Source of the DNA: a virus
DNA: 64,000 bases
Virus record (IMG/VR): IMGVR_UViG_3300035698_017294
Span: 32,001-96,000 of that record
Direction: 5' to 3' (one strand)
This document shows positions 1 to 64,000 of this stretch, piece by piece. The notes under the pieces are model-generated. The model ran no database searches. It was not told the DNA's origin and worked only from the letters and a program-made list of their open reading frames with translations. Every line of letters begins with the position of its first letter. Position 1 is the stretch's first letter. The position numbers and the translations under genes are program-made.

Positions 1-31
1 CGAGTTTTGATTCGGCATTATTTTTCACCAT
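1..31 (-). mobile_element. Probable 5' end of a group I intron in polA
   Basis: After ..AKGINFG the expected motif-B YG is missing. Exon end TTCGGT^AT pairs with ATGCCGAA (11-18) as a P1 helix with a U.G pair at the junction, phase 0. Confidence 0.6.
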
Positions 32-1363
32 ACCGAAATTGATGCCTTTGGCTTGTTGTCTTAGATCTGCATATTCCTCTTTAATCTCATGGTTCACAGT
101 TAATTCGGTGTATTCCATTTCGAATAGCAGGGAGGCAACATAGCTATGAATGTCATAGCCGTTCTCTAATGCGTAAATCCACGAATCCTCGCCAGATAGC
201 TCGGCAATTATTCGTAGCTCACAGCCAGCGTAATCTGAGGCCATGATAAGCCAATCGCCGAACTGTGCGGTAAACGCAGCTCTGTATACATTGGCTCGTG
301 GTATGTTTTGCAGGTTTGGATTTCGACTCGAAGAGCGGCCCGTATCTGCTTCAATTTGCTTAAAATCGGAATGTATTCTACCTGTATCGTCGCGAACATG
401 TTCGTCGTACAAAACCATTCCGTAGGTAGTTATCAGCTTGGACGCTTTGCGCCAGGCCAGTAGGTTTGCTACAACTGGTCTATCGCTGTATATCTCAATT
501 ACATCATTACCTGTTCCGGCAAGTGGTTTTCCTACAGCTGATTCTAAAATCGGCTTTACCTGCGCAGGTGATCCGTAGTTCAATAAATACGCAAACTCAT
601 CACCGAAGTCCAGCGCGCCTTGCCCAGTATCGGGCAGGTGCGGCTTTACAGCGTGATCCAATCGTATCTTAGCTAGATCGCGCGCCTTAATGGCAGAATC
701 TTCAAGCTTCTGCCAGCGCTCCTTATTTAGGAATATTCCATTTAATTCCATGTCACCCATAGCTGAAACTGTGCCACATTCTATGTTTAGCAGTTCTAGC
801 ATTTTTTTGTCGTTCATGGATTTTGCGTTAGCCAGCTGTTCCCCTATTATTGGTAGCATAACTTCTGCATCATACGCGGAATATTCTAGTTGGGCTTTTG
901 TAAAAGAATCGCCGTAAGTCATTTCTGCAAAAGAGTTCCGCTCCTCCTTATCCATTGGTTTATATCTTGGCAGGTAGCGTTCAACAAGATGGGCCAAACT
1001 AAACCCCTTCTTACGCTTACCCTTATTAAGCACTTGCTCAATTATGAACGTGTCCATAATATTAACAAGCTCAACTCCGAAGTTTGTTTTTATCATTTTA
1101 TAATCAAACTTCAGATTGTGTCCTACCCATTTAGTCTTTTGATTTCCTAAGAAATCTCCTAGACGGTCGTATTCAAGGGCACTTAGCTGCGCTACATCAA
1201 ATACGTACTGAAATTCATCTGTACCTAGCTGCACCAATAAAACTTGGCACGATAGCGGATCCAGTCCAGTTGTTTCAGTATCAAGACCTAACGCCGGGTA
1301 GTGCGAAAGCACGCCCAACGCCTTGTCTAAATCTTTGCCTGATGTAATTACTTTATAGCTCAT
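1..1363 (-). CDS. polA: DNA polymerase family A, exon 1 (3'-5' exonuclease plus polymerase up to motif B); continues off the window
   Basis: Absent from the ORF track. Manual translation from ATG 1363: MSYKVITSG..LGLDTETTGLDP (ExoI), GHNLKFD (ExoII), YSAYDA (ExoIII), TGRSSSRNPNLQNIP, DYAGCELRIIA (motif A), DIHS, RQQAKGINFG (motif B). Confidence 0.95.
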   Translation of the reverse strand, partial: MSYKVITSGKDLDKALGVLSHYPALGLDTETTGLDPLSCQVLLVQLGTDEFQYVFDVAQLSALEYDRLGDFLGNQKTKWVGHNLKFDYKMIKTNFGVELVNIMDTFIIEQVLNKGKRKKGFSLAHLVERYLPRYKPMDKEERNSFAEMTYGDSFTKAQLEYSAYDAEVMLPIIGEQLANAKSMNDKKMLELLNIECGTVSAMGDMELNGIFLNKERWQKLEDSAIKARDLAKIRLDHAVKPHLPDTGQGALDFGDEFAYLLNYGSPAQVKPILESAVGKPLAGTGNDVIEIYSDRPVVANLLAWRKASKLITTYGMVLYDEHVRDDTGRIHSDFKQIEADTGRSSSRNPNLQNIPRANVYRAAFTAQFGDWLIMASDYAGCELRIIAELSGEDSWIYALENGYDIHSYVASLLFEMEYTELTVNHEIKEEYADLRQQAKGINFGMVKNNAESKL

Positions 1364-2174
1364 CGACGTAGTATCTGAGTTTGTTGGTAGCGTCCTTGGA
1401 CAGTTCTTCCAATACTGCTTTCTTGATTTGTCTCACACGTTCGCGCGTGATGCCAAATAAGTTTCCAATCTCTTCAAGAGTAAGAGGATGTATATCTGCT
1501 ATTCCGTAATACAATCTTAAAATATCTTTTTCGCGTGGTCCGAGGTTTCGTATCACGACCTCGATATGTTTTAACTTTTCATCCTGATGTAAAAAGTAAT
1601 CCGGTTCTGGGTCATCTGCTTGGATGGTATCTTTTATTTCTATACCTTCAGCATTAGTGTCATATAAACTTACTGGGGTAAGGCTACCATGCAGCATTTC
1701 GAAGGTATCGACTTTACTGCCAAGTGCGTCTTGAATCTCAATAAGGGTTGGCATGCGTCCAAGTTTTTTTGCTAGGGTATCTAGCTGTCCCTTATATCTA
1801 CTAATATCAATATTCTTGTTAGCGGGCAGTCGTATCAGCCGACCTTGGTCAGCTATGTATTTTAAAATCGCTTGCCGGATCCACCATGTAGCATAAGTGA
1901 TAAGCCTGAACCCGCGTTCTGGGTCGAATCTCTCGACTGCGGTTATAAGGCCCTCGTTACCTGATTGTATTAGATCGTCGAGCGATAGCTTGTCGTTTTC
2001 ATATTTCTTTGCGATGGTTATGACATATCGCAGATTACAAACTATAAGCCTATCCCTGGCTTCCATGTCGTCTCTATTTCTGAAGTATCGAAACGATAGC
2101 TCTTTTTCTTCCTGTGGCTTTAGAAGGGGATAACATGATATCTGTCGCAGATATATTTTGATGTTATTATCCAT
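1353..2174 (-). CDS. RNA polymerase sigma-70 family factor (short RpoD/RpoS-like)
   Basis: YLRQI..LL, NLRYVITIAKKY, DLIQSGNEGLITAVERFDPERGFRLITYATWWIRQAI (region 2), TLEEIGNLFGITRERVRQI (region 4). Confidence 0.95.
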   Translation of the reverse strand: MDNNIKIYLRQISCYPLLKPQEEKELSFRYFRNRDDMEARDRLIVCNLRYVITIAKKYENDKLSLDDLIQSGNEGLITAVERFDPERGFRLITYATWWIRQAILKYIADQGRLIRLPANKNIDISRYKGQLDTLAKKLGRMPTLIEIQDALGSKVDTFEMLHGSLTPVSLYDTNAEGIEIKDTIQADDPEPDYFLHQDEKLKHIEVVIRNLGPREKDILRLYYGIADIHPLTLEEIGNLFGITRERVRQIKKAVLEELSKDATNKLRYYVDEL

Positions 2175-2679
2175 TAATGCTTCCCATTAGTAATGAGTTG
2201 AAAGATACTGGGGCTTCGCCCCACAGCGAGCAGTCTATATTTACTACAGACTTGTCCAGTAGATATGAGTAGTGAGCACCCCTCATATGCTGTCCAGGGC
2301 GTTTGCGACTCCATTCAGCAGATGCGTCACTCACTATTTCTGGTATCTTAGATGAAGTTAGGTTCTTAGCTAAAGTGCTTACGACAAACACGGCATTCCT
2401 CTTTGGGTTATTTCGCAAAGTGAATGTTCCATCACTGTATAGAAATAGGTTTTTGAACTTAACCCCTTTATTGCCTTCGACATTGTACTCGGAACCTGTT
2501 ACGAATACAATTAGGCCGTTTAGCGCTAGCTGATAATAATCAGCTTTGCCGTCAGAAAAATTTCCGACGTGTATTACCATATCTTCGGCACGGACGGTTT
2601 TATTCCAGTTGTTTATACGTAGTGCATTCTGTTCCGGGGTATCCCCAGAGAAGCCTACATTGCCGATAAGGTATAGCAT
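2167..2679 (-). CDS. Degenerate calcineurin-like phosphoesterase-family protein
   Basis: INNWNKTV..ED.VIHVGNFS resembles the phage metallophosphoesterase at 30915-31430, but metal ligands are substituted. Confidence 0.5.
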   Translation of the reverse strand: MLYLIGNVGFSGDTPEQNALRINNWNKTVRAEDMVIHVGNFSDGKADYYQLALNGLIVFVTGSEYNVEGNKGVKFKNLFLYSDGTFTLRNNPKRNAVFVVSTLAKNLTSSKIPEIVSDASAEWSRKRPGQHMRGAHYSYLLDKSVVNIDCSLWGEAPVSFNSLLMGSING

Positions 2680-2681
2680 GG

Positions 2682-2972
2682 TTAGTTTATTTCCTTGTCG
2701 TCTTCGGTGAAGTCAGGTAGATCGGTATCCAACTCATCTCCAAATTTATCTATGAATGATTCACTGAGCGTAAATAGCGCAGTTCGTAAGACGCTTAAGG
2801 TGTTTTCCATGCCCTTTTTCTCTGGCAGTTTATCACCATTTTCATCTTGTACTACGCCGGTTTCTATAATAAGAGACTTGTCCGCAGATAGATAGATTTG
2901 CAATATAAGTGCATCGTCATCAGTGATATTGTACTCTTCAGTAAAATCCGCAGTATATTCTTTTTTTGGCAT
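2682..2972 (-). CDS. Hypothetical acidic protein
   Basis: ORF packed in the operon. Confidence 0.7.
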   Translation of the reverse strand: MPKKEYTADFTEEYNITDDDALILQIYLSADKSLIIETGVVQDENGDKLPEKKGMENTLSVLRTALFTLSESFIDKFGDELDTDLPDFTEDDKEIN

Positions 2973-2980
2973 TCAATTTC

Positions 2981-3685
2981 CTAGTGTTTTATAAATACTA
3001 CATCCTTCGGCGTTACTTTATCAAAGCATAGCCGACATGTTTCGCATGCCCCTTTGAGATCCATTTTTCCGGATGTTGCCGGACAAGCAAATGAATTCTT
3101 TGGTAGTTCTTTAGTTTTAGCCCATGGGCCAAACGCTAGTTTAATCTTATACTTTTTCGCGAATTTCTTTGCCGCTTTTGCGTTATAGTCATCACTAGAA
3201 GCTAGCAGATAAAAGTTCTTTAGCTTCACTATCTTTTTGAAGTCTAAATCAAATGACCTCGTATAGGCCCAGAACACCGTGCCTGGCTTTGACTTTATAA
3301 CTTTGGTCCATGCATCTATTGCAAACTGGCTGTGGAAATCGCCAGATTCGTGTATTCGAAAAATATCGGCAGTTCGTGGTATCATTTTCTTAAGTGCATT
3401 AGCACATAATATAATACCGTTTGGATCGGATTCCAAGTGTTTTATTAGTGCCCAATTTTGGGCAAATGCTGATTGAACAGCAACAAAAATATGTCTGCCT
3501 TTCATTGCGTAGCACCCTTTACACGCCTCGGTTTCGCCCGGACATGAATACTCTTTGGATGCTGGTAAAGAAAATGCTCTTTTTGACTTCGTTGAGATCT
3601 TAGCTGGGGAAGATGCTTTAAACCCCTCCGGTATTATCGTATTTAATACGACACCTTCCATCTTTTGTGTATATGTGTTGATCAT
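2981..3685 (-). CDS. Gp88-like phage protein (radical-SAM-like Cys cluster)
   Basis: FSLPA..SCPGETEACKGCYA, FRIHESGDF, WAYTRS, C-terminal CPA..CETCRLC. Confidence 0.75.
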   Translation of the reverse strand: MINTYTQKMEGVVLNTIIPEGFKASSPAKISTKSKRAFSLPASKEYSCPGETEACKGCYAMKGRHIFVAVQSAFAQNWALIKHLESDPNGIILCANALKKMIPRTADIFRIHESGDFHSQFAIDAWTKVIKSKPGTVFWAYTRSFDLDFKKIVKLKNFYLLASSDDYNAKAAKKFAKKYKIKLAFGPWAKTKELPKNSFACPATSGKMDLKGACETCRLCFDKVTPKDVVFIKH

Positions 3686-3712
3686 TAGTTTCCTGTGTAG
3701 TTTAAGTATTGA

Positions 3713-4102
3713 TTACTTAAAACTTACACTAGGACTGATACTTATTTTATTTATATTTTTAGTGTATATGTCGTTAAAATCACCAGTATACGTGTCACAA
3801 GTGGGCGGACTATCAAGTAGTAATGTAAAACTTTCGTCGTCATTTTCCACAACAGTACAATCGAAAAGTACCTCTATATTGGAAGTAGGTAGTTTGAATT
3901 TGACAAATAGTTCGGTATCCTCGTCACGCCAAGAAGATTCTTCAATACGTATATTTTCAAGAACTAAGGCTTTTTCAATATATTTAATTATTGAGGATCT
4001 TAATAATGGTATAGCTTGCTCCGAAACGGAGTCTAATACCAGGCCATACGGAATTTTTCCCACTGGGCACTGGTCCGCATAATCTCCATATTCGTTAGAC
4101 AT
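3713..4102 (-). CDS. Hypothetical protein
   Basis: ORF, operon packing. Confidence 0.65.
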   Translation of the reverse strand: MSNEYGDYADQCPVGKIPYGLVLDSVSEQAIPLLRSSIIKYIEKALVLENIRIEESSWRDEDTELFVKFKLPTSNIEVLFDCTVVENDDESFTLLLDSPPTCDTYTGDFNDIYTKNINKISISPSVSFK

Positions 4103-4436
4103 CTTTAGGTGCCCCCTGCGCTTCCATTATATTAGAGGGTATTGTACATATTTTACATATCTCCAACTTATTGCCTGGAATATGCGCTACCAGTCCTCCC
4201 CTAGCCTGTAGGTCCCTAATGCCATATACAACAGGATGAAATCTTATGTCCGTTAAATGGACACCTTCAAGTAAATCATTAAAAACGTTTACGGCTATAT
4301 TATGCCTTAACCGTTTAAGTTCCTGTTTGTACGGTTCTGGAAGAGTGGCCTCTAAGCGTTGAGTAGCGTCAATACATGTAACACCAATTTTTTTATCATT
4401 GGCAACATCATATCTTGTGCTTTTTGTACAACTCAT
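4095..4436 (-). CDS. Hypothetical protein
   Basis: ORF with overlapping start/stop. Confidence 0.65.
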   Translation of the reverse strand: MSCTKSTRYDVANDKKIGVTCIDATQRLEATLPEPYKQELKRLRHNIAVNVFNDLLEGVHLTDIRFHPVVYGIRDLQARGGLVAHIPGNKLEICKICTIPSNIMEAQGAPKDV

Positions 4437-4629
4437 TACTCCTACAATCTAGTACAGCAGTACCATCGTTTCTCATTAGGCAGAAATCCCAATTGTTCTT
4501 TTGTAGCACGCCTTTGCTGTATTTTGCCTGGAATGCGGTTTTACTGGTTTGTGACACAATAGAATACTGGACACCCAGATTACACGATGTCGCCGCCAGC
4601 TTAAAAAGAAACTCGATTACATCTTTCAT
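4408..4629 (-). CDS. Hypothetical protein
   Basis: ORF with ATGA overlap to the upstream gene. Confidence 0.55.
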   Translation of the reverse strand: MKDVIEFLFKLAATSCNLGVQYSIVSQTSKTAFQAKYSKGVLQKNNWDFCLMRNDGTAVLDCRSNELYKKHKI

Positions 4630-5207
4630 TTCTTAGCCCTCATGAACAGGTAGTAGTATCGTAAACTAACGCCGTCCATAAGTCGGCAGCAGAATATCCA
4701 GCTGCCTTCCTGTAGCTCTTCTACTAGCTCTTCAACGGTCTGTGTGAGACATTCAGATGCCCTATACTCTACGCCATTGACAAAGAAGTCAATGACCTCC
4801 CCGGTGCGTGCTTCGATCAATGTCTCAATCTGCTTACGCAGTTCTCTGGGCTTAATCTCATGTTCAGCTGCAATCTTACGAATTAGGCGCTGCGACTTGC
4901 CCTCATTCATAGACTCTTTTGGCTCTTCTATTAACTCCCCAGTTCCTTCCCCCACTGCGGCACAGTCGTGATCTTTACTCTTTTCTGCCTTAGCCGATTT
5001 AGCCTTTGGCTTACGTTTTGCCTTTTCAGGCTTTGCTGCAGTATCGGCTTTCGTCTTCTTATTCGCAGTGGCTTTCTTAGGTGCCACGCCAGTATTCTGC
5101 TTAGGCTGTCCAGATTCATCGCTTGCCTCCCTTCTTGCTTTAACTTCCTCTAGCGATAGCCCTAAAGCTATTTCTTCCTTCGTTCTTCTTATGCGTGATG
5201 CCATCAA
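4626..5207 (-). CDS. Hypothetical protein with Lys/Ala-rich (histone H1-like) linker
   Basis: APKKATANKKTKADTAAKPEKAKRKPKAK low-complexity basic tract. Confidence 0.7.
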   Translation of the reverse strand: MMASRIRRTKEEIALGLSLEEVKARREASDESGQPKQNTGVAPKKATANKKTKADTAAKPEKAKRKPKAKSAKAEKSKDHDCAAVGEGTGELIEEPKESMNEGKSQRLIRKIAAEHEIKPRELRKQIETLIEARTGEVIDFFVNGVEYRASECLTQTVEELVEELQEGSWIFCCRLMDGVSLRYYYLFMRAKK

Positions 5208-5224
5208 CGTCCTTTCGTATATGT

Positions 5225-5252
5225 AAAAGAAGTGGACACAATAGTGCCCACT
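5225..5252 (-). terminator. Intrinsic terminator
   Basis: AGTGGGCAC-tatt-GTGTCCACT hairpin followed by TCTTTT on the minus strand. Confidence 0.55.
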
Positions 5253-5264
5253 CCTCTAAATAGT

Positions 5265-5741
5265 CTATTTTTGCCGCATCAGTTGAGAAAGGTACCATGC
5301 CTTCAATGCGCGGTAGGTTGTTTTGTGGGGTATGGTTTTCCCCGCCCGCATGTTATGGATCGTAGTGCTTGTCACACCTAAGGTCAACGCAGCGGCTCTT
5401 TGGTTGTTGTTATGTGCTTCGATTAGCTTTACTACCATTTTTTCAGTTTCTGCTTTTGCCTTTGATGTTGAATGTGGAGGCCACTGAGTTCCTCCAGTCA
5501 GTGCGAAAATCCTAACTAAATCGTTCTCGTACTCCGGTACCAGTTTCATCATTTTGGCTATTTCGTACAGTTTAGCCATGTGCTTCTGTTGGGGGCGTGT
5601 GCCATTAATCCACCTGGCTATTTGTCGAGTATGTACGCCGACTTTGTTAGCAAGAATATCGGCCTCTATGCCCTGAATGATACCCTCTACTAACTCACTA
5701 ACGGTTACTGGATTGTTAACTGAATGGTCAAATGTTTGCAT
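5265..5741 (-). CDS. Tandem XRE/Cro-type HTH protein
   Basis: Two HTH-like units: LANKVGVHTRQIARWINGTRP and QRAAALTLGVTSTTIHNMRAGKTIP. Confidence 0.7.
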   Translation of the reverse strand: MQTFDHSVNNPVTVSELVEGIIQGIEADILANKVGVHTRQIARWINGTRPQQKHMAKLYEIAKMMKLVPEYENDLVRIFALTGGTQWPPHSTSKAKAETEKMVVKLIEAHNNNQRAAALTLGVTSTTIHNMRAGKTIPHKTTYRALKAWYLSQLMRQK

Positions 5742-5751
5742 CTAATGCTCC

Positions 5752-6363
5752 TTACTTAAAACTGTGTATGTACTTAATAGGATAGGCGTCTTCGCGAATC
5801 ATATGCAGGAATACCTGACTACCGATGGTAGCTATGATCTTATTGCCCTGCTGAATTATGTTCTGATCTAGCTCATACTTCATCTGGCAACTTGTGTCTT
5901 CGCGTCCGGTTTTTACCGTATCAAGTAAATCTTCAACTTTCGCCTTGGGATGAGATGTGAACAATGCTACGGTTGCACCTTCAGATCTCATATCAATGAA
6001 CTTAAACTTGGTTGTGTCCCACAGTTCAAACATATGCCTGCGGAAACTGGTCCCATCAACACAACTGATAACGAAATCGTATCCATCGTCCAAGTATTCT
6101 TGTAGGTCTGTTACCCGTCCGATTATTCCTTTATGAACCTGTAGGTCTTTTTTCCATCTTGTCTTAAGCGCCTTTACCTTGAATTCGCCAATATCGTCTT
6201 TGGTAAAATTCTGATACTTGATTACCTTTTCTGTAACCATATCATCATCTATCATCGTGAACAGGTAATTATTAGGTATCTGGTCGGCGATCATCAGTTC
6301 GTGCATTTCATACATGAAGCGGCTACCAATGCCGCCTACGCCAACTACTAAAACTTTTATCAT
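5752..6363 (-). CDS. ThiF/MoeB/E1-family ubiquitin-like activating enzyme
   Basis: VVGVGGIGS (GxGxxG), IDDDMV..YQ, GEFKV.AL, VISCVDG..FR, FIDMRSEG, candidate catalytic Cys in DTSCQ; no Zn CxxC pairs. Confidence 0.9.
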   Translation of the reverse strand: MIKVLVVGVGGIGSRFMYEMHELMIADQIPNNYLFTMIDDDMVTEKVIKYQNFTKDDIGEFKVKALKTRWKKDLQVHKGIIGRVTDLQEYLDDGYDFVISCVDGTSFRRHMFELWDTTKFKFIDMRSEGATVALFTSHPKAKVEDLLDTVKTGREDTSCQMKYELDQNIIQQGNKIIATIGSQVFLHMIREDAYPIKYIHSFK

Positions 6364-6836
6364 TCGTGTATCTCCAACTTTACTGATGTATACCCATCAT
6401 TTTCATAATTCCACTTCCATCCGCGAAGTATTTTATCGCCACCGCCCCAGATTAGGTATGGCACGTTGTGTCCGTTACCTCTCCGGTATTCTCCAGAATC
6501 AATAACTGATGGTATGCCAACGCTATGGGGATGATTATGTACCGACACGGCTTGTGTTTTGCTTTTTAGATCCATGACAGATGTATTTTTCAATACATTC
6601 ATCATTTGCTGCGGATCCATGCGATAGTCAGCAACGTCTTGCTGATGTTCGGATAGTAGGTTTGTGACCCAATGGAAATTCTCTACATGAAGAATAACAT
6701 CCTGCTTTCCAAAATATACGCCGGTAAAAAATCCACAGAATTCACGCTTGTACGCCATATCTAATGTAAACAGATGCTTTAGTAGGTGGCGCGGTACATG
6801 AATTAATTCAACACTTAGTGTCTTATGCTTATTCAA
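6360..6836 (-). CDS. JAB/MPN+ (JAMM) metalloprotease
   Basis: REFCGFF (catalytic Glu) and HNHPHSVGIPSVID (HxH-x7-S-x2-D). Confidence 0.9.
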   Translation of the reverse strand: MNKHKTLSVELIHVPRHLLKHLFTLDMAYKREFCGFFTGVYFGKQDVILHVENFHWVTNLLSEHQQDVADYRMDPQQMMNVLKNTSVMDLKSKTQAVSVHNHPHSVGIPSVIDSGEYRRGNGHNVPYLIWGGGDKILRGWKWNYENDGYTSVKLEIHE

Positions 6837-6864
6837 AACTTAAACTCCTGTGACTTAAATTTAT

Positions 6865-6892
6865 AAAGAAAGAGCGGGACTAGCCCGCTCTC
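6865..6892 (-). terminator. Intrinsic terminator between the Ubl and JAB genes
   Basis: GAGCGGG-ctagt-CCCGCTC followed by TTTCTTT on the minus strand. Confidence 0.7.
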
Positions 6893-6904
6893 ATTGTTGC
6901 CAAA

Positions 6905-7621
6905 TTAAATACGCAGTGCGTTGCGGAGATCAGCGTCATTTTGCTGAATAGTTCCTTCTAGTTGTTTCTTGATTGCACCAACGATATGATTTCTAGCGTT
7001 AAGGATGTCGTAGCGATTTTCATTATCAACCGTTACTTTTACCTTTTTATTTGCAGGATTCAATCCGACTAGCATATGGGCGTGGGGCTTAATTGACCCA
7101 GCGAACTTAGCTTCCATACGGCGCTTATCTACGCACGCAGCTACCAAGCTCATCTTACCTGTATTTAGGTCAGACATCACTTCGTTATACTCATCCTGGG
7201 TTAGCTGTACAAGTCCTGCTTCAATATACTTATACAATTCATTACGCCAAGCGAAGATCTCTGGAAGGCGATCTTTGTTAAGCTGAACTTCAATAACGTC
7301 AGGCTCGGTTTTAAAAGTGATAGCCACACAGGTGTCACCAATGTAGGGGAAGTTCTCATCTACATTAAGCACAATTGCATAGTTCTCAGCTCCACCAACT
7401 AAGGCTGCCGACAAAACAATGTTCTCTTCACCAATCAGGTCATCAGTGGTAATAGTGTTAACGTCCTGCATGCGGCCGTCAACAAACAACCATTTATCTT
7501 CGTCTTTTGCGATCTCTTGAATCTTTTTAACAGCCTCATTTGGAATCAGGCTATAAGGTGTATCACCCTCAGTACTCATCACTGCGAAATCTATCTTTTG
7601 GATATTATCTTCCATCTTCAT
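6905..7621 (-). CDS. Ubiquitin-like domain (aa 1-77, ends ALVGG) fused to a duplicated alpha/beta domain
   Basis: WLFVDG..DL..E.IVLSAALVGG is ThiS/MoaD/SAMP-like. GG lies at aa 76-77 (nt 7391-7396). Adjacent to JAB and E1. Confidence 0.75.
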   Translation of the reverse strand: MKMEDNIQKIDFAVMSTEGDTPYSLIPNEAVKKIQEIAKDEDKWLFVDGRMQDVNTITTDDLIGEENIVLSAALVGGAENYAIVLNVDENFPYIGDTCVAITFKTEPDVIEVQLNKDRLPEIFAWRNELYKYIEAGLVQLTQDEYNEVMSDLNTGKMSLVAACVDKRRMEAKFAGSIKPHAHMLVGLNPANKKVKVTVDNENRYDILNARNHIVGAIKKQLEGTIQQNDADLRNALRI

Positions 7622-7633
7622 TCCTTATGTATT

Positions 7634-9829
7634 CTAAAGTGTAGTTATTTTGTCTGCAACCATTGAATCGTTTGCTACGGCCAGCATTCTAGCAACCAGC
7701 ATATCTCTACCGGCGACTCTGTGGCCTTTACCAACGATGCAAAGGTAACTGAAATTCTCATCATAAACCTGATGATCATTTCCTACTTCAACGTAGTATG
7801 TTTGTTTTTTTCCCTCTACCTTGTAGGCCTGCATGGTGCCGTATTGATTACGTGTCGGTATGTCTACCAGCTCGGCATTGAGGGATTTTACAGTTTTTGC
7901 CAGCAGGACCTCCGACTTGCGGATCACTTCGTTATATTCCGCTAATCCGGCTTTAAGAAGGTTAGTAACTGCTGACTGCGGTATGGTGATCAGCGCTGGG
8001 TCACCAAACAATGCAAACATATCCTCTAGGGATCTGCATCTTGTTATTTTTGTTTTGAATTGCTTTATATTTCTAACGTGATGCAAAGTCTTATTTTCAT
8101 CATTACCCTTTAGATAATTTTTACCGCGCTTCCTGGTAAGATGAAATACATAGTGCACTGGAATGTTTAAGAAGTTGTCACGATAGGATGCACCGAGTCC
8201 CGTGGCTATGGTGTCATGCAGCTCCATTGAGCAATTGGTAATTGACTTTAGGAACGCATCATACTCTTCATCTGTGTTGTAACACAAAGCTGTAGCAATA
8301 ATTTGCGAAGCCTCTCCCAGGTTTACGCGTACACCATTTATAGTTAGCTTGCTCTGCCGTGTTCCAACAGCTGTCAGCTTAGTAGTACGTAACCCATTCA
8401 CGTTAACTGTTCCAATTTTTGCTTTGAATGACGCCCCTTCGGTACCGGCTCGTATCCCCTGCTCAAGATTTGCACAAAACGCTGTCACAATGTCATCGAA
8501 CTGTACGTTTGCTATACCGCTGTTCCATGTGTATTGTTCTTTATCTCGCAGATATACGCCAATAGCTGATTTGTAGCGGTCATCTAGTACATCATTTATC
8601 TTGTATTCTATGAGTTCAATTCGCTGCGTATCATAGGTTACAGTACCATTTTCGTAGGTTACACCATTGAATTTCAATATCTCGTCTTTTGCAAGTTTGG
8701 ATTGTAGGGCTTTTCGCAGACCTTCCTTGAGCTCTTTTTCGTCATCCGCTTTTCGCATAGCAACTAGCATAGGCAATGAAGTCTCATAGAATTTATCTAT
8801 ATCAAGAGCCAATGAATTTTTCTCACCTACTTCATCTTTGTATGACCGCCAAGCATCGACCCACTCAACCTCCTCCAAAATATTGTTAAGCACTTCGGCT
8901 GAAAACGTGCTACCGTCAATAAAACAAGTAGGAGCGGCCTCGCGGGGGTCTTTAAATAAAAGCATTCCTGCGTCACAATATGGGTATATTTCACTGTCGT
9001 CCGAAACGGTCATTGATTTAGCCAGCATATGTTCATTAACATCAGCAGCATTATCAACGTCTTCTGCATTTTGAAGGTATTGGTTTTCGGCAGACCGGTA
9101 TACTACTGTTCTAACACCATCTTTTTCAGCTACCATTGTGATTTTACATATGCACCACCTATAGGGCAGTTTGTGTATAAGAGATGTCATGTCCTTATGC
9201 TCTTGCAGAGTGGTAAACGCTTCGGTGATTTTATACCCATCTTCTCTGAATTGCTCTACTGCCGCTGGAGTGTCTAGGCGGATTTTTCTGTTCTTATTAG
9301 CCACCTCATAAAGGCTATCAAAATCTGCACAATGCATTTCGATATCTTCAGCTAGAAAATTGATTTTGGAAAAATAGCTCAGCTTTCCAAGCTGTTCTAG
9401 CTTAGGCAGCTCATCTGATCTCCACGAGCAGAGTTTATTACCAGATCCGTATCTGGACACTGATGGCATGGTGAATCTAATAAGATACTTAGATGCTATT
9501 GCACCGTGATCAGCCAGTTCGGATCGTGCGTGTGACTCTAGAATCACTCTAAGTAGTGGGAGTGGGTCGCGGGTGGTATTAAATGTGGCTTCGCACCTTA
9601 GCCACCGTGCTGGAGCGGCATGAATACTACGATCGAAATGTACTGAAAACGGAAAAAAATGACCTACGTTAGGTTTTAAATCCCCTTCAACCCATTCGTC
9701 TATTTCTTTTGATAATTCATCAACTTTAGTAAAGAATTCATCAACTGCGCCTTCTTCGCTGAAGTTGTATATGGCCGCCATGCCCTCTATTTGCTCTCTA
9801 GATCTTCCTTCATACTTAATTTTAGTCAT
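7634..9829 (-). CDS. Large hypothetical protein; C-terminal domain with YLCIV..D..VARMLAVAND; co-transcribed with the Ubl gene
   Basis: 731-aa ORF 12 nt upstream of the Ubl gene; no family recognised. Confidence 0.8.
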   Translation of the reverse strand: MTKIKYEGRSREQIEGMAAIYNFSEEGAVDEFFTKVDELSKEIDEWVEGDLKPNVGHFFPFSVHFDRSIHAAPARWLRCEATFNTTRDPLPLLRVILESHARSELADHGAIASKYLIRFTMPSVSRYGSGNKLCSWRSDELPKLEQLGKLSYFSKINFLAEDIEMHCADFDSLYEVANKNRKIRLDTPAAVEQFREDGYKITEAFTTLQEHKDMTSLIHKLPYRWCICKITMVAEKDGVRTVVYRSAENQYLQNAEDVDNAADVNEHMLAKSMTVSDDSEIYPYCDAGMLLFKDPREAAPTCFIDGSTFSAEVLNNILEEVEWVDAWRSYKDEVGEKNSLALDIDKFYETSLPMLVAMRKADDEKELKEGLRKALQSKLAKDEILKFNGVTYENGTVTYDTQRIELIEYKINDVLDDRYKSAIGVYLRDKEQYTWNSGIANVQFDDIVTAFCANLEQGIRAGTEGASFKAKIGTVNVNGLRTTKLTAVGTRQSKLTINGVRVNLGEASQIIATALCYNTDEEYDAFLKSITNCSMELHDTIATGLGASYRDNFLNIPVHYVFHLTRKRGKNYLKGNDENKTLHHVRNIKQFKTKITRCRSLEDMFALFGDPALITIPQSAVTNLLKAGLAEYNEVIRKSEVLLAKTVKSLNAELVDIPTRNQYGTMQAYKVEGKKQTYYVEVGNDHQVYDENFSYLCIVGKGHRVAGRDMLVARMLAVANDSMVADKITTL

Positions 9830-9848
9830 TTATTTTTAATTTCCTTAC

Positions 9849-10238
9849 TTACTCTTCGTCTTTGAATTTCTCGTGCTCACAAGCTATGATAGCCTTGTAC
9901 CCATTTTCCTTGGGCCATGTGGACATTTCTTTTCCAATTAATTCCGCGGGCGTGACTACACCCAGATACTTCATTACTTGTACAAGCACGCTTCTCGCGT
10001 CTAGTTTGCCTGCTGGATCGGTTGATATCCACATCCCTTTGTGTGTAGGATCGCCTGCCCTATCGAGGATCCAAGCTTCATCAATTTGGTAATCGATTCC
10101 GTTTGGGTCACTGCATATAAGGACAGCTTTGGTAGCGACCTTATCAGGTGCCGTGTTAACTTCTCTCGATTCTACGTTCGTTATTTTCAAGTCTTTTCGT
10201 GAAGATCCTATCTTCATATTCAGGATGTTGGTTTCCAT
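9849..10238 (-). CDS. Hypothetical protein
   Basis: ORF, operon packing. Confidence 0.65.
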   Translation of the reverse strand: METNILNMKIGSSRKDLKITNVESREVNTAPDKVATKAVLICSDPNGIDYQIDEAWILDRAGDPTHKGMWISTDPAGKLDARSVLVQVMKYLGVVTPAELIGKEMSTWPKENGYKAIIACEHEKFKDEE

Positions 10239-10241
10239 GTA

Positions 10242-10703
10242 TTACTTTTCCTCTGCGCTGTCTGAGCTTCCAAAACCTTTTTCGCCGCGCTCTGTATCAT
10301 CAAGATTGTCTGCCCACTCGAAAGTAGCATCTATTCTATGATGTAAAACAAATTGAGCTATTTTGTCGCCCAGCTCTATATTTATTGGCTCTGGACCGTG
10401 ATTGGCCAGTACCACTTTAACTTCTCCTCGATAACCAGGATCAACGACGCCACCTTTGATAAAAACACTTTCCCTGGATGCAAACCCACTACGTTCGTCG
10501 ATTTTGATGTAGTAGTCTTCTGGAATGGCTACTGCTATACCTAGTGGCAGCACAGCTTTGGACCAGCCTGTAATACGCGTATACCCTACTGCTATTACAT
10601 CGAAGCCTACGTCGGTCCGGTTTATCTTAACTGGCAGCTTGGCATTTTTATGTAATTTCTTAATCTTGATCGTTAAGTTTTCGAATTTCTGAGATTGACC
10701 CAC
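10242..10703 (-). CDS. dut: Trimeric dUTPase
   Basis: GFDV, ERSGFA, GGVVDPGYRGEVKV, GDKIAQ, TERGEKGFGSS motifs. Confidence 0.95.
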   Translation of the reverse strand: MGQSQKFENLTIKIKKLHKNAKLPVKINRTDVGFDVIAVGYTRITGWSKAVLPLGIAVAIPEDYYIKIDERSGFASRESVFIKGGVVDPGYRGEVKVVLANHGPEPINIELGDKIAQFVLHHRIDATFEWADNLDDTERGEKGFGSSDSAEEK

Positions 10704-10995
10704 TATATTTTTCCATTTCCTTTTGCGTTAGTAATTTTCCTACTGTCATTATACTCGATTCCCTTATTCGCATCTCGCCTGGCACTGGCACGGCCCGCTC
10801 AAGAAATGGGGATGCGAGTTCCATCTTTTTTTTAGGTAAAGGTAGAAGAATGATTGTTTCGCCGTTGGGCGTAGAATCACCCATTAGTCCTATATAACTT
10901 ATACCACAGTTTAAGTGAATTAGTACGGGCGTGTCCTTTTCGAACATTGTCATCATGTTAACAACTCCATGTAATCTGTGAGTGGAACCAGCCAC
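10660..10995 (-). CDS. Hypothetical protein (start probably ~10956)
   Basis: ORF between recU and dut. Confidence 0.55.
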   Translation of the reverse strand: MAGSTHRLHGVVNMMTMFEKDTPVLIHLNCGISYIGLMGDSTPNGETIILLPLPKKKMELASPFLERAVPVPGEMRIRESSIMTVGKLLTQKEMEKYSGSISEIRKLNDQD

Positions 10996-11429
10996 TCGTC
11001 TTTGAATTCATCTGTCGGAATACTCTTACGCCCATCATCGTCGTATGCACTATTCCAGAACTTGCATATGAGCTCCATAGGGACCTTGTGAGCGTGCGTT
11101 TCGTTTAAACTGTAAAAGTGTACCAAGAAGAATGCCGCGCCTCCTAGGGCGTCCCATAGGCGCAGAAATTCAACCTGATGCTGCTTAAGAAGAGCGAGAG
11201 GCAAAGAAGTTTTGTTCTGGGTCTCTTTAGCATCAAATGCTATCCCTTTACCGCCCTTCAACACGCCGATAAAATCGACTGTACTTAGCTGCGGAATTAG
11301 ACCCTGACTGGTTGGAACAATGGGCGTCTCAATCTTTTGTATGTTGGCAAGCTTCTTTTTACGGTAAGTTCGGTTACATCTTTGAACTGCTTTTTCCAGT
11401 GCCTTGCCGCGTGGTATCTTTTTAGTCAT
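10953..11429 (-). CDS. recU: Holliday junction resolvase RecU family
   Basis: RGKALE, IQKIETP, STVDFIG, AFDAKET, HQVEFL. Confidence 0.9.
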   Translation of the reverse strand: MTKKIPRGKALEKAVQRCNRTYRKKKLANIQKIETPIVPTSQGLIPQLSTVDFIGVLKGGKGIAFDAKETQNKTSLPLALLKQHQVEFLRLWDALGGAAFFLVHFYSLNETHAHKVPMELICKFWNSAYDDDGRKSIPTDEFKDEWLVPLTDYMELLT

Positions 11430-11430
11430 T

Positions 11431-12051
11431 TTATCTTCTACCTATAATTCTAAGATACGGACATAGCCCGTCCTTGTGTGTATTCCTAGTTAGCTCTATC
11501 ACTTCAAGACCCAGTTTGTCGAAAATTGCTCGAAGCTTTCCCCCTGTGTATGCATTTCTGTGGAACTGTCCTTTACCATTCTGGTGTCCGAATAGAGTAG
11601 CAGTTAGGTAACCCCACCTACTGGTGAAGTCCTTTTTGTATTGCCCGAACCAATGCGCGTCATCACGAAATCCCACTTCATAAAAGTCTTGGAAATTCTC
11701 GTCAGCTTCTAACCATATCTTAATCTGTGCCTCGAAATCCGGAACAAAAATATTGACCGTACCACCCGGTGCTAGCAGTCTGCGGATTTCTAGGAATAAT
11801 TTCTTTTCTTCATCAAAAGATAAATGCTCTGCGACGGATTCGCACAATATTTCTGATGCGCAGGCATCTTTAAACGGTAGAGCAAATATGTCGTAATTGA
11901 AAACTGGGATTGATGGGTAAGATGTAGGATCCAATCCGTTCTGGGGAAGAATATCACTCTTCGAATCCATATCAATATTAATCCAATCGTCACCCAGTAT
12001 GTTTTTGCCACAACCTAAATGTAATTTCATCATGTTTTTAGCCGTTATCAC
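11431..12051 (-). CDS. Class I SAM methyltransferase (glycan-cluster type)
   Basis: KLHLGCG..WINID, LPF, EH, RLLAPGG..VPD. Confidence 0.85.
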   Translation of the reverse strand: MITAKNMMKLHLGCGKNILGDDWINIDMDSKSDILPQNGLDPTSYPSIPVFNYDIFALPFKDACASEILCESVAEHLSFDEEKKLFLEIRRLLAPGGTVNIFVPDFEAQIKIWLEADENFQDFYEVGFRDDAHWFGQYKKDFTSRWGYLTATLFGHQNGKGQFHRNAYTGGKLRAIFDKLGLEVIELTRNTHKDGLCPYLRIIGRR

Positions 12052-12691
12052 CCTTTACAAACATTTTGTAATTTCTTTCCATCATTTGTCCATAACTAAC
12101 TTCGTGCTTTTCAATATCACTTATACCTGTTGCTTGGATTGCGGCAATTGGGTACATAGCGTATACATCAAATTTACGGGCTTGTGTGACATACCAATCG
12201 GTATATCGATCGATGGGCTGTTTAAAATTTTTTAAACCTTTAATCAAAAAATCGTACAGGGTAGACTTTATAGCATAAGCATGTAGTGCTTTTGCTGCTC
12301 TTGGAATTATTAAATTTGGGCTTGCCAAATTAGAATAATCGATAAGGTTACAACCGAAATATAGCATGTCCCAATCTTCTGGTAATTGTTCCATTGCTTT
12401 TGGTATTGTATCTTCCCACTCATTTGCTAGTTCGAAATCATCTTCGAATATTAAAACATTTTCGTAATTGTTTTCTTTTGCGTACTCATATATTTTACAG
12501 TGACTGTCCTTACAACCAACGGTTGGCTGTGTAGGATTGTCAATGCCTTCGAACTTTATTACTCTGTCTGCGATTCCCAATTTTTCAAATTCTTTACTTA
12601 CAGCTTCCCATCGTTCGGTCCGCCGCTTTAAGTTAATGCAAAAAATTTGACCAAATAGGTCTAATGCGTTTTTCATAATATTTTTATCCAA
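12038..12691 (-). CDS. Glycosyltransferase family 25
   Basis: CINLKRRTERW, GCKDSH, LIFEDD, WDMLYFG, HAYAI. Confidence 0.9.
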   Translation of the reverse strand: MDKNIMKNALDLFGQIFCINLKRRTERWEAVSKEFEKLGIADRVIKFEGIDNPTQPTVGCKDSHCKIYEYAKENNYENVLIFEDDFELANEWEDTIPKAMEQLPEDWDMLYFGCNLIDYSNLASPNLIIPRAAKALHAYAIKSTLYDFLIKGLKNFKQPIDRYTDWYVTQARKFDVYAMYPIAAIQATGISDIEKHEVSYGQMMERNYKMFVKGDNG

Positions 12692-13644
12692 TACTGAATC
12701 ATTTCGTCTAACATTGTCTCAAAGGTATAGACAGGCTTCCAACCTAATGTCGTTTTGGCCTTGCGCGAATCGCCCTTTAGTCGAGCAAGTTCTTCAGGGC
12801 GCAGGTACTTACTGTCGGTTTTTACATAGGTGCGATAGTCTAGCCCAAGCTTATCGAATACGTATTTGCATAGGTCTTGTACCGTGTGTGATACACCTGT
12901 AGCGCATACGAAGTCATTGGGCTGTTCTTGCTGAAGCATCATCCACATTGCTTTTACATAGTCTGAGGCGTGTCCCCAATCTCGAGCAGCGTCTAAATTT
13001 CCCAATGTGAGATGATCTAGGTGCCCCAGTTTGATTTCAACGGCACCTTTTACTACTTTGTTAGTAACAAAGTTTATTCCCCTTCTTGGAGATTCGTGAT
13101 TGAATAGTATACCATTGGATATGAACATGCCGTAAGCATTACGATAGTTTTTAGTTAAATGATAAGCATATAACTTAGCACAGCCATAAGGACTCACAGG
13201 TGACATTGGAGTAGTTTCTCGTTGGAATCCATCTGAGTCTATATTGTTCCCGAACATTTCTGAGGAACTAGCTTGATATATTTTTGCATGACGTACAGCA
13301 TGTCTAGAGGTTTCCAACAAGTTTAACGTACCAATAGCATTTACCTGGGAGGTGTAAATTGGCTCATCAAAACTTATTCGTACGTGTGATTGGGCACCAA
13401 GATTGTAAACTTCATCTGGCGAGTATTTACTAAATATACGCTCCAATGAAGAAGTGTCAAGCAGGTCCCCATACTCAAGGGTTATCTGATTCTGTAGGTG
13501 GTCAATCCGGATTGATTGGCTTTCCGGAACGCTGTTTCGGCGTATCATTCCGACTACTCGATATCCTTTAGATATAAGAAACTCGGCTAAGTATGAGCCA
13601 TCTTGACCGTTAATACCTGTTATTAGCGCAGTTTTTTTATCCAT
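12673..13644 (-). CDS. gmd: GDP-mannose 4,6-dehydratase
   Basis: ALITGINGQDGSYLAE, AQSHVRISF, YQASSSEMFG, SPYGCAK, NGILFNHESPRRG, RDWGHA. Confidence 0.97.
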   Translation of the reverse strand: MDKKTALITGINGQDGSYLAEFLISKGYRVVGMIRRNSVPESQSIRIDHLQNQITLEYGDLLDTSSLERIFSKYSPDEVYNLGAQSHVRISFDEPIYTSQVNAIGTLNLLETSRHAVRHAKIYQASSSEMFGNNIDSDGFQRETTPMSPVSPYGCAKLYAYHLTKNYRNAYGMFISNGILFNHESPRRGINFVTNKVVKGAVEIKLGHLDHLTLGNLDAARDWGHASDYVKAMWMMLQQEQPNDFVCATGVSHTVQDLCKYVFDKLGLDYRTYVKTDSKYLRPEELARLKGDSRKAKTTLGWKPVYTFETMLDEMIQYWIKIL

Positions 13645-14797
13645 TTATCACCTTATTAATAACTGAGCAGACTGTCCTAATGTTAGCTTCTGACATGCCT
13701 GGATGATTTGGTATGTAAAGTCCTTTATTGTGAACCAAGTCATTGGCTACAGGACATGTATCACGTGAACTATAGGCTCGTTGATATGCTGGCTGCATTT
13801 CCATACTTCCGCATATAAGTGGCCTTGTTTCTATATCATTTTCGATTAGAGCTTTAGCGATTTCATCCCGCTTCGGATGTATTACAGGATAAGCAAAACT
13901 GGAGACGGTTCCACATGGAACCCTTGGTTTCCAGAAATCATTCATCAAAGTTTCCTGATACAGTTCGAAACCATTATGCCTTGCTCTTACAATTCTATCT
14001 AGCTTATCAAGTTGTCGAAGACCTATACGTGCTTGTAAATCAGTAGATCTTAAATTCATGCCAGAGAAATAGAATGTAAAGGATTGGTGGAAATCAGAGA
14101 TACCATGACTGTTCTGAAGCGTATCACTAGTTTTTTCCGACAGATCTCTTGCCCACCCATGGCTTCTGATACTTAGCATAACTTCATACAACTCTTTATC
14201 ATTGGTGCAAACCATTCCACCTTCAATAGTGGAAATGTGGTGACCGAAATATGTAGAGAAGCTGGACATCTTTCCATATGATCCTAGTTTAGTGCCGTAG
14301 TAAGTTGAGCCTAGGGACTCGCATGCATCTTCGAGTAGGATCATATGACGATCCTCACAAATCCTTTTTATTGCTTCCATCTGCGGTTGCATGCCTAATA
14401 CCGATACTAGTAAAAGTGCTTTAACTTTTGGGTCTGCGGTTAATTCGCCAAAGTGTTTAAAATCTACCGATAATGTCTCTTTGTTGCAATCACAAAGTAC
14501 CGGAACTAACCCAAGTTGCATTACGGGAAACAGGTCTGTTGCCCACGATACTGCGGGTACAATAACCTTGTCGCCTTTGACAAGTTGGCCTAATTCGAGA
14601 AGAGCTTGTATCATTATCAGATTGGCAGAGGATCCAGAGTTTACAAACACTGCATGTTCGCGTCCTATATACTGTGCCCATTTCTTTTCGAATTCTTTTG
14701 TAACTGGGCCCTGAGTTAGTCTGGGGTAGGTTTTTAACCATCGAACGAGATCATCTAAATCTAGTCCATCTATAGTATCATTTATTAGTTTTATCAT
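13637..14797 (-). CDS. PLP-dependent ColD/E1-type GDP-4-keto-6-deoxymannose 3-dehydratase (DegT/DnrJ fold)
   Basis: FVNSGSSANL, EDACESLG, STYFGHHISTIEGG with His in place of the Schiff-base Lys, RSHGWAR. Confidence 0.8.
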   Translation of the reverse strand: MIKLINDTIDGLDLDDLVRWLKTYPRLTQGPVTKEFEKKWAQYIGREHAVFVNSGSSANLIMIQALLELGQLVKGDKVIVPAVSWATDLFPVMQLGLVPVLCDCNKETLSVDFKHFGELTADPKVKALLLVSVLGMQPQMEAIKRICEDRHMILLEDACESLGSTYYGTKLGSYGKMSSFSTYFGHHISTIEGGMVCTNDKELYEVMLSIRSHGWARDLSEKTSDTLQNSHGISDFHQSFTFYFSGMNLRSTDLQARIGLRQLDKLDRIVRARHNGFELYQETLMNDFWKPRVPCGTVSSFAYPVIHPKRDEIAKALIENDIETRPLICGSMEMQPAYQRAYSSRDTCPVANDLVHNKGLYIPNHPGMSEANIRTVCSVINKVING

Positions 14798-15707
14798 TGT
14801 CCCACTTTTCTTTCATTTGATCGTAAGTGTGTTTAATCCCACTCTCAAGACTTGTTAAGAATATAGGGAAAGGAGTATTACAAAAAGTATGTAGTTTACT
14901 ATTGCTTATATCTTTACGATGTTGCCCACCGAGCATGCCATTAAACTTTATTTTCAGGTGAGGTTTTCCGCAAGCACGAATTGCTATATTGGCAATTTTC
15001 TTAATACTATAATTCTCTGATGAGCCTACGTTCATATTTTCATTTACGTCCTTAAGTATTACATACTTGATTACTTTCGCTAAATCTCCAGCATACATGA
15101 ATTGACGTAGTGGAGTACCATCTCCCCACAGTTCTATTTCGTCCTCAGCCTCATATATTTTACGAAGGAGGGATGCTACAAAGTGGCTGTTATGGGGTTC
15201 ATACTTATCGTATATACCATACAAGTTTGATGGTATCAAGTAGCTATATTTTTTATTGTATTGCTGACGGTAAGCATCTATTTGTGCCGCCATAGCTCTT
15301 TTGGCCATTGCATACGCAAAGTTACTTTGGGGGGCTGGTCCCTGATACAGCATGTCTTCAGTCATTGGGTACTGTTTCACCTGTTCAGGATAAATACAAC
15401 TGCTCAACATGCCAATGAATCGATCTACTCCATAAGCATGTGCATGCTTAAGTATGAGAGTGTTCATTAAGATGTTATCTTCCAGGTACTTTGTCGGATT
15501 AGATGTGTTATCCTGTATGCCCCCCACTTTGGCCGCTAAGTGTATTACAATTTTCGGTTGGTATAGATAGAACATTTCTTCAACATCCGGTTCAGAAGTC
15601 AAATCATATTCTGCTGAGGATAAATAATTAAAATCTGGCATCACTTCTTGGAGGTATTGACCTACTAAGCCATATCCTCCGGTTATTAAGGTTTTAGTCA
15701 TTAGCAT
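14778..15707 (-). CDS. GDP-L-fucose synthase / ColC-like epimerase-reductase
   Basis: TGGYGLVG, HLAAKVGGI, LSSCIYP, YAMAK, PSNLYG.YD, WGDGTPLRQF. Confidence 0.9.
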   Translation of the reverse strand: MLMTKTLITGGYGLVGQYLQEVMPDFNYLSSAEYDLTSEPDVEEMFYLYQPKIVIHLAAKVGGIQDNTSNPTKYLEDNILMNTLILKHAHAYGVDRFIGMLSSCIYPEQVKQYPMTEDMLYQGPAPQSNFAYAMAKRAMAAQIDAYRQQYNKKYSYLIPSNLYGIYDKYEPHNSHFVASLLRKIYEAEDEIELWGDGTPLRQFMYAGDLAKVIKYVILKDVNENMNVGSSENYSIKKIANIAIRACGKPHLKIKFNGMLGGQHRKDISNSKLHTFCNTPFPIFLTSLESGIKHTYDQMKEKWDNDKTNK

Positions 15708-16756
15708 ATTCTTTCTGTAGGCTGTTGTTTAGCAAACTCCAACGTCTTCGCCGATTCATGCTCTAATAAAATATAAAATATTTTACTAATATCAGCAGTC
15801 TTACCACTTAAAACTAAATCGACTAGGCTAATAGATTCAACGGAACTATAATATTTTTTCCTATCATCACATATAGATACCCCTATGACATGTTTCAAGT
15901 TCATTTTAATTGACATAGCCCATTCTGTACTTAGCAGGAATACGTCGTTAAGGGAGCATGCGTTTAACATGAAAGCACCATTTTCACCATTAAGTAATAA
16001 TCCATCACTTAAATAGAAAAGTGCTAAGACTTCATCCTGCGTTAAGGTATCATTTATTTCGTGATAATTGGTGTGCGCAGGAGATATGGTTTGTGGCGGA
16101 AACCCTATATTTACGATATTCATACCCGAATCTAAAATTTTAGTTATTATATTCGGTAAGTTTGGTATTATGTTAAGAGTATTCGTGTTAGGTTGCTTTT
16201 TTGAGAAGTTCCGTGTTATAATTATGTATGTTTTGTTGTCAAAGTATTTGTTATATTTTTCTTTAATCTTGAGAAAGGTTGGATAATAGGGTTTTAAGCT
16301 ATTACCATCTTGAATATAATCTGAGATAAATCTAAAATCTCTACGATAGCAGGATGCGAGATCTTTGTCTCGCACAGAATACCATTCTCGAAATAAAATG
16401 TAATCTCTTATGTTTCGCATAAGAAATTCATTATAAAAGATTACGTTTTCTGGATTTATGCTGCTATAGTTAGTGTTAACATGTGTGATGAATTTTTCCT
16501 TAGTATCAGTTACATTGCGATCCCCAAGGTAATCTAAAATATCTGGAAGGGCTCCCTTTTGACTTTTCATATAATCTGTCGAAAATACTAAAAGCTTATC
16601 GGCTTCGGGAATTACACCTATTACATTCTCTGGTATTGCTACAATTACTTGTATAGGATCGGTGTAGGTTTGTCGCAGTTTATAGATAAAAACATTTAGT
16701 CTAAAAAAAGCATTAAACTCAAATATTGGGGCGTATATTATAAAAGTTTCCACCAC
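15701..16756 (-). CDS. Hypothetical protein, possibly a glycosyltransferase
   Basis: AT-rich 351-aa ORF inside the glycan cluster. Confidence 0.6.
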   Translation of the reverse strand: MVETFIIYAPIFEFNAFFRLNVFIYKLRQTYTDPIQVIVAIPENVIGVIPEADKLLVFSTDYMKSQKGALPDILDYLGDRNVTDTKEKFITHVNTNYSSINPENVIFYNEFLMRNIRDYILFREWYSVRDKDLASCYRRDFRFISDYIQDGNSLKPYYPTFLKIKEKYNKYFDNKTYIIITRNFSKKQPNTNTLNIIPNLPNIITKILDSGMNIVNIGFPPQTISPAHTNYHEINDTLTQDEVLALFYLSDGLLLNGENGAFMLNACSLNDVFLLSTEWAMSIKMNLKHVIGVSICDDRKKYYSSVESISLVDLVLSGKTADISKIFYILLEHESAKTLEFAKQQPTERIC

Positions 16757-17049
16757 ACCTCCAAGTCTTCAATAGTAAATGCTTTGTCGTCTATAAACAA
16801 ATCGAATGCAGGTTTTCCAAATTTAAGCTCGTGATACTTTACTTTCCAACGCTTGAGTTGGGCTTTAGTAATTTTTGACCAATCTTTTTTAGATTGCGTT
16901 CCACGAGCTGTCCAGTATATAATACGATGGCCTTGATCAAATAACTTATTTATCATTTTTATTTTATCTGCACGAGGCATCGCAAGCGAGTAATCCATGT
17001 GCGGCGATTCCGTACATATTGTGTTATCTATATCGACATAAATTATCAT
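16738..17049 (-). CDS. Small HAD-family phosphatase (capsule-cluster type)
   Basis: VDIDNTIC, WTARG, KFGKP..DLFIDDK. Confidence 0.85.
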   Translation of the reverse strand: MIIYVDIDNTICTESPHMDYSLAMPRADKIKMINKLFDQGHRIIYWTARGTQSKKDWSKITKAQLKRWKVKYHELKFGKPAFDLFIDDKAFTIEDLEVWWKLL

Positions 17050-17897
17050 TATTTTCTTAATCTTTTTCTAGTTTTGATTTCGGCTTCGGTTACCTGTTTA
17101 TCAGGACTCCCCAACATCTTTTCTATATCAGCACATCTTTTATATAGCATATCCATAGCTAATATTTCAAGACTAGCATGTTGATCGGTGCCCCAAAGTT
17201 TTTTAGATAGTGTAATATGCCTTTCAATTACTTTGGCGCCAAGTGATACCGCAAGAACGGTAGGTTCTAAATCTTCTTCGTGCCCTGAGTACCCTATTGT
17301 ACAACCATATCGTTGCCTTAGGGTATCTATCACACGCAAATTAATTTGATCGACAGGGGTCGGATATGCTGAATTACAATGCATAATCACTGGGTTATGC
17401 GTTTTGGAAATAATTAAATTAACAGCTGAATCTATCTCTTCTAATGTTGACATTCCCGTCGAGATTAGAAGTGGTATATTAGTAGAGCACAAACGACGAA
17501 TTAATTCTAAATCAGTAACTAGTGCTGAAGGTATTTTAATGAAAGGTGGGTTAAATTGTGTAATGAACTCTAAACTTGGAATATCCCATACTGATGCTGT
17601 CCAGTCAATTGGTTTTTGTTTGCAATAGGAATTTATGTCAGAATAATTTTTTGCAGTTAGTTCAACTTTATATCTATAGTCTAAATACGATATTCGCCCC
17701 CAAGGAGTATCACGCATTATATTTTTTTGATGTTCTGGAACACATGTAGCTGGGTCACGTTTTTGAAATTTGGCACAATCCCAGTTACACGCAAAAACTG
17801 CATCTAGCAATTTCTTAACAATGCTCATATCCCCGTTATGGTTAATTCCTATTTCGCCAACAAAGTAAGGTTTTTCTAGGGCGTTAAAATCTACCAT
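17049..17897 (-). CDS. NeuB/SpsE/PseI-family nonulosonic acid synthase
   Basis: GEIGINHNGD, AKFQKR, KIPS, STGMST, MHCNSAYP, GYSGHE, IERHITL. Confidence 0.92.
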   Translation of the reverse strand: MVDFNALEKPYFVGEIGINHNGDMSIVKKLLDAVFACNWDCAKFQKRDPATCVPEHQKNIMRDTPWGRISYLDYRYKVELTAKNYSDINSYCKQKPIDWTASVWDIPSLEFITQFNPPFIKIPSALVTDLELIRRLCSTNIPLLISTGMSTLEEIDSAVNLIISKTHNPVIMHCNSAYPTPVDQINLRVIDTLRQRYGCTIGYSGHEEDLEPTVLAVSLGAKVIERHITLSKKLWGTDQHASLEILAMDMLYKRCADIEKMLGSPDKQVTEAEIKTRKRLRK

Positions 17898-18571
17898 GCT
17901 GTCCATCCCCCATCTACTACTATATTTGATCCAGTCATATAGGAACAGTTTTTTGAGCACATGTAGTTTAAAAGTTCATTTAATTCGTTATTTGCCATCA
18001 TTCGCTTTAAAGGAGTATGTTCAGCATATTTATCTTTAAAATCCTTGCTTTGCTCAAATAGTACGCCCCCCGGGCTTACACAATTAACTAGGAATTGTGG
18101 AGAGAGGTGTGTAGCGAGATGTTTTGTAAGTTGTATAACTCCTGCCTTAGAAACACTATACCCGATATGTTTTTCGCCTGCTTCATATAGATCAGGCCTA
18201 GGTGAGACTAAACCATATGTAGAAGATACATTAACTATATGCCCAATTTTATTGTTAGCGGCGAAAGCTCTACAAACAGAAAATAGTGCTACTAGATTTA
18301 TGTCAAGGTAATCTTTAAAAGAGCTAAGAGAGATATCGAACAGAGTTTGGCATTTTCCGGAGTTATCGACGTGATCATTCAAAGCGAACATGTTTATTAA
18401 ATAGTTAGCTTTATTATGAGTGAAGAAATGATTAACTTCTTTTTCGTTTGTTAGGTCGTTACCCAGTTTAGTGTCACATCTAATAACTTGTGTTTCTTTT
18501 TGCTCCTCAAGAAATGCACTTATGCTTGATCCAATTAATCCTTCTGAGCCGGTAACTATTATAGTTCTCAT
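17891..18571 (-). CDS. Short-chain dehydrogenase/reductase
   Basis: TGSEGLIG, SSTYG, YSVSK, VNCVSPGG, TGSNIVVDGG. Confidence 0.9.
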   Translation of the reverse strand: MRTIIVTGSEGLIGSSISAFLEEQKETQVIRCDTKLGNDLTNEKEVNHFFTHNKANYLINMFALNDHVDNSGKCQTLFDISLSSFKDYLDINLVALFSVCRAFAANNKIGHIVNVSSTYGLVSPRPDLYEAGEKHIGYSVSKAGVIQLTKHLATHLSPQFLVNCVSPGGVLFEQSKDFKDKYAEHTPLKRMMANNELNELLNYMCSKNCSYMTGSNIVVDGGWTAW

Positions 18572-19761
18572 TTGAAAAGTTCTCTTATTGCTTTTTCCAA
18601 TATTTCAGCCTGCTTATCGGCTTCTGACTTATTATAGTTTGTTTGGAAAACCATTAGATTTTTTTGGAGTGACTCTGCAATTGGGCATAGCCCAGGTTTG
18701 TATGAAATATTACCGTATATCTCAGGTAATCTTTTTCTAAACTCTCCTGTTTGCATTAATGGCTCCAGGTAAGGCACGCTCCAAGCACTGTAAAATGCTT
18801 CTCCACCCAGTTCTACAACTTTAGTTTGAAACTCTTTCCAACTTACTCCGTGTGTACTGCCGTTAAATCGGGCAGCAACTGACCAGTAGGAATGGATTGC
18901 ATTAGAAGAAATAGTTTGTAATCCAAATATACCTTGCCCAGTGTTAAGTGCACGGGAAATAATTTCGCCAGCGTAATACCTTTTTTGGACTAAATCTTCT
19001 AATTGCTCTAGTTGCCCCAGGGCCACAGCTGAACATAACTCTGATAATCTGTAATTCCAGCCTAGTGAATCATGTCTTTTGTATAAAGGATCCTTAAAAA
19101 CTATTGGGTCAAGCTTGACTTTTCCTTCATCTGCTTTTAAAGCTTTAAAACCGTGGCCTCCTAATTTTCGCGCTTTAACTGCTAAGTCTGCATTATCGGT
19201 GATTAATATTCCCCCTTCCCCGCAGGACAGATGCTTTGAAGTTTCGAAACTGAAACTTGACATATCGCCGTGTTCCCCAACTATTTTATTATTATAAACT
19301 CCTAAAAAGCATTCTGCATTATCCTCGATTACGGGAATACCATGCCGTTTTGATATTTCCATAATGGCTTTCATGTCGCAAGGTACTCCGTAGACACTTA
19401 CAGTCATAATGGCTTTAGTTTTTTTGGTTATTTTATTTTTTATACTTTCAGGATCTATAGTAAAAGTATAGGGAGACACATCAGCGTAGACTGGAATAGC
19501 GTTAGCGTGTAAAGTGGCTGCTGTATTCATTATCACAGTAAGTGCTGGGGAGATAACCTCATCTCCCGCTCGAACACCCACAGCTTCTAAAGCTGCGTGT
19601 AGGGTTGATGTGCCAGAATTAAAGGCTATTCCGTATTTTTTGTTGAACTTATTAGCGAAAGCTTTTTCAAGCGTAGTAGTGAAATCACCTTGTGTAGCAC
19701 TATGTTTATCCTCAAACAAAACCTGCGCAAGGTATTTTAGTTCGTTTCCATCATATTTCAT
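18568..19761 (-). CDS. DegT/DnrJ sugar aminotransferase
   Basis: FNSGTSTLH, IEDNAE, SFETSKHLSCGEGG (Lys retained), GWNYRLSE. Confidence 0.92.
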   Translation of the reverse strand: MKYDGNELKYLAQVLFEDKHSATQGDFTTTLEKAFANKFNKKYGIAFNSGTSTLHAALEAVGVRAGDEVISPALTVIMNTAATLHANAIPVYADVSPYTFTIDPESIKNKITKKTKAIMTVSVYGVPCDMKAIMEISKRHGIPVIEDNAECFLGVYNNKIVGEHGDMSSFSFETSKHLSCGEGGILITDNADLAVKARKLGGHGFKALKADEGKVKLDPIVFKDPLYKRHDSLGWNYRLSELCSAVALGQLEQLEDLVQKRYYAGEIISRALNTGQGIFGLQTISSNAIHSYWSVAARFNGSTHGVSWKEFQTKVVELGGEAFYSAWSVPYLEPLMQTGEFRKRLPEIYGNISYKPGLCPIAESLQKNLMVFQTNYNKSEADKQAEILEKAIRELFK

Positions 19762-20521
19762 GTTTTATCTTAAAGTTTGTTGTTTTTAATTGGTTTTGCC
19801 GCCACTCAGCATGTCTAAACATATTGGTGTTTTTCAAGTGCTTATTAGCATTTATGTACTCCAATATTTCTTTTAACGTGCATTCCTTTTGTAGTACAAA
19901 ACTGTGGCCTAGCCCTGTTATGAGATGTTTGAAAAAGTCTAAATCCTCTTTGTAATCTAAAGTTAATCGAATTGTGTTATCCTTATACCCATCAGGTACG
20001 GATTTTAATTGGCTTATATCGATATTTGGTATTTTGGTAAAATAAGGTTCTATCATTTCAGTATCATCTGTATCTTTTATATCACAAACGTGTTGTAACG
20101 CTTTGCGGCTTATCCCATAAGTAAACCCACCGCATACGATACTGGGGCTATAAATAAAATCGTTACCTAAATGCTCGTGTTGGGAAAATGCTAAATCTGC
20201 CAGATGTGGATCACACAATAAATCGTCTCCGTCAGCCGTTACGAAAAAGTTTATATTAAAAGCTTTGCATGCGCTATTCCAGCGAATAAGTTTATCAGTT
20301 TTACTTCCTCTAAAATATTGTATATCGTGCTTAATTGCTAATTCGCATAGTTTGTCGTCTTCGGAATTTTCTGTTGTACACAATATTATTTTGCCAGCCA
20401 AAAGACTATGCTTCATTCTCAGTATCACGTAGACGATTGTGGGAATTCCACATATAGTTAAAAGTGCCTTATTTGGTAATCGCTTTGAGCCTGTTCTGAC
20501 TGTAATAAAAATTGCATTCAT
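19751..20521 (-). CDS. Cytidylyltransferase (SpsF/NeuA/KdsB-like)
   Basis: VRTGSKRLPNKAL, FRGS..DKL, ADGDD, RLTLDY.ED. Confidence 0.88.
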   Translation of the reverse strand: MNAIFITVRTGSKRLPNKALLTICGIPTIVYVILRMKHSLLAGKIILCTTENSEDDKLCELAIKHDIQYFRGSKTDKLIRWNSACKAFNINFFVTADGDDLLCDPHLADLAFSQHEHLGNDFIYSPSIVCGGFTYGISRKALQHVCDIKDTDDTEMIEPYFTKIPNIDISQLKSVPDGYKDNTIRLTLDYKEDLDFFKHLITGLGHSFVLQKECTLKEILEYINANKHLKNTNMFRHAEWRQNQLKTTNFKIKHEI

Positions 20522-21939
20522 ACTTGCCTAAATCCTCTAAAATCGCTATTATGTTCTAAATATAAAAGTCTCGATTGTTCCCTACTAATGTTCAATTTTT
20601 TAGAGTAGTAGTTATTAATTAAGATCTGATTTGCTTCGAATAGGGCTTTATGAAATCCATCGTCAGTTAAATTGGTAAAATTTATAGTTAGCAAATCTGA
20701 ATTTAAATGTTTAGTTTCGTAGAAATCTTGTACTGGATTATCTTTAGATAATAATCCTTGGTCTACGGCGTAGTTAAATAAGGGAGTACCAGGATAAGGT
20801 GTGACAGGCCTAATAGTACGCAATTCGGCACAATTATCGTACTTTAATAGGAAGTCGACTCCCTTTCTCAAGGTATCACAGGTTTCTCCAAGATTCCCCC
20901 ATATTATATTAAACCCGATGTGGATATTTTCTTTTTGTGTAGCTTCGATACCTTTTATTATGGTTGAAACTGTTAGTGATTTATTCATTAATTCTAATGC
21001 ATTATCATCCATAGATTCTATGCCGTAATTAATGTATATGCATCCTGCTTTTTTCATCAACGCTAAGATTTTACTATTCGCATAATTTAGTCTTCCGTTG
21101 CATTCCCAAGTAAACTTTCTATACTTTTCTTGGTATCTTATAAAACTCTCGCAAAGTGAAGTTATTCGTTTTTCCCCCAACATTAACAGTTCATCTGAAA
21201 ATACAAAATAGTTGATATCATGTAAGTTTTGTAAGTAACTTATTTCGTGTATAATGCTTTCTGCACTTCTACTTCTATGCCCTTTATCCATTCTATAGCA
21301 AAAGTTACAACGAAATGGGCATCCTCGTCCAGATAGTATTGGCATAGAGAAGTCAGTAGCTTTAATCCAAGGCGTGCGTATTAATTTGTAATGGTTTATG
21401 GGGAATGAATCGTAGGCAGGCATTGGTAATTTATCAATATTTTTAATCTGGTCTCTTGCTGAATTTATTCTTATCTCGTTATTTTCTTGATAAGCTATGC
21501 CAGGAATATTGGTAAAATTTGTATTACTTTTAAAGGCTTGCACTACTTCTTTAATCGTTTCTTCTCCCTCCCCCATAACAACAAGGTCGGCATTAGTTTT
21601 ATTTAAGAAATATTTGGGATCAGGTGAGGGCCCGTGTCCGCCCAATAGGAATAAAGCTGGTCTGTTTTTTGAGTGGTTAATAGCATTCGAGAGCCCGATT
21701 AATTTTTTAAATTGCCAATAACCTGCTATAACCCCTATTCCTATTAAATCGAAAGGTTCTTCTGTATCCAGATAATTGGTTAAGGCACTATCGGGGCTAT
21801 GATTTATATCTTGATGATAAAATGATAAATCACAGTCTTGTCGTAACACACTTGCTAGTGCTGCGATTCCTTGCGGAAACCAACTTATATGTGATTCATT
21901 GTCGTAAATAACAAAAAGAAAACGTGGGTTATTTTTCAT
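20518..21939 (-). CDS. B12-binding radical SAM protein
   Basis: LGGHGPS, VMGEGEET, SGRGCPFRCNFC, YGIES, TPYPGTPL. Confidence 0.92.
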   Translation of the reverse strand: MKNNPRFLFVIYDNESHISWFPQGIAALASVLRQDCDLSFYHQDINHSPDSALTNYLDTEEPFDLIGIGVIAGYWQFKKLIGLSNAINHSKNRPALFLLGGHGPSPDPKYFLNKTNADLVVMGEGEETIKEVVQAFKSNTNFTNIPGIAYQENNEIRINSARDQIKNIDKLPMPAYDSFPINHYKLIRTPWIKATDFSMPILSGRGCPFRCNFCYRMDKGHRSRSAESIIHEISYLQNLHDINYFVFSDELLMLGEKRITSLCESFIRYQEKYRKFTWECNGRLNYANSKILALMKKAGCIYINYGIESMDDNALELMNKSLTVSTIIKGIEATQKENIHIGFNIIWGNLGETCDTLRKGVDFLLKYDNCAELRTIRPVTPYPGTPLFNYAVDQGLLSKDNPVQDFYETKHLNSDLLTINFTNLTDDGFHKALFEANQILINNYYSKKLNISREQSRLLYLEHNSDFRGFRQV

Positions 21940-22726
21940 GTAAGCTACCTAACTCAAAACTACTATACCATGGGTCCTTTGTGGTATTTATTATTTGAAT
22001 ATTTAAGTTTTGTGCTGATCCTTGCAAAATGTCAAAGTCCTTTTTAACTCGCGGTCTGGCGTTATCCAATCCTCCTACGTCAGGTGATCCTTGTTTATTA
22101 GTAATAATAGTTCCCGGTTTTAAAGCTTTTGCGTATAGGTCTCCACCTCGTGTGTAACTCATATCCATGCCTAAAAGGTAAATTGGATTACATCCCATAA
22201 TAATAGCTGCCGCTATCATATGTAGTGAAACTGAGTCACCGCTACTATAATGTTCTGGGTAATTTGATAATTTTTGGACTTGCTCTTGTATACATAATTG
22301 GTTCTTGTCAATTCGACTACAACAGGATATTCCATTTTTATAGATTTGTCTAGAGCCGTGCGCTGGGCAAGGTTGAGTATTGAAATGTCTTTGATCATAT
22401 CCTAGAAAATCACAAGATAGGTTAGCGTCTATAAAGGAATAGGGAGTTAAATCTATATTGCGAGCATATAAGACGGTAGCGCCTACCTCATTCATTTTTC
22501 TGTGATGCACGGTTATCGACTCCGAACCGCTAGCTAATACCCAATAGTTTGGCTTTGTTTCTATATGCGTGAACCAATCGTTACATGAAAATTGAAGTGA
22601 CGCAGGGTTTTCTTCCATGTAGGTATAAGCTTTCTCTAACTCGTTATTTAAACTGGGACCGTGGCCCATAATCAGAGCTGTTATATTTTTGTGCTTATCT
22701 ACTATATCGTTTAAGTGTAATTTCAT
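21929..22726 (-). CDS. MAF/DUF115-like protein (possible nonulosonic-acid transferase)
   Basis: ALIMGHGPSL, SV..HMIAAAIIMGCNPIYLLGMD, IINTT. Confidence 0.7.
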   Translation of the reverse strand: MKLHLNDIVDKHKNITALIMGHGPSLNNELEKAYTYMEENPASLQFSCNDWFTHIETKPNYWVLASGSESITVHHRKMNEVGATVLYARNIDLTPYSFIDANLSCDFLGYDQRHFNTQPCPAHGSRQIYKNGISCCSRIDKNQLCIQEQVQKLSNYPEHYSSGDSVSLHMIAAAIIMGCNPIYLLGMDMSYTRGGDLYAKALKPGTIITNKQGSPDVGGLDNARPRVKKDFDILQGSAQNLNIQIINTTKDPWYSSFELGSLHEK

Positions 22727-23556
22727 AGCACGCCTTTTAGTATGTTTTCATACATCCAATCCTCTGTAATTGCGTATTGCTGAAAGCTTTGAAAATTGGA
22801 TTTTACAGCTTTGGCTCTTCTATCATAATCTTCATCTGCCAAAGAGGTCAATATTGATTCTAATTCTTTTAAATTAGTAAAATGTAATATACCTTCGGGG
22901 TCAAAGAAGTCTTTTATATTGGGGCATCCCCAATATATAGGTATGGTACCGACAGCAAAGCAATCTAGTAATTTTTCTGTAAAGTAATTTTCAGCTTTGC
23001 AGTTTTCTGTGACCACGGAGAATCGGTATTTTTTTAAACCTTCTTCTTTCCGGCTTAGTCGCACTCCGGTTCCTGTTCCATACAAATCTATAAGGTGTTT
23101 AAAGCGCAAAGCCGCAGCATGGCGAAATTGGTGTCCTAGAGTAGATTTTTTAGTGGAGTAAATCATAGAAACGCTTTTGGTTTTTTGATGAATTTGGTAC
23201 TGTGTTTCCGGTATCCAGCAACCTCCGAATGGAATAAATTTGGTTTTATTGGGGAATTGTGCTAGTAGCTTACTATCGTGAGTCATTGTAAAATCTAATA
23301 GATCTTTGTAGTTTTCAAAGCTTTCATAGCGCGCAGTAGCGTCCATTAATGTATTTTGTCGATTCTCAAGTAACCAGCCTATTTTTATTTTGGAGTTTAC
23401 AGCCTTTATTAAATCTTGGCGAAGATTACGATCGGTAAAAATAGTAATACCATTCCAGTTAAGCTGATCCCGAATATATTCTATTTTGTTAGAATCTTTA
23501 TCGTGTACTGATATTTTAAGATGTCGGAATTCATCATCGAATAAGTTTAATTTCAC
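22723..23556 (-). CDS. GT10-like fucosyltransferase
   Basis: YRFSVVTEN..NYFTEKLLDCF..GTIPIYWG. Confidence 0.85.
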   Translation of the reverse strand: MKLNLFDDEFRHLKISVHDKDSNKIEYIRDQLNWNGITIFTDRNLRQDLIKAVNSKIKIGWLLENRQNTLMDATARYESFENYKDLLDFTMTHDSKLLAQFPNKTKFIPFGGCWIPETQYQIHQKTKSVSMIYSTKKSTLGHQFRHAAALRFKHLIDLYGTGTGVRLSRKEEGLKKYRFSVVTENCKAENYFTEKLLDCFAVGTIPIYWGCPNIKDFFDPEGILHFTNLKELESILTSLADEDYDRRAKAVKSNFQSFQQYAITEDWMYENILKGVL

Positions 23557-24299
23557 ATTTTAATCCAATCTAACGGTAGCAAATCTGATAAATCATAGTT
23601 ACACTTTTTAATACCAAGCCACAACTTAGGTGCTACTACCTGTTTATTTGGGTTCACTCCAAGCCATGCACTCCACCAACTAAAACTACTATTGGCAATT
23701 ATGTGATTATCGCATAATGACTGCACGGCCATATCCACATATTGATTATTACCTTCGATAAATATGGAACGACTGTCTGCTAAATTTTCTTTACACCAAT
23801 TTATATCGTCTGATGTTATTATAAAATTACTATCTGGGAATTTATCTTTTGCTTGAGTATAATACTCTGTGCTACAAATTGGAAAACTTTCTGGTTTTGT
23901 TAAGTAGTCGCCTCTACGTACATGAAGGCTTGTATTGATACCAGCGGGTAAAAGTTTTTTTGCTTTATTTAAGATAAATGGTCTAAAAGTAAAATCTTTT
24001 CGTATTACATCTTCTATAGCTTTAAAGTATTTCTCTGATTGGAAATAGCCATATAGATCGCAGTTATCTGGGCAGTTAAAGAGATCGGACCAGTAATGAA
24101 AATGAAGTTCTTGTACAATAGAAGCATCTGGCACTATCCCAGCTATAGCATCTAATAGAAAACATTTAAACAAATGGTGTCCGCTAAGCGGTAAGCACAT
24201 TTCATAATTATTCTTTAGTGCAACAGCTTTAAGTGCTGCGTACTGGAACATTTGGTTTCCTAAATGTCCGTACGAGCCTAATTTAGAAAAGGTAATCAT
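23553..24299 (-). CDS. GT11 alpha-1,2-fucosyl/colitosyltransferase
   Basis: GHLGNQMFQYA, GYFQSEKYF, HVRRGDY, SDDINWC, IIANSSFSWW. Confidence 0.92.
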   Translation of the reverse strand: MITFSKLGSYGHLGNQMFQYAALKAVALKNNYEMCLPLSGHHLFKCFLLDAIAGIVPDASIVQELHFHYWSDLFNCPDNCDLYGYFQSEKYFKAIEDVIRKDFTFRPFILNKAKKLLPAGINTSLHVRRGDYLTKPESFPICSTEYYTQAKDKFPDSNFIITSDDINWCKENLADSRSIFIEGNNQYVDMAVQSLCDNHIIANSSFSWWSAWLGVNPNKQVVAPKLWLGIKKCNYDLSDLLPLDWIKM

Positions 24300-24973
24300 T
24301 TAAAAATCTCCATTGCGCTTACTTCTTCCCCGATAAAGTTAACCGCTTTATCGTGGTATTGTGCTATAGCTTTGGCTCCAACATGCCCAATATGCTCTAC
24401 TATAGAGGGTAAGGTACAAATTAAATTACCTCCATATTTTTTAACATCTGTAGTTAAAGCCCAATCCCACTCTTCTCCTATTTTAAAAGGATGCTTCTCA
24501 AAATAGTCCATAGCGATTAATAAATTAGCTCCGCCTATTGATGTTTTAGTACAATAATGTCCATGATCGTCTATTAAATCATGCTGGTTAGTTCGTGTAT
24601 CAAAACCAGTAATAACTGGCTGTTGGGTTTCCTGGTATAATTTAACAAGAGCCGTTATCCAATCTTTTGAATACAGCATATCTGCGTCGGTAACTAAAAA
24701 GTATGGAACCTTTTCTACAAGCTTGCGTATTCTAATGTCTTGCGCTATGCGCATTACCTTGCACAATGGAATTCCTATATGCCTATGTACTTGATAGGTC
24801 CATTTATACTCTAAAGCTACACTTCGTAATTGCGCTTGTAAATTTTCGTTAGACCCGTCATCCATAATAATGACTTCGATATCTTCCGGGGTACTAGAAT
24901 TAAAGAGGCTAGTTAAACTACGCAATGTAATGTCATCACGGTTATAAGTGCTTATATATAATGGTATTTTCAT
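24296..24973 (-). CDS. Glycosyltransferase family 2
   Basis: STYNR, IIMDDGS, TDADM, PSIVEHIG. Confidence 0.85.
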   Translation of the reverse strand: MKIPLYISTYNRDDITLRSLTSLFNSSTPEDIEVIIMDDGSNENLQAQLRSVALEYKWTYQVHRHIGIPLCKVMRIAQDIRIRKLVEKVPYFLVTDADMLYSKDWITALVKLYQETQQPVITGFDTRTNQHDLIDDHGHYCTKTSIGGANLLIAMDYFEKHPFKIGEEWDWALTTDVKKYGGNLICTLPSIVEHIGHVGAKAIAQYHDKAVNFIGEEVSAMEIFK

Positions 24974-25623
24974 TTATTAAAGGGCCTTTCGTATTTTTCA
25001 TGCCCGGGCATTCCTCCCCACTTTCTAATGTAATACGTTTGACTACGTTGAAAATAAACTTGCAGTTCAGGCGTTTTTTCTAATGTTTGGGAAACTAACT
25101 TAACTTCGGGTGATAACTCATCTACCAATAAGCACCATTTATCTGGAGCTCCAAGATTACATCGATACATAATATCATTGTCTTCATACCAAGCTGGCCA
25201 AATGATTTCGTCTGCATATTTTCCAGGTGCATATTCTAAGAATTCTGCTCCTTTTCGATTTAGCGCCCATGCAGCAAATCCGCTCGTAGCTCGCATAAAC
25301 CAGTACGGAGTGGTCTTTAGATAATTTTTAATTATCTCTATTTGGCCCTGCCCATATCTTATGTCATCATTTAGTATTAGTAAAAAGTCTATTTCTTTTT
25401 CTTTGAAGCTTCGGTTAATTGCACGATTCCAGCTTTTTGCGACCCCTAGATTTTTTGGTTGCGTGTCAATGAATACTTTTGGGTGATCTACGTGTATACT
25501 TTGATTTCCGTTATCCACTATATGTATATACTCAAAATGCTCAGACTGTGGTAATAGCGTATCCAAGGATTGTTCTAGTAAATCTTTCCTGTTCAGAGTA
25601 GGTATTGTAATTGCTAATTTCAC
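24970..25623 (-). CDS. Glycosyltransferase family 2
   Basis: IPTLNR, IVDNG, NLGVAKSWN, LNDD, YEDND, RKWGG. Confidence 0.85.
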   Translation of the reverse strand: MKLAITIPTLNRKDLLEQSLDTLLPQSEHFEYIHIVDNGNQSIHVDHPKVFIDTQPKNLGVAKSWNRAINRSFKEKEIDFLLILNDDIRYGQGQIEIIKNYLKTTPYWFMRATSGFAAWALNRKGAEFLEYAPGKYADEIIWPAWYEDNDIMYRCNLGAPDKWCLLVDELSPEVKLVSQTLEKTPELQVYFQRSQTYYIRKWGGMPGHEKYERPFNK

Positions 25624-26627
25624 GTATCTTCCTCTATAACAGCCTCAGATAGCGCTCCAGCTGCTACGGCGTGTAGCGGGTCCGCGACTAACTCGATACT
25701 TTTAATGTTAATTGGGAAGTCCAGTTCATCGTAAATTCTTTTGAACACGTCAATAAATCCGTCTGCCATCGAAGTTCCACCACCACATACAATCTTTACA
25801 GGTGTCTTAAAATGTGGCATACCTTCGCTTGTATTGAACAGGTGTGCTATATGAGTTAGGATATTTTTGATCGCATGGGTATAGTAGCTGCGTATAGCCA
25901 GTTGCTCTCTGCCAGCGTCCGATAAATTCTTAGTTAAAGAAAAGTCGGGGTCTTCCTTTATAGAAGTAATCTGTGGTATTGGGGTAGCTGTATCACGCGC
26001 TGCTTGTTGATCAATCCAGTCGCCTGATTTTGTAACACTAAAGTCTAGGGCAGCGACACCACGATACATCACAGTAACGTTAGCCATGCCGGCTCCCCAA
26101 GATATGGCTATCCCAGTGTAATCTTCGTCAGCCAAGGAACCATAGGCTAGGGCATGAGCTTCTTTAACTGTCTTTGGTGTATAGCCCAGGGATGCTAAAA
26201 TAGCGTCAATTACATCTGTGTGATAATTTGTATGCGCGTCAGAATCAATAGGTTTGGAGGGTGTTACATAGATACAGGTTTCGTCCTCAATCTCAGGATC
26301 GCCGAGAATGGCAGCTATTACAGCTTTAATAATTGGAAGAGCGTCTTTTTCAGACGGATTAAGTAACCCCAAAGCCATTGGACGCCGTAGCTCAATGTTG
26401 CCAAAAATATTAGCATAATCGTAAGCACCATTGCCAATAACGTATACATTGTCCCCAATGCGTACATAATTTATCCTCATTCGAACTAGTTCGTTTTTTC
26501 GTTGTTCCCACTTCCCCAAATAAACGAAAGCATTTCGTTCTGATGAAAACGTAGTTGTGTTCTTTTTACCTTTGGTTCGTCTAGCACCGACTATATTGCC
26601 GGTGCCAACATCAATTCCTACTGGCAT
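25620..26627 (-). CDS. Actin-fold ATPase (MreB/FtsA/ParM-like)
   Basis: GIDVGTGNI (phosphate 1), RRPM..G, EAHA, SWGAGM (phosphate 2), SGDWID, CGGGTS (adenosine), DPLHAVAAGA. Confidence 0.85.
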   Translation of the reverse strand: MPVGIDVGTGNIVGARRTKGKKNTTTFSSERNAFVYLGKWEQRKNELVRMRINYVRIGDNVYVIGNGAYDYANIFGNIELRRPMALGLLNPSEKDALPIIKAVIAAILGDPEIEDETCIYVTPSKPIDSDAHTNYHTDVIDAILASLGYTPKTVKEAHALAYGSLADEDYTGIAISWGAGMANVTVMYRGVAALDFSVTKSGDWIDQQAARDTATPIPQITSIKEDPDFSLTKNLSDAGREQLAIRSYYTHAIKNILTHIAHLFNTSEGMPHFKTPVKIVCGGGTSMADGFIDVFKRIYDELDFPINIKSIELVADPLHAVAAGALSEAVIEEDT

Positions 26628-26900
26628 TTATTTCTCCTCCGTATCAACACTGATGCGGCTTTCTACTGTTTCTATATCTGGCACACCGTAGCCGCCGACC
26701 AGGTCTCTTGAATCAATTGTTCGTACACCGTGTTTATCGCCCGGCTTCGTTGCCTTGTTGCTAACGTAACTGTTTTTGCGTGTACTAATTTCAATTAATC
26801 CCGATAGTAGATTCTGCAGCATTCTTTCATTATTCCGCATCGTCCCCAATACCTGCCAAGCACAGTACGCTATAGCTATGAGAAGGATTTCAGTAATCAT
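26628..26900 (-). CDS. Small protein with N-terminal transmembrane segment
   Basis: Hydrophobic N-terminus; abuts the actin-like gene. Confidence 0.6.
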   Translation of the reverse strand: MITEILLIAIAYCAWQVLGTMRNNERMLQNLLSGLIEISTRKNSYVSNKATKPGDKHGVRTIDSRDLVGGYGVPDIETVESRISVDTEEK

Positions 26901-27714
26901 TGATTACATCCTTTATTTTGTCCCACTTATTGTCGAAGTTATCGAAGCATGCGTGGAATGTGTTTTCTTTGTTTTGGCCCCAAGACCACTGATCAGAAAT
27001 ACCTGTATCAAACCCATGCCGCTTTTCAGTTTCTGCGTCGTATAGCAGAATTTGCGGCTTGTCCATATGCCAAGCAAGTGCATTGATAGCGCTATGTGAG
27101 CACACTACACCGCAAGCCCCTTCTATGAGAGATGCTGTTTCTGGCACCGTAAGCTTATCTATTAGATTGTGCACTCGAGGGTATTGGCAAAACTCTTGCT
27201 CTATGCGCTCGGCTTTATGCCCATCAATGCTTGTATAGTTTTTACCAACTATAACACAGTGATAATCTGTGGTGTCTAGTATGTGGTCAATTATTTTGGT
27301 GGTTATTGAAATAGGAATGTGTCGTTTTGTATCAGTGCCTGTAGTTGAAAAGACGACATACTTCTTGTTACCAAGAAATCCGAAATCCGTTGGGCCTGGC
27401 ACATACCAAATAATAGGTCTGCGGAGGCTAGCGGGTAGATAGGAGAGCCGCTTCCACGGAATTCCTGCCTTGTCCCAAGCTGCTGCAATATCTTCTTGTT
27501 TTTGAAAGCCGACATTGACTACGGTAAGCTGGTCTCTTTTAGGATGCCATTCAAATATTTCTTTTGCCGATGGGTTGTGGCACATGAGGGCGACATAGAC
27601 GTGCACATTAGGTTCTAAGTGGGCGAGGTTGCAGTATTGGGTACCACTATACATGTTATTGATCATGTCGCCTAGGCCGCCGCCCCAGGCTATCATATGT
27701 TCTCTCTTTTCCAT
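26890..27714 (-). CDS. GT9 (heptosyltransferase)-like glycosyltransferase
   Basis: GGGLGDM, NLIDKLTV.ET..LI..A.GVV.SHSA..LA. Confidence 0.75.
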   Translation of the reverse strand: MEKREHMIAWGGGLGDMINNMYSGTQYCNLAHLEPNVHVYVALMCHNPSAKEIFEWHPKRDQLTVVNVGFQKQEDIAAAWDKAGIPWKRLSYLPASLRRPIIWYVPGPTDFGFLGNKKYVVFSTTGTDTKRHIPISITTKIIDHILDTTDYHCVIVGKNYTSIDGHKAERIEQEFCQYPRVHNLIDKLTVPETASLIEGACGVVCSHSAINALAWHMDKPQILLYDAETEKRHGFDTGISDQWSWGQNKENTFHACFDNFDNKWDKIKDVINDY

Positions 27715-27731
27715 AAACTTAGTATAGCGAA

Positions 27732-27929
27732 TTACTCAACTTTGTCAAGTACTTTAACCTCGACAAGTTCAAAACTCGCTTCTCCTATCATTATGTTTTT
27801 TGGTAAGATAGACCTTAACCTCTTAGGGTTGGGATTCTCGCAAGTGTAGATATATTTATCCAACCAAGTTCGGGGATCGTTGTGGTCGAATTCAGGACTA
27901 ATGTTTCTGTATATTACTTCACACTTCAT
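27732..27929 (-). CDS. Hypothetical protein
   Basis: Short ORF overlapping the thyX stop. Confidence 0.5.
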   Translation of the reverse strand: MKCEVIYRNISPEFDHNDPRTWLDKYIYTCENPNPKRLRSILPKNIMIGEASFELVEVKVLDKVE

Positions 27930-28549
27930 TGGTCACTCCTCGTGAATAAACATTGTAGATCTTCTGGTATCACGTCATACATCATGTTAGCAAGGAGATA
28001 AAAAGGGGTAAATACAGTAGGGACAAGTCGCAGATCAAAGAGATGTTGCAAGCTAACCATGTTGAACTGATATAGGCCCGTAGTGAGCCAGCTTTCGGGG
28101 AGCGCATGTTTTAATTCCTCAATTTTTTCTTTTTTACTTAACTTATCCATGAGTACTATACGTCTTACTTTACTAGCAAATTCGCTAGCTAGATCGTCAA
28201 TAAATACTGATGGATAGAGATTTTGTTTCACGATATCTCGTACTTCAAAGAAAGGCCTCTTACCCTCTTCCAATAATCTACCAAATGTATATCTGGTGGA
28301 CTTAACTGAAGGTGACACAGCAATTCTATGTCGCGATATCTCTTGTAATACATTTCGCGGAAAGTCGATTAACCTAAAAGTCAGATGCCACTTTTCTCCT
28401 ACACTAGTATGATGATACTGGTGTACTACTTTTTTAATATACTCAATATCTACATTATCTGGATCTATTTTATATTCTAAATTGTAACACGTACGCGCTG
28501 ACTCCTCTACCAGAGCCAGCCCAGAGTGTTCTCGTAATACAACTTTCAT
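27926..28549 (-). CDS. thyX: FAD-dependent thymidylate synthase
   Basis: ARTCY, HTSVGE, R..LQEISRHR..S.SVKSTRY (ThyX motif), LPES. Confidence 0.9.
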   Translation of the reverse strand: MKVVLREHSGLALVEESARTCYNLEYKIDPDNVDIEYIKKVVHQYHHTSVGEKWHLTFRLIDFPRNVLQEISRHRIAVSPSVKSTRYTFGRLLEEGKRPFFEVRDIVKQNLYPSVFIDDLASEFASKVRRIVLMDKLSKKEKIEELKHALPESWLTTGLYQFNMVSLQHLFDLRLVPTVFTPFYLLANMMYDVIPEDLQCLFTRSDQ

Positions 28550-28770
28550 TTAGCTTTTCCAACGTTTATGTTTCTAGGCTGAGGGCGATTTAGGTCACGC
28601 TGTAGCACAAGTTTTAATCGTTGCCCTGTCTCACGAAAGGCGCGGAACTTATAAGGCTCCTGACCAGATTGAGTTTCGTTGTGACTACGCATACCGGCAA
28701 TCAACTCATCAGTTTTCTTTAAGAAGGTTACAGCCAATGCACGCATGGCGTTGATTTTACTTAGCTCCAT
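28546..28770 (-). CDS. Hypothetical protein
   Basis: ORF, operon packing. Confidence 0.55.
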   Translation of the reverse strand: MELSKINAMRALAVTFLKKTDELIAGMRSHNETQSGQEPYKFRAFRETGQRLKLVLQRDLNRPQPRNINVGKAK

Positions 28771-29083
28771 TTACATCTCCGGTACCGTTAGGATTAGGAT
28801 TGAACTGTATCACGTTGCCAGTACTGTTGGGATCAACATCTTGCGGGGCCAAGGTCTTAATAGTATCGTCCTCTGGTGGGGCATCCATCTTTTCTTTTAC
28901 TTGTTCCATGAATTCAGCAAAACCCTCTTCCATCTTGGCCTTGACTTCTTTTTGCTTTTCTTCATCCCATTTGAACTCATCGGTAAGTACGGACATCATA
29001 ACGCCGACTTGGATTTGCAGCATACGAATATCCATTGTTAGATTGGACACCATAGCGGTAAGCTGCATGTTGTTAAACATCAT
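28757..29083 (-). CDS. Hypothetical protein
   Basis: ORF with RBS (AAAGGA). Confidence 0.65.
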   Translation of the reverse strand: MMFNNMQLTAMVSNLTMDIRMLQIQVGVMMSVLTDEFKWDEEKQKEVKAKMEEGFAEFMEQVKEKMDAPPEDDTIKTLAPQDVDPNSTGNVIQFNPNPNGTGDVNGAK

Positions 29084-29129
29084 ATTTTCTTTTCCTTTAT
29101 CTATAATTTGGGTGTATAATAAGCTAAAA

Positions 29130-29204
29130 AGCAGCGGGAGGGATTCGAACCCATCGTCCCCGGCTTTGCAGGCCGGTGCATGAACCAGACTCTACCACCG
29201 CTGC
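29130..29204 (-). tRNA. tRNA-Cys(GCA)
   Basis: Cloverleaf; CCGGC-ctGCAaa-GCCGG; GGTTCGAATCC. Confidence 0.92.
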
Positions 29205-29398
29205 ACTGTGGGTTAATCGTTTTTCTTTTCTTCTTTACTCGAATGCTTGTCGCACAAAGTAACATGGATTACGTCGGAATACTCTCCATAGCCGTCACTT
29301 ACTTTCACTTTACAACCACACTTAGCATCTCGACCATTTACAAATGTAAGTTTTTCCATGTGAACGAATACCTTTCTGTTCCCTATTTCATTTATATA

Positions 29399-29661
29399 TC
29401 AATCTGGGTCAGGCCCAATATCTATTATGGGTATTTCAAATATTTGTGAATACTCTTGATCTGCATGTCTCCAGGATTTTTGGTTACCATCTTTATCACA
29501 TGGTACCTTGCAGGCTCGACTAATACAAAAATTGTGCTTGTCGGCAGTAATAAATTCGCCAAAGTGTCCAGAAACTCCTACCGGTAAATCGTCTGGAATA
29601 CTCTCTAATAGCTTTTTTAAATCTCTTACGGTAAAATATTTTGGATAGGTTTTTTTGGCAT
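29399..29661 (-). pseudogene. Small hypothetical ORF frameshifted in an A7 run near its start
   Basis: GGAGAG RBS + ATGCC(A7). One extra A gives MPKKTYPKYFTVRDLKKLLESIPDDLPV... Confidence 0.45.
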
Positions 29662-29680
29662 AATCTCTCCTTTAATTAAG

Positions 29681-29755
29681 GGCCCCCGACCGGATTTGAA
29701 CCGGCAAAAATCCTGGGCCACGGCCAGGCGCTTTAACCTATTAAGCTTCGAGGGC
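29681..29755 (-). tRNA. tRNA-His(GUG)
   Basis: CCTGG-ccGTGgc-CCAGG; C73; atypical C33. Confidence 0.8.
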
Positions 29756-29757
29756 AG

Positions 29758-29828
29758 TGGGAAATAAGGGTAACGATCCCCTGTTTAATGGATGTAAGCC
29801 ATTTGTTCTACCTTTGAACTAATTTCCC
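29758..29828 (-). tRNA. tRNA-Val(UAC), divergent T-loop
   Basis: AATGG-ctTACat-CCATT; acceptor GGGAAAT/ATTTCCC. Confidence 0.75.
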
Positions 29829-30436
29829 TGGTAATAATTTTTCATATGAAAGTATCTAATCGAGTTGTGATTTAAAGACCCATAGTTTTCTGTGAGTGAG
29901 TGGCAGTTTGGGCAAATGTATTCTAAGTTTTCTTCCTTATTATTTAGGCAATTACCATCAATGTGGTTTATGTGTAAGGGGATCTTATGGGTTTTAGGGT
30001 TTATTTTAGACCAACCGCATTTTTCACATTTTCCATTACTACGTTTTCGCAGATAGGCGCGTATATGTTCTGAAATCCCAAACTTGCCTTTGATTCCAGT
30101 TACTGTACCTGCTTTCCATTTTTTGATATAAGTTTTGTACCTATATTCGAGATCACATGTTTGGCAACAATATTTTCGTTGGTTCCCAGTTAGTAGTTTA
30201 TTGCAATTTAAACACTGGTGTAGCTTTACTGCTCGACATTCTGTGCATCTTGTTTTATGGTTGGCTCTTATATTAGCCTCGAATGTTTTGTTACAGGTTG
30301 GGCAGGTACTCGTCTTTGTGCGAATATCATTTTTCGGATTGAATTTGCGGCGAGAATTGTTATATTTAGCTGCGCATGCACTACAGCAAAACTTTTTATT
30401 ATATGTTGAACGTCCACAGCGTTTACATTTATTCAT
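29819..30436 (-). CDS. Free-standing HNH homing endonuclease with Zn-finger repeats
   Basis: CxxC..FCC repeats; CEKCGW..LHINHIDGN..NN..ENL..ICPNCHS; lies inside the tRNA array. Confidence 0.88.
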   Translation of the reverse strand: MNKCKRCGRSTYNKKFCCSACAAKYNNSRRKFNPKNDIRTKTSTCPTCNKTFEANIRANHKTRCTECRAVKLHQCLNCNKLLTGNQRKYCCQTCDLEYRYKTYIKKWKAGTVTGIKGKFGISEHIRAYLRKRSNGKCEKCGWSKINPKTHKIPLHINHIDGNCLNNKEENLEYICPNCHSLTENYGSLNHNSIRYFHMKNYYQGN

Positions 30437-30513
30437 TTCGAACCTTATTAACTTTATTATAAATATACGAAATATCCAAGTAAAGTCAATAGGTTCGAAA
30501 TGAAATAATAAAG

Positions 30514-30589
30514 CATGACCCAAGGGCATTGAACCCTCCACATGACAGGTTTCACGCCTGCCATCGCCGACCCAGGAACATGGGGCCAT
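30514..30589 (-). tRNA. Atypical tRNA-like gene (anticodon loop CGTGAAA; identity uncertain)
   Basis: Acceptor ATGGCCC/GGGTCAT, 7-bp anticodon stem, T-arm GAGGG-TTCAATG-CCCTT. Confidence 0.5.
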
Positions 30590-30666
30590 ATGAAAAACCG
30601 TAGAGCCGTTATACGTACAATGAGGGCAGACCCGTAGGCCCACCCGTGGGGTTTGCGCCCACTACT

Positions 30667-30918
30667 CTACGGTTTAATTCGATATTGTGTGTCACGGTAC
30701 CTCTTCCAGTTGCGGAACGGTACGCGTACTCTTGAAAAGTTGCATCCCCACACAGAGCGGGTTTTAGAATCATAGTGAGATACATCTTTACAAACAATGT
30801 CGCAAGCTTCTTGAAAACTATCTGCCAGCGCACAGCCTTCGTAGTGGGCACATGCCTCATTACCAGTTGCAATGTAACCTTCTGACCAAACTGCATAGTG
30901 TCTTTTTTCGTCACTCAT
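30667..30918 (-). CDS. Hypothetical phage protein
   Basis: VWSEGY.ATG..A..SFQEAC..WGC pattern. Confidence 0.55.
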   Translation of the reverse strand: MSDEKRHYAVWSEGYIATGNEACAHYEGCALADSFQEACDIVCKDVSHYDSKTRSVWGCNFSRVRVPFRNWKRYRDTQYRIKP

Positions 30919-31430
30919 AATTTATCTCCGTTGTTGGGCCTTTCGGACATTATAACTGTTAACTCTTCAAGACTTATAGGACTGTAGTCGTTATTATCGA
31001 CTCCGACGTCCCACGATTTTCCAATCGGCGGTAAACTAGAATGGCTATGTCCGTAGATGTGCCACGAATTCCTATGTGATTGATTCCATACGCGCATGGC
31101 ATAGTGACACATCGTAAGTCTCACTCGGCTATCAAGTTGAATTTCAACCAGTGGTGATACAAATTTAAACAGGTGTTTAACGTTTAGTGCAGGTTTATCA
31201 TGGTTCCCTGAAATAAGAACTATGTCACCGTTCAATTGGTGAATAAATGGGGCAGCCGGACTAAAAGAAAAGTCACCGAGGTGGTATACTAAATCCCCAT
31301 GCTTAACTTTCTTATTCCAGTTTTCGACTAGAGATTTGTTCATGTGGTGTGCGTTATCAAAGGGTCGCTGGCAAAATTTAATAATATTGGCATGACCGAA
31401 GTGTGTATCGGCTGTGAAAAATAGATTCAT
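30915..31430 (-). CDS. Calcineurin-like metallophosphoesterase
   Basis: TADTHFGH, YHLGDF, GNHD, HYAM, YGHSH, DVGVD. Confidence 0.92.
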   Translation of the reverse strand: MNLFFTADTHFGHANIIKFCQRPFDNAHHMNKSLVENWNKKVKHGDLVYHLGDFSFSPAAPFIHQLNGDIVLISGNHDKPALNVKHLFKFVSPLVEIQLDSRVRLTMCHYAMRVWNQSHRNSWHIYGHSHSSLPPIGKSWDVGVDNNDYSPISLEELTVIMSERPNNGDKL

Positions 31431-31810
31431 TTTGCTATTACACATTTCTGCCAAGCGAATGGGAAGTCGGTTACTCTGGCCGCACCGAGGTTATCAGCTA
31501 GAATTTCTAACATCCATTGCCGTCCTTTTGGGTTTATGCTATGTAGGACCACAACACCGGGGAATATAATTGGGCCTAACTCTTCTGCTATATACCTAGC
31601 TACATCACTACCAGTTCCTGCGGCTCCCGCTTCTAGCATTTCTTGCCCGCCCAGATCGTGATCTAAAAAGACGACATCAAATTTTGGGTTTAGTTTTAAT
31701 AGTTCAATTGCTCTATCTGCTGTACGTACGAAGTGGATATTCTCTGGAAAGTAATTATCTACGAATTGAGCTATTCTTTCTGCGTTGTCTTCTAAAATTA
31801 ATATTCTCAT
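31427..31810 (-). CDS. Cyclic-phosphate-processing receiver-domain protein
   Basis: LILEDN..R, FLDHDLG, TG.DVA, VLHS.NP.G..M. Confidence 0.8.
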   Translation of the reverse strand: MRILILEDNAERIAQFVDNYFPENIHFVRTADRAIELLKLNPKFDVVFLDHDLGGQEMLEAGAAGTGSDVARYIAEELGPIIFPGVVVLHSINPKGRQWMLEILADNLGAARVTDFPFAWQKCVIAK

Positions 31811-31837
31811 TTTTCCCCTTTTAACTTAAATAAAAAA

Positions 31838-31909
31838 AGCACCCGGAGAGACTCGAACTCTCGTCACCTGGGTGGAAGCCAGGGTCCTTAACCGCTAGGA
31901 TACGGGTGC
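31838..31909 (-). tRNA. tRNA-Gly(UCC)
   Basis: CCTGG-ctTCCac-CCAGG; U73. Confidence 0.92.
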
Positions 31910-31918
31910 ATTAGCTGT

Positions 31919-32530
31919 TTAATAATCAGTTACTATCCAGTAAGTGCCGTCGCTAAAATCAAATGTAGCTTCGTGACACTCATCGAGATTCATATTGTCT
32001 GTAAGTATCTCCAGCGAGTCACGCTTTATCAGGCGGAATCTAGAGGTATGTTGGTCGCTTTTAATTTTATCTCGTGCTCGCATTAGGGCTAAGCCTAATC
32101 TGTTTTGTCCGCGCCATTTAGACTCGTCAAGGCGTCGGCCATCGCCAATACCTAATCCAATTCCCCACCGCTTATCTGATGGACTGCACTCTACTAGGAC
32201 ACTATCCCCAGTACGCATCAGTTCGCTGCATGCGTTTGGGTTGCCGCGGAATTTGGATAGCACTGAGTAATACATTATATCATCGGCTATCTTATCCCAA
32301 GCGGTGTCGGAATAACTTGCTATTGTGCGTCCAAAGGCTTTCGCTTCCGCAGGTGTTTTGGCTTTTAAAATGGCTTCGGCTGTAGCCGTGTCCCAAAAAG
32401 ACAGGGCCTTGTACCACATAAAACAATGCTCACTCGTTAGAAACATTGTATTGGTGTGAAAGAACGGTGCGCGGTGAAAGTTACTGAAAGGTGATATAGA
32501 ATTATAAAAAAACGTGTACTTTGGTTCCAT
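31919..32530 (-). CDS. NADAR (YbiA) family N-glycosidase
   Basis: PFSNFH, TSEH.FM..KA, P.EAK.FGR, LVECSPSDKRWGIG, WRGQNRLG.ALM..R. Confidence 0.92.
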   Translation of the reverse strand: MEPKYTFFYNSISPFSNFHRAPFFHTNTMFLTSEHCFMWYKALSFWDTATAEAILKAKTPAEAKAFGRTIASYSDTAWDKIADDIMYYSVLSKFRGNPNACSELMRTGDSVLVECSPSDKRWGIGLGIGDGRRLDESKWRGQNRLGLALMRARDKIKSDQHTSRFRLIKRDSLEILTDNMNLDECHEATFDFSDGTYWIVTDY

Positions 32531-32562
32531 GGCATGACTCCTTAAGATTAGCAAATACGTAA

Positions 32563-32636
32563 CGGGACTGGCGGGATTCGAACCCGCGATCACCAACGTG
32601 ACAGGCTGGCGTCCTAGACCGCTAGACTACAGCCCC
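32563..32636 (-). tRNA. tRNA-Asp(GUC)
   Basis: CCAGC-ctGTCac-GTTGG. Confidence 0.93.
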
Positions 32637-32639
32637 AAG

Positions 32640-32713
32640 TGGGGCAAGGAGGACTTGAACCTCCGACCTTTCGGTTATCAGCCGAATGCTCTAACCTACT
32701 GAGCTACTGCTCC
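32640..32713 (-). tRNA. tRNA-Ile(GAU)
   Basis: TTCGG-ctGATaa-CCGAA. Confidence 0.93.
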
Positions 32714-33337
32714 TTTTTTTGCTTTTTTAATCTTATCGTGTTCTTTGTGAATGAGTTTAAGAATGAACTTCACATCCGCTAGCATACGCCTAATGATTGG
32801 CATAGCACCAATTACGGCATCTAAATTAATCTTTAGGGTTGTAGAACAGTCCGCTATAAATATCATGTTTCTGTTATGATCGTAAACAATCGTACCAGAG
32901 CCATCCCGGTGGTCTATATTCAAGAAAGACGAAAATGATTTTCCAGCGATTACATGTTCAAAGGCCTTTTGTATTCTATCCATTTTGTGATACGTACGAG
33001 CTAGTCTATCGCCATCGTCAGGCTTATTTGTTGTAAAGAAAGGTACATCAAGACTAATACTTTCCTTTTCGCCAATTGCAAATCCGCCCTTTGGCGCGTC
33101 GATATTGAACATATAAAAGTTCAATGCACCATCGCCTTTGAGCCACGGGTTTTTAGTCCACCTACTCTCACCGGTATCTGTATAACCGTGTGTATGGGTG
33201 TGGCTCGTAAGCGTTATTTCTGATTCCATCATTAAGATCATGGTTTGTGGACCTGTTGTTTGGTCCTTGGATGTAACCATACCATGTGCCCTGCGCACTC
33301 TATACGTTTTTCTTTTTTTATCAGGATCCTTCATCAT
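32696..33337 (-). CDS. Hypothetical protein (start uncertain)
   Basis: ORF whose 3' end overlaps the tRNA-Ile 5' end. Confidence 0.55.
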   Translation of the reverse strand: MMKDPDKKRKTYRVRRAHGMVTSKDQTTGPQTMILMMESEITLTSHTHTHGYTDTGESRWTKNPWLKGDGALNFYMFNIDAPKGGFAIGEKESISLDVPFFTTNKPDDGDRLARTYHKMDRIQKAFEHVIAGKSFSSFLNIDHRDGSGTIVYDHNRNMIFIADCSTTLKINLDAVIGAMPIIRRMLADVKFILKLIHKEHDKIKKAKKGAVAQ

Positions 33338-33779
33338 CGTCCTTTAGTAATATCGCCCTTGCAATTTCGTACTTAGTTCTTAATCGTTTCTGCATACTCG
33401 GTGGCAGTTTTTTCATTCTGTATTCTGATGTATTATCCACTATATCTGCATATAGTTTCACATCAAATGCTATGAAGTTTGATTTTACCCTATGCATATA
33501 ATTAGCATACGGTTCGTCTTTACGCTTTGTTATAGCTACAACGCTGTCTATAATAAATTTTGGCATGCCTATATTCATAAGATCTGCTGCGGTAGCATCT
33601 GTTTCCTCTAGAACATCATGTAGTACCCCTACTACCATGTGATCAAGTCCGTAGTCAACCATCATGGCCATTACGCGCATTACGTGTGATACGTAAAGAA
33701 AGCCGGACTTATCTGGAGTGGTGCCGTGCTTCTCAAATGCAAAGTTAATAGCTGTAATTAGTAAAGAAATGTCGACCAT
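33321..33779 (-). CDS. Small HD hydrolase (SpoT/Mesh1-like alarmone-hydrolase family)
   Basis: A.EKH...DKSG..Y..H..RV, VLHDVLEET, V.AITK, VKLYADIVDN. Confidence 0.8.
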   Translation of the reverse strand: MVDISLLITAINFAFEKHGTTPDKSGFLYVSHVMRVMAMMVDYGLDHMVVGVLHDVLEETDATAADLMNIGMPKFIIDSVVAITKRKDEPYANYMHRVKSNFIAFDVKLYADIVDNTSEYRMKKLPPSMQKRLRTKYEIARAILLKDDDEGS

Positions 33780-33863
33780 ATTAACCTCCTTAGTGCGTTA
33801 AACAAAAGATTATAACGCCATGTATAATCTACTTATCTTATACCATAGAATATGAAAAAAGAA

Positions 33864-33935
33864 AGCCAGCGACAGGAATCGAACCCGCAGAAGAGCCTTA
33901 CAAGGGCTCGGCTTTACCTACTGAGCTACACTGGC
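33864..33935 (-). tRNA. tRNA-Thr(UGU)
   Basis: GAGCC-ctTGTaa-GGCTC. Confidence 0.88.
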
Positions 33936-33940
33936 GTGTG

Positions 33941-34234
33941 TCACAAGGTCATTAAGAACTCGTGCGATCGTTCTATTTGTGATTCAACGCAGCCTTTTAT
34001 GTATTCAGGATCTAGTACGAAATCCCTGCCAGGCCCACCGTAATACGTTACGTTCATGGTAAAATTTCTAGTCTGGGCAGAAAAGTTATGCATTAGCACT
34101 CGTTTCAGCTTTATCTTTCTATGCCTAACCACATCTGTAATTTCAGCGACCTGATAAATGTTGGCGGCATTTCCAGCAGTCGTAAAATCTCCTACTTCTA
34201 TAGTTTTCTGTATCCAACCCTTTTGCATATTCAC
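33941..34234 (-). CDS. Hypothetical protein
   Basis: ORF between tRNAs. Confidence 0.55.
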   Translation of the reverse strand: MNMQKGWIQKTIEVGDFTTAGNAANIYQVAEITDVVRHRKIKLKRVLMHNFSAQTRNFTMNVTYYGGPGRDFVLDPEYIKGCVESQIERSHEFLMTL

Positions 34235-34274
34235 TCTTTATCCTTTTTATCGTTATCGGCCCAGTCTGTCTTAA

Positions 34275-34346
34275 TACCCCCACAGGGATTCGAACCCCAG
34301 TTTCTCGGTTCGTAGCCACGCGTCCTATCCGTTAGACGATGAGGGC
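34275..34346 (-). tRNA. tRNA-Arg(ACG)
   Basis: Loop ctACGaa; D and T arms canonical; anticodon stem partly mismatched. Confidence 0.82.
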
Positions 34347-34366
34347 GGGAAGGCATTTGCATGCCT

Positions 34367-35518
34367 TTAGTCTTTATTCTCTGCCTTTTCTTTTTTATCC
34401 CACCACATTAAGTATTTTGATGACTTCGCTTTAAATCCTACGGACTGGTCTAACTCGGATCTCCATACAAATCCCTCGCGCATAACGTTTGGGTTAAGGT
34501 AAGACATGGTATTACTTTCAACGTTTTTACCATCTGCCTCATCGAGGACTTCTTCTACGGTATCGTATAGCTTGCAGCCGGTATGAAACAATGGAACCAT
34601 TTCGAATCCATTTTCAATGCAGTACCAGTCGAGGTCTTCGTAGTTTAGGTACGCGCCGGTAGTTAAATTTTTAACCGAGTAAACATATAACTTTATAGCG
34701 GGCAGTTCGTAGATGTTCTTTTGGATTCCTGGGCCTACTAATTCGCCCTGTACTGCTATTGCTGGGTATTTTTTTGAATTGGCTTTTAACTTTTCCTCAA
34801 TACGATTCTCTAAAGCATATCTCCACCACGTAGAACCGTCAGGTTTTGGACGTTGGAAGTTGTGCGAGTATACACGGAACTTCGGCCTTTTACCTTTTGC
34901 GCGGTACTCATAAGTAGCTGCTTGTCCCTCAAGTTTTTCTGTCTTGTAGAATCGGTGATCGGGGTAACACTTCTGAATGTGAGCAAATGCTGCCTGAACA
35001 TTAGTCTCGTCTGATTTGCTAATGTCTTCGGGATACAGGTTCTTCCTATTAGGATTACCCTTCATCCAGAAGTATAGTTTACGAAACCACTCTTTCTTAA
35101 GCATGTACTTTAACCATGCTGGCCGTTTTTGCGGCTTTAGCATTTCAGCCAAATATTCGGGATCGTACTTGCGTACTTCTAGTGTGTCAGTTACATCCAC
35201 ACCTTCTTTTACTTTTACCTTTTTAGGTAAAATAGGGGTTGAGAATACAATGCCCTGACTGAACACTCCTGCCATTTTCATGTTACGGATACGGAATCCG
35301 TTCCATTTTGGGGAGAAGCAGTTGCTACGTAAAAATTCAAATTCTTGTTTGATTGGTAGCAGTGTATCATATTCACAGTAGACTGCAAGATCGCCTACTT
35401 GAAATTCCCCTTTTCCGACAATTACCTTCCACCCAAGGATAGATGCTAGCTCTATTCTATCCTTATTGGCGATTGGTTCCAATGCCGTTATCTTCTGTAT
35501 CGTAGCTAATTTTCGCAT
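34367..35518 (-). CDS. ATP-dependent RNA ligase, DRB0094 family (N-terminal OB fold + Rnl2-like)
   Basis: MRKLATIQKI..I..KDRIE, SQG, KSDE, TEKLEG (motif I), QGELVGPGIQKN, REGFV, FKAKS..YL. Confidence 0.9.
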   Translation of the reverse strand: MRKLATIQKITALEPIANKDRIELASILGWKVIVGKGEFQVGDLAVYCEYDTLLPIKQEFEFLRSNCFSPKWNGFRIRNMKMAGVFSQGIVFSTPILPKKVKVKEGVDVTDTLEVRKYDPEYLAEMLKPQKRPAWLKYMLKKEWFRKLYFWMKGNPNRKNLYPEDISKSDETNVQAAFAHIQKCYPDHRFYKTEKLEGQAATYEYRAKGKRPKFRVYSHNFQRPKPDGSTWWRYALENRIEEKLKANSKKYPAIAVQGELVGPGIQKNIYELPAIKLYVYSVKNLTTGAYLNYEDLDWYCIENGFEMVPLFHTGCKLYDTVEEVLDEADGKNVESNTMSYLNPNVMREGFVWRSELDQSVGFKAKSSKYLMWWDKKEKAENKD

Positions 35519-36210
35519 TAGTCTGTTTTCGTCTCTTTCCCTGATTCGTATGGTACTCGTTTGTGATACGAGGAATCTAGCTCTTGCTTTAATACCCTAC
35601 GTATTACGCGAAGCTGTCCAACTCTAAGCTGATCAAGCTGCTCATCGTCGGTTAGTTGTTTTAGCTTATCCTCAATAAGTGCTTCTCGTTCAGCGGGCTT
35701 ATTGAATTTACCAGATAAAAATAAACTACGAGCCGTAGCATCTATAGAATCTGCGATCATTAAGATGCATGCTTCCACGGAGGCTGGCTTGCCGGTTTTA
35801 TATCTAAACCCTTCCGGGTTCTTTTTATCTGATTTTTCAAAGAATGCTGTGAGCATAGTGTCGCCGTGATGCTGTATCGCAATTTGGATTATCTCCAGTG
35901 GAAATCCATTCTGCACAAGCACTAATGCGGTATCGCTAACATGCCTCGTAATTAAATGATATGATTGAGCTGGCGATAGATCATCGTGTATATTGTGCTC
36001 ATCTTGATTTTCCCCGAAGTTTAGCGGGTGTAGCTTTTTACCAGCATCATGATACAATGACGCTATTTCTACTACCACTACCCTGTCTTCAGGTAATATT
36101 TCTTTAGCAATTGCTACTGCTATATCAGCCACTTGCACACTATGCTTAGCCGTTCCTGGCGCCGCTAGTTTGATTTCCTCAAACAGCGGGTGGTCTAAAT
36201 ATTGCTTCAT
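35518..36210 (-). CDS. Stand-alone HDIG phosphohydrolase resembling the PgpH (7TM-HD) catalytic domain
   Basis: APGT..HS..VA, YHDAGK..P..FGENQ..N.HD.LSP..S...I..HV, QHHG.T, FRY..GKP...EA.ILMIADS. Confidence 0.85.
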   Translation of the reverse strand: MKQYLDHPLFEEIKLAAPGTAKHSVQVADIAVAIAKEILPEDRVVVVEIASLYHDAGKKLHPLNFGENQDEHNIHDDLSPAQSYHLITRHVSDTALVLVQNGFPLEIIQIAIQHHGDTMLTAFFEKSDKKNPEGFRYKTGKPASVEACILMIADSIDATARSLFLSGKFNKPAEREALIEDKLKQLTDDEQLDQLRVGQLRVIRRVLKQELDSSYHKRVPYESGKETKTD

Positions 36211-36236
36211 TGGTCTCCTTGATACATGATTTGTTT

Positions 36237-36431
36237 ACATTCCTACTTGTGGTTCGATTGGTCGTCCGAGATAAGACCCCCGGGGTTTGCCCGCATGCGT
36301 TTGTGTAACTTTTTCATGGAAAATTTTCACACTGGAGGGTGGGTAAGTCCCGGGGGTCTTGACGGTCTTTTGTTATCTATAAAAGTCTGGGCAAGGCGAT
36401 GCGTCTTGCATTGTTTGAATTCTAGGAATGT
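36237..36431 (-). ncRNA. Structured ncRNA candidate, family I copy 2
   Basis: Closing stem ACATTCCTA/TAGGAATGT; inner stem AAGACCCCCGGG/CCCGGGGGTCTT; motifs shared with 36444-36678. Confidence 0.65.
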
Positions 36432-36443
36432 GGTTTGATGTTA

Positions 36444-36678
36444 ATAATTCTACTTGTGTGGCGCGGTGATCGCGCAACTCAGGGTAACCCCGACAGCCTC
36501 TCGCGCAGCGATAGGAAGCCCTAACACGTTTTACCTGGCTCTTAGAGACTTACCTGCGTCTGCCGATAAAGAGCTAAGGGGTGGGTATAACGTGTTAGGG
36601 CTGGGGTCCCGAATCTGCAAAGTTCCCTTTACTGTATATGGCGTATCACCATATTATAAAACTGAATGCTAGAATTAT
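36444..36678 (-). ncRNA. Structured ncRNA candidate, family I copy 1
   Basis: Closing stem ATAATTCTA/TAGAATTAT; inner stem AGCCCTAACACGTT/AACGTGTTAGGGCT; shared GNATTCA, TACCCACCC, CACAAG. Confidence 0.65.
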
Positions 36679-36760
36679 ATATACTTCTCTATTGGATACC
36701 CATCACTGCGAACGTGGCTAGCATTGCAAGCAGTGTCTACATAACGGCAAGAAAAATAAA

Positions 36761-36834
36761 TGACCCAGGCGGGACTTGAACCCGCAACCTTCGACGTGAA
36801 AGGCCGATGTCTTAACCAATTCGACGACTGGGCC
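36761..36834 (-). tRNA. tRNA-Glu(UUC)
   Basis: TCGGC-ctTTCac-GTCGA. Confidence 0.93.
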
Positions 36835-36844
36835 ACGGAATGGA

Positions 36845-37189
36845 CTATTCCGTAGGTTTTGGATCACAAGCTGGATCGCCTTCAGGACCATTGGGGCCGT
36901 TGGCTTCCTCTTCGGTGACTTCTTCTGGAACCACAGGCTCCTTTACCGTTTCGGGGACATGTATAGCATGGCGTTCCATGATCAGGCGCAGCTGGCTAGC
37001 CATGTGCTCGGATTCAGCGATAGCCGCTTCGTTGTTTTCTTTGATTGTTTCTTGCGCATGAATTTTGGTATTAGCGGTTTTTATGTTACCGCGACAATCC
37101 ATACTGGCGTTCCCGAGTTTCTGTACCATTGTGGCAAATATGCCTTTTTGTGCTGCAATGACCTTGATAGGATTTGAGCCTAAGCTCAT
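36845..37189 (-). CDS. Hypothetical protein
   Basis: AAGGAG RBS before MSLGSNP. Confidence 0.6.
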   Translation of the reverse strand: MSLGSNPIKVIAAQKGIFATMVQKLGNASMDCRGNIKTANTKIHAQETIKENNEAAIAESEHMASQLRLIMERHAIHVPETVKEPVVPEEVTEEEANGPNGPEGDPACDPKPTE

Positions 37190-37283
37190 GATTACTCCTT
37201 TACTTAAACGTTTTGGTATATCTAATTTAATTAATACGAGTGGAGGGAATCGAACCCACACGGGATTTCTCCCACTAGATCCT

Positions 37284-38085
37284 CTTACCACACTTGCTTT
37301 CACAAGCCAGCTATTAAGCTGTTGTAGTCTGGACTATATCATCATCTTCAGCATTACCTGCTAAGAGCCCGGCGTATAGTCTCTGAGGGGTCATTACAGA
37401 CTTCCCTGCGGATTGCCAATTGTTTCATTCTACACATTGTTACTTGACAAATCAGTCCAAATTTGGTAGACTTGTAGTAGTGCAGACTTTACGGGTTTCC
37501 CGCATATAGCCAGGTTCCATCTAATTATTTCTAACCAGAGGCTCAGATTCATGAAAAATATATCAAAAGATGTTTTGTCAGAAATGTATTTAACGCAGAA
37601 ACTTAATCCATACGAAATAAGTAATATACTAGACTGCGATCATAAAACAGTTCGTAGATACCTAAAATTACATAAGATACAACTACGTACTGCGTCTGAG
37701 TATAATTACTTACCTCGAGTTTCGCATACTAATCCCACTAAAATAGAGTATATGCAGCCTAAATCAATAGCGGCGCATATTGCCTATTTATGCGAAGGTT
37801 GGCACACTAATAAAACTAATGGGCTTTATTTCTGTAATACAGATCCAAATTTAAATGATCTCATGTTGTGGTGCCTCAAAGAGATATACAATGCTAAAAC
37901 TATTAGATTGCGCATAATGGCAAAGTCTTTAGAGTCGGCAAAGCATTTATTAACATTCTATCCTAATACACCAGTAAGTGTAGAGTTAGATAGAAAGACA
38001 CCAATACTTAGAATTGTCTCGGGCGGGAAAACATTTGCTCGGGACTTCATTAAAAACGCTTATGATATAATTGATTCACTTGGTT
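37284..38085 (-). mobile_element. Group I intron (IC-like) between anticodon positions 34 and 35
   Basis: U before the 5' splice site, terminal G; IGS-like TGAGCC; P TATATGCGGGAAA, Q AATCCGCAGG, R CTCAGAGACTATA, S ATGATATAGTCC. Confidence 0.92.
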
Positions 38086-38087
38086 AA
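37551..38087 (+). CDS. HTH plus LAGLIDADG-like putative homing endonuclease, antisense within the intron P1 loop
   Basis: N-terminal HTH (EISNILDCDHKTVRRYL), AHIAYLCEG..LYFCNTDP motif; the only convincing plus-strand CDS. Confidence 0.7.
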   Translation: MKNISKDVLSEMYLTQKLNPYEISNILDCDHKTVRRYLKLHKIQLRTASEYNYLPRVSHTNPTKIEYMQPKSIAAHIAYLCEGWHTNKTNGLYFCNTDPNLNDLMLWCLKEIYNAKTIRLRIMAKSLESAKHLLTFYPNTPVSVELDRKTPILRIVSGGKTFARDFIKNAYDIIDSLG

Positions 38088-38129
38088 GTCTAGCGCGTAT
38101 ACCTAGTTTCGCCACACTCGCTAAAAGCG

Positions 38130-38210
38130 TACAGTTAGAGGGACTCGAACCCCCAAGGTATCACAGTACCACAACTCTCACTGCGCGTCTACCATTTTCG
38201 CCATAACTGT
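38130..38210 (-). tRNA. tRNA-Leu(GAG)-like with a shortened anticodon arm
   Basis: Leu-type D-arm GGCGAAAATGGTAGACGC, variable arm and T-arm, but loop TGAGAG is 6 nt. Confidence 0.55.
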
Positions 38211-38224
38211 ACTTTAATTTCGTA

Positions 38225-38294
38225 AGGTAGACCAAAGAGGTTTCGAACCTCAAATTGTCCGGACACTGCGCTCACCCAATGCGCTGGTCTACCT
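38225..38294 (-). ncRNA. Miniature tRNA-like RNA lacking an anticodon loop
   Basis: 10-bp AGGTAGACCA/TGGTCTACCT, D-like GCGC hairpin, TGTC-cg-GACA stub, GAGG-TTCGAAA-CCTC T-arm. Confidence 0.55.
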
Positions 38295-39011
38295 CTGCAG
38301 TTTAATTCTTTTAACTTCGTTATACAATGTAATTATTTGTGAACCATCTTCCTGGCTTTCAAACTCTTGATAACGGTGGAAGTGCCCTGTATACCATCTT
38401 TTAAATTTTACTCTATCTGAAATTTCTGTTAAGTATTTACTAACTGGGTCATCAATTTTATTAGAGTATCTAAAAATATCAATCAAGCCGGTAGGTAATG
38501 TATGTGTAATAATAACATCAACTTGGTTATCATGCTTTTCCAGGTTTGACAACCCATATTCCATTTCAGCTGCAGATGGTATTTCTTGCGGCCACCAGGA
38601 TACTCCTTCGGTTCTATAGACCTTATCAATCGATACTGCACCCCCAAATGTAAAGAACTTAAGTTCCCCAATGTTATAGATTTCTCCTCTACGGAGATGG
38701 AACACTGAATCATTAACTTTTCCTACTACACTGTCAAACATTTTGACTTGCTCTAGCTGGTAAAGCAGTTCGTGGTTCTCATGGTTGCCATCTATAAATA
38801 GAGTAGTCCAGGGTTTTTCGTGGAGCCAATTTAGCCAATAGGCGGTACGTTTATTTGGTATAGCATTCCACACAAATCCAAAATCACCTGCAATGATAAC
38901 ATAGTCACTCTTGGTCAACTCTTTTCCTTCAGGAAACGATATTGAACTAAAACGACTCATTTCCCCAGTTGCGTCCCCGTGCGTATCGCCTGTTACAAAT
39001 ATTCTACTCAT
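38289..39011 (-). CDS. Calcineurin-like metallophosphoesterase
   Basis: TGDTHG, AGDFG, DGNHEN, GGAVSID, ITHT.P, TGHFH. Confidence 0.92.
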   Translation of the reverse strand: MSRIFVTGDTHGDATGEMSRFSSISFPEGKELTKSDYVIIAGDFGFVWNAIPNKRTAYWLNWLHEKPWTTLFIDGNHENHELLYQLEQVKMFDSVVGKVNDSVFHLRRGEIYNIGELKFFTFGGAVSIDKVYRTEGVSWWPQEIPSAAEMEYGLSNLEKHDNQVDVIITHTLPTGLIDIFRYSNKIDDPVSKYLTEISDRVKFKRWYTGHFHRYQEFESQEDGSQIITLYNEVKRIKLQR

Positions 39012-39731
39012 GTGTTCTTTTTCTTCTCCTAGGTTTCTTGGTTCCAGGTGCCATACGGAAACTAGTCTTGTAATCAAAGCCTTTCCCCGTGATTAAATGC
39101 TTATCCGAAATCTGTAATGTCTCTGGTGGTGGGTTTTGTAACACGTTGTCCATGAACATACCTAGTTCCTGATATATAGTAAATGGGTCCATTTGCTTTA
39201 TGAACTCATATTCGTATAACGGTGGATTGATTTCCATAGCTGGGTTTTCATCCCGATGATAGTGTCTCCACTCATACCATTTTTTATTAGTTATGTTCAT
39301 ATGGATAACTATGATTGGGCTATTGTATTCTGCGAATATATTTCGATCTATTTCTTTGCCCGAATTAGAAAAGAATATATCCAATTTTTTTCCCAGTTCT
39401 TAGCATTCTTTTTATATTTCCCATGATTTTTTGCTAGAAATCTCATAGTCGAATCAGCGTTATAGAAGTAGTAGTAGATAGTTTTATGGTGTGTATTAAC
39501 AAGGTAGTACACCACTGGATAGATTTTACCAGCTACTAAAATAAAATGTCTGCCGCCCTGTTCTGCTATATCCTCTGGTAACCAAGATTCATTTAGATGA
39601 GAAAATATGGGAAACAAATGCTTTGGGAATTTTTCCATTTGTTGGCGTTTACGAAAAAGCACTAACTCGTCATCAAAATGTGACGAAGCTAGCGAATCAT
39701 AGTAATCTTTGTAATCAGATATAATCTTCAT
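39004..39731 (-). pseudogene. Phage protein split by a -1 frameshift at an A7 run (~39385)
   Basis: MKIISDYKDYYDS.. (39348-39731) and ..NPPL..QELGM..KGFD.KTSFR (39004-39384) read as two halves of one protein; overlap GAA AAA AAT. Confidence 0.6.
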
Positions 39732-39931
39732 CTATACTCCTCGTACTTTATCAATTCTACTTTTCACCACGATGCCGAGATGCTAAACTGGCGTTACCAC
39801 TTAAATTCTAAGATATTTATTTTTTCTTAATATTTTAGAATTTAAGTATAAACGCAGTTTGGTCTATATGTGCAATATACATATAACATAAGTGGCGAAT
39901 CACCACTTAAATATTTGAATCTAGAATTGAG

Positions 39932-40013
39932 TGGGGCTACCCGGACTCGAACTGGGACGGGGTTAACCCAGCGAATTTTAAGTTCGCCGTGTCTGCCATT
40001 CCACCATAGCCCC
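39932..40013 (-). tRNA. tRNA-Leu(UAA)
   Basis: GCGAA-ctTAAaa-TTCGC; variable arm. Confidence 0.93.
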
Positions 40014-40233
40014 TGGTGATTAGTATCGTTTCTTTTTAGCGAATAACGCTTTTTCTTCAGCGGCCATTTGTGTGTAAAGTGGGGCACTGTGTGCTGCCCA
40101 AAACGCAGAACTACTTTCGTGCCCACCCATAGCGTTACGGCCCCCGGTTACATGTTTCTGAATTAAATGCTTACGCTGTAATACAGATCGTCTACTCATG
40201 ATGTTCCCCCTTTCATGTTAATATAAATGCAAG

Positions 40234-40324
40234 GGGAGGGCCAGGGACTCGAACCCTGAAGGCCAGTTACTCACCAACCGTACTGGTTTTCAAGACCAGC
40301 TCCTCATCCAGCCGGATGCCCTCC
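40234..40324 (-). tRNA. tRNA-Ser(UGA)
   Basis: CTGGT-ctTGAaa-ACCAG; long variable arm. Confidence 0.88.
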
Positions 40325-40326
40325 GT

Positions 40327-40725
40327 TTAACAAATCTGTCCGAATAGTTTATACTTTGCCAGGTGATTGTTTAGCTCTTCTTCGGTCGGTAGAATTTTAA
40401 ATGATTTCAATCCTTTGTGTATTTCTTCTACTATCTTTTCTGAGTCTTCTTTAGTATGCGGTTCGCCCCATGCACTCCAATCGCCATCATCAACACAACC
40501 TATATGCACAACTGCATGCCAAGTATTGGTATCATAATGCCAGCTCACTCTAATTGATAGTGAAAGGAATCCACGAGCATAGTCGTATATACCTTCAAAG
40601 TCACCAGTTGCTACTATTCCTAGATACTCGTGTTCTTTTATTTTTCTTACACCAAGTGAATTATGCAAATCGCTGATAGCCTTAAATGGATTTTTTAAAT
40701 CATATTCTACTGTTACTTTCATCAT
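40327..40725 (-). CDS. Hypothetical protein
   Basis: GGGAGG RBS, 132 aa. Confidence 0.65.
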   Translation of the reverse strand: MMKVTVEYDLKNPFKAISDLHNSLGVRKIKEHEYLGIVATGDFEGIYDYARGFLSLSIRVSWHYDTNTWHAVVHIGCVDDGDWSAWGEPHTKEDSEKIVEEIHKGLKSFKILPTEEELNNHLAKYKLFGQIC

Positions 40726-40740
40726 CCCTCCCTAAATTAA

Positions 40741-40812
40741 CAGGCACGGAGGGATTCGAACCCCCGTTGCCGAGATCAAAACCCGGTGTCCTAACCGTTG
40801 AACGACGCGCCT
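40741..40812 (-). tRNA. tRNA-Gln(UUG)
   Basis: CCGGG-ttTTGat-CTCGG. Confidence 0.9.
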
Positions 40813-40821
40813 AAAACTAAA

Positions 40822-40870
40822 TACTCCCGCCAGGGTTCGAACCTGAAACCGGCGGCTTAGAAGGCGCGCA
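40822..40870 (-). pseudogene. 3' fragment of tRNA-Arg(UCU)
   Basis: ctTCTaa loop, T-arm and 3' acceptor strand present; 5' acceptor and D-arm absent. Confidence 0.55.
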
Positions 40871-40880
40871 TGCGCCTTAT

Positions 40881-41522
40881 TTATTTATCTTCTTTAAGAT
40901 CAGCATTCATATCTATTGCACCGCCACCACGATAACTGGCAACGGCATTCGATGCGGTCATATATAAGTCACCTACACTAGAGCCCTTCGTTGCTCCTCG
41001 TGCGGTTTCGGCGCTAAAGTTCATAGCTCCAAGGTGCGCCATATTATAGTGAGCGAAGTTTTCTGCAGATACTCCCATATAAATGAATTCCCAATTATAC
41101 TTTTCTTTTTGATGGGCAATCATTTGTGTTAGCCGCTCGGCTGTAATTTCTTTGCTGACATTCTCCTCGCCATCCGTAGTAATCATAACGAGTACTTTTC
41201 CAGGTCGCTTGCTTTTCGGCAATCCAGATAGGCGTGCTCCTACAGTATTTATAGCCCGGCCAACCGCATCTCTAAGGGCAGTACAGCCTCTTGGGTAATA
41301 TATGTCTGCAGTAAGCTGTGGCACGTCATTAATGTTCACACCATTGTGTATCACATTATATTCGCTATCGAATATCACTAGGGTTAAATTTGCTTCACCC
41401 GGTTCACTGCGCTGCCGTTTCACAAATTCGTTAAAACCTGTAAGTGATTCGGCAATAGGTGTTCCACTCATTGATGCACTGCGGTCTAAAACGCATACAA
41501 TCTCTGTTAAATTCTGATTCAC
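40881..41522 (-). CDS. von Willebrand factor A domain protein
   Basis: VLDRSASM (MIDAS), TAL.DAVG, ITTDGEENVS, WEFIYMG. Confidence 0.92.
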   Translation of the reverse strand: MNQNLTEIVCVLDRSASMSGTPIAESLTGFNEFVKRQRSEPGEANLTLVIFDSEYNVIHNGVNINDVPQLTADIYYPRGCTALRDAVGRAINTVGARLSGLPKSKRPGKVLVMITTDGEENVSKEITAERLTQMIAHQKEKYNWEFIYMGVSAENFAHYNMAHLGAMNFSAETARGATKGSSVGDLYMTASNAVASYRGGGAIDMNADLKEDK

Positions 41523-41618
41523 TCTATATCGTCCTTCTCTTCTTGTGGAATAGTTCCACTATCTACTTTGATTAAATTATTTGGCGTGAGCCATGACTTC
41601 TTTATCACATTTTTCCTT

Positions 41619-41641
41619 AAAAAGGGGCGGCTACCCGCCCC
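41619..41641 (-). terminator. Intrinsic terminator
   Basis: GGGGCGG-gtag-CCGCCCC-TTTTT on the minus strand. Confidence 0.7.
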
Positions 41642-41649
41642 ATGAAATC

Positions 41650-43929
41650 TTACTTCGGAACCAATTCGTGGAGATTGGACAGGCTGTAAACCTTGGTACC
41701 ATCGGGAAGGCCCCCAGGAACATCGATTCCAACATATACGTATGGCCCGTACGTGTCTTTTAACTTATCCATATTAGGGGTAGCCCAAGACACGGTATTG
41801 GCACTCTTGCGCCTCATCAAACGAGTCATTACTCCCACTGTAATGTAAGAGCGCTTTGCAACAGCACGAAGGAGCATTGAGGTACTTGCCTTGTTGCCCT
41901 CGATCGTATTATAGTTGGCGTGACCCTTCAGGAAGAAATGCATCCACTTAGCGTACCACTTATCGCCAGTGCCCTTCATGAACATCACTGGCGACGAGAT
42001 TTCACCTACGCCCCTCATGTCAGAGCGATAGCGTACGGTACTGGGCTCGAATGGCTTCCCTTTCCCGAATTCAGTGCGCATCATAAATCCGAACATCGAT
42101 TCCTTGGCGTCTGCAAAGCTTTCACCTGAGTAGAGATTTACTTGTGGCACGATGTAGCGGCACTCAGGTGGCACGTTATCCAGCTTGATGTCGATAAACT
42201 CAGTAGCGCCGTTTGGAGCCCTTACTAAATCACCGCTGTAATAAGCGAAGCCACCTTGCCGGAGGCTGGTCCAGGAGACGTGGCAGAGCATTTTAAAGTT
42301 CTCGTCCAACATGATAGCGCCGAGATCGTAATCCGTGCGCTGGTGGTTCTGATGCCAGTGAGTGAAGAAGCGAAGTATGTTAAGCTCCGGATCTTCGGAA
42401 AGTTCAGTTACAGATCCAACCGGCATAATGTTGAAACCAGTGCCCTTGCCCTTCTCGGTGAGCGGGAGTGCTAGCCCTTCAACATGCCTGTCAACAATCA
42501 GCGTCCCAATATTTGGTAACCGCGTCACAATCTCATCGGCAATCAAATTAGAGCACTTGTCCACATCATCAGAGCGTAACCATGGGCGAGTTTCCCACGT
42601 GATCCAAGTTTTACCCTTGGTGTTTGTAAACATGCGGTTGTTGGCTTGTGATTGTGGCATACCGTCGTCCACACGATTGATAAGGTGCTCGCCTAGCGAC
42701 AACATAACACGGGCCGATACCTTTGGAAGGACTGCCTCTATGTTGTGCAACACAAGCTTTTGATTGAGCGGGTGCTGATCCGATTTAACCAAAAGATTGT
42801 CTACGCTGCGCATGAAGTTACCAGGGTTCATTTTTAAGAGACGTGTCGCCTTTGCAACATCCGGTGGAGATGCATTCAAGGCTTCCTGTATCTCACCCGC
42901 AGTGGTTTTTACTGCCATAGCACCATAAGCCACGGCAAAGACGTCCTGTGCGCCGGACCACGCAGTGTAGGACATATCAAATGGATGAATTCTTTCACCA
43001 AGTCGTTTCCACTCCTCTCTGAATCGCATCACGTCGTGAAGTTTACCTGGATGAAGCTGGACTACCCTGTCGAGGGCCATCATGAGCAGACGGCGTACAC
43101 GGCGAGAAAGTGATACAAACTTAGTTGGCGTTGCAAGTGTTACATCACCATCAGAAAGTGCACAAGCCAGTCGTAATACATCAGTAACGGTATCCACTAG
43201 TATACCCATACTGGGGGCTATTGGTATGAGTTTCTCAATGTGTGCTACACGCACGGCATTTACCAATGCCTTATTTTCCCTTATTGGGAAGTCTGGTTGT
43301 ATAATATCGTTAATGCACACCTCTGCTAGCCCTACCAGCATGTCTCGGCCTTCATCACTCAGCGGAACTGTACTGTCGCCAAGCTCCGTGTACAACTTCC
43401 ATGATTCGCGTTGCAGCGTCTCACCAAGATGTAATACAGTGATTCGGCCCTTTGCGTGGGAAAGGAGGTCTTCGTGAGCATTCAGCATATCCTCATAGGT
43501 ATGCTGGTACCTCCCGTACTTTGGAAGATCTAAAAGATTGATGGTCTGGTGGTTAACCAGAACACTAATCGGATCCACCGCGCCAGTACAGAATGCATCT
43601 ACGAGGCAATCATGCCAGTGCTCTTCTGTTGTAGGAATATTGTGTGGGAAATCAATGAAGTAGGGATTGTGCTTAACGTTGTCACCGATAAGCTCCTTGA
43701 CAGCCGGTATGAGACTCTCACATATTGTCTGTACTTCGGATACGGGACATGAGGTAAGTGCCCTAATTAGGTCTGCTGAAAGCTTGAATCCGGACTTCAT
43801 TAAAGCCTCATCAAGATTTAGAACAAGCATGTTCACCCTGCACCCCTCTGTGCCAGCATGATCAACTGGTACACGCAAGGTATGCGTTATAATAGTATGC
43901 ATCAGATTCATATAACTGTCTCCTTTCAT
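41650..43929 (-). CDS. Helical-repeat (TROVE/Ro-like) protein fused to a C-terminal TerD-like domain
   Basis: TDVLRLACALSDGDVTL, PG.F.RSVD.L helical region; LRFFTHW..TDYDL..YSGD...AP.GATEFID TerD-like C-terminus. The TROVE-like call is inference. Confidence 0.7.
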   Translation of the reverse strand: MKGDSYMNLMHTIITHTLRVPVDHAGTEGCRVNMLVLNLDEALMKSGFKLSADLIRALTSCPVSEVQTICESLIPAVKELIGDNVKHNPYFIDFPHNIPTTEEHWHDCLVDAFCTGAVDPISVLVNHQTINLLDLPKYGRYQHTYEDMLNAHEDLLSHAKGRITVLHLGETLQRESWKLYTELGDSTVPLSDEGRDMLVGLAEVCINDIIQPDFPIRENKALVNAVRVAHIEKLIPIAPSMGILVDTVTDVLRLACALSDGDVTLATPTKFVSLSRRVRRLLMMALDRVVQLHPGKLHDVMRFREEWKRLGERIHPFDMSYTAWSGAQDVFAVAYGAMAVKTTAGEIQEALNASPPDVAKATRLLKMNPGNFMRSVDNLLVKSDQHPLNQKLVLHNIEAVLPKVSARVMLSLGEHLINRVDDGMPQSQANNRMFTNTKGKTWITWETRPWLRSDDVDKCSNLIADEIVTRLPNIGTLIVDRHVEGLALPLTEKGKGTGFNIMPVGSVTELSEDPELNILRFFTHWHQNHQRTDYDLGAIMLDENFKMLCHVSWTSLRQGGFAYYSGDLVRAPNGATEFIDIKLDNVPPECRYIVPQVNLYSGESFADAKESMFGFMMRTEFGKGKPFEPSTVRYRSDMRGVGEISSPVMFMKGTGDKWYAKWMHFFLKGHANYNTIEGNKASTSMLLRAVAKRSYITVGVMTRLMRRKSANTVSWATPNMDKLKDTYGPYVYVGIDVPGGLPDGTKVYSLSNLHELVPK

Positions 43930-43963
43930 AGAGGGTAGCTTTATCTTTCTTTATATCTAACGG

Positions 43964-44049
43964 GGGGGGGCGAGGGATTCGAACCCCCACAGACGTTTAA
44001 GCCCGCCTCCTTAGCAGGGAGGTGCAATAACCAATTATGCGAGCCCTCC
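43964..44049 (-). tRNA. tRNA-Ser(GCU)
   Basis: CCTCC-ctGCTaa-GGAGG; variable arm. Confidence 0.88.
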
Positions 44050-44063
44050 CTCGTTATTTTTAA

Positions 44064-44139
44064 TAGGCCCACCAGGATTCGAACCTGGGACCCTCGCCTT
44101 AAAAGGGCGATGCTCTAAAACCAGCTGGGCTATAGGCTC
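44064..44139 (-). tRNA. tRNA-Lys(UUU)
   Basis: TCGCC-ctTTTaa-GGCGA. Confidence 0.88.
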
Positions 44140-44144
44140 GGTAT

Positions 44145-44384
44145 TTATAAACCGTTATATTCGTCTATCCATTTTATTTTTTTATTTTCCATCTCAGCAA
44201 CACACTTAGCTATTGAAGCTATTGAATCGCCTAGAAACTCTTGCCACTTTGTATTCGGGTTTATTATACATGAGTTACAACTGCTATCTAGCTCAATTGT
44301 ATCACCAGAATAATCTACCCCAAAACAATCTAAGAGCTCTTTAGCGCGTACTAGTTCCTCGTCTGTCATTCTTCTTAATAGCAT
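44145..44384 (-). CDS. Hypothetical protein
   Basis: GAGGA RBS, ORF. Confidence 0.55.
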   Translation of the reverse strand: MLLRRMTDEELVRAKELLDCFGVDYSGDTIELDSSCNSCIINPNTKWQEFLGDSIASIAKCVAEMENKKIKWIDEYNGL

Positions 44385-44489
44385 ATTTCCTCTAATCTGC
44401 AGTGGGCGGAGGGGGACTCGAACCTAATATGTATGTTGCTTAGCAGTAGATACATACCCTAACTAAACTAAAGCTTAAAGCTACGTATC

Positions 44490-44879
44490 TTATTCCACAA
44501 TTTTTTGTTTTAATTCATCAAATGTTTGATGATGATAGCTCCGTTTGTGTGTGGATGGATCCACATGTACGAACACTATTTTATCAATTGAACAGATGAC
44601 AGTGTGATCTGTTTTATTGCGTACTTCGCAACAAACAGTATATGAAGTCTCGCCTACGTCGATAAGGTCGATACCAATCTCAATAAGGTCACCCTTACGT
44701 GCGGGTTTCTGAAAGTTCACTTCGGATATGAGTTTTGTGACAATGCTTTTCTTGCCTGTCTTATACATAACCCATGCAGCCGCTTCTTCATCCACCCATG
44801 CTAGTAATTGTCCACCGAATAAAGTATCATGGCTGTTTAAGTCTTGATACCTAATCAAATGGCTTGTAGTAAATTCCAT
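44490..44879 (-). CDS. Hotdog-fold acyl-CoA thioesterase
   Basis: DLNSHDTLFGGQLLAWVDEEAA, VT..ISEVNF..P..GD.I, VGETS. Confidence 0.9.
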   Translation of the reverse strand: MEFTTSHLIRYQDLNSHDTLFGGQLLAWVDEEAAAWVMYKTGKKSIVTKLISEVNFQKPARKGDLIEIGIDLIDVGETSYTVCCEVRNKTDHTVICSIDKIVFVHVDPSTHKRSYHHQTFDELKQKIVE

Positions 44880-46174
44880 TACATCCCCCTCGTTTTGCCG
44901 TGCACATGTTTTACTGTTGGAAAGCGTAACGAATATTGCTTCGTTTTCTGGTCTCGAGTTTCTTCAAAATACTGGACTGTAATTAGGTTGCCAATTATAG
45001 CACCGGGGTTGTAGTGGTATTCTTGCCTCTGTTCCAAAGACCATCCAGACCCCACGCCAACCTCATTGTCGCGATACATTATAATTGCTTTAGTCATTGT
45101 AGTTATTGTGTCTTCTAGTCCGGTTATTTTATTAATGATGCGGAACGGCCCAGACTTGATTCTGGTTACTGTAAACTCTGCATCGTGGAACTTTTTAAGC
45201 TTTAACAGGTTTTGCGTACGCTTACCTTCGTACGGCACATCTTTGCGAAGCATTGCACCTTCCCAGCCCTTTTTATTAGCGGCCGCAAAGAAGTCTTCAA
45301 GGTCTTCAACGCTGTGAACTATACGCTGGTTTAATGGTTTTAGGATCGTATTTTTGCGACCAATTGCTTCATATCGTAAGATGCGCTTTGTTAAGTCGGG
45401 GGATTTCTTTTTACCCTCAAACTCGTCAAGTGTTAGCATATCAAAAATCATGTATCTGGGATTTTGTATCACATGCTTTTTCTTGCGTATCTGCTTCATT
45501 ACGCTAGCAAAGTCTTCATTGCCGTGATCATCTATGATACATATTTCGCCATCAAAAACAGTATTACGTAGATCTAGTTTTTTAATTTCTTCAATAACCA
45601 GCCCGAGTGTTTCTATGGGCTTGCCTGTTCTAGTCCACGCTTTAATATTTCCATCAGCCCCAACTATGATAATGCAGCGCACACCATCAAGCTTCCGTGA
45701 TATATACCAGCTAGTTTCATATTTGCCGAACGTTACTCTGTGTATAAACTCTTTGTACTTCTCGGCTAGCGCAACCTTAAACTCCTTTATAGAGCCGGGC
45801 CAGACTTGGTTAATTTGTTTCACACCCAATCGGACCTTTAGGTTTTTATCCAACATCATGTGGACGATGTCTGCATATACTGGATACTCAGCTATAAAAT
45901 GGTTAATATAGTTATGTGCCTCGTGCCCTGTTATTTTGCGGGAAGCTAAATCATCAAGCAGTGAGAATATATCCAAATGTATTTCACAGTCATCTTCCAT
46001 ATACGCTGCCTTCGTTAATGCTGCAGATGTTATCCCGTATGTCATATCAGGATCGTGTGCGTATATAAAATACTTTTTCAAATCTTCGTAACTTGCCAAG
46101 ATGATTTTCTTAGCTGTCATCGAATTAGTTGTGTTTAGTTCATCTAAACATTCTTGTAATCTCTTTAAACTCAT
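44879..46174 (-). CDS. lig: ATP-dependent DNA ligase
   Basis: SRKLDGVRC, VFDGEI, IFD, WEGAMLR, LLKLK, VGSG, SLRFP. Confidence 0.95.
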   Translation of the reverse strand: MSLKRLQECLDELNTTNSMTAKKIILASYEDLKKYFIYAHDPDMTYGITSAALTKAAYMEDDCEIHLDIFSLLDDLASRKITGHEAHNYINHFIAEYPVYADIVHMMLDKNLKVRLGVKQINQVWPGSIKEFKVALAEKYKEFIHRVTFGKYETSWYISRKLDGVRCIIIVGADGNIKAWTRTGKPIETLGLVIEEIKKLDLRNTVFDGEICIIDDHGNEDFASVMKQIRKKKHVIQNPRYMIFDMLTLDEFEGKKKSPDLTKRILRYEAIGRKNTILKPLNQRIVHSVEDLEDFFAAANKKGWEGAMLRKDVPYEGKRTQNLLKLKKFHDAEFTVTRIKSGPFRIINKITGLEDTITTMTKAIIMYRDNEVGVGSGWSLEQRQEYHYNPGAIIGNLITVQYFEETRDQKTKQYSLRFPTVKHVHGKTRGM

Positions 46175-46199
46175 ATTTTCCTCTATGTAAATTGTGTAA

Positions 46200-46272
46200 C
46201 GGGCCCGGGAGGAGTCGAACCTCCGACACCGCGGTTAACAGCCGCGTGCTCTGACCACTGAGCTACAGGCCC
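46200..46272 (-). tRNA. tRNA-Asn(GUU)
   Basis: CGCGG-ctGTTaa-CCGCG; G73. Confidence 0.93.
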
Positions 46273-46288
46273 TTTATAAATTGTAAAT

Positions 46289-46346
46289 AAAAAAAAGCAC
46301 ACAGCTAATTCCGCCTACTCGTAAGAATAAGCCGAATTAGCCGTAT
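46289..46346 (-). terminator. Long hairpin plus U-tract (terminator or small RNA)
   Basis: GCTAATTC..GAATTAGC stem followed by TTTTTTTT on the minus strand. Confidence 0.5.
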
Positions 46347-46383
46347 ACAATTTTATGCTTTGTCTATGTCAAAGATCTTTCTA

Positions 46384-46457
46384 TGGCGGGGACGGGATTT
46401 GAACCCGTGACCTTAAGGGTATGAGCCTTACGAGCTGCCAGACTGCTCCACCCCGCT
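46384..46457 (-). tRNA. Initiator-like tRNA-Met(CAU)
   Basis: GCGGGGTGGAGCAG..GGCAGCTCG fMet-type body, 1:72 mismatch; anticodon stem has only two G-C pairs next to the loop. Confidence 0.88.
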
Positions 46458-46461
46458 GTGT

Positions 46462-46672
46462 ACTAGCTTTACTTCTTGCGACTGGTCGTTAGTAATATCG
46501 CATTGGCCGGTTTTCCGCCTTTGCACTAATACCTGCGCAGCTTGGAAAGCGGAGCGGGTGATCGTGGTTGGCGGAAAAAAGGCCTGGAGGCGATTATTAC
46601 CGGCGATCAATATCGCGTCTTCAATAATCGTCCGAGACGTTACGTCCCAGAATGTGATAGCCTAAAGCTAGT
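46462..46672 (-). ncRNA. Structured ncRNA candidate, family II copy A
   Basis: Closing ACTAGCTTTA/TAAAGCTAGT, GAGACGTTACGTCCC hairpin, ~140-nt irregular rod. Confidence 0.65.
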
Positions 46673-47005
46673 TAGTTTTACTTTTTGGCGGTACCCCTCT
46701 ACAACGATAGGTTGTCGATAGATTGTTCCCGAGCGAATGCGAGGGAAAATCTGGCGATAAGAGGTGGTTCGCCAACTTTGGACTTGTTGGGGATCCGGAT
46801 CCCCGATCGGGGAGCCCCGCACGCGTCGGGGCGCCTGCGGTCCGGAGAGCCGGAGACCTGGAAAGCCCATTTTGGAACAAAACGTGTTCCCGCGAGACGT
46901 TACGTCTCACAGCATTACGAATCACCGTGGGCTGCACTAGCCTGAACTCGGCTACTACAGATTACGCTGATTTTGACCGTAACACATATCTAAATCTAAA
47001 ACTAA
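46672..47005 (-). ncRNA. Structured ncRNA candidate, family II copy B
   Basis: Closing TTAGTTTTA/TAAAACTAA, GAGACGTTACGTCTC hairpin, ~90-nt rod plus GC-rich hairpins. Confidence 0.65.
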
Positions 47006-47007
47006 AG

Positions 47008-47330
47008 TGGAGGCGAAGGGAGTTGAACCCTTGTCCACACGATAACGAAACATGCTGTTTCTTACAGGCTTAGTTAGTTTTTACACTTTTATTTGTTAAT
47101 CCGGGGCGGTTCTGAAACTAACTTAGTAGTCCCCGGCGTTGGCCATTTGTTTAGCCGTGGTCTAGCGGCTTTCCGATCCGGCGCCGATTCCCTAACATCG
47201 GAGTCTTAGGGTCGACGGCTACTTAGTTAACCTAAGCGGCTAGTGGTAAATATTCGTCAATTACATTGAAAGGAGTATCATGCCTGTAGCATATATCGAT
47301 AGAATCGCATGTCGAAACCAATGCGCCCCC
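47008..47330 (-). ncRNA. ssrA: tmRNA; tag (A)DEYLPLAA* at 47232-47258
   Basis: 5' GGGGGCG..GGTTTCGAC, 3' GAC.AGGGTTCAACTCCCTTCGCCTCCA, G3.U70, tag ending LAA-stop. Confidence 0.93.
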
Positions 47331-47345
47331 ATAAAATAATACAAT

Positions 47346-47525
47346 TTACAACTGCTGTGCTGTTACGCCAAAGACGGTGGGAAAGCGCTCCCAATGCCGC
47401 GGGCTCCCACGCCTTTTTCTCGGGAGTACCATTTAAGTTACCGCTCCTCTGGTTCGTTGCAGATGCAGGCCATCGGTGTCACTCTTTAAAGGGTGGCTGC
47501 TTCTAAGCCTACCTCGCCGCTGTAA
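47346..47525 (-). ncRNA. ncRNA family III copy A: mimic of 23S rRNA H43/H44
   Basis: GAGGTAGGCTTAGAAGCAGCCACCCTTTAAAGAG (H43) and GCGTAACAGC (H44) inside a TTACAGC/GTTGTAA closing stem. Confidence 0.8.
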
Positions 47526-47559
47526 GGTGTATTCATATGTTGTTGTGTAAATTTATGTG

Positions 47560-47739
47560 ATACAACTGCTGTGCCGAGTTTAAGTCGACTAAAGACCGCT
47601 ATCCAGCTGTGATAGCTACGGACGGTTCCTCCTTCACAGGGAGGAAAAAATTATCCGCGACAATAGGTCGTTGCAAATGCAGGCTACTGCCATCAACATT
47701 AAAGGCTCGCGTAATTGCGTCAACACCTGGCCGTTGTAT
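47560..47739 (-). ncRNA. ncRNA family III copy B (paralogue with altered loops)
   Basis: Shares TACARCGGC.AGG, CTTTAA, GCCTGCATYTGCAACGA, GTCTTT and GCACAGCAGTTGTA with copy A. Confidence 0.75.
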
Positions 47740-47755
47740 AGATAAATTAAAAAGA

Positions 47756-47837
47756 AGCGGAAAGCACATGAAGTAGTTGGTACATCATAAGTGTACTGCA
47801 CATTGTGCAGTTAGAAGGAACTTCATGTATGGCCACT
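47756..47837 (-). ncRNA. ncRNA family IV copy 1 (Y-RNA-like)
   Basis: GG-CCAT-ACATGAAGT-TCCTTCTA..ACTTCATGT-GCTTT-CC. Confidence 0.75.
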
Positions 47838-47839
47838 AA

Positions 47840-47911
47840 TGCGCCGCCCCGGACTTGAACCAGGAACCGACCTCCCCACGGAGGGTGCTCTATCTATTGA
47901 GCTAACAGCGC
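47840..47911 (-). ncRNA. tRNA-like RNA with a 4-nt anticodon loop
   Basis: Canonical acceptor, D and T arms; CCTCC-gtgg-GGAGG. Confidence 0.7.
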
Positions 47912-47917
47912 GAAATA

Positions 47918-47997
47918 TACGGAAGGCGTTCGAAGTAAGGTTTTTAAGGATTCGCCCGCCGGGCGAATAAGTAGAAGGAACTTCGAACATAGCCGTA
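47918..47997 (-). ncRNA. ncRNA family IV copy 2 (Y-RNA-like)
   Basis: GG-CTAT-GTTCGAAGT-TCCTTCTA..ACTTCGAAC-GCCTT-CC. Confidence 0.75.
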
Positions 47998-48009
47998 ATA
48001 AAAACAAAA

Positions 48010-48116
48010 ACAGGAAAGCAGTTAAAGTAGGTTATATAGCGGGTCTCCAACGCCTCGATAGACGCCGAGCGCCCCGCTGGGCTTTATAAGTAGAAGGAAC
48101 TTTAACTATGGCCTGT
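48010..48116 (-). ncRNA. ncRNA family IV copy 3 (Y-RNA-like)
   Basis: GG-CCAT-AGTTAAAGT-TCCTTCTA..ACTTTAACT-GCTTT-CC. Confidence 0.75.
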
Positions 48117-48118
48117 AG

Positions 48119-48215
48119 TGGGGCACCCAGGACTCGAACCTGGAACCAACAGAGTCCGCAGCGTCATACAGCGCCGCTTACAGTCAGCTGCCCTAGCCAA
48201 TTGAGCTAGCGCCCC
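48119..48215 (-). tRNA. tRNA-Tyr(GUA)-like with a ~23-nt insertion 3' of the anticodon (48155-48177)
   Basis: GCTGA-ctGTAa-[GCGGCG ctgtatga CGCTGC gga]-c-TCTGT; short variable loop. Confidence 0.7.
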
Positions 48216-48220
48216 TAAAC

Positions 48221-48250
48221 AAAAAAAGCGACTCATAACATGGTCGCTTT
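48221..48250 (-). terminator. Terminator/attenuator upstream of the RNA array
   Basis: AAAGCGAC-loop-GTCGCTTT followed by a U-tract. Confidence 0.6.
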
Positions 48251-48281
48251 AAGATTTCAAATATTGCCATGTTTTATATAT

Positions 48282-48371
48282 CTACTTGAAACCTGCATTT
48301 CTCCCTAGGACGGATTGGTCTTCCGGGCGAATGGCTGGTTTATATGTAAATAATACATGGAGTGTTTTCAT
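48282..48371 (-). CDS. Putative leaderless 29-aa leader peptide MKTLHVLFTYKPAIRPEDQSVLGRNAGFK
   Basis: ATG 7 nt downstream of the -10 box. Confidence 0.4.
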   Translation of the reverse strand: MKTLHVLFTYKPAIRPEDQSVLGRNAGFK

Positions 48372-48377
48372 GTCATT

Positions 48378-48406
48378 AGTATACTAAATTTAGATCTGCT
48401 TGTCAA
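48378..48406 (-). promoter_or_regulatory. Sigma70 consensus promoter
   Basis: TTGACA-N17-TATACT. Confidence 0.85.
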
Positions 48407-48409
48407 GTA

Positions 48410-48790
48410 AAAAACCGGCGAGGCTGGCAAGAGTGGATAGACCACCCCTGCCGATCGGGTATCAACCGCATGCACTCGCCCCTTATAGCTTACCAAACTA
48501 TCTGTAAAACTGGACTCACAGAACCGCCGATGCAAATAAACGAACCAGTTCCGGTCCGCATTCCACCGATAAGCCCGTGCAGACTCGCGGTATTATTGTT
48601 TCACAGGTGCACGCTCTGTGAATTTTTAGTCCGCATAAAGGCCTTAATTTATAACCGATAACACCCTCGCATTTGGGGTGCCTCTCGGTACGATCCCGTA
48701 GCCCAGATTACAGTATAGTTGGCCCACAAACGCGTCGTGAAAAATGTATTAACACGACGGCAAGGGCAGGTAAACCGTATACGATAGTTT
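48410..48790 (-). ncRNA. Structured ncRNA candidate(s)
   Basis: ORF-free; AAACTATC/GATAGTTT closes ~295 nt with several hairpins; GGCGAG/CTCGCC domain followed by a U-tract. Confidence 0.5.
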
Positions 48791-48869
48791 TCTTATACCA
48801 GCTTTTTTTTTATTTTTTTTACTTTAACACCCTGGCATAGCCCTATGAATAAAGTTCTCATGTATCACC

Positions 48870-49757
48870 TTAAAAATTACCGTAGTTAACCTGTAAGCAA
48901 GTTAATCCGAGTTCCTTTCGCCACATATCTACAACTTGATCACGATCGTCCAGTACGAAGTCAACGTAATACTTGCCCTTCACATGTGCATCATATAGCT
49001 CACGCTTTACAAGGCTGTCCTTGCGATCGTCGCCAGGGTGCCGCATGAAAAGATCGGTATACTTAACTTTGTTATCAAACAACCATTCACGGGTGAGTGT
49101 CTCACATGATCCGTCGCGCCCAGATAAAAGTATCACGTGGCGAGTCGGATCTGCCATAATAAGGTCGTAAATAGGCTGACTAAGCGTGTCTAGCTTAACC
49201 TTCTGGAATTCAAATGGCCCGCGATTACCGCGATGCAGCGCAAGAGTTCCATCAAGATCACAAATAATCGCACGTGGTAGAGCAAGATCCTGTACCACCA
49301 AGTCAAGTTCAACATCTGGTTCTTTGATAAAGCTATCGTGGAAATCACGTATCACCTTTTCACCGACAGAGTTAGGGCAAACTAGGTCTCGGCGGATGCA
49401 CTCTTCTATAGGTACACTAAGGAAGTCCGTGTTGAGTTGTGCTACAACTGGATTTTTGCAACCCTCTTCCTTGTTGATCTCCTGCGCAATCTGCTGCATG
49501 CGAGTCCAGTGCTTTGGGTGTAGATTTGTATCGTCTACAATAACACTGAAGCCCCCCTTTACTATTTGCTTTACCATCCAGTCGCGTGTTTTTAACACAA
49601 GCTTTTCATTGTAAGGCGTCCACTTACCACCTAGCATCATACGCAGGTCGTCTTTGTTGACACGCTTGATCTGGCCAGGATGATCATTTACTTGTTGCTT
49701 CGCCCATGTCGACTTTCCCGACGCTGGAAGTCCCTTGACTACTATTATTTTCCTCAA
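48870..49757 (-). CDS. pseT: Polynucleotide 5'-kinase/3'-phosphatase (T4 PseT-like)
   Basis: GLPASGKSTWA, RVNKDDLR, DDTNL; CDLDGTLA, LSGRD, DDRDQVV. Confidence 0.93.
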   Translation of the reverse strand: MRKIIVVKGLPASGKSTWAKQQVNDHPGQIKRVNKDDLRMMLGGKWTPYNEKLVLKTRDWMVKQIVKGGFSVIVDDTNLHPKHWTRMQQIAQEINKEEGCKNPVVAQLNTDFLSVPIEECIRRDLVCPNSVGEKVIRDFHDSFIKEPDVELDLVVQDLALPRAIICDLDGTLALHRGNRGPFEFQKVKLDTLSQPIYDLIMADPTRHVILLSGRDGSCETLTREWLFDNKVKYTDLFMRHPGDDRKDSLVKRELYDAHVKGKYYVDFVLDDRDQVVDMWRKELGLTCLQVNYGNF

Positions 49758-50808
49758 ACTTGATCCCCCTTTTTATTATTTTCCATATATACTCACCGGC
49801 TTTATCAAATCGCCTATCCCAAATATGGAACAGTAGGGCTGGATGCCGCTCCCGCTGAAAGCACTTAGCTACATACTTGCGCTCAGTATCAGGTGAAAGT
49901 TGCATCTTTTTAAGCGTGTTTAAGCCGCTGCGGATTAGATCGTCGTGCTTTTGATAAAACTTTGCGCATGTTTCGTCAATCCAATCCCAATGCTCTTCAC
50001 CAGCGCCCTGGCGCAGGCTTTCAATCGGTTCACCTTTTATTATATAATCCAGCACAGTTTTCCCAGTCAGAGACATGCGTATACGTTGAAGCCGTTTGTA
50101 CTCCTCGAACTTGACCTTCATTCTAAAGTCTTCTTTTGGGTAATACAAAACAAAGCCTTCTTTGTTCGTAAGATTAAGCTTTTGCGCACCAGCAAAGTCA
50201 CGTGTTGCAATTGTATCAGCTGGGTATCGGTGCGGTGTGGGAAATCCTGGATTGTGATACGCTGTTTCTCCAAGCCTGTTGTCTATTGTTGCTACCAATA
50301 TAAGTTCTCTACGATCGCCGTAATTTATAACTAAACGATCTTCGGCGCGGTCGTCCGGATAGATGATTTCGAATTGATATGTCAACCCGTCTTTATACTC
50401 TAAGCCACTATACTTTTCATTGAGGATTTTATTGGCTTGTATTGCCTGCTTGGAATCGAACGATCCACGTGTCGCTATGCCGCGGTAGTCACCATAGGCA
50501 TACATAATGCCAGCATAGCCGTCCAGCTTATCGTATATTTCGAACTCGCTAATCGGTATTTCGCCGTCTTCTAGCTCATCAAAGTTAAAAAACTTGTACA
50601 GCGGGCGAGAAATAACTTTCCAGTCATCATCAACAATCAATCCTCTGCACATCCTTACCGACAAGGGCCAGTACCAATCAAACATGGCCTTCTTGGTATA
50701 GTTAAGTATCGATAATGGAATGGCTGGATCTGGATGATGCTGTAATCTTACGTACCCAGCATCCATCATATACTCAATATCTTTGCGCAGAGCGCCATCG
50801 ATAATCAT
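49684..50808 (-). CDS. RNA ligase 1 (T4 RnlA-like)
   Basis: LNYT, CRGLIVD, RPLYKFFN, DKLDG, ATRGSF.S.QA, FEII, EGFV, MKVKF..Y. Confidence 0.9.
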   Translation of the reverse strand: MIIDGALRKDIEYMMDAGYVRLQHHPDPAIPLSILNYTKKAMFDWYWPLSVRMCRGLIVDDDWKVISRPLYKFFNFDELEDGEIPISEFEIYDKLDGYAGIMYAYGDYRGIATRGSFDSKQAIQANKILNEKYSGLEYKDGLTYQFEIIYPDDRAEDRLVINYGDRRELILVATIDNRLGETAYHNPGFPTPHRYPADTIATRDFAGAQKLNLTNKEGFVLYYPKEDFRMKVKFEEYKRLQRIRMSLTGKTVLDYIIKGEPIESLRQGAGEEHWDWIDETCAKFYQKHDDLIRSGLNTLKKMQLSPDTERKYVAKCFQRERHPALLFHIWDRRFDKAGEYIWKIIKRGIKFEENNSSQGTSSVGKVDMGEATSK

Positions 50809-50927
50809 AATCTCTCCTTTGTTGTGAAAGGGAGATTGCTCTCCCTTGTTCTATTCAAGCGCTGGTAGCATTCCCGTACGGCGACGAATTTCCTCGAATG
50901 TGTGCTCTTTTACAATAGCACCTATGA

Positions 50928-51464
50928 TTACTCCCACATTAGTGGCTGGATCAGTTCTTGGTTCCATAGTCTTGCCCCCAAAATTATGTTGTTAGCATGT
51001 TCTTCAATCGTTGTAGCTATCTTAGTTTCTATATCCGGCAAGGCCAGTTCCAGTTGTTTGCGCACATCGCATTCTCTTTTATATCCAGGCTCAATTCCTA
51101 CACAAATGTACTCTTCTGCCCCCTCGAGATACATAGTAGCCACATTACGGCCTAGCTCGTACATGCAGATTGGTTGATCAGATGGGGCGTTGCAGAACCA
51201 CATGCTGAATATGTTACACATATCAAGCGCGTTAAATTCCCAAGTTATCTGCTGTTCTGCTGCATCAGGATTACCTATTGGAAAATTAGCTCGCCTTGGA
51301 TTATATACGGTTAGGGGTGTTCCACCCTCAAGATTCCTAAGCCGCCCAATAACATCTGTCTGCCATTCTGGGCAGTTGGTTATTCCACCGGCTAAGAATA
51401 CTGACACGCTGTTTTGTATTAAGTTTAAATCATCTAAGCTATCTGGAGCTGTTATTACATTCAT
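50928..51464 (-). CDS. Nucleoside 2-deoxyribosyltransferase-like protein
   Basis: VFLAGGI..CP.WQ, YNPRR, QITWE, PI.MYELG. Confidence 0.85.
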   Translation of the reverse strand: MNVITAPDSLDDLNLIQNSVSVFLAGGITNCPEWQTDVIGRLRNLEGGTPLTVYNPRRANFPIGNPDAAEQQITWEFNALDMCNIFSMWFCNAPSDQPICMYELGRNVATMYLEGAEEYICVGIEPGYKRECDVRKQLELALPDIETKIATTIEEHANNIILGARLWNQELIQPLMWE

Positions 51465-51870
51465 CTTCTTGTCCCTTTAAAAGTAAAAATACCGTCTCCG
51501 CTTTATCAACGAAGGCTTCATATTCAGGGCTGTCATCTATAATCAACCCCACTTTGAATTCTTTGCAGAGCTCGCCTTTGCTGCTCCACCACTCTTTGGC
51601 GTGTGTTTCCCAACCGCCTTTTTTATCTTTCCACAATTCTATCCCCTTGTGGCGCAGATAGTCAACTATAGAAATAACGTGCTGGTAATGAATTCCTCGC
51701 TCATACCCCAGCTTGGTAAGTTCGGCTACTACCTCTTCTCTAGACGGCCCAGACATTATAGATATCTTCATCCCTTGTGCTACAAGCATAGACGTGATTA
51801 TTTTAAAAACGTGCGGTGCCTCCGTTAGTACGCCGTGCAAATCAAACGCTATATGATCGAGGTCATCCAT
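51439..51870 (-). CDS. HAD-superfamily protein
   Basis: AFDLHGVL, MSG, K..LC, IIDDS. Confidence 0.7.
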   Translation of the reverse strand: MDDLDHIAFDLHGVLTEAPHVFKIITSMLVAQGMKISIMSGPSREEVVAELTKLGYERGIHYQHVISIVDYLRHKGIELWKDKKGGWETHAKEWWSSKGELCKEFKVGLIIDDSPEYEAFVDKAETVFLLLKGQEDECNNSSR

Positions 51871-52813
51871 GGTGATCCCTTATAAGGTTTATAACTAACT
51901 CATTTACTTCGTGATACGCTGGCTTTTCTCGCACCCTCGGACATATTGAGAGGGTCTTGATTAAGTCTTCTAACTCTGTTGCTCGCTCCATTACTTCTTC
52001 AATGGTGCGCTTGCCTTGCTTTATCTCTAGTATTTCTTCTTTGTATGGCAACGGAAATCTTAGATAACCGTATGTGAGTAATTCAAACGCTTGCTTTAGC
52101 AGCCTAATCAAATGTGATGCAAACTTTGTGTCATAGCCGTGTTTTGCTACTAATTCTTTGCGATTAGAAAACTTAGAGTACCGACGGTGCAGCATGGTGA
52201 GTGCCCTCTGAACAGTAATGTTCTTTGCCATGTTCTGGTCGCCGATCTGGTAAAACGCGCCCCGCCGGTCTAGGCCAGCTTCGGTTAAAATCTCTGTTGG
52301 TAGTTCTATCAATATTTGTTTTTTATCTTCTACTGATTCCAGCTCATCGATACCGCGTTCTAACTCTCTATAATTCCCCGAACGTATCACCATCTTATGT
52401 TTCTGTGATGATGCATATCCTATATACTTTTGAACCAGCCCTTTGTGCGGAAAGAGGTGTCTATAATTAATAAACTCCTCTATGAACCAAGGCTCTTGGT
52501 GTAGGATACTTTCTTCGGGAGCATACAGAAGTTCTAATACGTTAGGGTTATTCTGAAGAGCTAGTTTAGCAAACTTGCGGATGTCATAGTATGTAACATC
52601 AACTGCGTCTTTTGTGTTACGCCCGTCGGCAGCTTTATCTACTATACTATCATCAACTACATCTGCTCTATGCAAGCCGAACAACATTTCACTGTTGGGA
52701 ATAAAAATACCGACGCGGTCTTCGTCGGACTCTGGCGTGTCGGTGCCGTATAAATGACTACCGCTTCTTATTAGGAAACAGCAGTTGTCTTTAGCTAATT
52801 GTTGTGTGTTCAT
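51863..52813 (-). CDS. DNA pol-beta superfamily nucleotidyltransferase (RlaP-like)
   Basis: GSHLYGT..PESDED..GIF, NNPNVLELL, YDTKFASHLIRL, L.IK.G. Confidence 0.88.
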   Translation of the reverse strand: MNTQQLAKDNCCFLIRSGSHLYGTDTPESDEDRVGIFIPNSEMLFGLHRADVVDDSIVDKAADGRNTKDAVDVTYYDIRKFAKLALQNNPNVLELLYAPEESILHQEPWFIEEFINYRHLFPHKGLVQKYIGYASSQKHKMVIRSGNYRELERGIDELESVEDKKQILIELPTEILTEAGLDRRGAFYQIGDQNMAKNITVQRALTMLHRRYSKFSNRKELVAKHGYDTKFASHLIRLLKQAFELLTYGYLRFPLPYKEEILEIKQGKRTIEEVMERATELEDLIKTLSICPRVREKPAYHEVNELVINLIRDHHG

Positions 52814-53142
52814 AATCCCATTACTATCCATATCCAAATAATGTGCAACAGTTGGTCGTACATGATATATCCCATTGGGTATAACTCAGACCCCGGAGTC
52901 GCGTAGCGTTTAAAGCCGAACCGTTTTAAGAACCACCCTATCACATGGGTACGATCTAATACGAAATGTTGTATAGCGATCAATAAAAATTTCCACCACA
53001 CCATTCCTGGGACGAGCAGAAAGAATAACATGTAAATGACGATGTGAATTACGCATGCTTTTGTGTCCTTCTTTTTATTCAACGCTAAACTATCCGGCTG
53101 GAGCATCCAGTCTCCGATAAAATGTGCCATTAGCCAGTGCAT
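52810..53142 (-). CDS. DUF3307-like membrane protein
   Basis: AHFIGDWMLQ, H, HFVLD, DQLLH. Confidence 0.8.
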   Translation of the reverse strand: MHWLMAHFIGDWMLQPDSLALNKKKDTKACVIHIVIYMLFFLLVPGMVWWKFLLIAIQHFVLDRTHVIGWFLKRFGFKRYATPGSELYPMGYIMYDQLLHIIWIWIVMGL

Positions 53143-53168
53143 AGTTTGTCCTTAGTAATTTGTAAATA

Positions 53169-53196
53169 AAAAAAAGCCCACCATAGTGGCGGGCTT
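53169..53196 (-). terminator. Intrinsic terminator
   Basis: AAGCCCGCCA-cta-TGGTGGGCTT followed by a U-tract. Confidence 0.7.
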
Positions 53197-53228
53197 ATGT
53201 CATGAAGTCAGTCGAAAAGAAGAGGAAT

Positions 53229-54539
53229 CTAAGGTTTCGCGGTAAGCGATTTGGATCCAGGATCCACATTTACATCTAGCCCGTTGAGGGCCTTGATGAC
53301 ATTGATGTCCAACAGCTCTTTGATCTGAGCGTCGTATCCTGCCATTCCAGCGCTTCCGCCTTTACCCTTGGAACCGCCGCCGTAATCGATGTAATTTTGC
53401 GGAACAGCTCGTTTTGCTACGGCAGCAGCATTCGCAGCGTTCATAGCTTCCAGGGTTTTCATTTTTAACTCAAACCCACCATCGGCCATGAAGACGGAAC
53501 GACGATAGTTCGCATCGGCTTTGGCTTCCAGATCTTTGGCTTTCTTGTAGTTTGAGGCTTCTTCGACGCGAATCTTGGATACGGTAAGCTTCTTAGCGGC
53601 TTCGATATTCGCCGTAAGTGAATCCGTACGGGCTTGTTCAATCACCGGGGCTAGGGTAGTCATCATTGCATATTTTGCCGTGGTGACATTCTTTAGCCCC
53701 TCAAATTCTGCTTCGGTAGCCCTTGCCTTAGCAAGCGAAGCCTGCGCGTTGGCAGTTTGGATGCTGGCGTTGATGTCTTTCTGCCGATCCTGCTGCTTTT
53801 GCACGCGGCTATCATATTCAAATTTAACAATATTGAACAAACCGTAGTCCATCCCAATGCCAAATTTTTCCCATAGCCCACCTTCGGAATTTGCGCGCAG
53901 TGGTGTGATACCATCAGCTTCATACAGAATGCGCGCGCACTTGCGCACCGTTTGCTTATGATTGCCGGATGTACTATCAACTACGATCTTTTCCAATGTT
54001 CTGCATCGGTAATCGCCATGCAGCATCTGGTCATATACGTATTGATAAAACTTCTCGCGGCCGTTGCCCTGCCAGGTTTCCTGTGCTTCGAATATCGGGC
54101 CCGTTTTCTTTACGGCGTTAACAAATGCCGGCTGAATTAACTGTTTTGAAATTTCATCTGGGGTTCGGAAGTTGTGCTTGAATCGCAAGTCCTCACGAAG
54201 TGCATCAGTTGTAGGCATGTTGATACGGCAGGATCCCAGTAGGCCCGCAGTAGTAGCATCGTTGAACCGTGCTGTGATTGTGTCAGCCTCGGATTGCAGG
54301 AAATCGTGAGTGTAATTGAACTCAAATTTATCCGTGATGTCCATCATGTTGAAGTACGCGCCCGGGATGGATTCGACCTGCTGTTTACCAGTGTACACCT
54401 GCTGTGTAACATGGTACCAACCACCCTCTACGGTATTGTAGCTTTTGACGCCTGCAACTACCGCGATAAACGCGACTAAGGCGAGGGCCCCAAGAAAGAT
54501 CTTCTTTGATAAACCCATTGATTTCTTTTCGTTTTCCAT
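53229..54539 (-). CDS. SPFH/Band-7 family membrane protein
   Basis: N-terminal TM, V..G...V.Q...G..PG.Y, C-terminal Ala/Glu-rich coiled coil. Confidence 0.75.
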   Translation of the reverse strand: MENEKKSMGLSKKIFLGALALVAFIAVVAGVKSYNTVEGGWYHVTQQVYTGKQQVESIPGAYFNMMDITDKFEFNYTHDFLQSEADTITARFNDATTAGLLGSCRINMPTTDALREDLRFKHNFRTPDEISKQLIQPAFVNAVKKTGPIFEAQETWQGNGREKFYQYVYDQMLHGDYRCRTLEKIVVDSTSGNHKQTVRKCARILYEADGITPLRANSEGGLWEKFGIGMDYGLFNIVKFEYDSRVQKQQDRQKDINASIQTANAQASLAKARATEAEFEGLKNVTTAKYAMMTTLAPVIEQARTDSLTANIEAAKKLTVSKIRVEEASNYKKAKDLEAKADANYRRSVFMADGGFELKMKTLEAMNAANAAAVAKRAVPQNYIDYGGGSKGKGGSAGMAGYDAQIKELLDINVIKALNGLDVNVDPGSKSLTAKP

Positions 54540-54541
54540 TT

Positions 54542-54829
54542 CTACCCCTTTTCGTTGTTTTCCTCATCCTTCGACGGATGTTCGATGTTCCCGATAGCTG
54601 CGCTACTAGCTTCGATTGTTTGCTCAACCTTATCAATTTCCGTGGTCAGCCCCAGGTTCTCGGCGACGTCATTTAATACTTCTTTTTTCGCCTCCAAAAC
54701 CTTACGCTTATCTTTGACAACAGCGTTTTTCGTTTTACGCTTGCGATATTTGTCCCACTTGTCCCACGCTGCAACAGCGCCAAACACAATTATCAAAACC
54801 GCAAGAATCCGCAGTACGGTAAAAATCAA
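54542..54829 (-). CDS. Small TM plus coiled-coil protein (SPFH partner)
   Basis: Hydrophobic N-terminus; adjacent to the SPFH gene. Confidence 0.6.
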   Translation of the reverse strand: MIFTVLRILAVLIIVFGAVAAWDKWDKYRKRKTKNAVVKDKRKVLEAKKEVLNDVAENLGLTTEIDKVEQTIEASSAAIGNIEHPSKDEENNEKG

Positions 54830-55062
54830 TTCAATCTCCCATCACTGGTTAATCGTGTATTTCCCATTTCTTCAATTAATTCACCCTTCATCATAGACCC
54901 GGGATTTAGCCATTCAAAATCGCCAAATACCTTTCTCGCGGCTTCCGTTACCGCCGTGTCACGGAATACCACTTCGCCGCAGTGTGGGCAAACGTGGTTC
55001 TCCCCAACATCTGATAGCGTCATGATGCTGCAGCATTTCGGGCAGGTTTTCCTCTTTGTCAT
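54826..55062 (-). CDS. Zn-ribbon protein
   Basis: CPKC..CPHC. Confidence 0.6.
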   Translation of the reverse strand: MTKRKTCPKCCSIMTLSDVGENHVCPHCGEVVFRDTAVTEAARKVFGDFEWLNPGSMMKGELIEEMGNTRLTSDGRLN

Positions 55063-55088
55063 AGCTGGTTCTCCTGTTGTTTGTAAAA

Positions 55089-55162
55089 TGGACCCACCTG
55101 GACTCGAACCAGGGACCCGCGCTTTATGAGAGCGCCGCTCTAACCAGCTGAGCTATGAGTCC
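55089..55162 (-). tRNA. tRNA(CAU): elongator Met or Ile2
   Basis: GCGCT-ctCATaa-AGCGC. Confidence 0.9.
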
Positions 55163-55199
55163 TAAATGTAATCGTTAAACTTAGATATCTTATACCATT

Positions 55200-55418
55200 T
55201 TATTTGATATTTTCATCTTCTTTGGTGATGTAAGTAATTAATTGCTCAAACATATTTGTAAACCCGCCAACTATATTTTGGGGTACTATACCCGCAGACA
55301 CCAGTTCATTAATTTCAGCTAGCTCTTTGATATATTCAGCTGCATCCAAATGGCCTTCAATTTCTTCATGATCGTCTTCTTCCGACGGGTCGTATTCTGC
55401 ATATTTATCTTTTTCCAT
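55200..55418 (-). CDS. Acidic hypothetical protein
   Basis: ORF. Confidence 0.55.
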   Translation of the reverse strand: MEKDKYAEYDPSEEDDHEEIEGHLDAAEYIKELAEINELVSAGIVPQNIVGGFTNMFEQLITYITKEDENIK

Positions 55419-55421
55419 ACG

Positions 55422-55712
55422 TTACCCCATGTACTTTTCTATTAATATAATCGTGAGCTCGGTGCCAGTTGTATTCCAATTTACACGTGTGAGAATATTA
55501 TATTCACAAAGCAGGTTTCTAAGATTTTGTATCACGGCTAGTTCGTGGTAATCTGCTACACCATGTAACCCCTCCTCGGTGGGTAATCCGCCTACCCGGA
55601 ATACATTGTCCTTAATTTTTACTACTCGCCCTATCTCGCTAAGCTCACTCATCACTAAATCTTCAAACGAGACATACCCTTCAATATAATCCCCGTATTC
55701 GTTTATAACCAT
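55422..55712 (-). CDS. Hypothetical protein
   Basis: ORF; N-terminus (EYGDY.E.YV..ED.V) resembles that of 55703-56017. Confidence 0.6.
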   Translation of the reverse strand: MVINEYGDYIEGYVSFEDLVMSELSEIGRVVKIKDNVFRVGGLPTEEGLHGVADYHELAVIQNLRNLLCEYNILTRVNWNTTGTELTIILIEKYMG

Positions 55713-56017
55713 GGCAGTGGCTCCATATCATAAAATCCATGAATGATTAATTCGGTAGGCCTATCATATTCATACCCTGAGTAAGCAAATCCTATTTGTA
55801 TTCTGTACCCTTTGAGTAGCGTATCTTCAAATTCATCAAATATTTTCCGTTGCTTTTTTGTAAATCCAGCCTGTATCTCGGTTAAAGGTATGATAAATTC
55901 TTTATTTTTCCCTCCAGCATATCTATAATCGCCCAGTAAGCCTAAATAAAAAAGCACCACATCCTCAGGTGGGATGTAGTGCTCGGTGTAATTTCCGTAT
56001 TCGCTTTCGTGTGTCAT
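55703..56017 (-). CDS. Hypothetical protein
   Basis: ORF; possible paralogue of 55422-55712. Confidence 0.6.
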   Translation of the reverse strand: MTHESEYGNYTEHYIPPEDVVLFYLGLLGDYRYAGGKNKEFIIPLTEIQAGFTKKQRKIFDEFEDTLLKGYRIQIGFAYSGYEYDRPTELIIHGFYDMEPLPWL

Positions 56018-56211
56018 GTCATTAATCTATCCGCTATCGTTATCCAGTCCATTTCACCGGACTCTGCTAAGTGTGGAATCGTCTCTTTAATGAAATCCTC
56101 TAACTCTATTGCAAGTATCGTAGTATCTCCGTCGGCAGATATTCGCATGTCGTCCATACAGTCATAGTAGTTAGTGGTCAGCTCGTCGTATACAACCTGT
56201 TCTAAATCCAT
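56014..56211 (-). CDS. Acidic hypothetical protein
   Basis: ORF with GGAG RBS. Confidence 0.55.
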   Translation of the reverse strand: MDLEQVVYDELTTNYYDCMDDMRISADGDTTILAIELEDFIKETIPHLAESGEMDWITIADRLMT

Positions 56212-56223
56212 TATAAGGCTCCT

Positions 56224-59200
56224 TTAGCATAATGAGAGTCCACATTGTGGGCACATTGTGCAACCTTCTTGCATTATCATTTGTGATCCACAGGACTCAC
56301 ATATTTTATTGGTTTGTGTACCATTCGGGATGTAGGATTTGAGTAGTTTGTTAAGTATAAAAATAAATGAACCTAGCGGCACTTCTGCCGTGTCTACTGC
56401 ATCCGTTATTTCCGTTATCGATACGTTGTGTCGCAATAGCAGCCCCAACATCCGACATATACGTTCTATGTTCGATTGGTGGTAGCTCTTTGTTTCCAGC
56501 TCTTTAATGTAGGGTTTTAGGAACTTACGTTTATGTGCTACCTTCCTTAGCAAGTCTAGCGTCTCCTTTGTAACAACTGTTTTTTCCGTGGAGTTAGTAT
56601 GCGTGAATACAGCTATTGGCTTTTCTTTGTTAGACGTCGGAAATGCTAGTATCACGTACCATTTCTTATTTTCTGATTTAATTAAGTGACCTCGTGCATG
56701 GAATGTCTCTGGAAACTTTACATTATACAGAATCTCCAGCTCTTCGTGCTCCTTCTTGGATAAAGTTTCCATAACAGTTGTCATGGTTCCCGCTCTGTAT
56801 GTCGTAAGTCCCTTAATGCCTTTATCGTATGCTTTCATGTAGAAGTCGGAGAAATCATCAAAAGTAAAGCTAGCAGGAATGTTAACGGTTTTAGACATAC
56901 CAAGATGCAGGTATTTGTATATAACCTCCATAACCGACAAGTGCTCATCAATGCTTAGGTCTTCTGCGCCAGCATAAACTCCTTCATCGTTTAATTCCAT
57001 CATACGACCAATTTCTACATTGTCAAGAACCCATTCCCACCCATAATCACGAATCGATTCTGCTTTGGTCATCCCACGATTTTTATCTATTTCATAATTA
57101 ACGCTGCCATATCGACAGGTTAGCACCTCTTCATCACCGCGTAGTTCCAGTTTAAAATCATCTGTTTCAAACCACTCGCCTTTTTTGGCGTCGGGGAATT
57201 TTAAGTCGTCATATAGTAAGCCAGCAATATCCCCGTCGGTTACCGTGACCCATCTTGTATATTCTTTGCAGAACACAGGCTCTCCGCCTCCAGACATTAG
57301 CCGCGCTAGTATGCCAGTATTTCCAGTAGGTGCCAATGTAGTAAGGTGTGAATTCCGTAGCCCGTGCTTTTTCATACCCCCTTCTAGGGCTGCTTTAGTT
57401 GCTGCAGGTAGAGGTAATGCTTTCCAGTAGTCTGTATTTATGTATTCATCATAATCAAAGTGCTCAAATTGGCCCTTTTCCTTAGCCAATAATACTGAGG
57501 CCGCGTACGAGTGATAAGTTATCCATTCGTATATTTCTTCTAACAGTTCCAGGAATTTAGGAGAGCCGTATCGTAAGCCCGCCATGAAGCCCAAAGATCC
57601 CAGACCCATAACGCCAAGGCCTATACGTCGGAACGCCAGAGAGGCCGTTTCTAGCTCTTTCAGGGGATATGTAGTTATGTCCAGTATATTGTCTAAGAAT
57701 CGTACCATTATGGGTATATCGCGGGCCAGCTTTGCGAAATCAAAAATACTTGATTTTGAGTCCCAGTAAGCCGGTAAATTGATGGAGCCAAGATCGCATA
57801 CTCCTGTAGCCATAGGCACCTCACCACACTGTAAACTATTTATATAATGCGTGAACTTTTTTTCAACTCCTTCAACTTTACATGCAGTAAAAAAGTTATG
57901 AAAGTCATCTACGGTTCCATTATAAACATCTTCTTTGCCAACATGTGTGACTGAAACCACTCTGTGATTGAAATTAACAGCAGCTTCTTGTAAAGCCCTA
58001 TAAGTTGGGAATGGGGAAGTCTTTCCAAACCTAATTGGTACTTTATTTTCTTTGCACAGTTCTTCGAATTCCACTTTCATAGGATTTTTTTTTAATTTAA
58101 ATTTAAGGTCGGTATAAAGCTTTAGTTGCGCTTGCCTCGCATTTTGTTTATACTTTTCCTTTTCTATGCGTTGGCCACATGTAGCGGAGCAAACGCCCTG
58201 TTCGCGTCTAGTATAAGTTACATTGAAAGAACTGCCACACAATTCGCATTTTTTATTTATCCTAACTTGATTCCTTTCATCAAAATAAGCATCATACCCA
58301 GAGGCAAGCGCCTCCTTATAAGTAAGTAATGCCTTTTGACCGACTTCATCAAAAGATTCAAAACCGGCGTCAAGTGCAGCCCATTTGGCTAATCCATCTA
58401 TAGCGCCTAGATGATTTACTCGCCAATCGGAAAATTTTTGTGGCAATCCATGTTCTTTTGCATAGGCCCACCATTCGCGACTACCAAAACGACGACCTTC
58501 TTGTTTTGTGAGTATTACAGCATGTTTTTTCAAGTCCTCGTTAGTGTATCCAGAATAACGTCCATTGCCTGACCCGGAAACCGACTCAGACATATTATCA
58601 TGGTATCTTTGTTTCTCTTCGTCACTGGCATTTTTATACCAACGGTTCATTGGATTCTTTTCACCGCGCATATCTTCGCCGTGCAACTTATCATGCGCTT
58701 GTTTGGTCATCATTTCTAAATTAGCCGGCCTATTATTTTGGGCATTTCGGTCCTTATGGTGGATTACATGCGCAGCTGGAATACTCTCTAAATTATTATG
58801 AAATTGGCAGATGAACCTATGCTCTGCACAATGAGTTTTTTTATCTCCGTTCTGAAGCCAAATGTATTCTTGAGAATTAGAATTTGCTCCTGGAAAAATT
58901 CCTTTAATGGTTTTAAAAGATTTCGTTACAATACTTAAACTATCTCCAGGAATCAATTTAGCAGCTTCGCGGTAATCGCCGGAAGTCAATTTAAATTTGT
59001 GATTTTTTGTAACACGTGTTTTACTGCCATCATCTAATAGTACTTCGTAGATATCCTCATGCCCCGTAAATCTAGGATGTCGCATATATCTAATTGCAAT
59101 TCTATCTTTATCATCATAGCAGAATACTGGAACGTCTTTGCCGTCGTCTACGAGAGTTTTTATTGGTACATTTCCACGACCGTCTGCTGTATATACCAGA

Positions 59201-60144
59201 GTATCCCCAGTGATACATGGGTTAGTTTGGAAAACCTTTTCCGCGTAACTCATCGGATTCATTTTGTTTACTATATCTAAAAATAAAATGCCCGGTTCAT
59301 TGCGAGTGTATGAAGCTGTCATTAGCATATCATACAGTTCCTTGGCCTTTATAGTTTCGTATACGATAACTGGATAACCTTTAGCATGCCATAATTCTAG
59401 GTCCCCGTTCCATTCTTCCTCATACTGCTCATACGTAGTATCCGGATAAACCAGATCCCAGTCTTTATCATCTTTTACACATTGCATGAAGCCATCTGTG
59501 ACACCTACAGACATGTTGAACTTTGTTAGAAAGTCCTTTTTCAGTTTCGCATTTATAAAGTCCTTGATGTCGGGATGCCATATACTCAGCACGAACATCA
59601 TGGCACCTTTGCGTAGTTTCTTTTTAAGGTCGGTGCGCTCTGCGTCACGATCTAATTTCGCTTCGCCGCCACCACGTGTGATGACTGCGGACACCTTATC
59701 CCATATCTCTGCAAAGGCAACTGGGCCAGGAGTTGTGGATTTAATGCCCTCAATAACAGTACCAGAAGGCCGCAGATAAGACAGGTTAGTTCCGTAACCA
59801 GCTTCACTCTTTAGTATGTGGGCTGCCATCTTAATCTGATTGAAGATATTTTCCAAGCTGTCTACATCTTTTATCCCATTGTCGGCTGGATGCATTGTAG
59901 TACAGTTAATAAGTGTTGTGTTCTTGTAGGTTGTGCCGGCATTTGCAATTATGCGGCCACCGGGGATAAATGGTTTTAGTGTTGGTGATAATATATTTAA
60001 AAACGAGTTATATGCTTGTTCTTTTTGCTCAGGAAGTTCTGCTGTTGCCGCAGCGTGTGCTACACGTTCCCAAGTCTGTTCTTCTGATTCACCGTTGAAT
60101 CTATAATTAGTGTCCCACAGTTCGTGCGGCAAATTACTTGTCAT
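56224..60144 (-). CDS. nrdJ: Class II (B12-dependent) ribonucleotide reductase with intein
   Basis: PGGRI.ANAG, NC, GA.M, FNMSV, EPGILF, TNP^CGE, CDLGSINL, RRIGLG, APTG, SKTVN, KGLT.YR, terminal CxxC; no R2 gene nearby. Confidence 0.93.
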   Translation of the reverse strand: MTSNLPHELWDTNYRFNGESEEQTWERVAHAAATAELPEQKEQAYNSFLNILSPTLKPFIPGGRIIANAGTTYKNTTLINCTTMHPADNGIKDVDSLENIFNQIKMAAHILKSEAGYGTNLSYLRPSGTVIEGIKSTTPGPVAFAEIWDKVSAVITRGGGEAKLDRDAERTDLKKKLRKGAMMFVLSIWHPDIKDFINAKLKKDFLTKFNMSVGVTDGFMQCVKDDKDWDLVYPDTTYEQYEEEWNGDLELWHAKGYPVIVYETIKAKELYDMLMTASYTRNEPGILFLDIVNKMNPMSYAEKVFQTNPCITGDTLVYTADGRGNVPIKTLVDDGKDVPVFCYDDKDRIAIRYMRHPRFTGHEDIYEVLLDDGSKTRVTKNHKFKLTSGDYREAAKLIPGDSLSIVTKSFKTIKGIFPGANSNSQEYIWLQNGDKKTHCAEHRFICQFHNNLESIPAAHVIHHKDRNAQNNRPANLEMMTKQAHDKLHGEDMRGEKNPMNRWYKNASDEEKQRYHDNMSESVSGSGNGRYSGYTNEDLKKHAVILTKQEGRRFGSREWWAYAKEHGLPQKFSDWRVNHLGAIDGLAKWAALDAGFESFDEVGQKALLTYKEALASGYDAYFDERNQVRINKKCELCGSSFNVTYTRREQGVCSATCGQRIEKEKYKQNARQAQLKLYTDLKFKLKKNPMKVEFEELCKENKVPIRFGKTSPFPTYRALQEAAVNFNHRVVSVTHVGKEDVYNGTVDDFHNFFTACKVEGVEKKFTHYINSLQCGEVPMATGVCDLGSINLPAYWDSKSSIFDFAKLARDIPIMVRFLDNILDITTYPLKELETASLAFRRIGLGVMGLGSLGFMAGLRYGSPKFLELLEEIYEWITYHSYAASVLLAKEKGQFEHFDYDEYINTDYWKALPLPAATKAALEGGMKKHGLRNSHLTTLAPTGNTGILARLMSGGGEPVFCKEYTRWVTVTDGDIAGLLYDDLKFPDAKKGEWFETDDFKLELRGDEEVLTCRYGSVNYEIDKNRGMTKAESIRDYGWEWVLDNVEIGRMMELNDEGVYAGAEDLSIDEHLSVMEVIYKYLHLGMSKTVNIPASFTFDDFSDFYMKAYDKGIKGLTTYRAGTMTTVMETLSKKEHEELEILYNVKFPETFHARGHLIKSENKKWYVILAFPTSNKEKPIAVFTHTNSTEKTVVTKETLDLLRKVAHKRKFLKPYIKELETKSYHQSNIERICRMLGLLLRHNVSITEITDAVDTAEVPLGSFIFILNKLLKSYIPNGTQTNKICESCGSQMIMQEGCTMCPQCGLSLC
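57829..59217 (-). mobile_element. 463-aa intein with HNH endonuclease in nrdJ, ending in Gln
   Basis: TNP|CITGDT..VTKNHKF (block B)..EHR..IHHKD.N..NN...NL (HNH)..VYNGTVDDFHNF..YINSLQ|CGE. Confidence 0.92.
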
Positions 60145-60434
60145 CTAGTCTCCTGTTTGATTGCGGCGCGTAAGGCATTCAGTGGTGTGTCACCTTCTCC
60201 GCTAAAAGACTTTTCTTTGGAGTATGATAGTGACGGAATACACGCGAAAAAAAGCCCAGTGTCGGGCTTCTGTGTTATAGTAATTTGGTTAAGTAGTATT
60301 TGCAATTCGCCGTCGTGTAACACATCATTATCTATGTATGCCAACGGCCGATCAAATTTATATTCATCAATAAAAAAAGGGAGGCACCCGTAAGTGCCCC
60401 CGTTCTGCAATTTATTGAAAGGATGGATCTTCAA
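60141..60434 (-). CDS. Hypothetical protein
   Basis: ORF with overlapping start/stop. Confidence 0.55.
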   Translation of the reverse strand: MKIHPFNKLQNGGTYGCLPFFIDEYKFDRPLAYIDNDVLHDGELQILLNQITITQKPDTGLFFACIPSLSYSKEKSFSGEGDTPLNALRAAIKQETR

Positions 60435-60867
60435 GTGGACTCACAGGTGTTGTTGGAAAATCGATATCTATATCGAAACTAATGCCGTCCATATCTTCAA
60501 TGCCTTTGTAATCTGATACCTGGTTACGTTCCCCAGAAATCCCTACAAATACACTGAACTCTGCTCCCATCAGCGGATCAGCGATATCTTTTGCTTCCAT
60601 TCCATCTCCTAATAGATCTTTTTTATCCATGGCCTCATAAACCATAATTACTTTCCATAGGGTCTTGGGGGTAAGTACTAGGTTATCAAAAACCTTACGA
60701 CCGTGGAATGGTCCTTCATTTCCTACTTGATAGGTGATGGAGATCATTTCATTATCGTTAGTGGATGTTCTAAGTTCTGTCTTTATTACCTTCACCGCAT
60801 AACGGTCTTCGGGTAACGGTTCAAACTTACCGGTCTTCTTCTTTTCGGCTTCGAAATCATAACTCAT
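60412..60867 (-). CDS. DUF669-like ssDNA-binding protein
   Basis: FEPLP.D.Y, MI.ITY.V..G...GRKVFDNL, acidic tail; next to a Sak4-like ATPase. Confidence 0.8.
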   Translation of the reverse strand: MSYDFEAEKKKTGKFEPLPEDRYAVKVIKTELRTSTNDNEMISITYQVGNEGPFHGRKVFDNLVLTPKTLWKVIMVYEAMDKKDLLGDGMEAKDIADPLMGAEFSVFVGISGERNQVSDYKGIEDMDGISFDIDIDFPTTPVSPLEDPSFQ

Positions 60868-61820
60868 GCATCGTCCTCTTCTTTATCAGTGATCATTTGA
60901 TTTAAATCGACAATTAGCAGTTCAGCTTCGTCGTCTTTAAGATCTAATACAGAGGATACCGCATAATCTTCATTCAACTTGGAGGTCAGTAACTGGTCAT
61001 CGCCTAATAGTGTTTTTAAGTTTTGAATCTTTACAATGTTCTCGCCGGTTATTCCGGCAGTTAGCTTGTCTTTGCCATTAAGCTTAGTTACAAAGTCACG
61101 ATTCCCTGACTGCGCAAGCGCTCTTTGGCCAGCTGCGGTATCAACGTCACGATAAATAACGTCTTTACCAAAATATGTTTCCAATGCTTCGAACGAGTAA
61201 TCAAAATCGTCGGGCAGTTTATTTGTTCTGTCTTTGATCACATGTGCGGTGATACGGCCATCACGGTGCTTGGTAAGCTCTATAACTGTATCAAAGATGA
61301 ACGGCCAGTCCTTTGGACATTCTGGCTTAGTTCCAATAACTTTCATGAAATCGCCGCTACTAGTATCGGAACTGTATTCAACTTTATCGCGTGCTGTTAC
61401 AACAACATTTAAATCCACATCCAGTAGCTTGGTAGAGATACTTTTCGTGTCGGCTTTAATTGCCTTATAATCTAACGGCTGTAAGGTGTAAGTTGAATCA
61501 CCCTTTTTAACCCGCAGGCGCTTCAAATGTGTTTCCTGCAAGAAATCCCAATACATGGATGCTGAATCTAATACAATGGTTTTGAAATCTTGTGGATCAT
61601 TTACAATCTCTTCAACAGCTTTGTGCACTTTTCTAATGTCGGTTGTAACTGATGACTCGAAGTCAAATTCCTCCGTATAGTGGATGGTCCCTTTCTCCAT
61701 GTCAATTACAGCAGGCTTAGGCATTTGTAATGCAGACCTAGTTTTCCAGGTGCCGGTTCCTCCATAAATCAGGAGCTTTAATTTTCGGTTGGTTGTTGGT
61801 GGTTTAGAAAATAAACTCAT
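60864..61820 (-). CDS. AAA_24 / Sak4-like recombination ATPase
   Basis: KLLIYGGTGTWKT, IDMEKG, TIVLDS, VTAR.K, FDTV, KDRT. Confidence 0.88.
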   Translation of the reverse strand: MSLFSKPPTTNRKLKLLIYGGTGTWKTRSALQMPKPAVIDMEKGTIHYTEEFDFESSVTTDIRKVHKAVEEIVNDPQDFKTIVLDSASMYWDFLQETHLKRLRVKKGDSTYTLQPLDYKAIKADTKSISTKLLDVDLNVVVTARDKVEYSSDTSSGDFMKVIGTKPECPKDWPFIFDTVIELTKHRDGRITAHVIKDRTNKLPDDFDYSFEALETYFGKDVIYRDVDTAAGQRALAQSGNRDFVTKLNGKDKLTAGITGENIVKIQNLKTLLGDDQLLTSKLNEDYAVSSVLDLKDDEAELLIVDLNQMITDKEEDDA

Positions 61821-61839
61821 TAACCCTTAGTCCTTTATC

Positions 61840-62493
61840 TTAGCTTTTAAATGTCTCTAAGCGTTGCGCTACCTTATACGTCGTTATGACATCTTTAAGG
61901 CAATATTTGCCTATCTCATCTATTTTCCCATCTAGCCATGCATCGTATACCCCGTCTGCACGCACTTCGCCCGCCTTTGGGGATTCTAGTCCCAAAGAGA
62001 CTGCCGCTATTTCTAAAGAAGTTGCTTTTCTAAACTCCCAATCGCAGAGAAGCATTTGAACATCGTAGTGGGGATCTGTTCTATATCGCGCAGTGTTCAT
62101 AAAGCGATAGTTGGTTTGTTTGATCCGGTTTATTAGTGATCTTATTATAATGAAAGGTACATCAAACCGCAAGCCATTATATGAGATAAATTCGCCCTTA
62201 AAGCGTTCGCCATTTATGAATTTCCAAAAGTTGGTTAATATATCTGCTTCAGTACCCTTCATGAATACAATCTGCTCGTTTGTTAACGGGCGATAGCATC
62301 CTATGCACACCACTTGGCCAAACCACGGGTCCGTGGAAGCAATCCGCGTCCTTAGGCCCTCTTCTGTTTCGTTATCACGCATATTCTTCTTAAATATCTC
62401 TAATCTATCTTCCAGCTTTGCTTTATGTATGACAGACATATTTTGGTCCGGTATAGTCTCGATATCGAATGCTATAGGATCGTTAAATGCCAT
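61840..62493 (-). CDS. DEDD 3'-5' exonuclease (PolB-exo-like)
   Basis: FDIETIP, SYNG..FDVPFI, H.D, YC..DV..T. Confidence 0.9.
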   Translation of the reverse strand: MAFNDPIAFDIETIPDQNMSVIHKAKLEDRLEIFKKNMRDNETEEGLRTRIASTDPWFGQVVCIGCYRPLTNEQIVFMKGTEADILTNFWKFINGERFKGEFISYNGLRFDVPFIIIRSLINRIKQTNYRFMNTARYRTDPHYDVQMLLCDWEFRKATSLEIAAVSLGLESPKAGEVRADGVYDAWLDGKIDEIGKYCLKDVITTYKVAQRLETFKS

Positions 62494-62840
62494 TAAATCT
62501 CCTTTGATTGTTTAACTGTTGTGTTGATAAGATGTACTACCTTATCAATTTTCCTTAGGGCTTTTAAATTTTTACATTCCCTAATTTCTACTTCTTTGTT
62601 AATTCGTAACAGTACTTCAATCAACAAATCTAAGTCTTCTTTGATGTATCCGCACTCGACCAGTAAAAGCGGTATTCCGTTGTTTACAGATTCGCTATAG
62701 TCAATTAGTATCCCCATTGTTGGGACTATGTAGCTCTTGATACCTCTAGATGATTTATAATTTTGCTGCTGCACTGGAGGTACCAGTTTGCCGTTTGTAA
62801 TAGTCCAAACCTTTTTTCCATATGTTCTGTGAACTAACAC
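62493..62840 (-). CDS. Hypothetical protein
   Basis: ORF. Confidence 0.55.
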   Translation of the reverse strand: MLVHRTYGKKVWTITNGKLVPPVQQQNYKSSRGIKSYIVPTMGILIDYSESVNNGIPLLLVECGYIKEDLDLLIEVLLRINKEVEIRECKNLKALRKIDKVVHLINTTVKQSKEI

Positions 62841-62842
62841 AA

Positions 62843-63646
62843 CTACTCCAATTTTATAGGGTCTTCTAACGGCGCCACTAGTGCCCGTTCAGCAAACCCC
62901 TTACTTACTGTTTTCTCAAGTTCAGCCTTTACCAATTCTGGTGAATTGGTCCTCCGGCTGAGATGCCCTATAACGACGTTTTTCAATCCGTCCGGGCCTA
63001 TCTTGTTTATTGCTTCTGCCATCTGTGTATTGCTCAAATGGCCCACAGAGCTGCGTATACGATCTTTTAGAAGCTCGTCATAGTCTAAGTACTCGCTAAG
63101 CGACAACTCGTCGTAATCGGCCTCTATGAATAATGTGTCAACGGATTCCATTTTACTGTACATTAGGCGTGATACCATTCCAGTATCTGTTAAGTAGCCT
63201 ATCTTATGTCCCGTCGGTTCGTGTACAATTAAGAACCCAACAGAAAATGCACTATCGTGTTTTGTGCTGAAAGGTGTCACTTTGAAGTTATCTACTTCGA
63301 ATTCTACGCCCGGCTCTATGTACTCAATGTACCCCTCATAGTCTGCGTCAAGCGTTTTCTTAGGTATACGCTCAAAGTACTTCGCTCTCTTTTCCATAGA
63401 GATTTGGTGCACCCACACCTTTGATTTGTGTTTCGACCATATAGGCCCAATACCCTTAATGTGGTCACCATGCTCATGTGTAATTAGAATATGGCTAATC
63501 TTGTGGCCTTTCGGCAACTTATCCAATAGCTTCGCGTTTAAAAGCTTAACACCTATTCCAGCGTCTATTAAAATTGCTGATTTATCATCATATATTACTG
63601 TGCAGTTTGCTTCCGACGATGACAGCATTGGCCAGAGACCTAGCAT
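62843..63646 (-). CDS. Metallo-beta-lactamase-fold nuclease (YycJ/WalJ-like)
   Basis: LSSSEANC, IDAG, THEHGDH, HD, TDTG, EADYD, GHLSN, HLS..N.P. Confidence 0.92.
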   Translation of the reverse strand: MLGLWPMLSSSEANCTVIYDDKSAILIDAGIGVKLLNAKLLDKLPKGHKISHILITHEHGDHIKGIGPIWSKHKSKVWVHQISMEKRAKYFERIPKKTLDADYEGYIEYIEPGVEFEVDNFKVTPFSTKHDSAFSVGFLIVHEPTGHKIGYLTDTGMVSRLMYSKMESVDTLFIEADYDELSLSEYLDYDELLKDRIRSSVGHLSNTQMAEAINKIGPDGLKNVVIGHLSRRTNSPELVKAELEKTVSKGFAERALVAPLEDPIKLE

Positions 63647-63837
63647 ATTCTCTTAACCATTGTTTGTAATTCAGTCATGGTTATCTTCCTCTTTCTGTAT
63701 TCCCTAGAACTGATATAGGCATATTCTTCGCCCTTATAATCCTCCTCTGGGTCACACGTGATACCAATGGACTCTATGTATACATAGGTCCCGTTTACTA
63801 GTTCCAACTTAGTTGATATTTTAAGATTACTAATCAT
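63640..63837 (-). CDS. Hypothetical protein
   Basis: Short ORF. Confidence 0.5.
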   Translation of the reverse strand: MISNLKISTKLELVNGTYVYIESIGITCDPEEDYKGEEYAYISSREYRKRKITMTELQTMVKRIC

Positions 63838-64000
63838 CTAATAAGATCCTTACAACTCTAACTGACTTACCATTTAATTTTCGTGAAAACGAGTCTTTGT
63901 CTAAAACTCTTCCTTCCTGATGCAGCTCACTGAATATTGCTTTGCGGCTATGCCCGAAGGTTCGCCCGACCTTCTGCAGGTATTCACATACTGCAGAATA
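63830..64000 (-). CDS. C-terminal end of a gene entering from beyond the window (winged-helix-like)
   Basis: Open frame YSAVCEYLQKVGRTFGHSRKAIFSELHQEG..RKLNGKSVRVVRILLDD*. Confidence 0.55.
   Translation of the reverse strand, partial: YSAVCEYLQKVGRTFGHSRKAIFSELHQEGRVLDKDSFSRKLNGKSVRVVRILLDD

Follow-up and report, generated by a model that had tools for sequence, protein, structure and literature searches.

A phage RNA family resembling the GTPase-associated center of 23S rRNA, with a loop-swapped tandem paralogue in a viral tRNA array

The window, by which we mean the entire 64,000-nt stretch of DNA analyzed here, comes from a 106-kb IMG/VR virus record, ~56% complete. ARAGORN and Rfam placed 19 tRNAs, a tmRNA, and a group I intron in this window. 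[quoted passage not shown] A promoter-like sequence heads a 2.2-kb stretch without a convincing open reading frame (ORF), two RNA-repair genes lie just upstream of the RNA array, and a DNA ligase gene lies downstream of it. The main features are as follows.

49684-50808, minus strand: T4-type RNA ligase 1 (Rnl1, rnl1), just upstream of the RNA array
48870-49757, minus strand: Pnkp, just upstream of the RNA array
48378-48406, minus strand: sigma-70-like promoter, TTGACA-17-TATACT (11/12, consensus match only), at the head of the RNA-only array
47560-47739, minus strand: copy B, a diverged tandem paralogue of copy A with both GAC loops replaced
47346-47525, minus strand: copy A
47005-47330, minus strand: phage tmRNA gene (ARAGORN, Rfam), starting 15 nt downstream of copy A

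Processing of the tmRNA 5' end would free the 3' side of copy A. Searches of the 106-kb record (~56% complete) found no uL11 gene and no match to a Ro60 (TROVE) gene, the latter tested with regard to Ro60-associated Y RNA, and a megablast search of phage records with the 12 kb surrounding the locus gave no match.

With E. coli 23S numbering taken from the authentic rrlH sequence, copy A was divided into the following parts.

47516-47525, minus strand: 5' strand of the closing stem, TTACAGCGGC (~23S 1046-1055)
47490-47515, minus strand: H43 equivalent, comprising 1056-1061, GGC-UUAGAAGCA-GCC with A1067, and 1077-1081
47481-47489, minus strand: T-loop-like turn UUAAA (1082-1086) and GAGU (1087-1090, including A1088)
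47373-47480, minus strand: lineage-specific insert of 108 nt with a basal stem of sequence GAC/GUC, containing GCCTGCATCTGCAACGA, which is common to copy B
47356-47372, minus strand: UUUG linker, H44 hairpin GC-GUAACA-GC (A1095), and ACA (1101-1103)
47346-47355, minus strand: 3' strand of the closing stem, GCAGTTGTAA (~23S 1104-1113)

Copy A agreed with 23S positions 1056 to 1090 at 29/35 nucleotides in E. coli and 31/35 in Paenibacillus, and with positions 1091 to 1103 at 11/13 in E. coli; several of the differences were compensated or fell at naturally variable positions (1058:1080, changed from U:A to G:C; 1061; and 1097). The 3-bp GGC/GCC top of H43 and its 9-nt loop with A1067 (47495-47509) were identical to E. 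coli 1062-1076, the H44 hairpin (G1091-C1100 and C1092-G1099 with a hexaloop GUAAYA) was present at 47359-47368, and both U1060 and A1088 were carried. The insert interrupts the domain after U1090, and the whole RNA is closed by its own 10-bp stem. The two strings quoted in the initial annotation, GAGGTAGGCTTAGAAGCAGCCACCCTTTAAAGAG (47514 to 47481) and GCGTAACAGC (47368 to 47359), were both found on the minus strand, and its estimate of a ~110-nt insert agreed with the 108 nt plus UUUG linker measured here. Its statement that this is not an rRNA gene also held, given that copy A stands alone, is interrupted by 108 nt, and has no other rRNA beside it in the window according to Rfam. Over 47346-47739, the only match to Rfam 15 with an E of 10 or less was noise, to permuted tmRNA at 16 bits. 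Single-sequence folding gave no signal (z of +0.34 for copy A and -1.4 for copy B), as is expected where a fold is held by tertiary contacts, and comparative analysis was therefore relied on.

A blastn search against phage records revealed an H43-like segment in unannotated gaps of eight cultured phages, namely, Pseudomonas phages pf16, UNO-G1W1, Milchi, and Astolliot, Cronobacter phage GAP32, Pectobacterium phage CBB, Aeromonas phage 4_4572, and Xanthomonas phage XacN1. All eight have the same layout, consisting of complementary arms, H43, UUUAAAGAGU, a variable insert, and UUUGGCGUARNAGCACAC. In IMG/VR, the H43 word lay upstream in 62/118 loci fetched by the phage-specific 3' word, and a covariance model added ~10 loci with variant (1067) loops. 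The same 3' word matched 120 loci in bacterial genomes, with the H43 word upstream in none of them (0/120). Moreover, the 18-nt H43 word in viral contigs marked a split element in 113 of 119 cases and contiguous 23S in none. After de-duplication, 131 unique members were obtained, all from viral contigs, with a length from H43 to the 3' motif of 70 to 411 nt (median, 181); these RNAs form a large, phage-only family. A tRNA was located at most 50 nt away in 58 of the 131 members and at most 150 nt away in 71, always co-oriented with the element. No conserved neighboring protein family was detected over the 131 loci, the commonest neighbors being HNH endonucleases (9 and 8 loci), Pnkp/Rnl1 (6 loci, including this one), and metallophosphoesterase (5 loci); RNA-repair genes occurred within 4 kb in 6/131 loci, and 125/131 had no such enzyme within that distance.

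Paenibacillus phage Pd_22F and short Listeria, Staphylococcus, and Acinetobacter records were rejected as members, as they hold ordinary contiguous 23S. In Pd_22F (L005, MZ092003.1, ~82.5-85.5 kb), ~3 kb of genuine contiguous 23S occupies an unannotated stretch, which is host DNA or an assembly contaminant. The XacN1 element (L003, 1490-1780) lies between a 2'-5' RNA ligase gene, which immediately precedes it, and a strong hairpin resembling a terminator, suggesting a discrete RNA 3' end there.

Base pairing was counted over the 104 members with standard spacing. The closing stem was paired in 81 to 99% of members over nine positions, compared with ~40% after shuffling, and all pair types were used. 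Within the domain, 1057:1081 (A-U, C-G, and G-C) and 1058:1080 (U-A, G-C, A-U, and C-G) covaried, as did 1082:1086, which was U:A in 53 members, C:G in 36, and A:U in 7 across the family, and position 1056.1103 was purine.A, as in rRNA. The insert starts immediately after U1090 with a stem of 4 covarying base pairs and ends immediately before UUU. In an alignment of 42 short members from which the window was excluded, 88.4% of the cells were paired versus 63.4% after shuffling, and the covariation score was 0.62 versus 0.17 for shuffled and 0.11 to 0.19 for slid partners, all of these being statistics that ignore relatedness among the members.

Five positions (G1059, U1060, A1077, C1079, and A1084) were invariant, and A1067 and A1095 were kept in 97/104 and 100/104 members, respectively, a loop conservation that was partly imposed by the way in which members were collected (A1088 was fixed by the parsing pattern, and U1060 was not selected on). 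The 3' motif, including the H44 hairpin, was equally conserved in a sample anchored on the 5' word only, which did not select it. The initial annotation had named loops that are not conserved in homologues as a finding that would speak against its reading; the loops proved to be conserved. A covariance model, R1, was trained on the 42 other phage members with the window held out. It gave copy A (47346-47525, minus strand) 91.3 bits (E, ~8e-28), the 23S of Paenibacillus 63 bits, and E. coli 23S 1046-1113 54 bits. A compact phage variant without an insert (L128:3708-3777, GGCTTAGAAGCAGCCATC...GCGTAACAGCGATCACC), which adjoins a tRNA-like region, received 36 bits. Across the whole 106-kb record, model R1 found one copy only. 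Copy A displays all features of the split-GAC family, namely, the private closing stem, the insert basal stem after U1090, the UUUG linker, and A1101. The match of copy A to H43 (A1067) and H44 (A1095), as originally proposed, was confirmed both by the alignment to 23S and by the held-out model, which returned the same start coordinate.

Just upstream of the canonical element of Milchi (L007), at ~1155-1478, lies a second, divergent GAC-type element. Its loop UUAAAGGUA contains U1072 and its hairpin GGU-GUCAUA-ACA contains U1092-A1099, which prompted a test of the base triple between 1072 and 1092:1099. Elements with U1072 were fetched with 5' words only, and one regular expression that left 1091, 1092, 1099, and 1100 free was applied. 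C1072 occurred with C1092:G1099 in 76 elements and with U:A in 1, and U1072 occurred with U1092:A1099 in 21 and with C:G in none (Fisher p, ~2e-20, not corrected for relatedness). At this triple, copy A has C1072 with C:G. The triple was reportedly first inferred by Conn, Gutell, and Draper in 1998 from the same covariation in rRNAs. Contact between H43 and H44 in E. coli 23S through a C1072/C1092 pair and a hydrogen bond from C1072 to G1099 has been documented (PMC2952862). Because the helices and the tertiary triple both covary, the phage RNAs very probably take the real three-dimensional GAC fold, docking H43 on H44 as the ribosome does despite the insert.

Copy B (47560-47739) is a true tandem duplicate of copy A that has kept the scaffold and is no longer a GAC mimic. 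The global alignment of the two copies scored 121 (z, ~11), whereas shuffled sequences reached 52 +/- 6 and no other part of the array exceeded 63; the last 14 nt at the 3' end are the same in both, 214 nt apart. The closing stem of copy B (ATACAACGGC/GCAGTTGTAT) shows the same G.A mismatch as that of copy A and one compensatory change from U-A to A-U, which argues for a retained structure, although copy B may still be a relic. Copy B also retains the H43 base AGG/CCU, the insert word GCCTGCATYTGCAACGA, UCUUU, and CACA. In contrast to this shared scaffold, a CGC/GCG hairpin with six loop nucleotides stands in place of the top of H43, the sequence of the turn is UUAAU, GAGU is lost, and the H44 hairpin has become GUCGA-CUUAAAC-UCGGC. 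With model R1, copy B scored 0.7 bits. Thus, the original description of copy B as keeping the scaffold and swapping the loops was borne out by the shared stem, AGG/CCU, GCCTGCATYTGCAACGA, and 14-nt 3' end, and the claim that both RNAs mimic the GAC stood for copy A (91.3 bits) and failed for copy B. Tandem degenerate paralogues were rare elsewhere among the 131 members, the cases being L144, which has two canonical copies, and the divergent second copy of Milchi; clear tandem paralogy was limited to L144 and this window.

The replacement hairpin of copy B (~47576-47592) has the form of an anticodon stem-loop, with 5 bp, a 7-nt loop, U33, a purine at 37, and UAA as the "anticodon." Its loop equals that of the phage's own tRNA-Leu(UAA) (CUUAAAA; gene at 39931-40013) at 6/7 positions, which could be due to chance.

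Inserts across the family measure 25 to 350 nt and are hypervariable, with several module types. A CACC-[3 bp + tetraloop]-GGUAAGG module was present in 25 of 120 inserts, and a type with GGGGAAGGA...CCCUUAGAG was present in 7 of 120. A hairpin like the sarcin-ricin loop (SRL), AGUAC-GNRA-GGA, was found in only three members (L073, L119, and L165), all from IMG/VR contigs with inserts of >300 nt; in these three, both sites at which factors dock on the 50S subunit would be copied. Similarity of the inserts to the rest of 23S was not in excess of the control (449 versus 379 HSPs). The insert of copy A has neither an SRL copy nor any of the recurrent family modules, and a search of IMG/VR for relatives of it through the word GCCTGCATYTGCAACGA, shared by copies A and B, gave only 18 chance matches in coding DNA.

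Compared with the 23S GAC (E. coli 1051-1108, the 58-nt domain that binds uL11 and thiostrepton), the phage RNA has in common both loop sequences, the H43 stem, the 1082-1086 turn, the G1087-C1102 pair, the purine.A at 1056.1103, and the 1072.(1092:1099) triple with the same kind of covariation, and the model built from the phage family finds authentic 23S GACs at 54 to 63 bits. Unlike the 23S GAC, the phage RNA is a stand-alone gene in a phage tRNA array, is closed by a private, freely covarying stem in place of H42, and is always interrupted after U1090 by 25 to 350 nt followed by UUUG; moreover, position 1101 is A in the phage RNA and U in 23S. Ribosomal-protein mRNA leaders, such as the L10 leader (RF00557), which imitates the neighboring uL10 site, bind ribosomal proteins off the ribosome. 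Such leaders and the phage RNA both imitate a protein-binding site in the same region of 23S. However, the leaders are cellular, act in cis on a downstream ribosomal-protein gene, and are only loosely rRNA-like, whereas the phage RNA is viral, has no downstream ORF, and is a near-exact homologue; none of the Rfam leader families matched in a search of the window.

Large phages carry tRNAs and tmRNA, which are now linked to evasion of tRNA-targeting defenses. The phage RNA occupies the same genomic niche and strand as these genes, shares with them the theme of a phage-borne RNA of host translation, and probably passes through the same precursor transcripts and processing. In contrast to tRNAs and tmRNA, which can function in translation, an isolated rRNA domain cannot, and it must therefore act by imitation or binding. 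Munishkin and Wool are said to have shown in 1997 that "ribosome-in-pieces" RNAs, made of the thiostrepton region and the sarcin-ricin loop, bind EF-G in vitro. The free GAC domain is common to those oligoribonucleotides and the phage RNA, and an SRL-like hairpin is also found in L073, L119, and L165; however, the former are laboratory constructs, and copy A has no SRL-like element.

Judging from sequence comparison, copy A is probably a stable noncoding RNA gene that rebuilds the GAC (nt 1046 to 1113) and imitates this site off the ribosome, binding uL11 and most likely serving as a decoy or sponge. One promoter would drive its transcription together with that of the neighboring tRNAs, the tmRNA, and further small RNAs, and it would then be excised from the precursor. 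Its two ends, clamped by the private stem, would reconstitute H43 with A1067, the 1082-1086 turn, H44 with A1095, and the docking of H43 on H44, and the lineage-specific insert would exit the fold between U1090 and G1091. Both uL11 and thiostrepton bind the 58-nt rRNA domain as isolated RNA, and by analogy the free phage domain is predicted to bind host uL11 and may present the A1067/A1095 cleft off the ribosome. The target drawn away could be a GAC-directed toxin or defense enzyme, uL11 itself, or a translation GTPase. tRNAs and RNA-repair genes are the usual countermeasures to RNA-damaging defenses. We rank a decoy for a site-recognizing factor first, followed by a scaffold for the insert and then by titration of uL11 that blunts RelA. 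In line with a decoy, a GAC-directed toxin does exist, namely, Tre23, which ADP-ribosylates 23S nucleotides 1095 to 1098 (PMC8661411), and the gene for the RNA is found among tRNA and RNA-repair genes. Against a decoy, stoichiometric RNA is weak when set against a turnover enzyme, and a pure decoy model leaves the hypervariable insert unexplained. Titration of uL10, which had also been suggested at the outset, is unlikely, since the closing stem consists of 9 to 10 plain, freely covarying Watson-Crick pairs of all types, and the features of the uL10 site below 1051 (H42 and kink-turn 42) are absent.

A broader reading, which we put forward only tentatively, sees these RNAs as a modular counterdefense platform. 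A uL11-loaded GAC would mislead enzymes and factors that recognize the site, such as Tre23-like rRNA ADP-ribosyltransferases, rRNA nucleases, stalk-dependent abortive-infection effectors, or a translation GTPase; giant members would add an SRL copy and so imitate the whole factor-docking site, and duplicates like copy B, whose H44 replacement would be an anticodon-stem-loop look-alike, would display other baits. Much less likely than the decoy is a scaffold model, in which the GAC is a compact, nuclease-resistant handle that recruits abundant uL11 as a chaperone or stabilizer and the variable insert does the work. The constant exit point of the insert with its covarying 4-bp stem, the recurrent insert modules (25/120, 7/120, and three SRL-like), and the retention of the scaffold and insert word by copy B while the GAC loops were dropped are all in line with such a handle; however, members with next to no insert (length down to 70 nt), and L128 with none, still keep the GAC, and the two loops, which a merely stable fold does not need, are the most conserved parts. 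Titration of uL11 by an abundant RNA, stripping ribosomes of the protein so that RelA is not activated and the stringent response is blunted, appears improbable. The conserved fold and nucleotides are the defining features of the uL11-binding domain, RelA cannot be activated without uL11 (relC), and placement in a tRNA operon predicts high expression, but no link from the RNA to RelA or ppGpp was seen here, most uL11 stays ribosome bound on the time scale of an infection, and the conservation of A1067 and A1095 exceeds what binding of the uL11 C-terminal domain needs.

The initial annotation had also raised the idea of a patch used with the RNA ligases, that is, a replacement GAC ligated by Pnkp/Rnl1 into damaged 23S, and the evidence for it is gene proximity: the two enzymes lie directly upstream here, and RNA-repair genes recur close to 6 of the 131 elements. 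A private, non-H42 stem closes copy A on itself and 108 nt are inserted in it, which leaves no way of splicing it into 23S; moreover, such enzymes are missing within 4 kb of the other 125 elements, and the known role of Pnkp/Rnl1 is tRNA repair, already explained by the adjacent tRNAs, making a patch highly improbable. For copy A, we rejected as scarcely credible the view that it is an artifact or relic, be it rRNA sequence brought in by contamination or capture, a chimera of the assembly, or a pseudogene that is decaying without function. Genuine contiguous 23S does exist in short "phage" records and in Pd_22F, but the split architecture recurs in the complete genomes of eight isolated phages and in >130 independent contigs, which rules out the assembly chimera that had been foreseen as an objection, compensatory changes occur in every helix and in the tertiary triple, and the held-out score points the same way.

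Full-text literature searches turned up no account of such an RNA, and Rfam 15 has no such family. Phages are known to carry tRNAs, tmRNA, and a few ribosomal proteins and are not known to carry pieces of rRNA as free-standing RNAs. A survey of IMG/VR that listed 10,006 candidate structured RNAs in viruses had no overlap with rRNA predictions (PMC10690425). If the mimicry is real, the family would represent a new class of viral noncoding RNA and a new kind of molecular mimicry, and it would point to an unrecognized conflict or control point at the uL11/GTPase-docking site during infection, with GAC-directed host toxins, stringent-response signaling via uL11, and translation-factor capture as candidates. 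The biochemistry of the 58-nt domain (uL11, thiostrepton, and defined mutants) is well established, and isolated phages of Pseudomonas, Cronobacter, Pectobacterium, Aeromonas, and Xanthomonas carry the RNA, making the proposal testable. The family is also a natural data set of the GAC positions that are free to vary while the fold is kept, and it reveals a tolerated insertion point for engineering. The base-triple covariation is what the present analysis adds at the family level, and the loop-swapped tandem paralogue is what this window adds.

Other unusual RNA-like elements were observed in the same region. Within the same transcription unit, 47750-48115 (minus strand) holds three copies of another paralogous RNA-like module, interleaved with tRNA-like genes; each has long-range complementary arms and the plus-strand word AGTAGAAGGAACTT..A..ATGGCC (at 47807, 47967, and 48086), and one is a weak Vault-RNA noise match. 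Between tRNA-Met and the tmRNA, the palindromic word CGAGACGTTACGTCYCA occurs at 46633-46649 and 46893-46909, 260 nt apart, which suggests that the array contains one more, third pair of small paralogous RNAs. A tRNA matched by Rfam at 46.5 bits (48119-48215, minus strand), on which ARAGORN was silent, has a 24-nt insertion in the anticodon loop region and apparently a GUA (Tyr) anticodon, and it could represent a phage tRNA with an intron. Possible tRNA mimics or frameshift-suppressor-like tRNAs are a gene resembling tRNA-His (47840-47911, minus strand), whose anticodon loop is 6 nt long in the Rfam alignment, and a "tRNA-???" call by ARAGORN (38129-38210, minus strand), whose anticodon, gttg, has four bases. 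The group I intron (37311-37565, minus strand; Rfam, 63 bits) lies within a tRNA-rich region.
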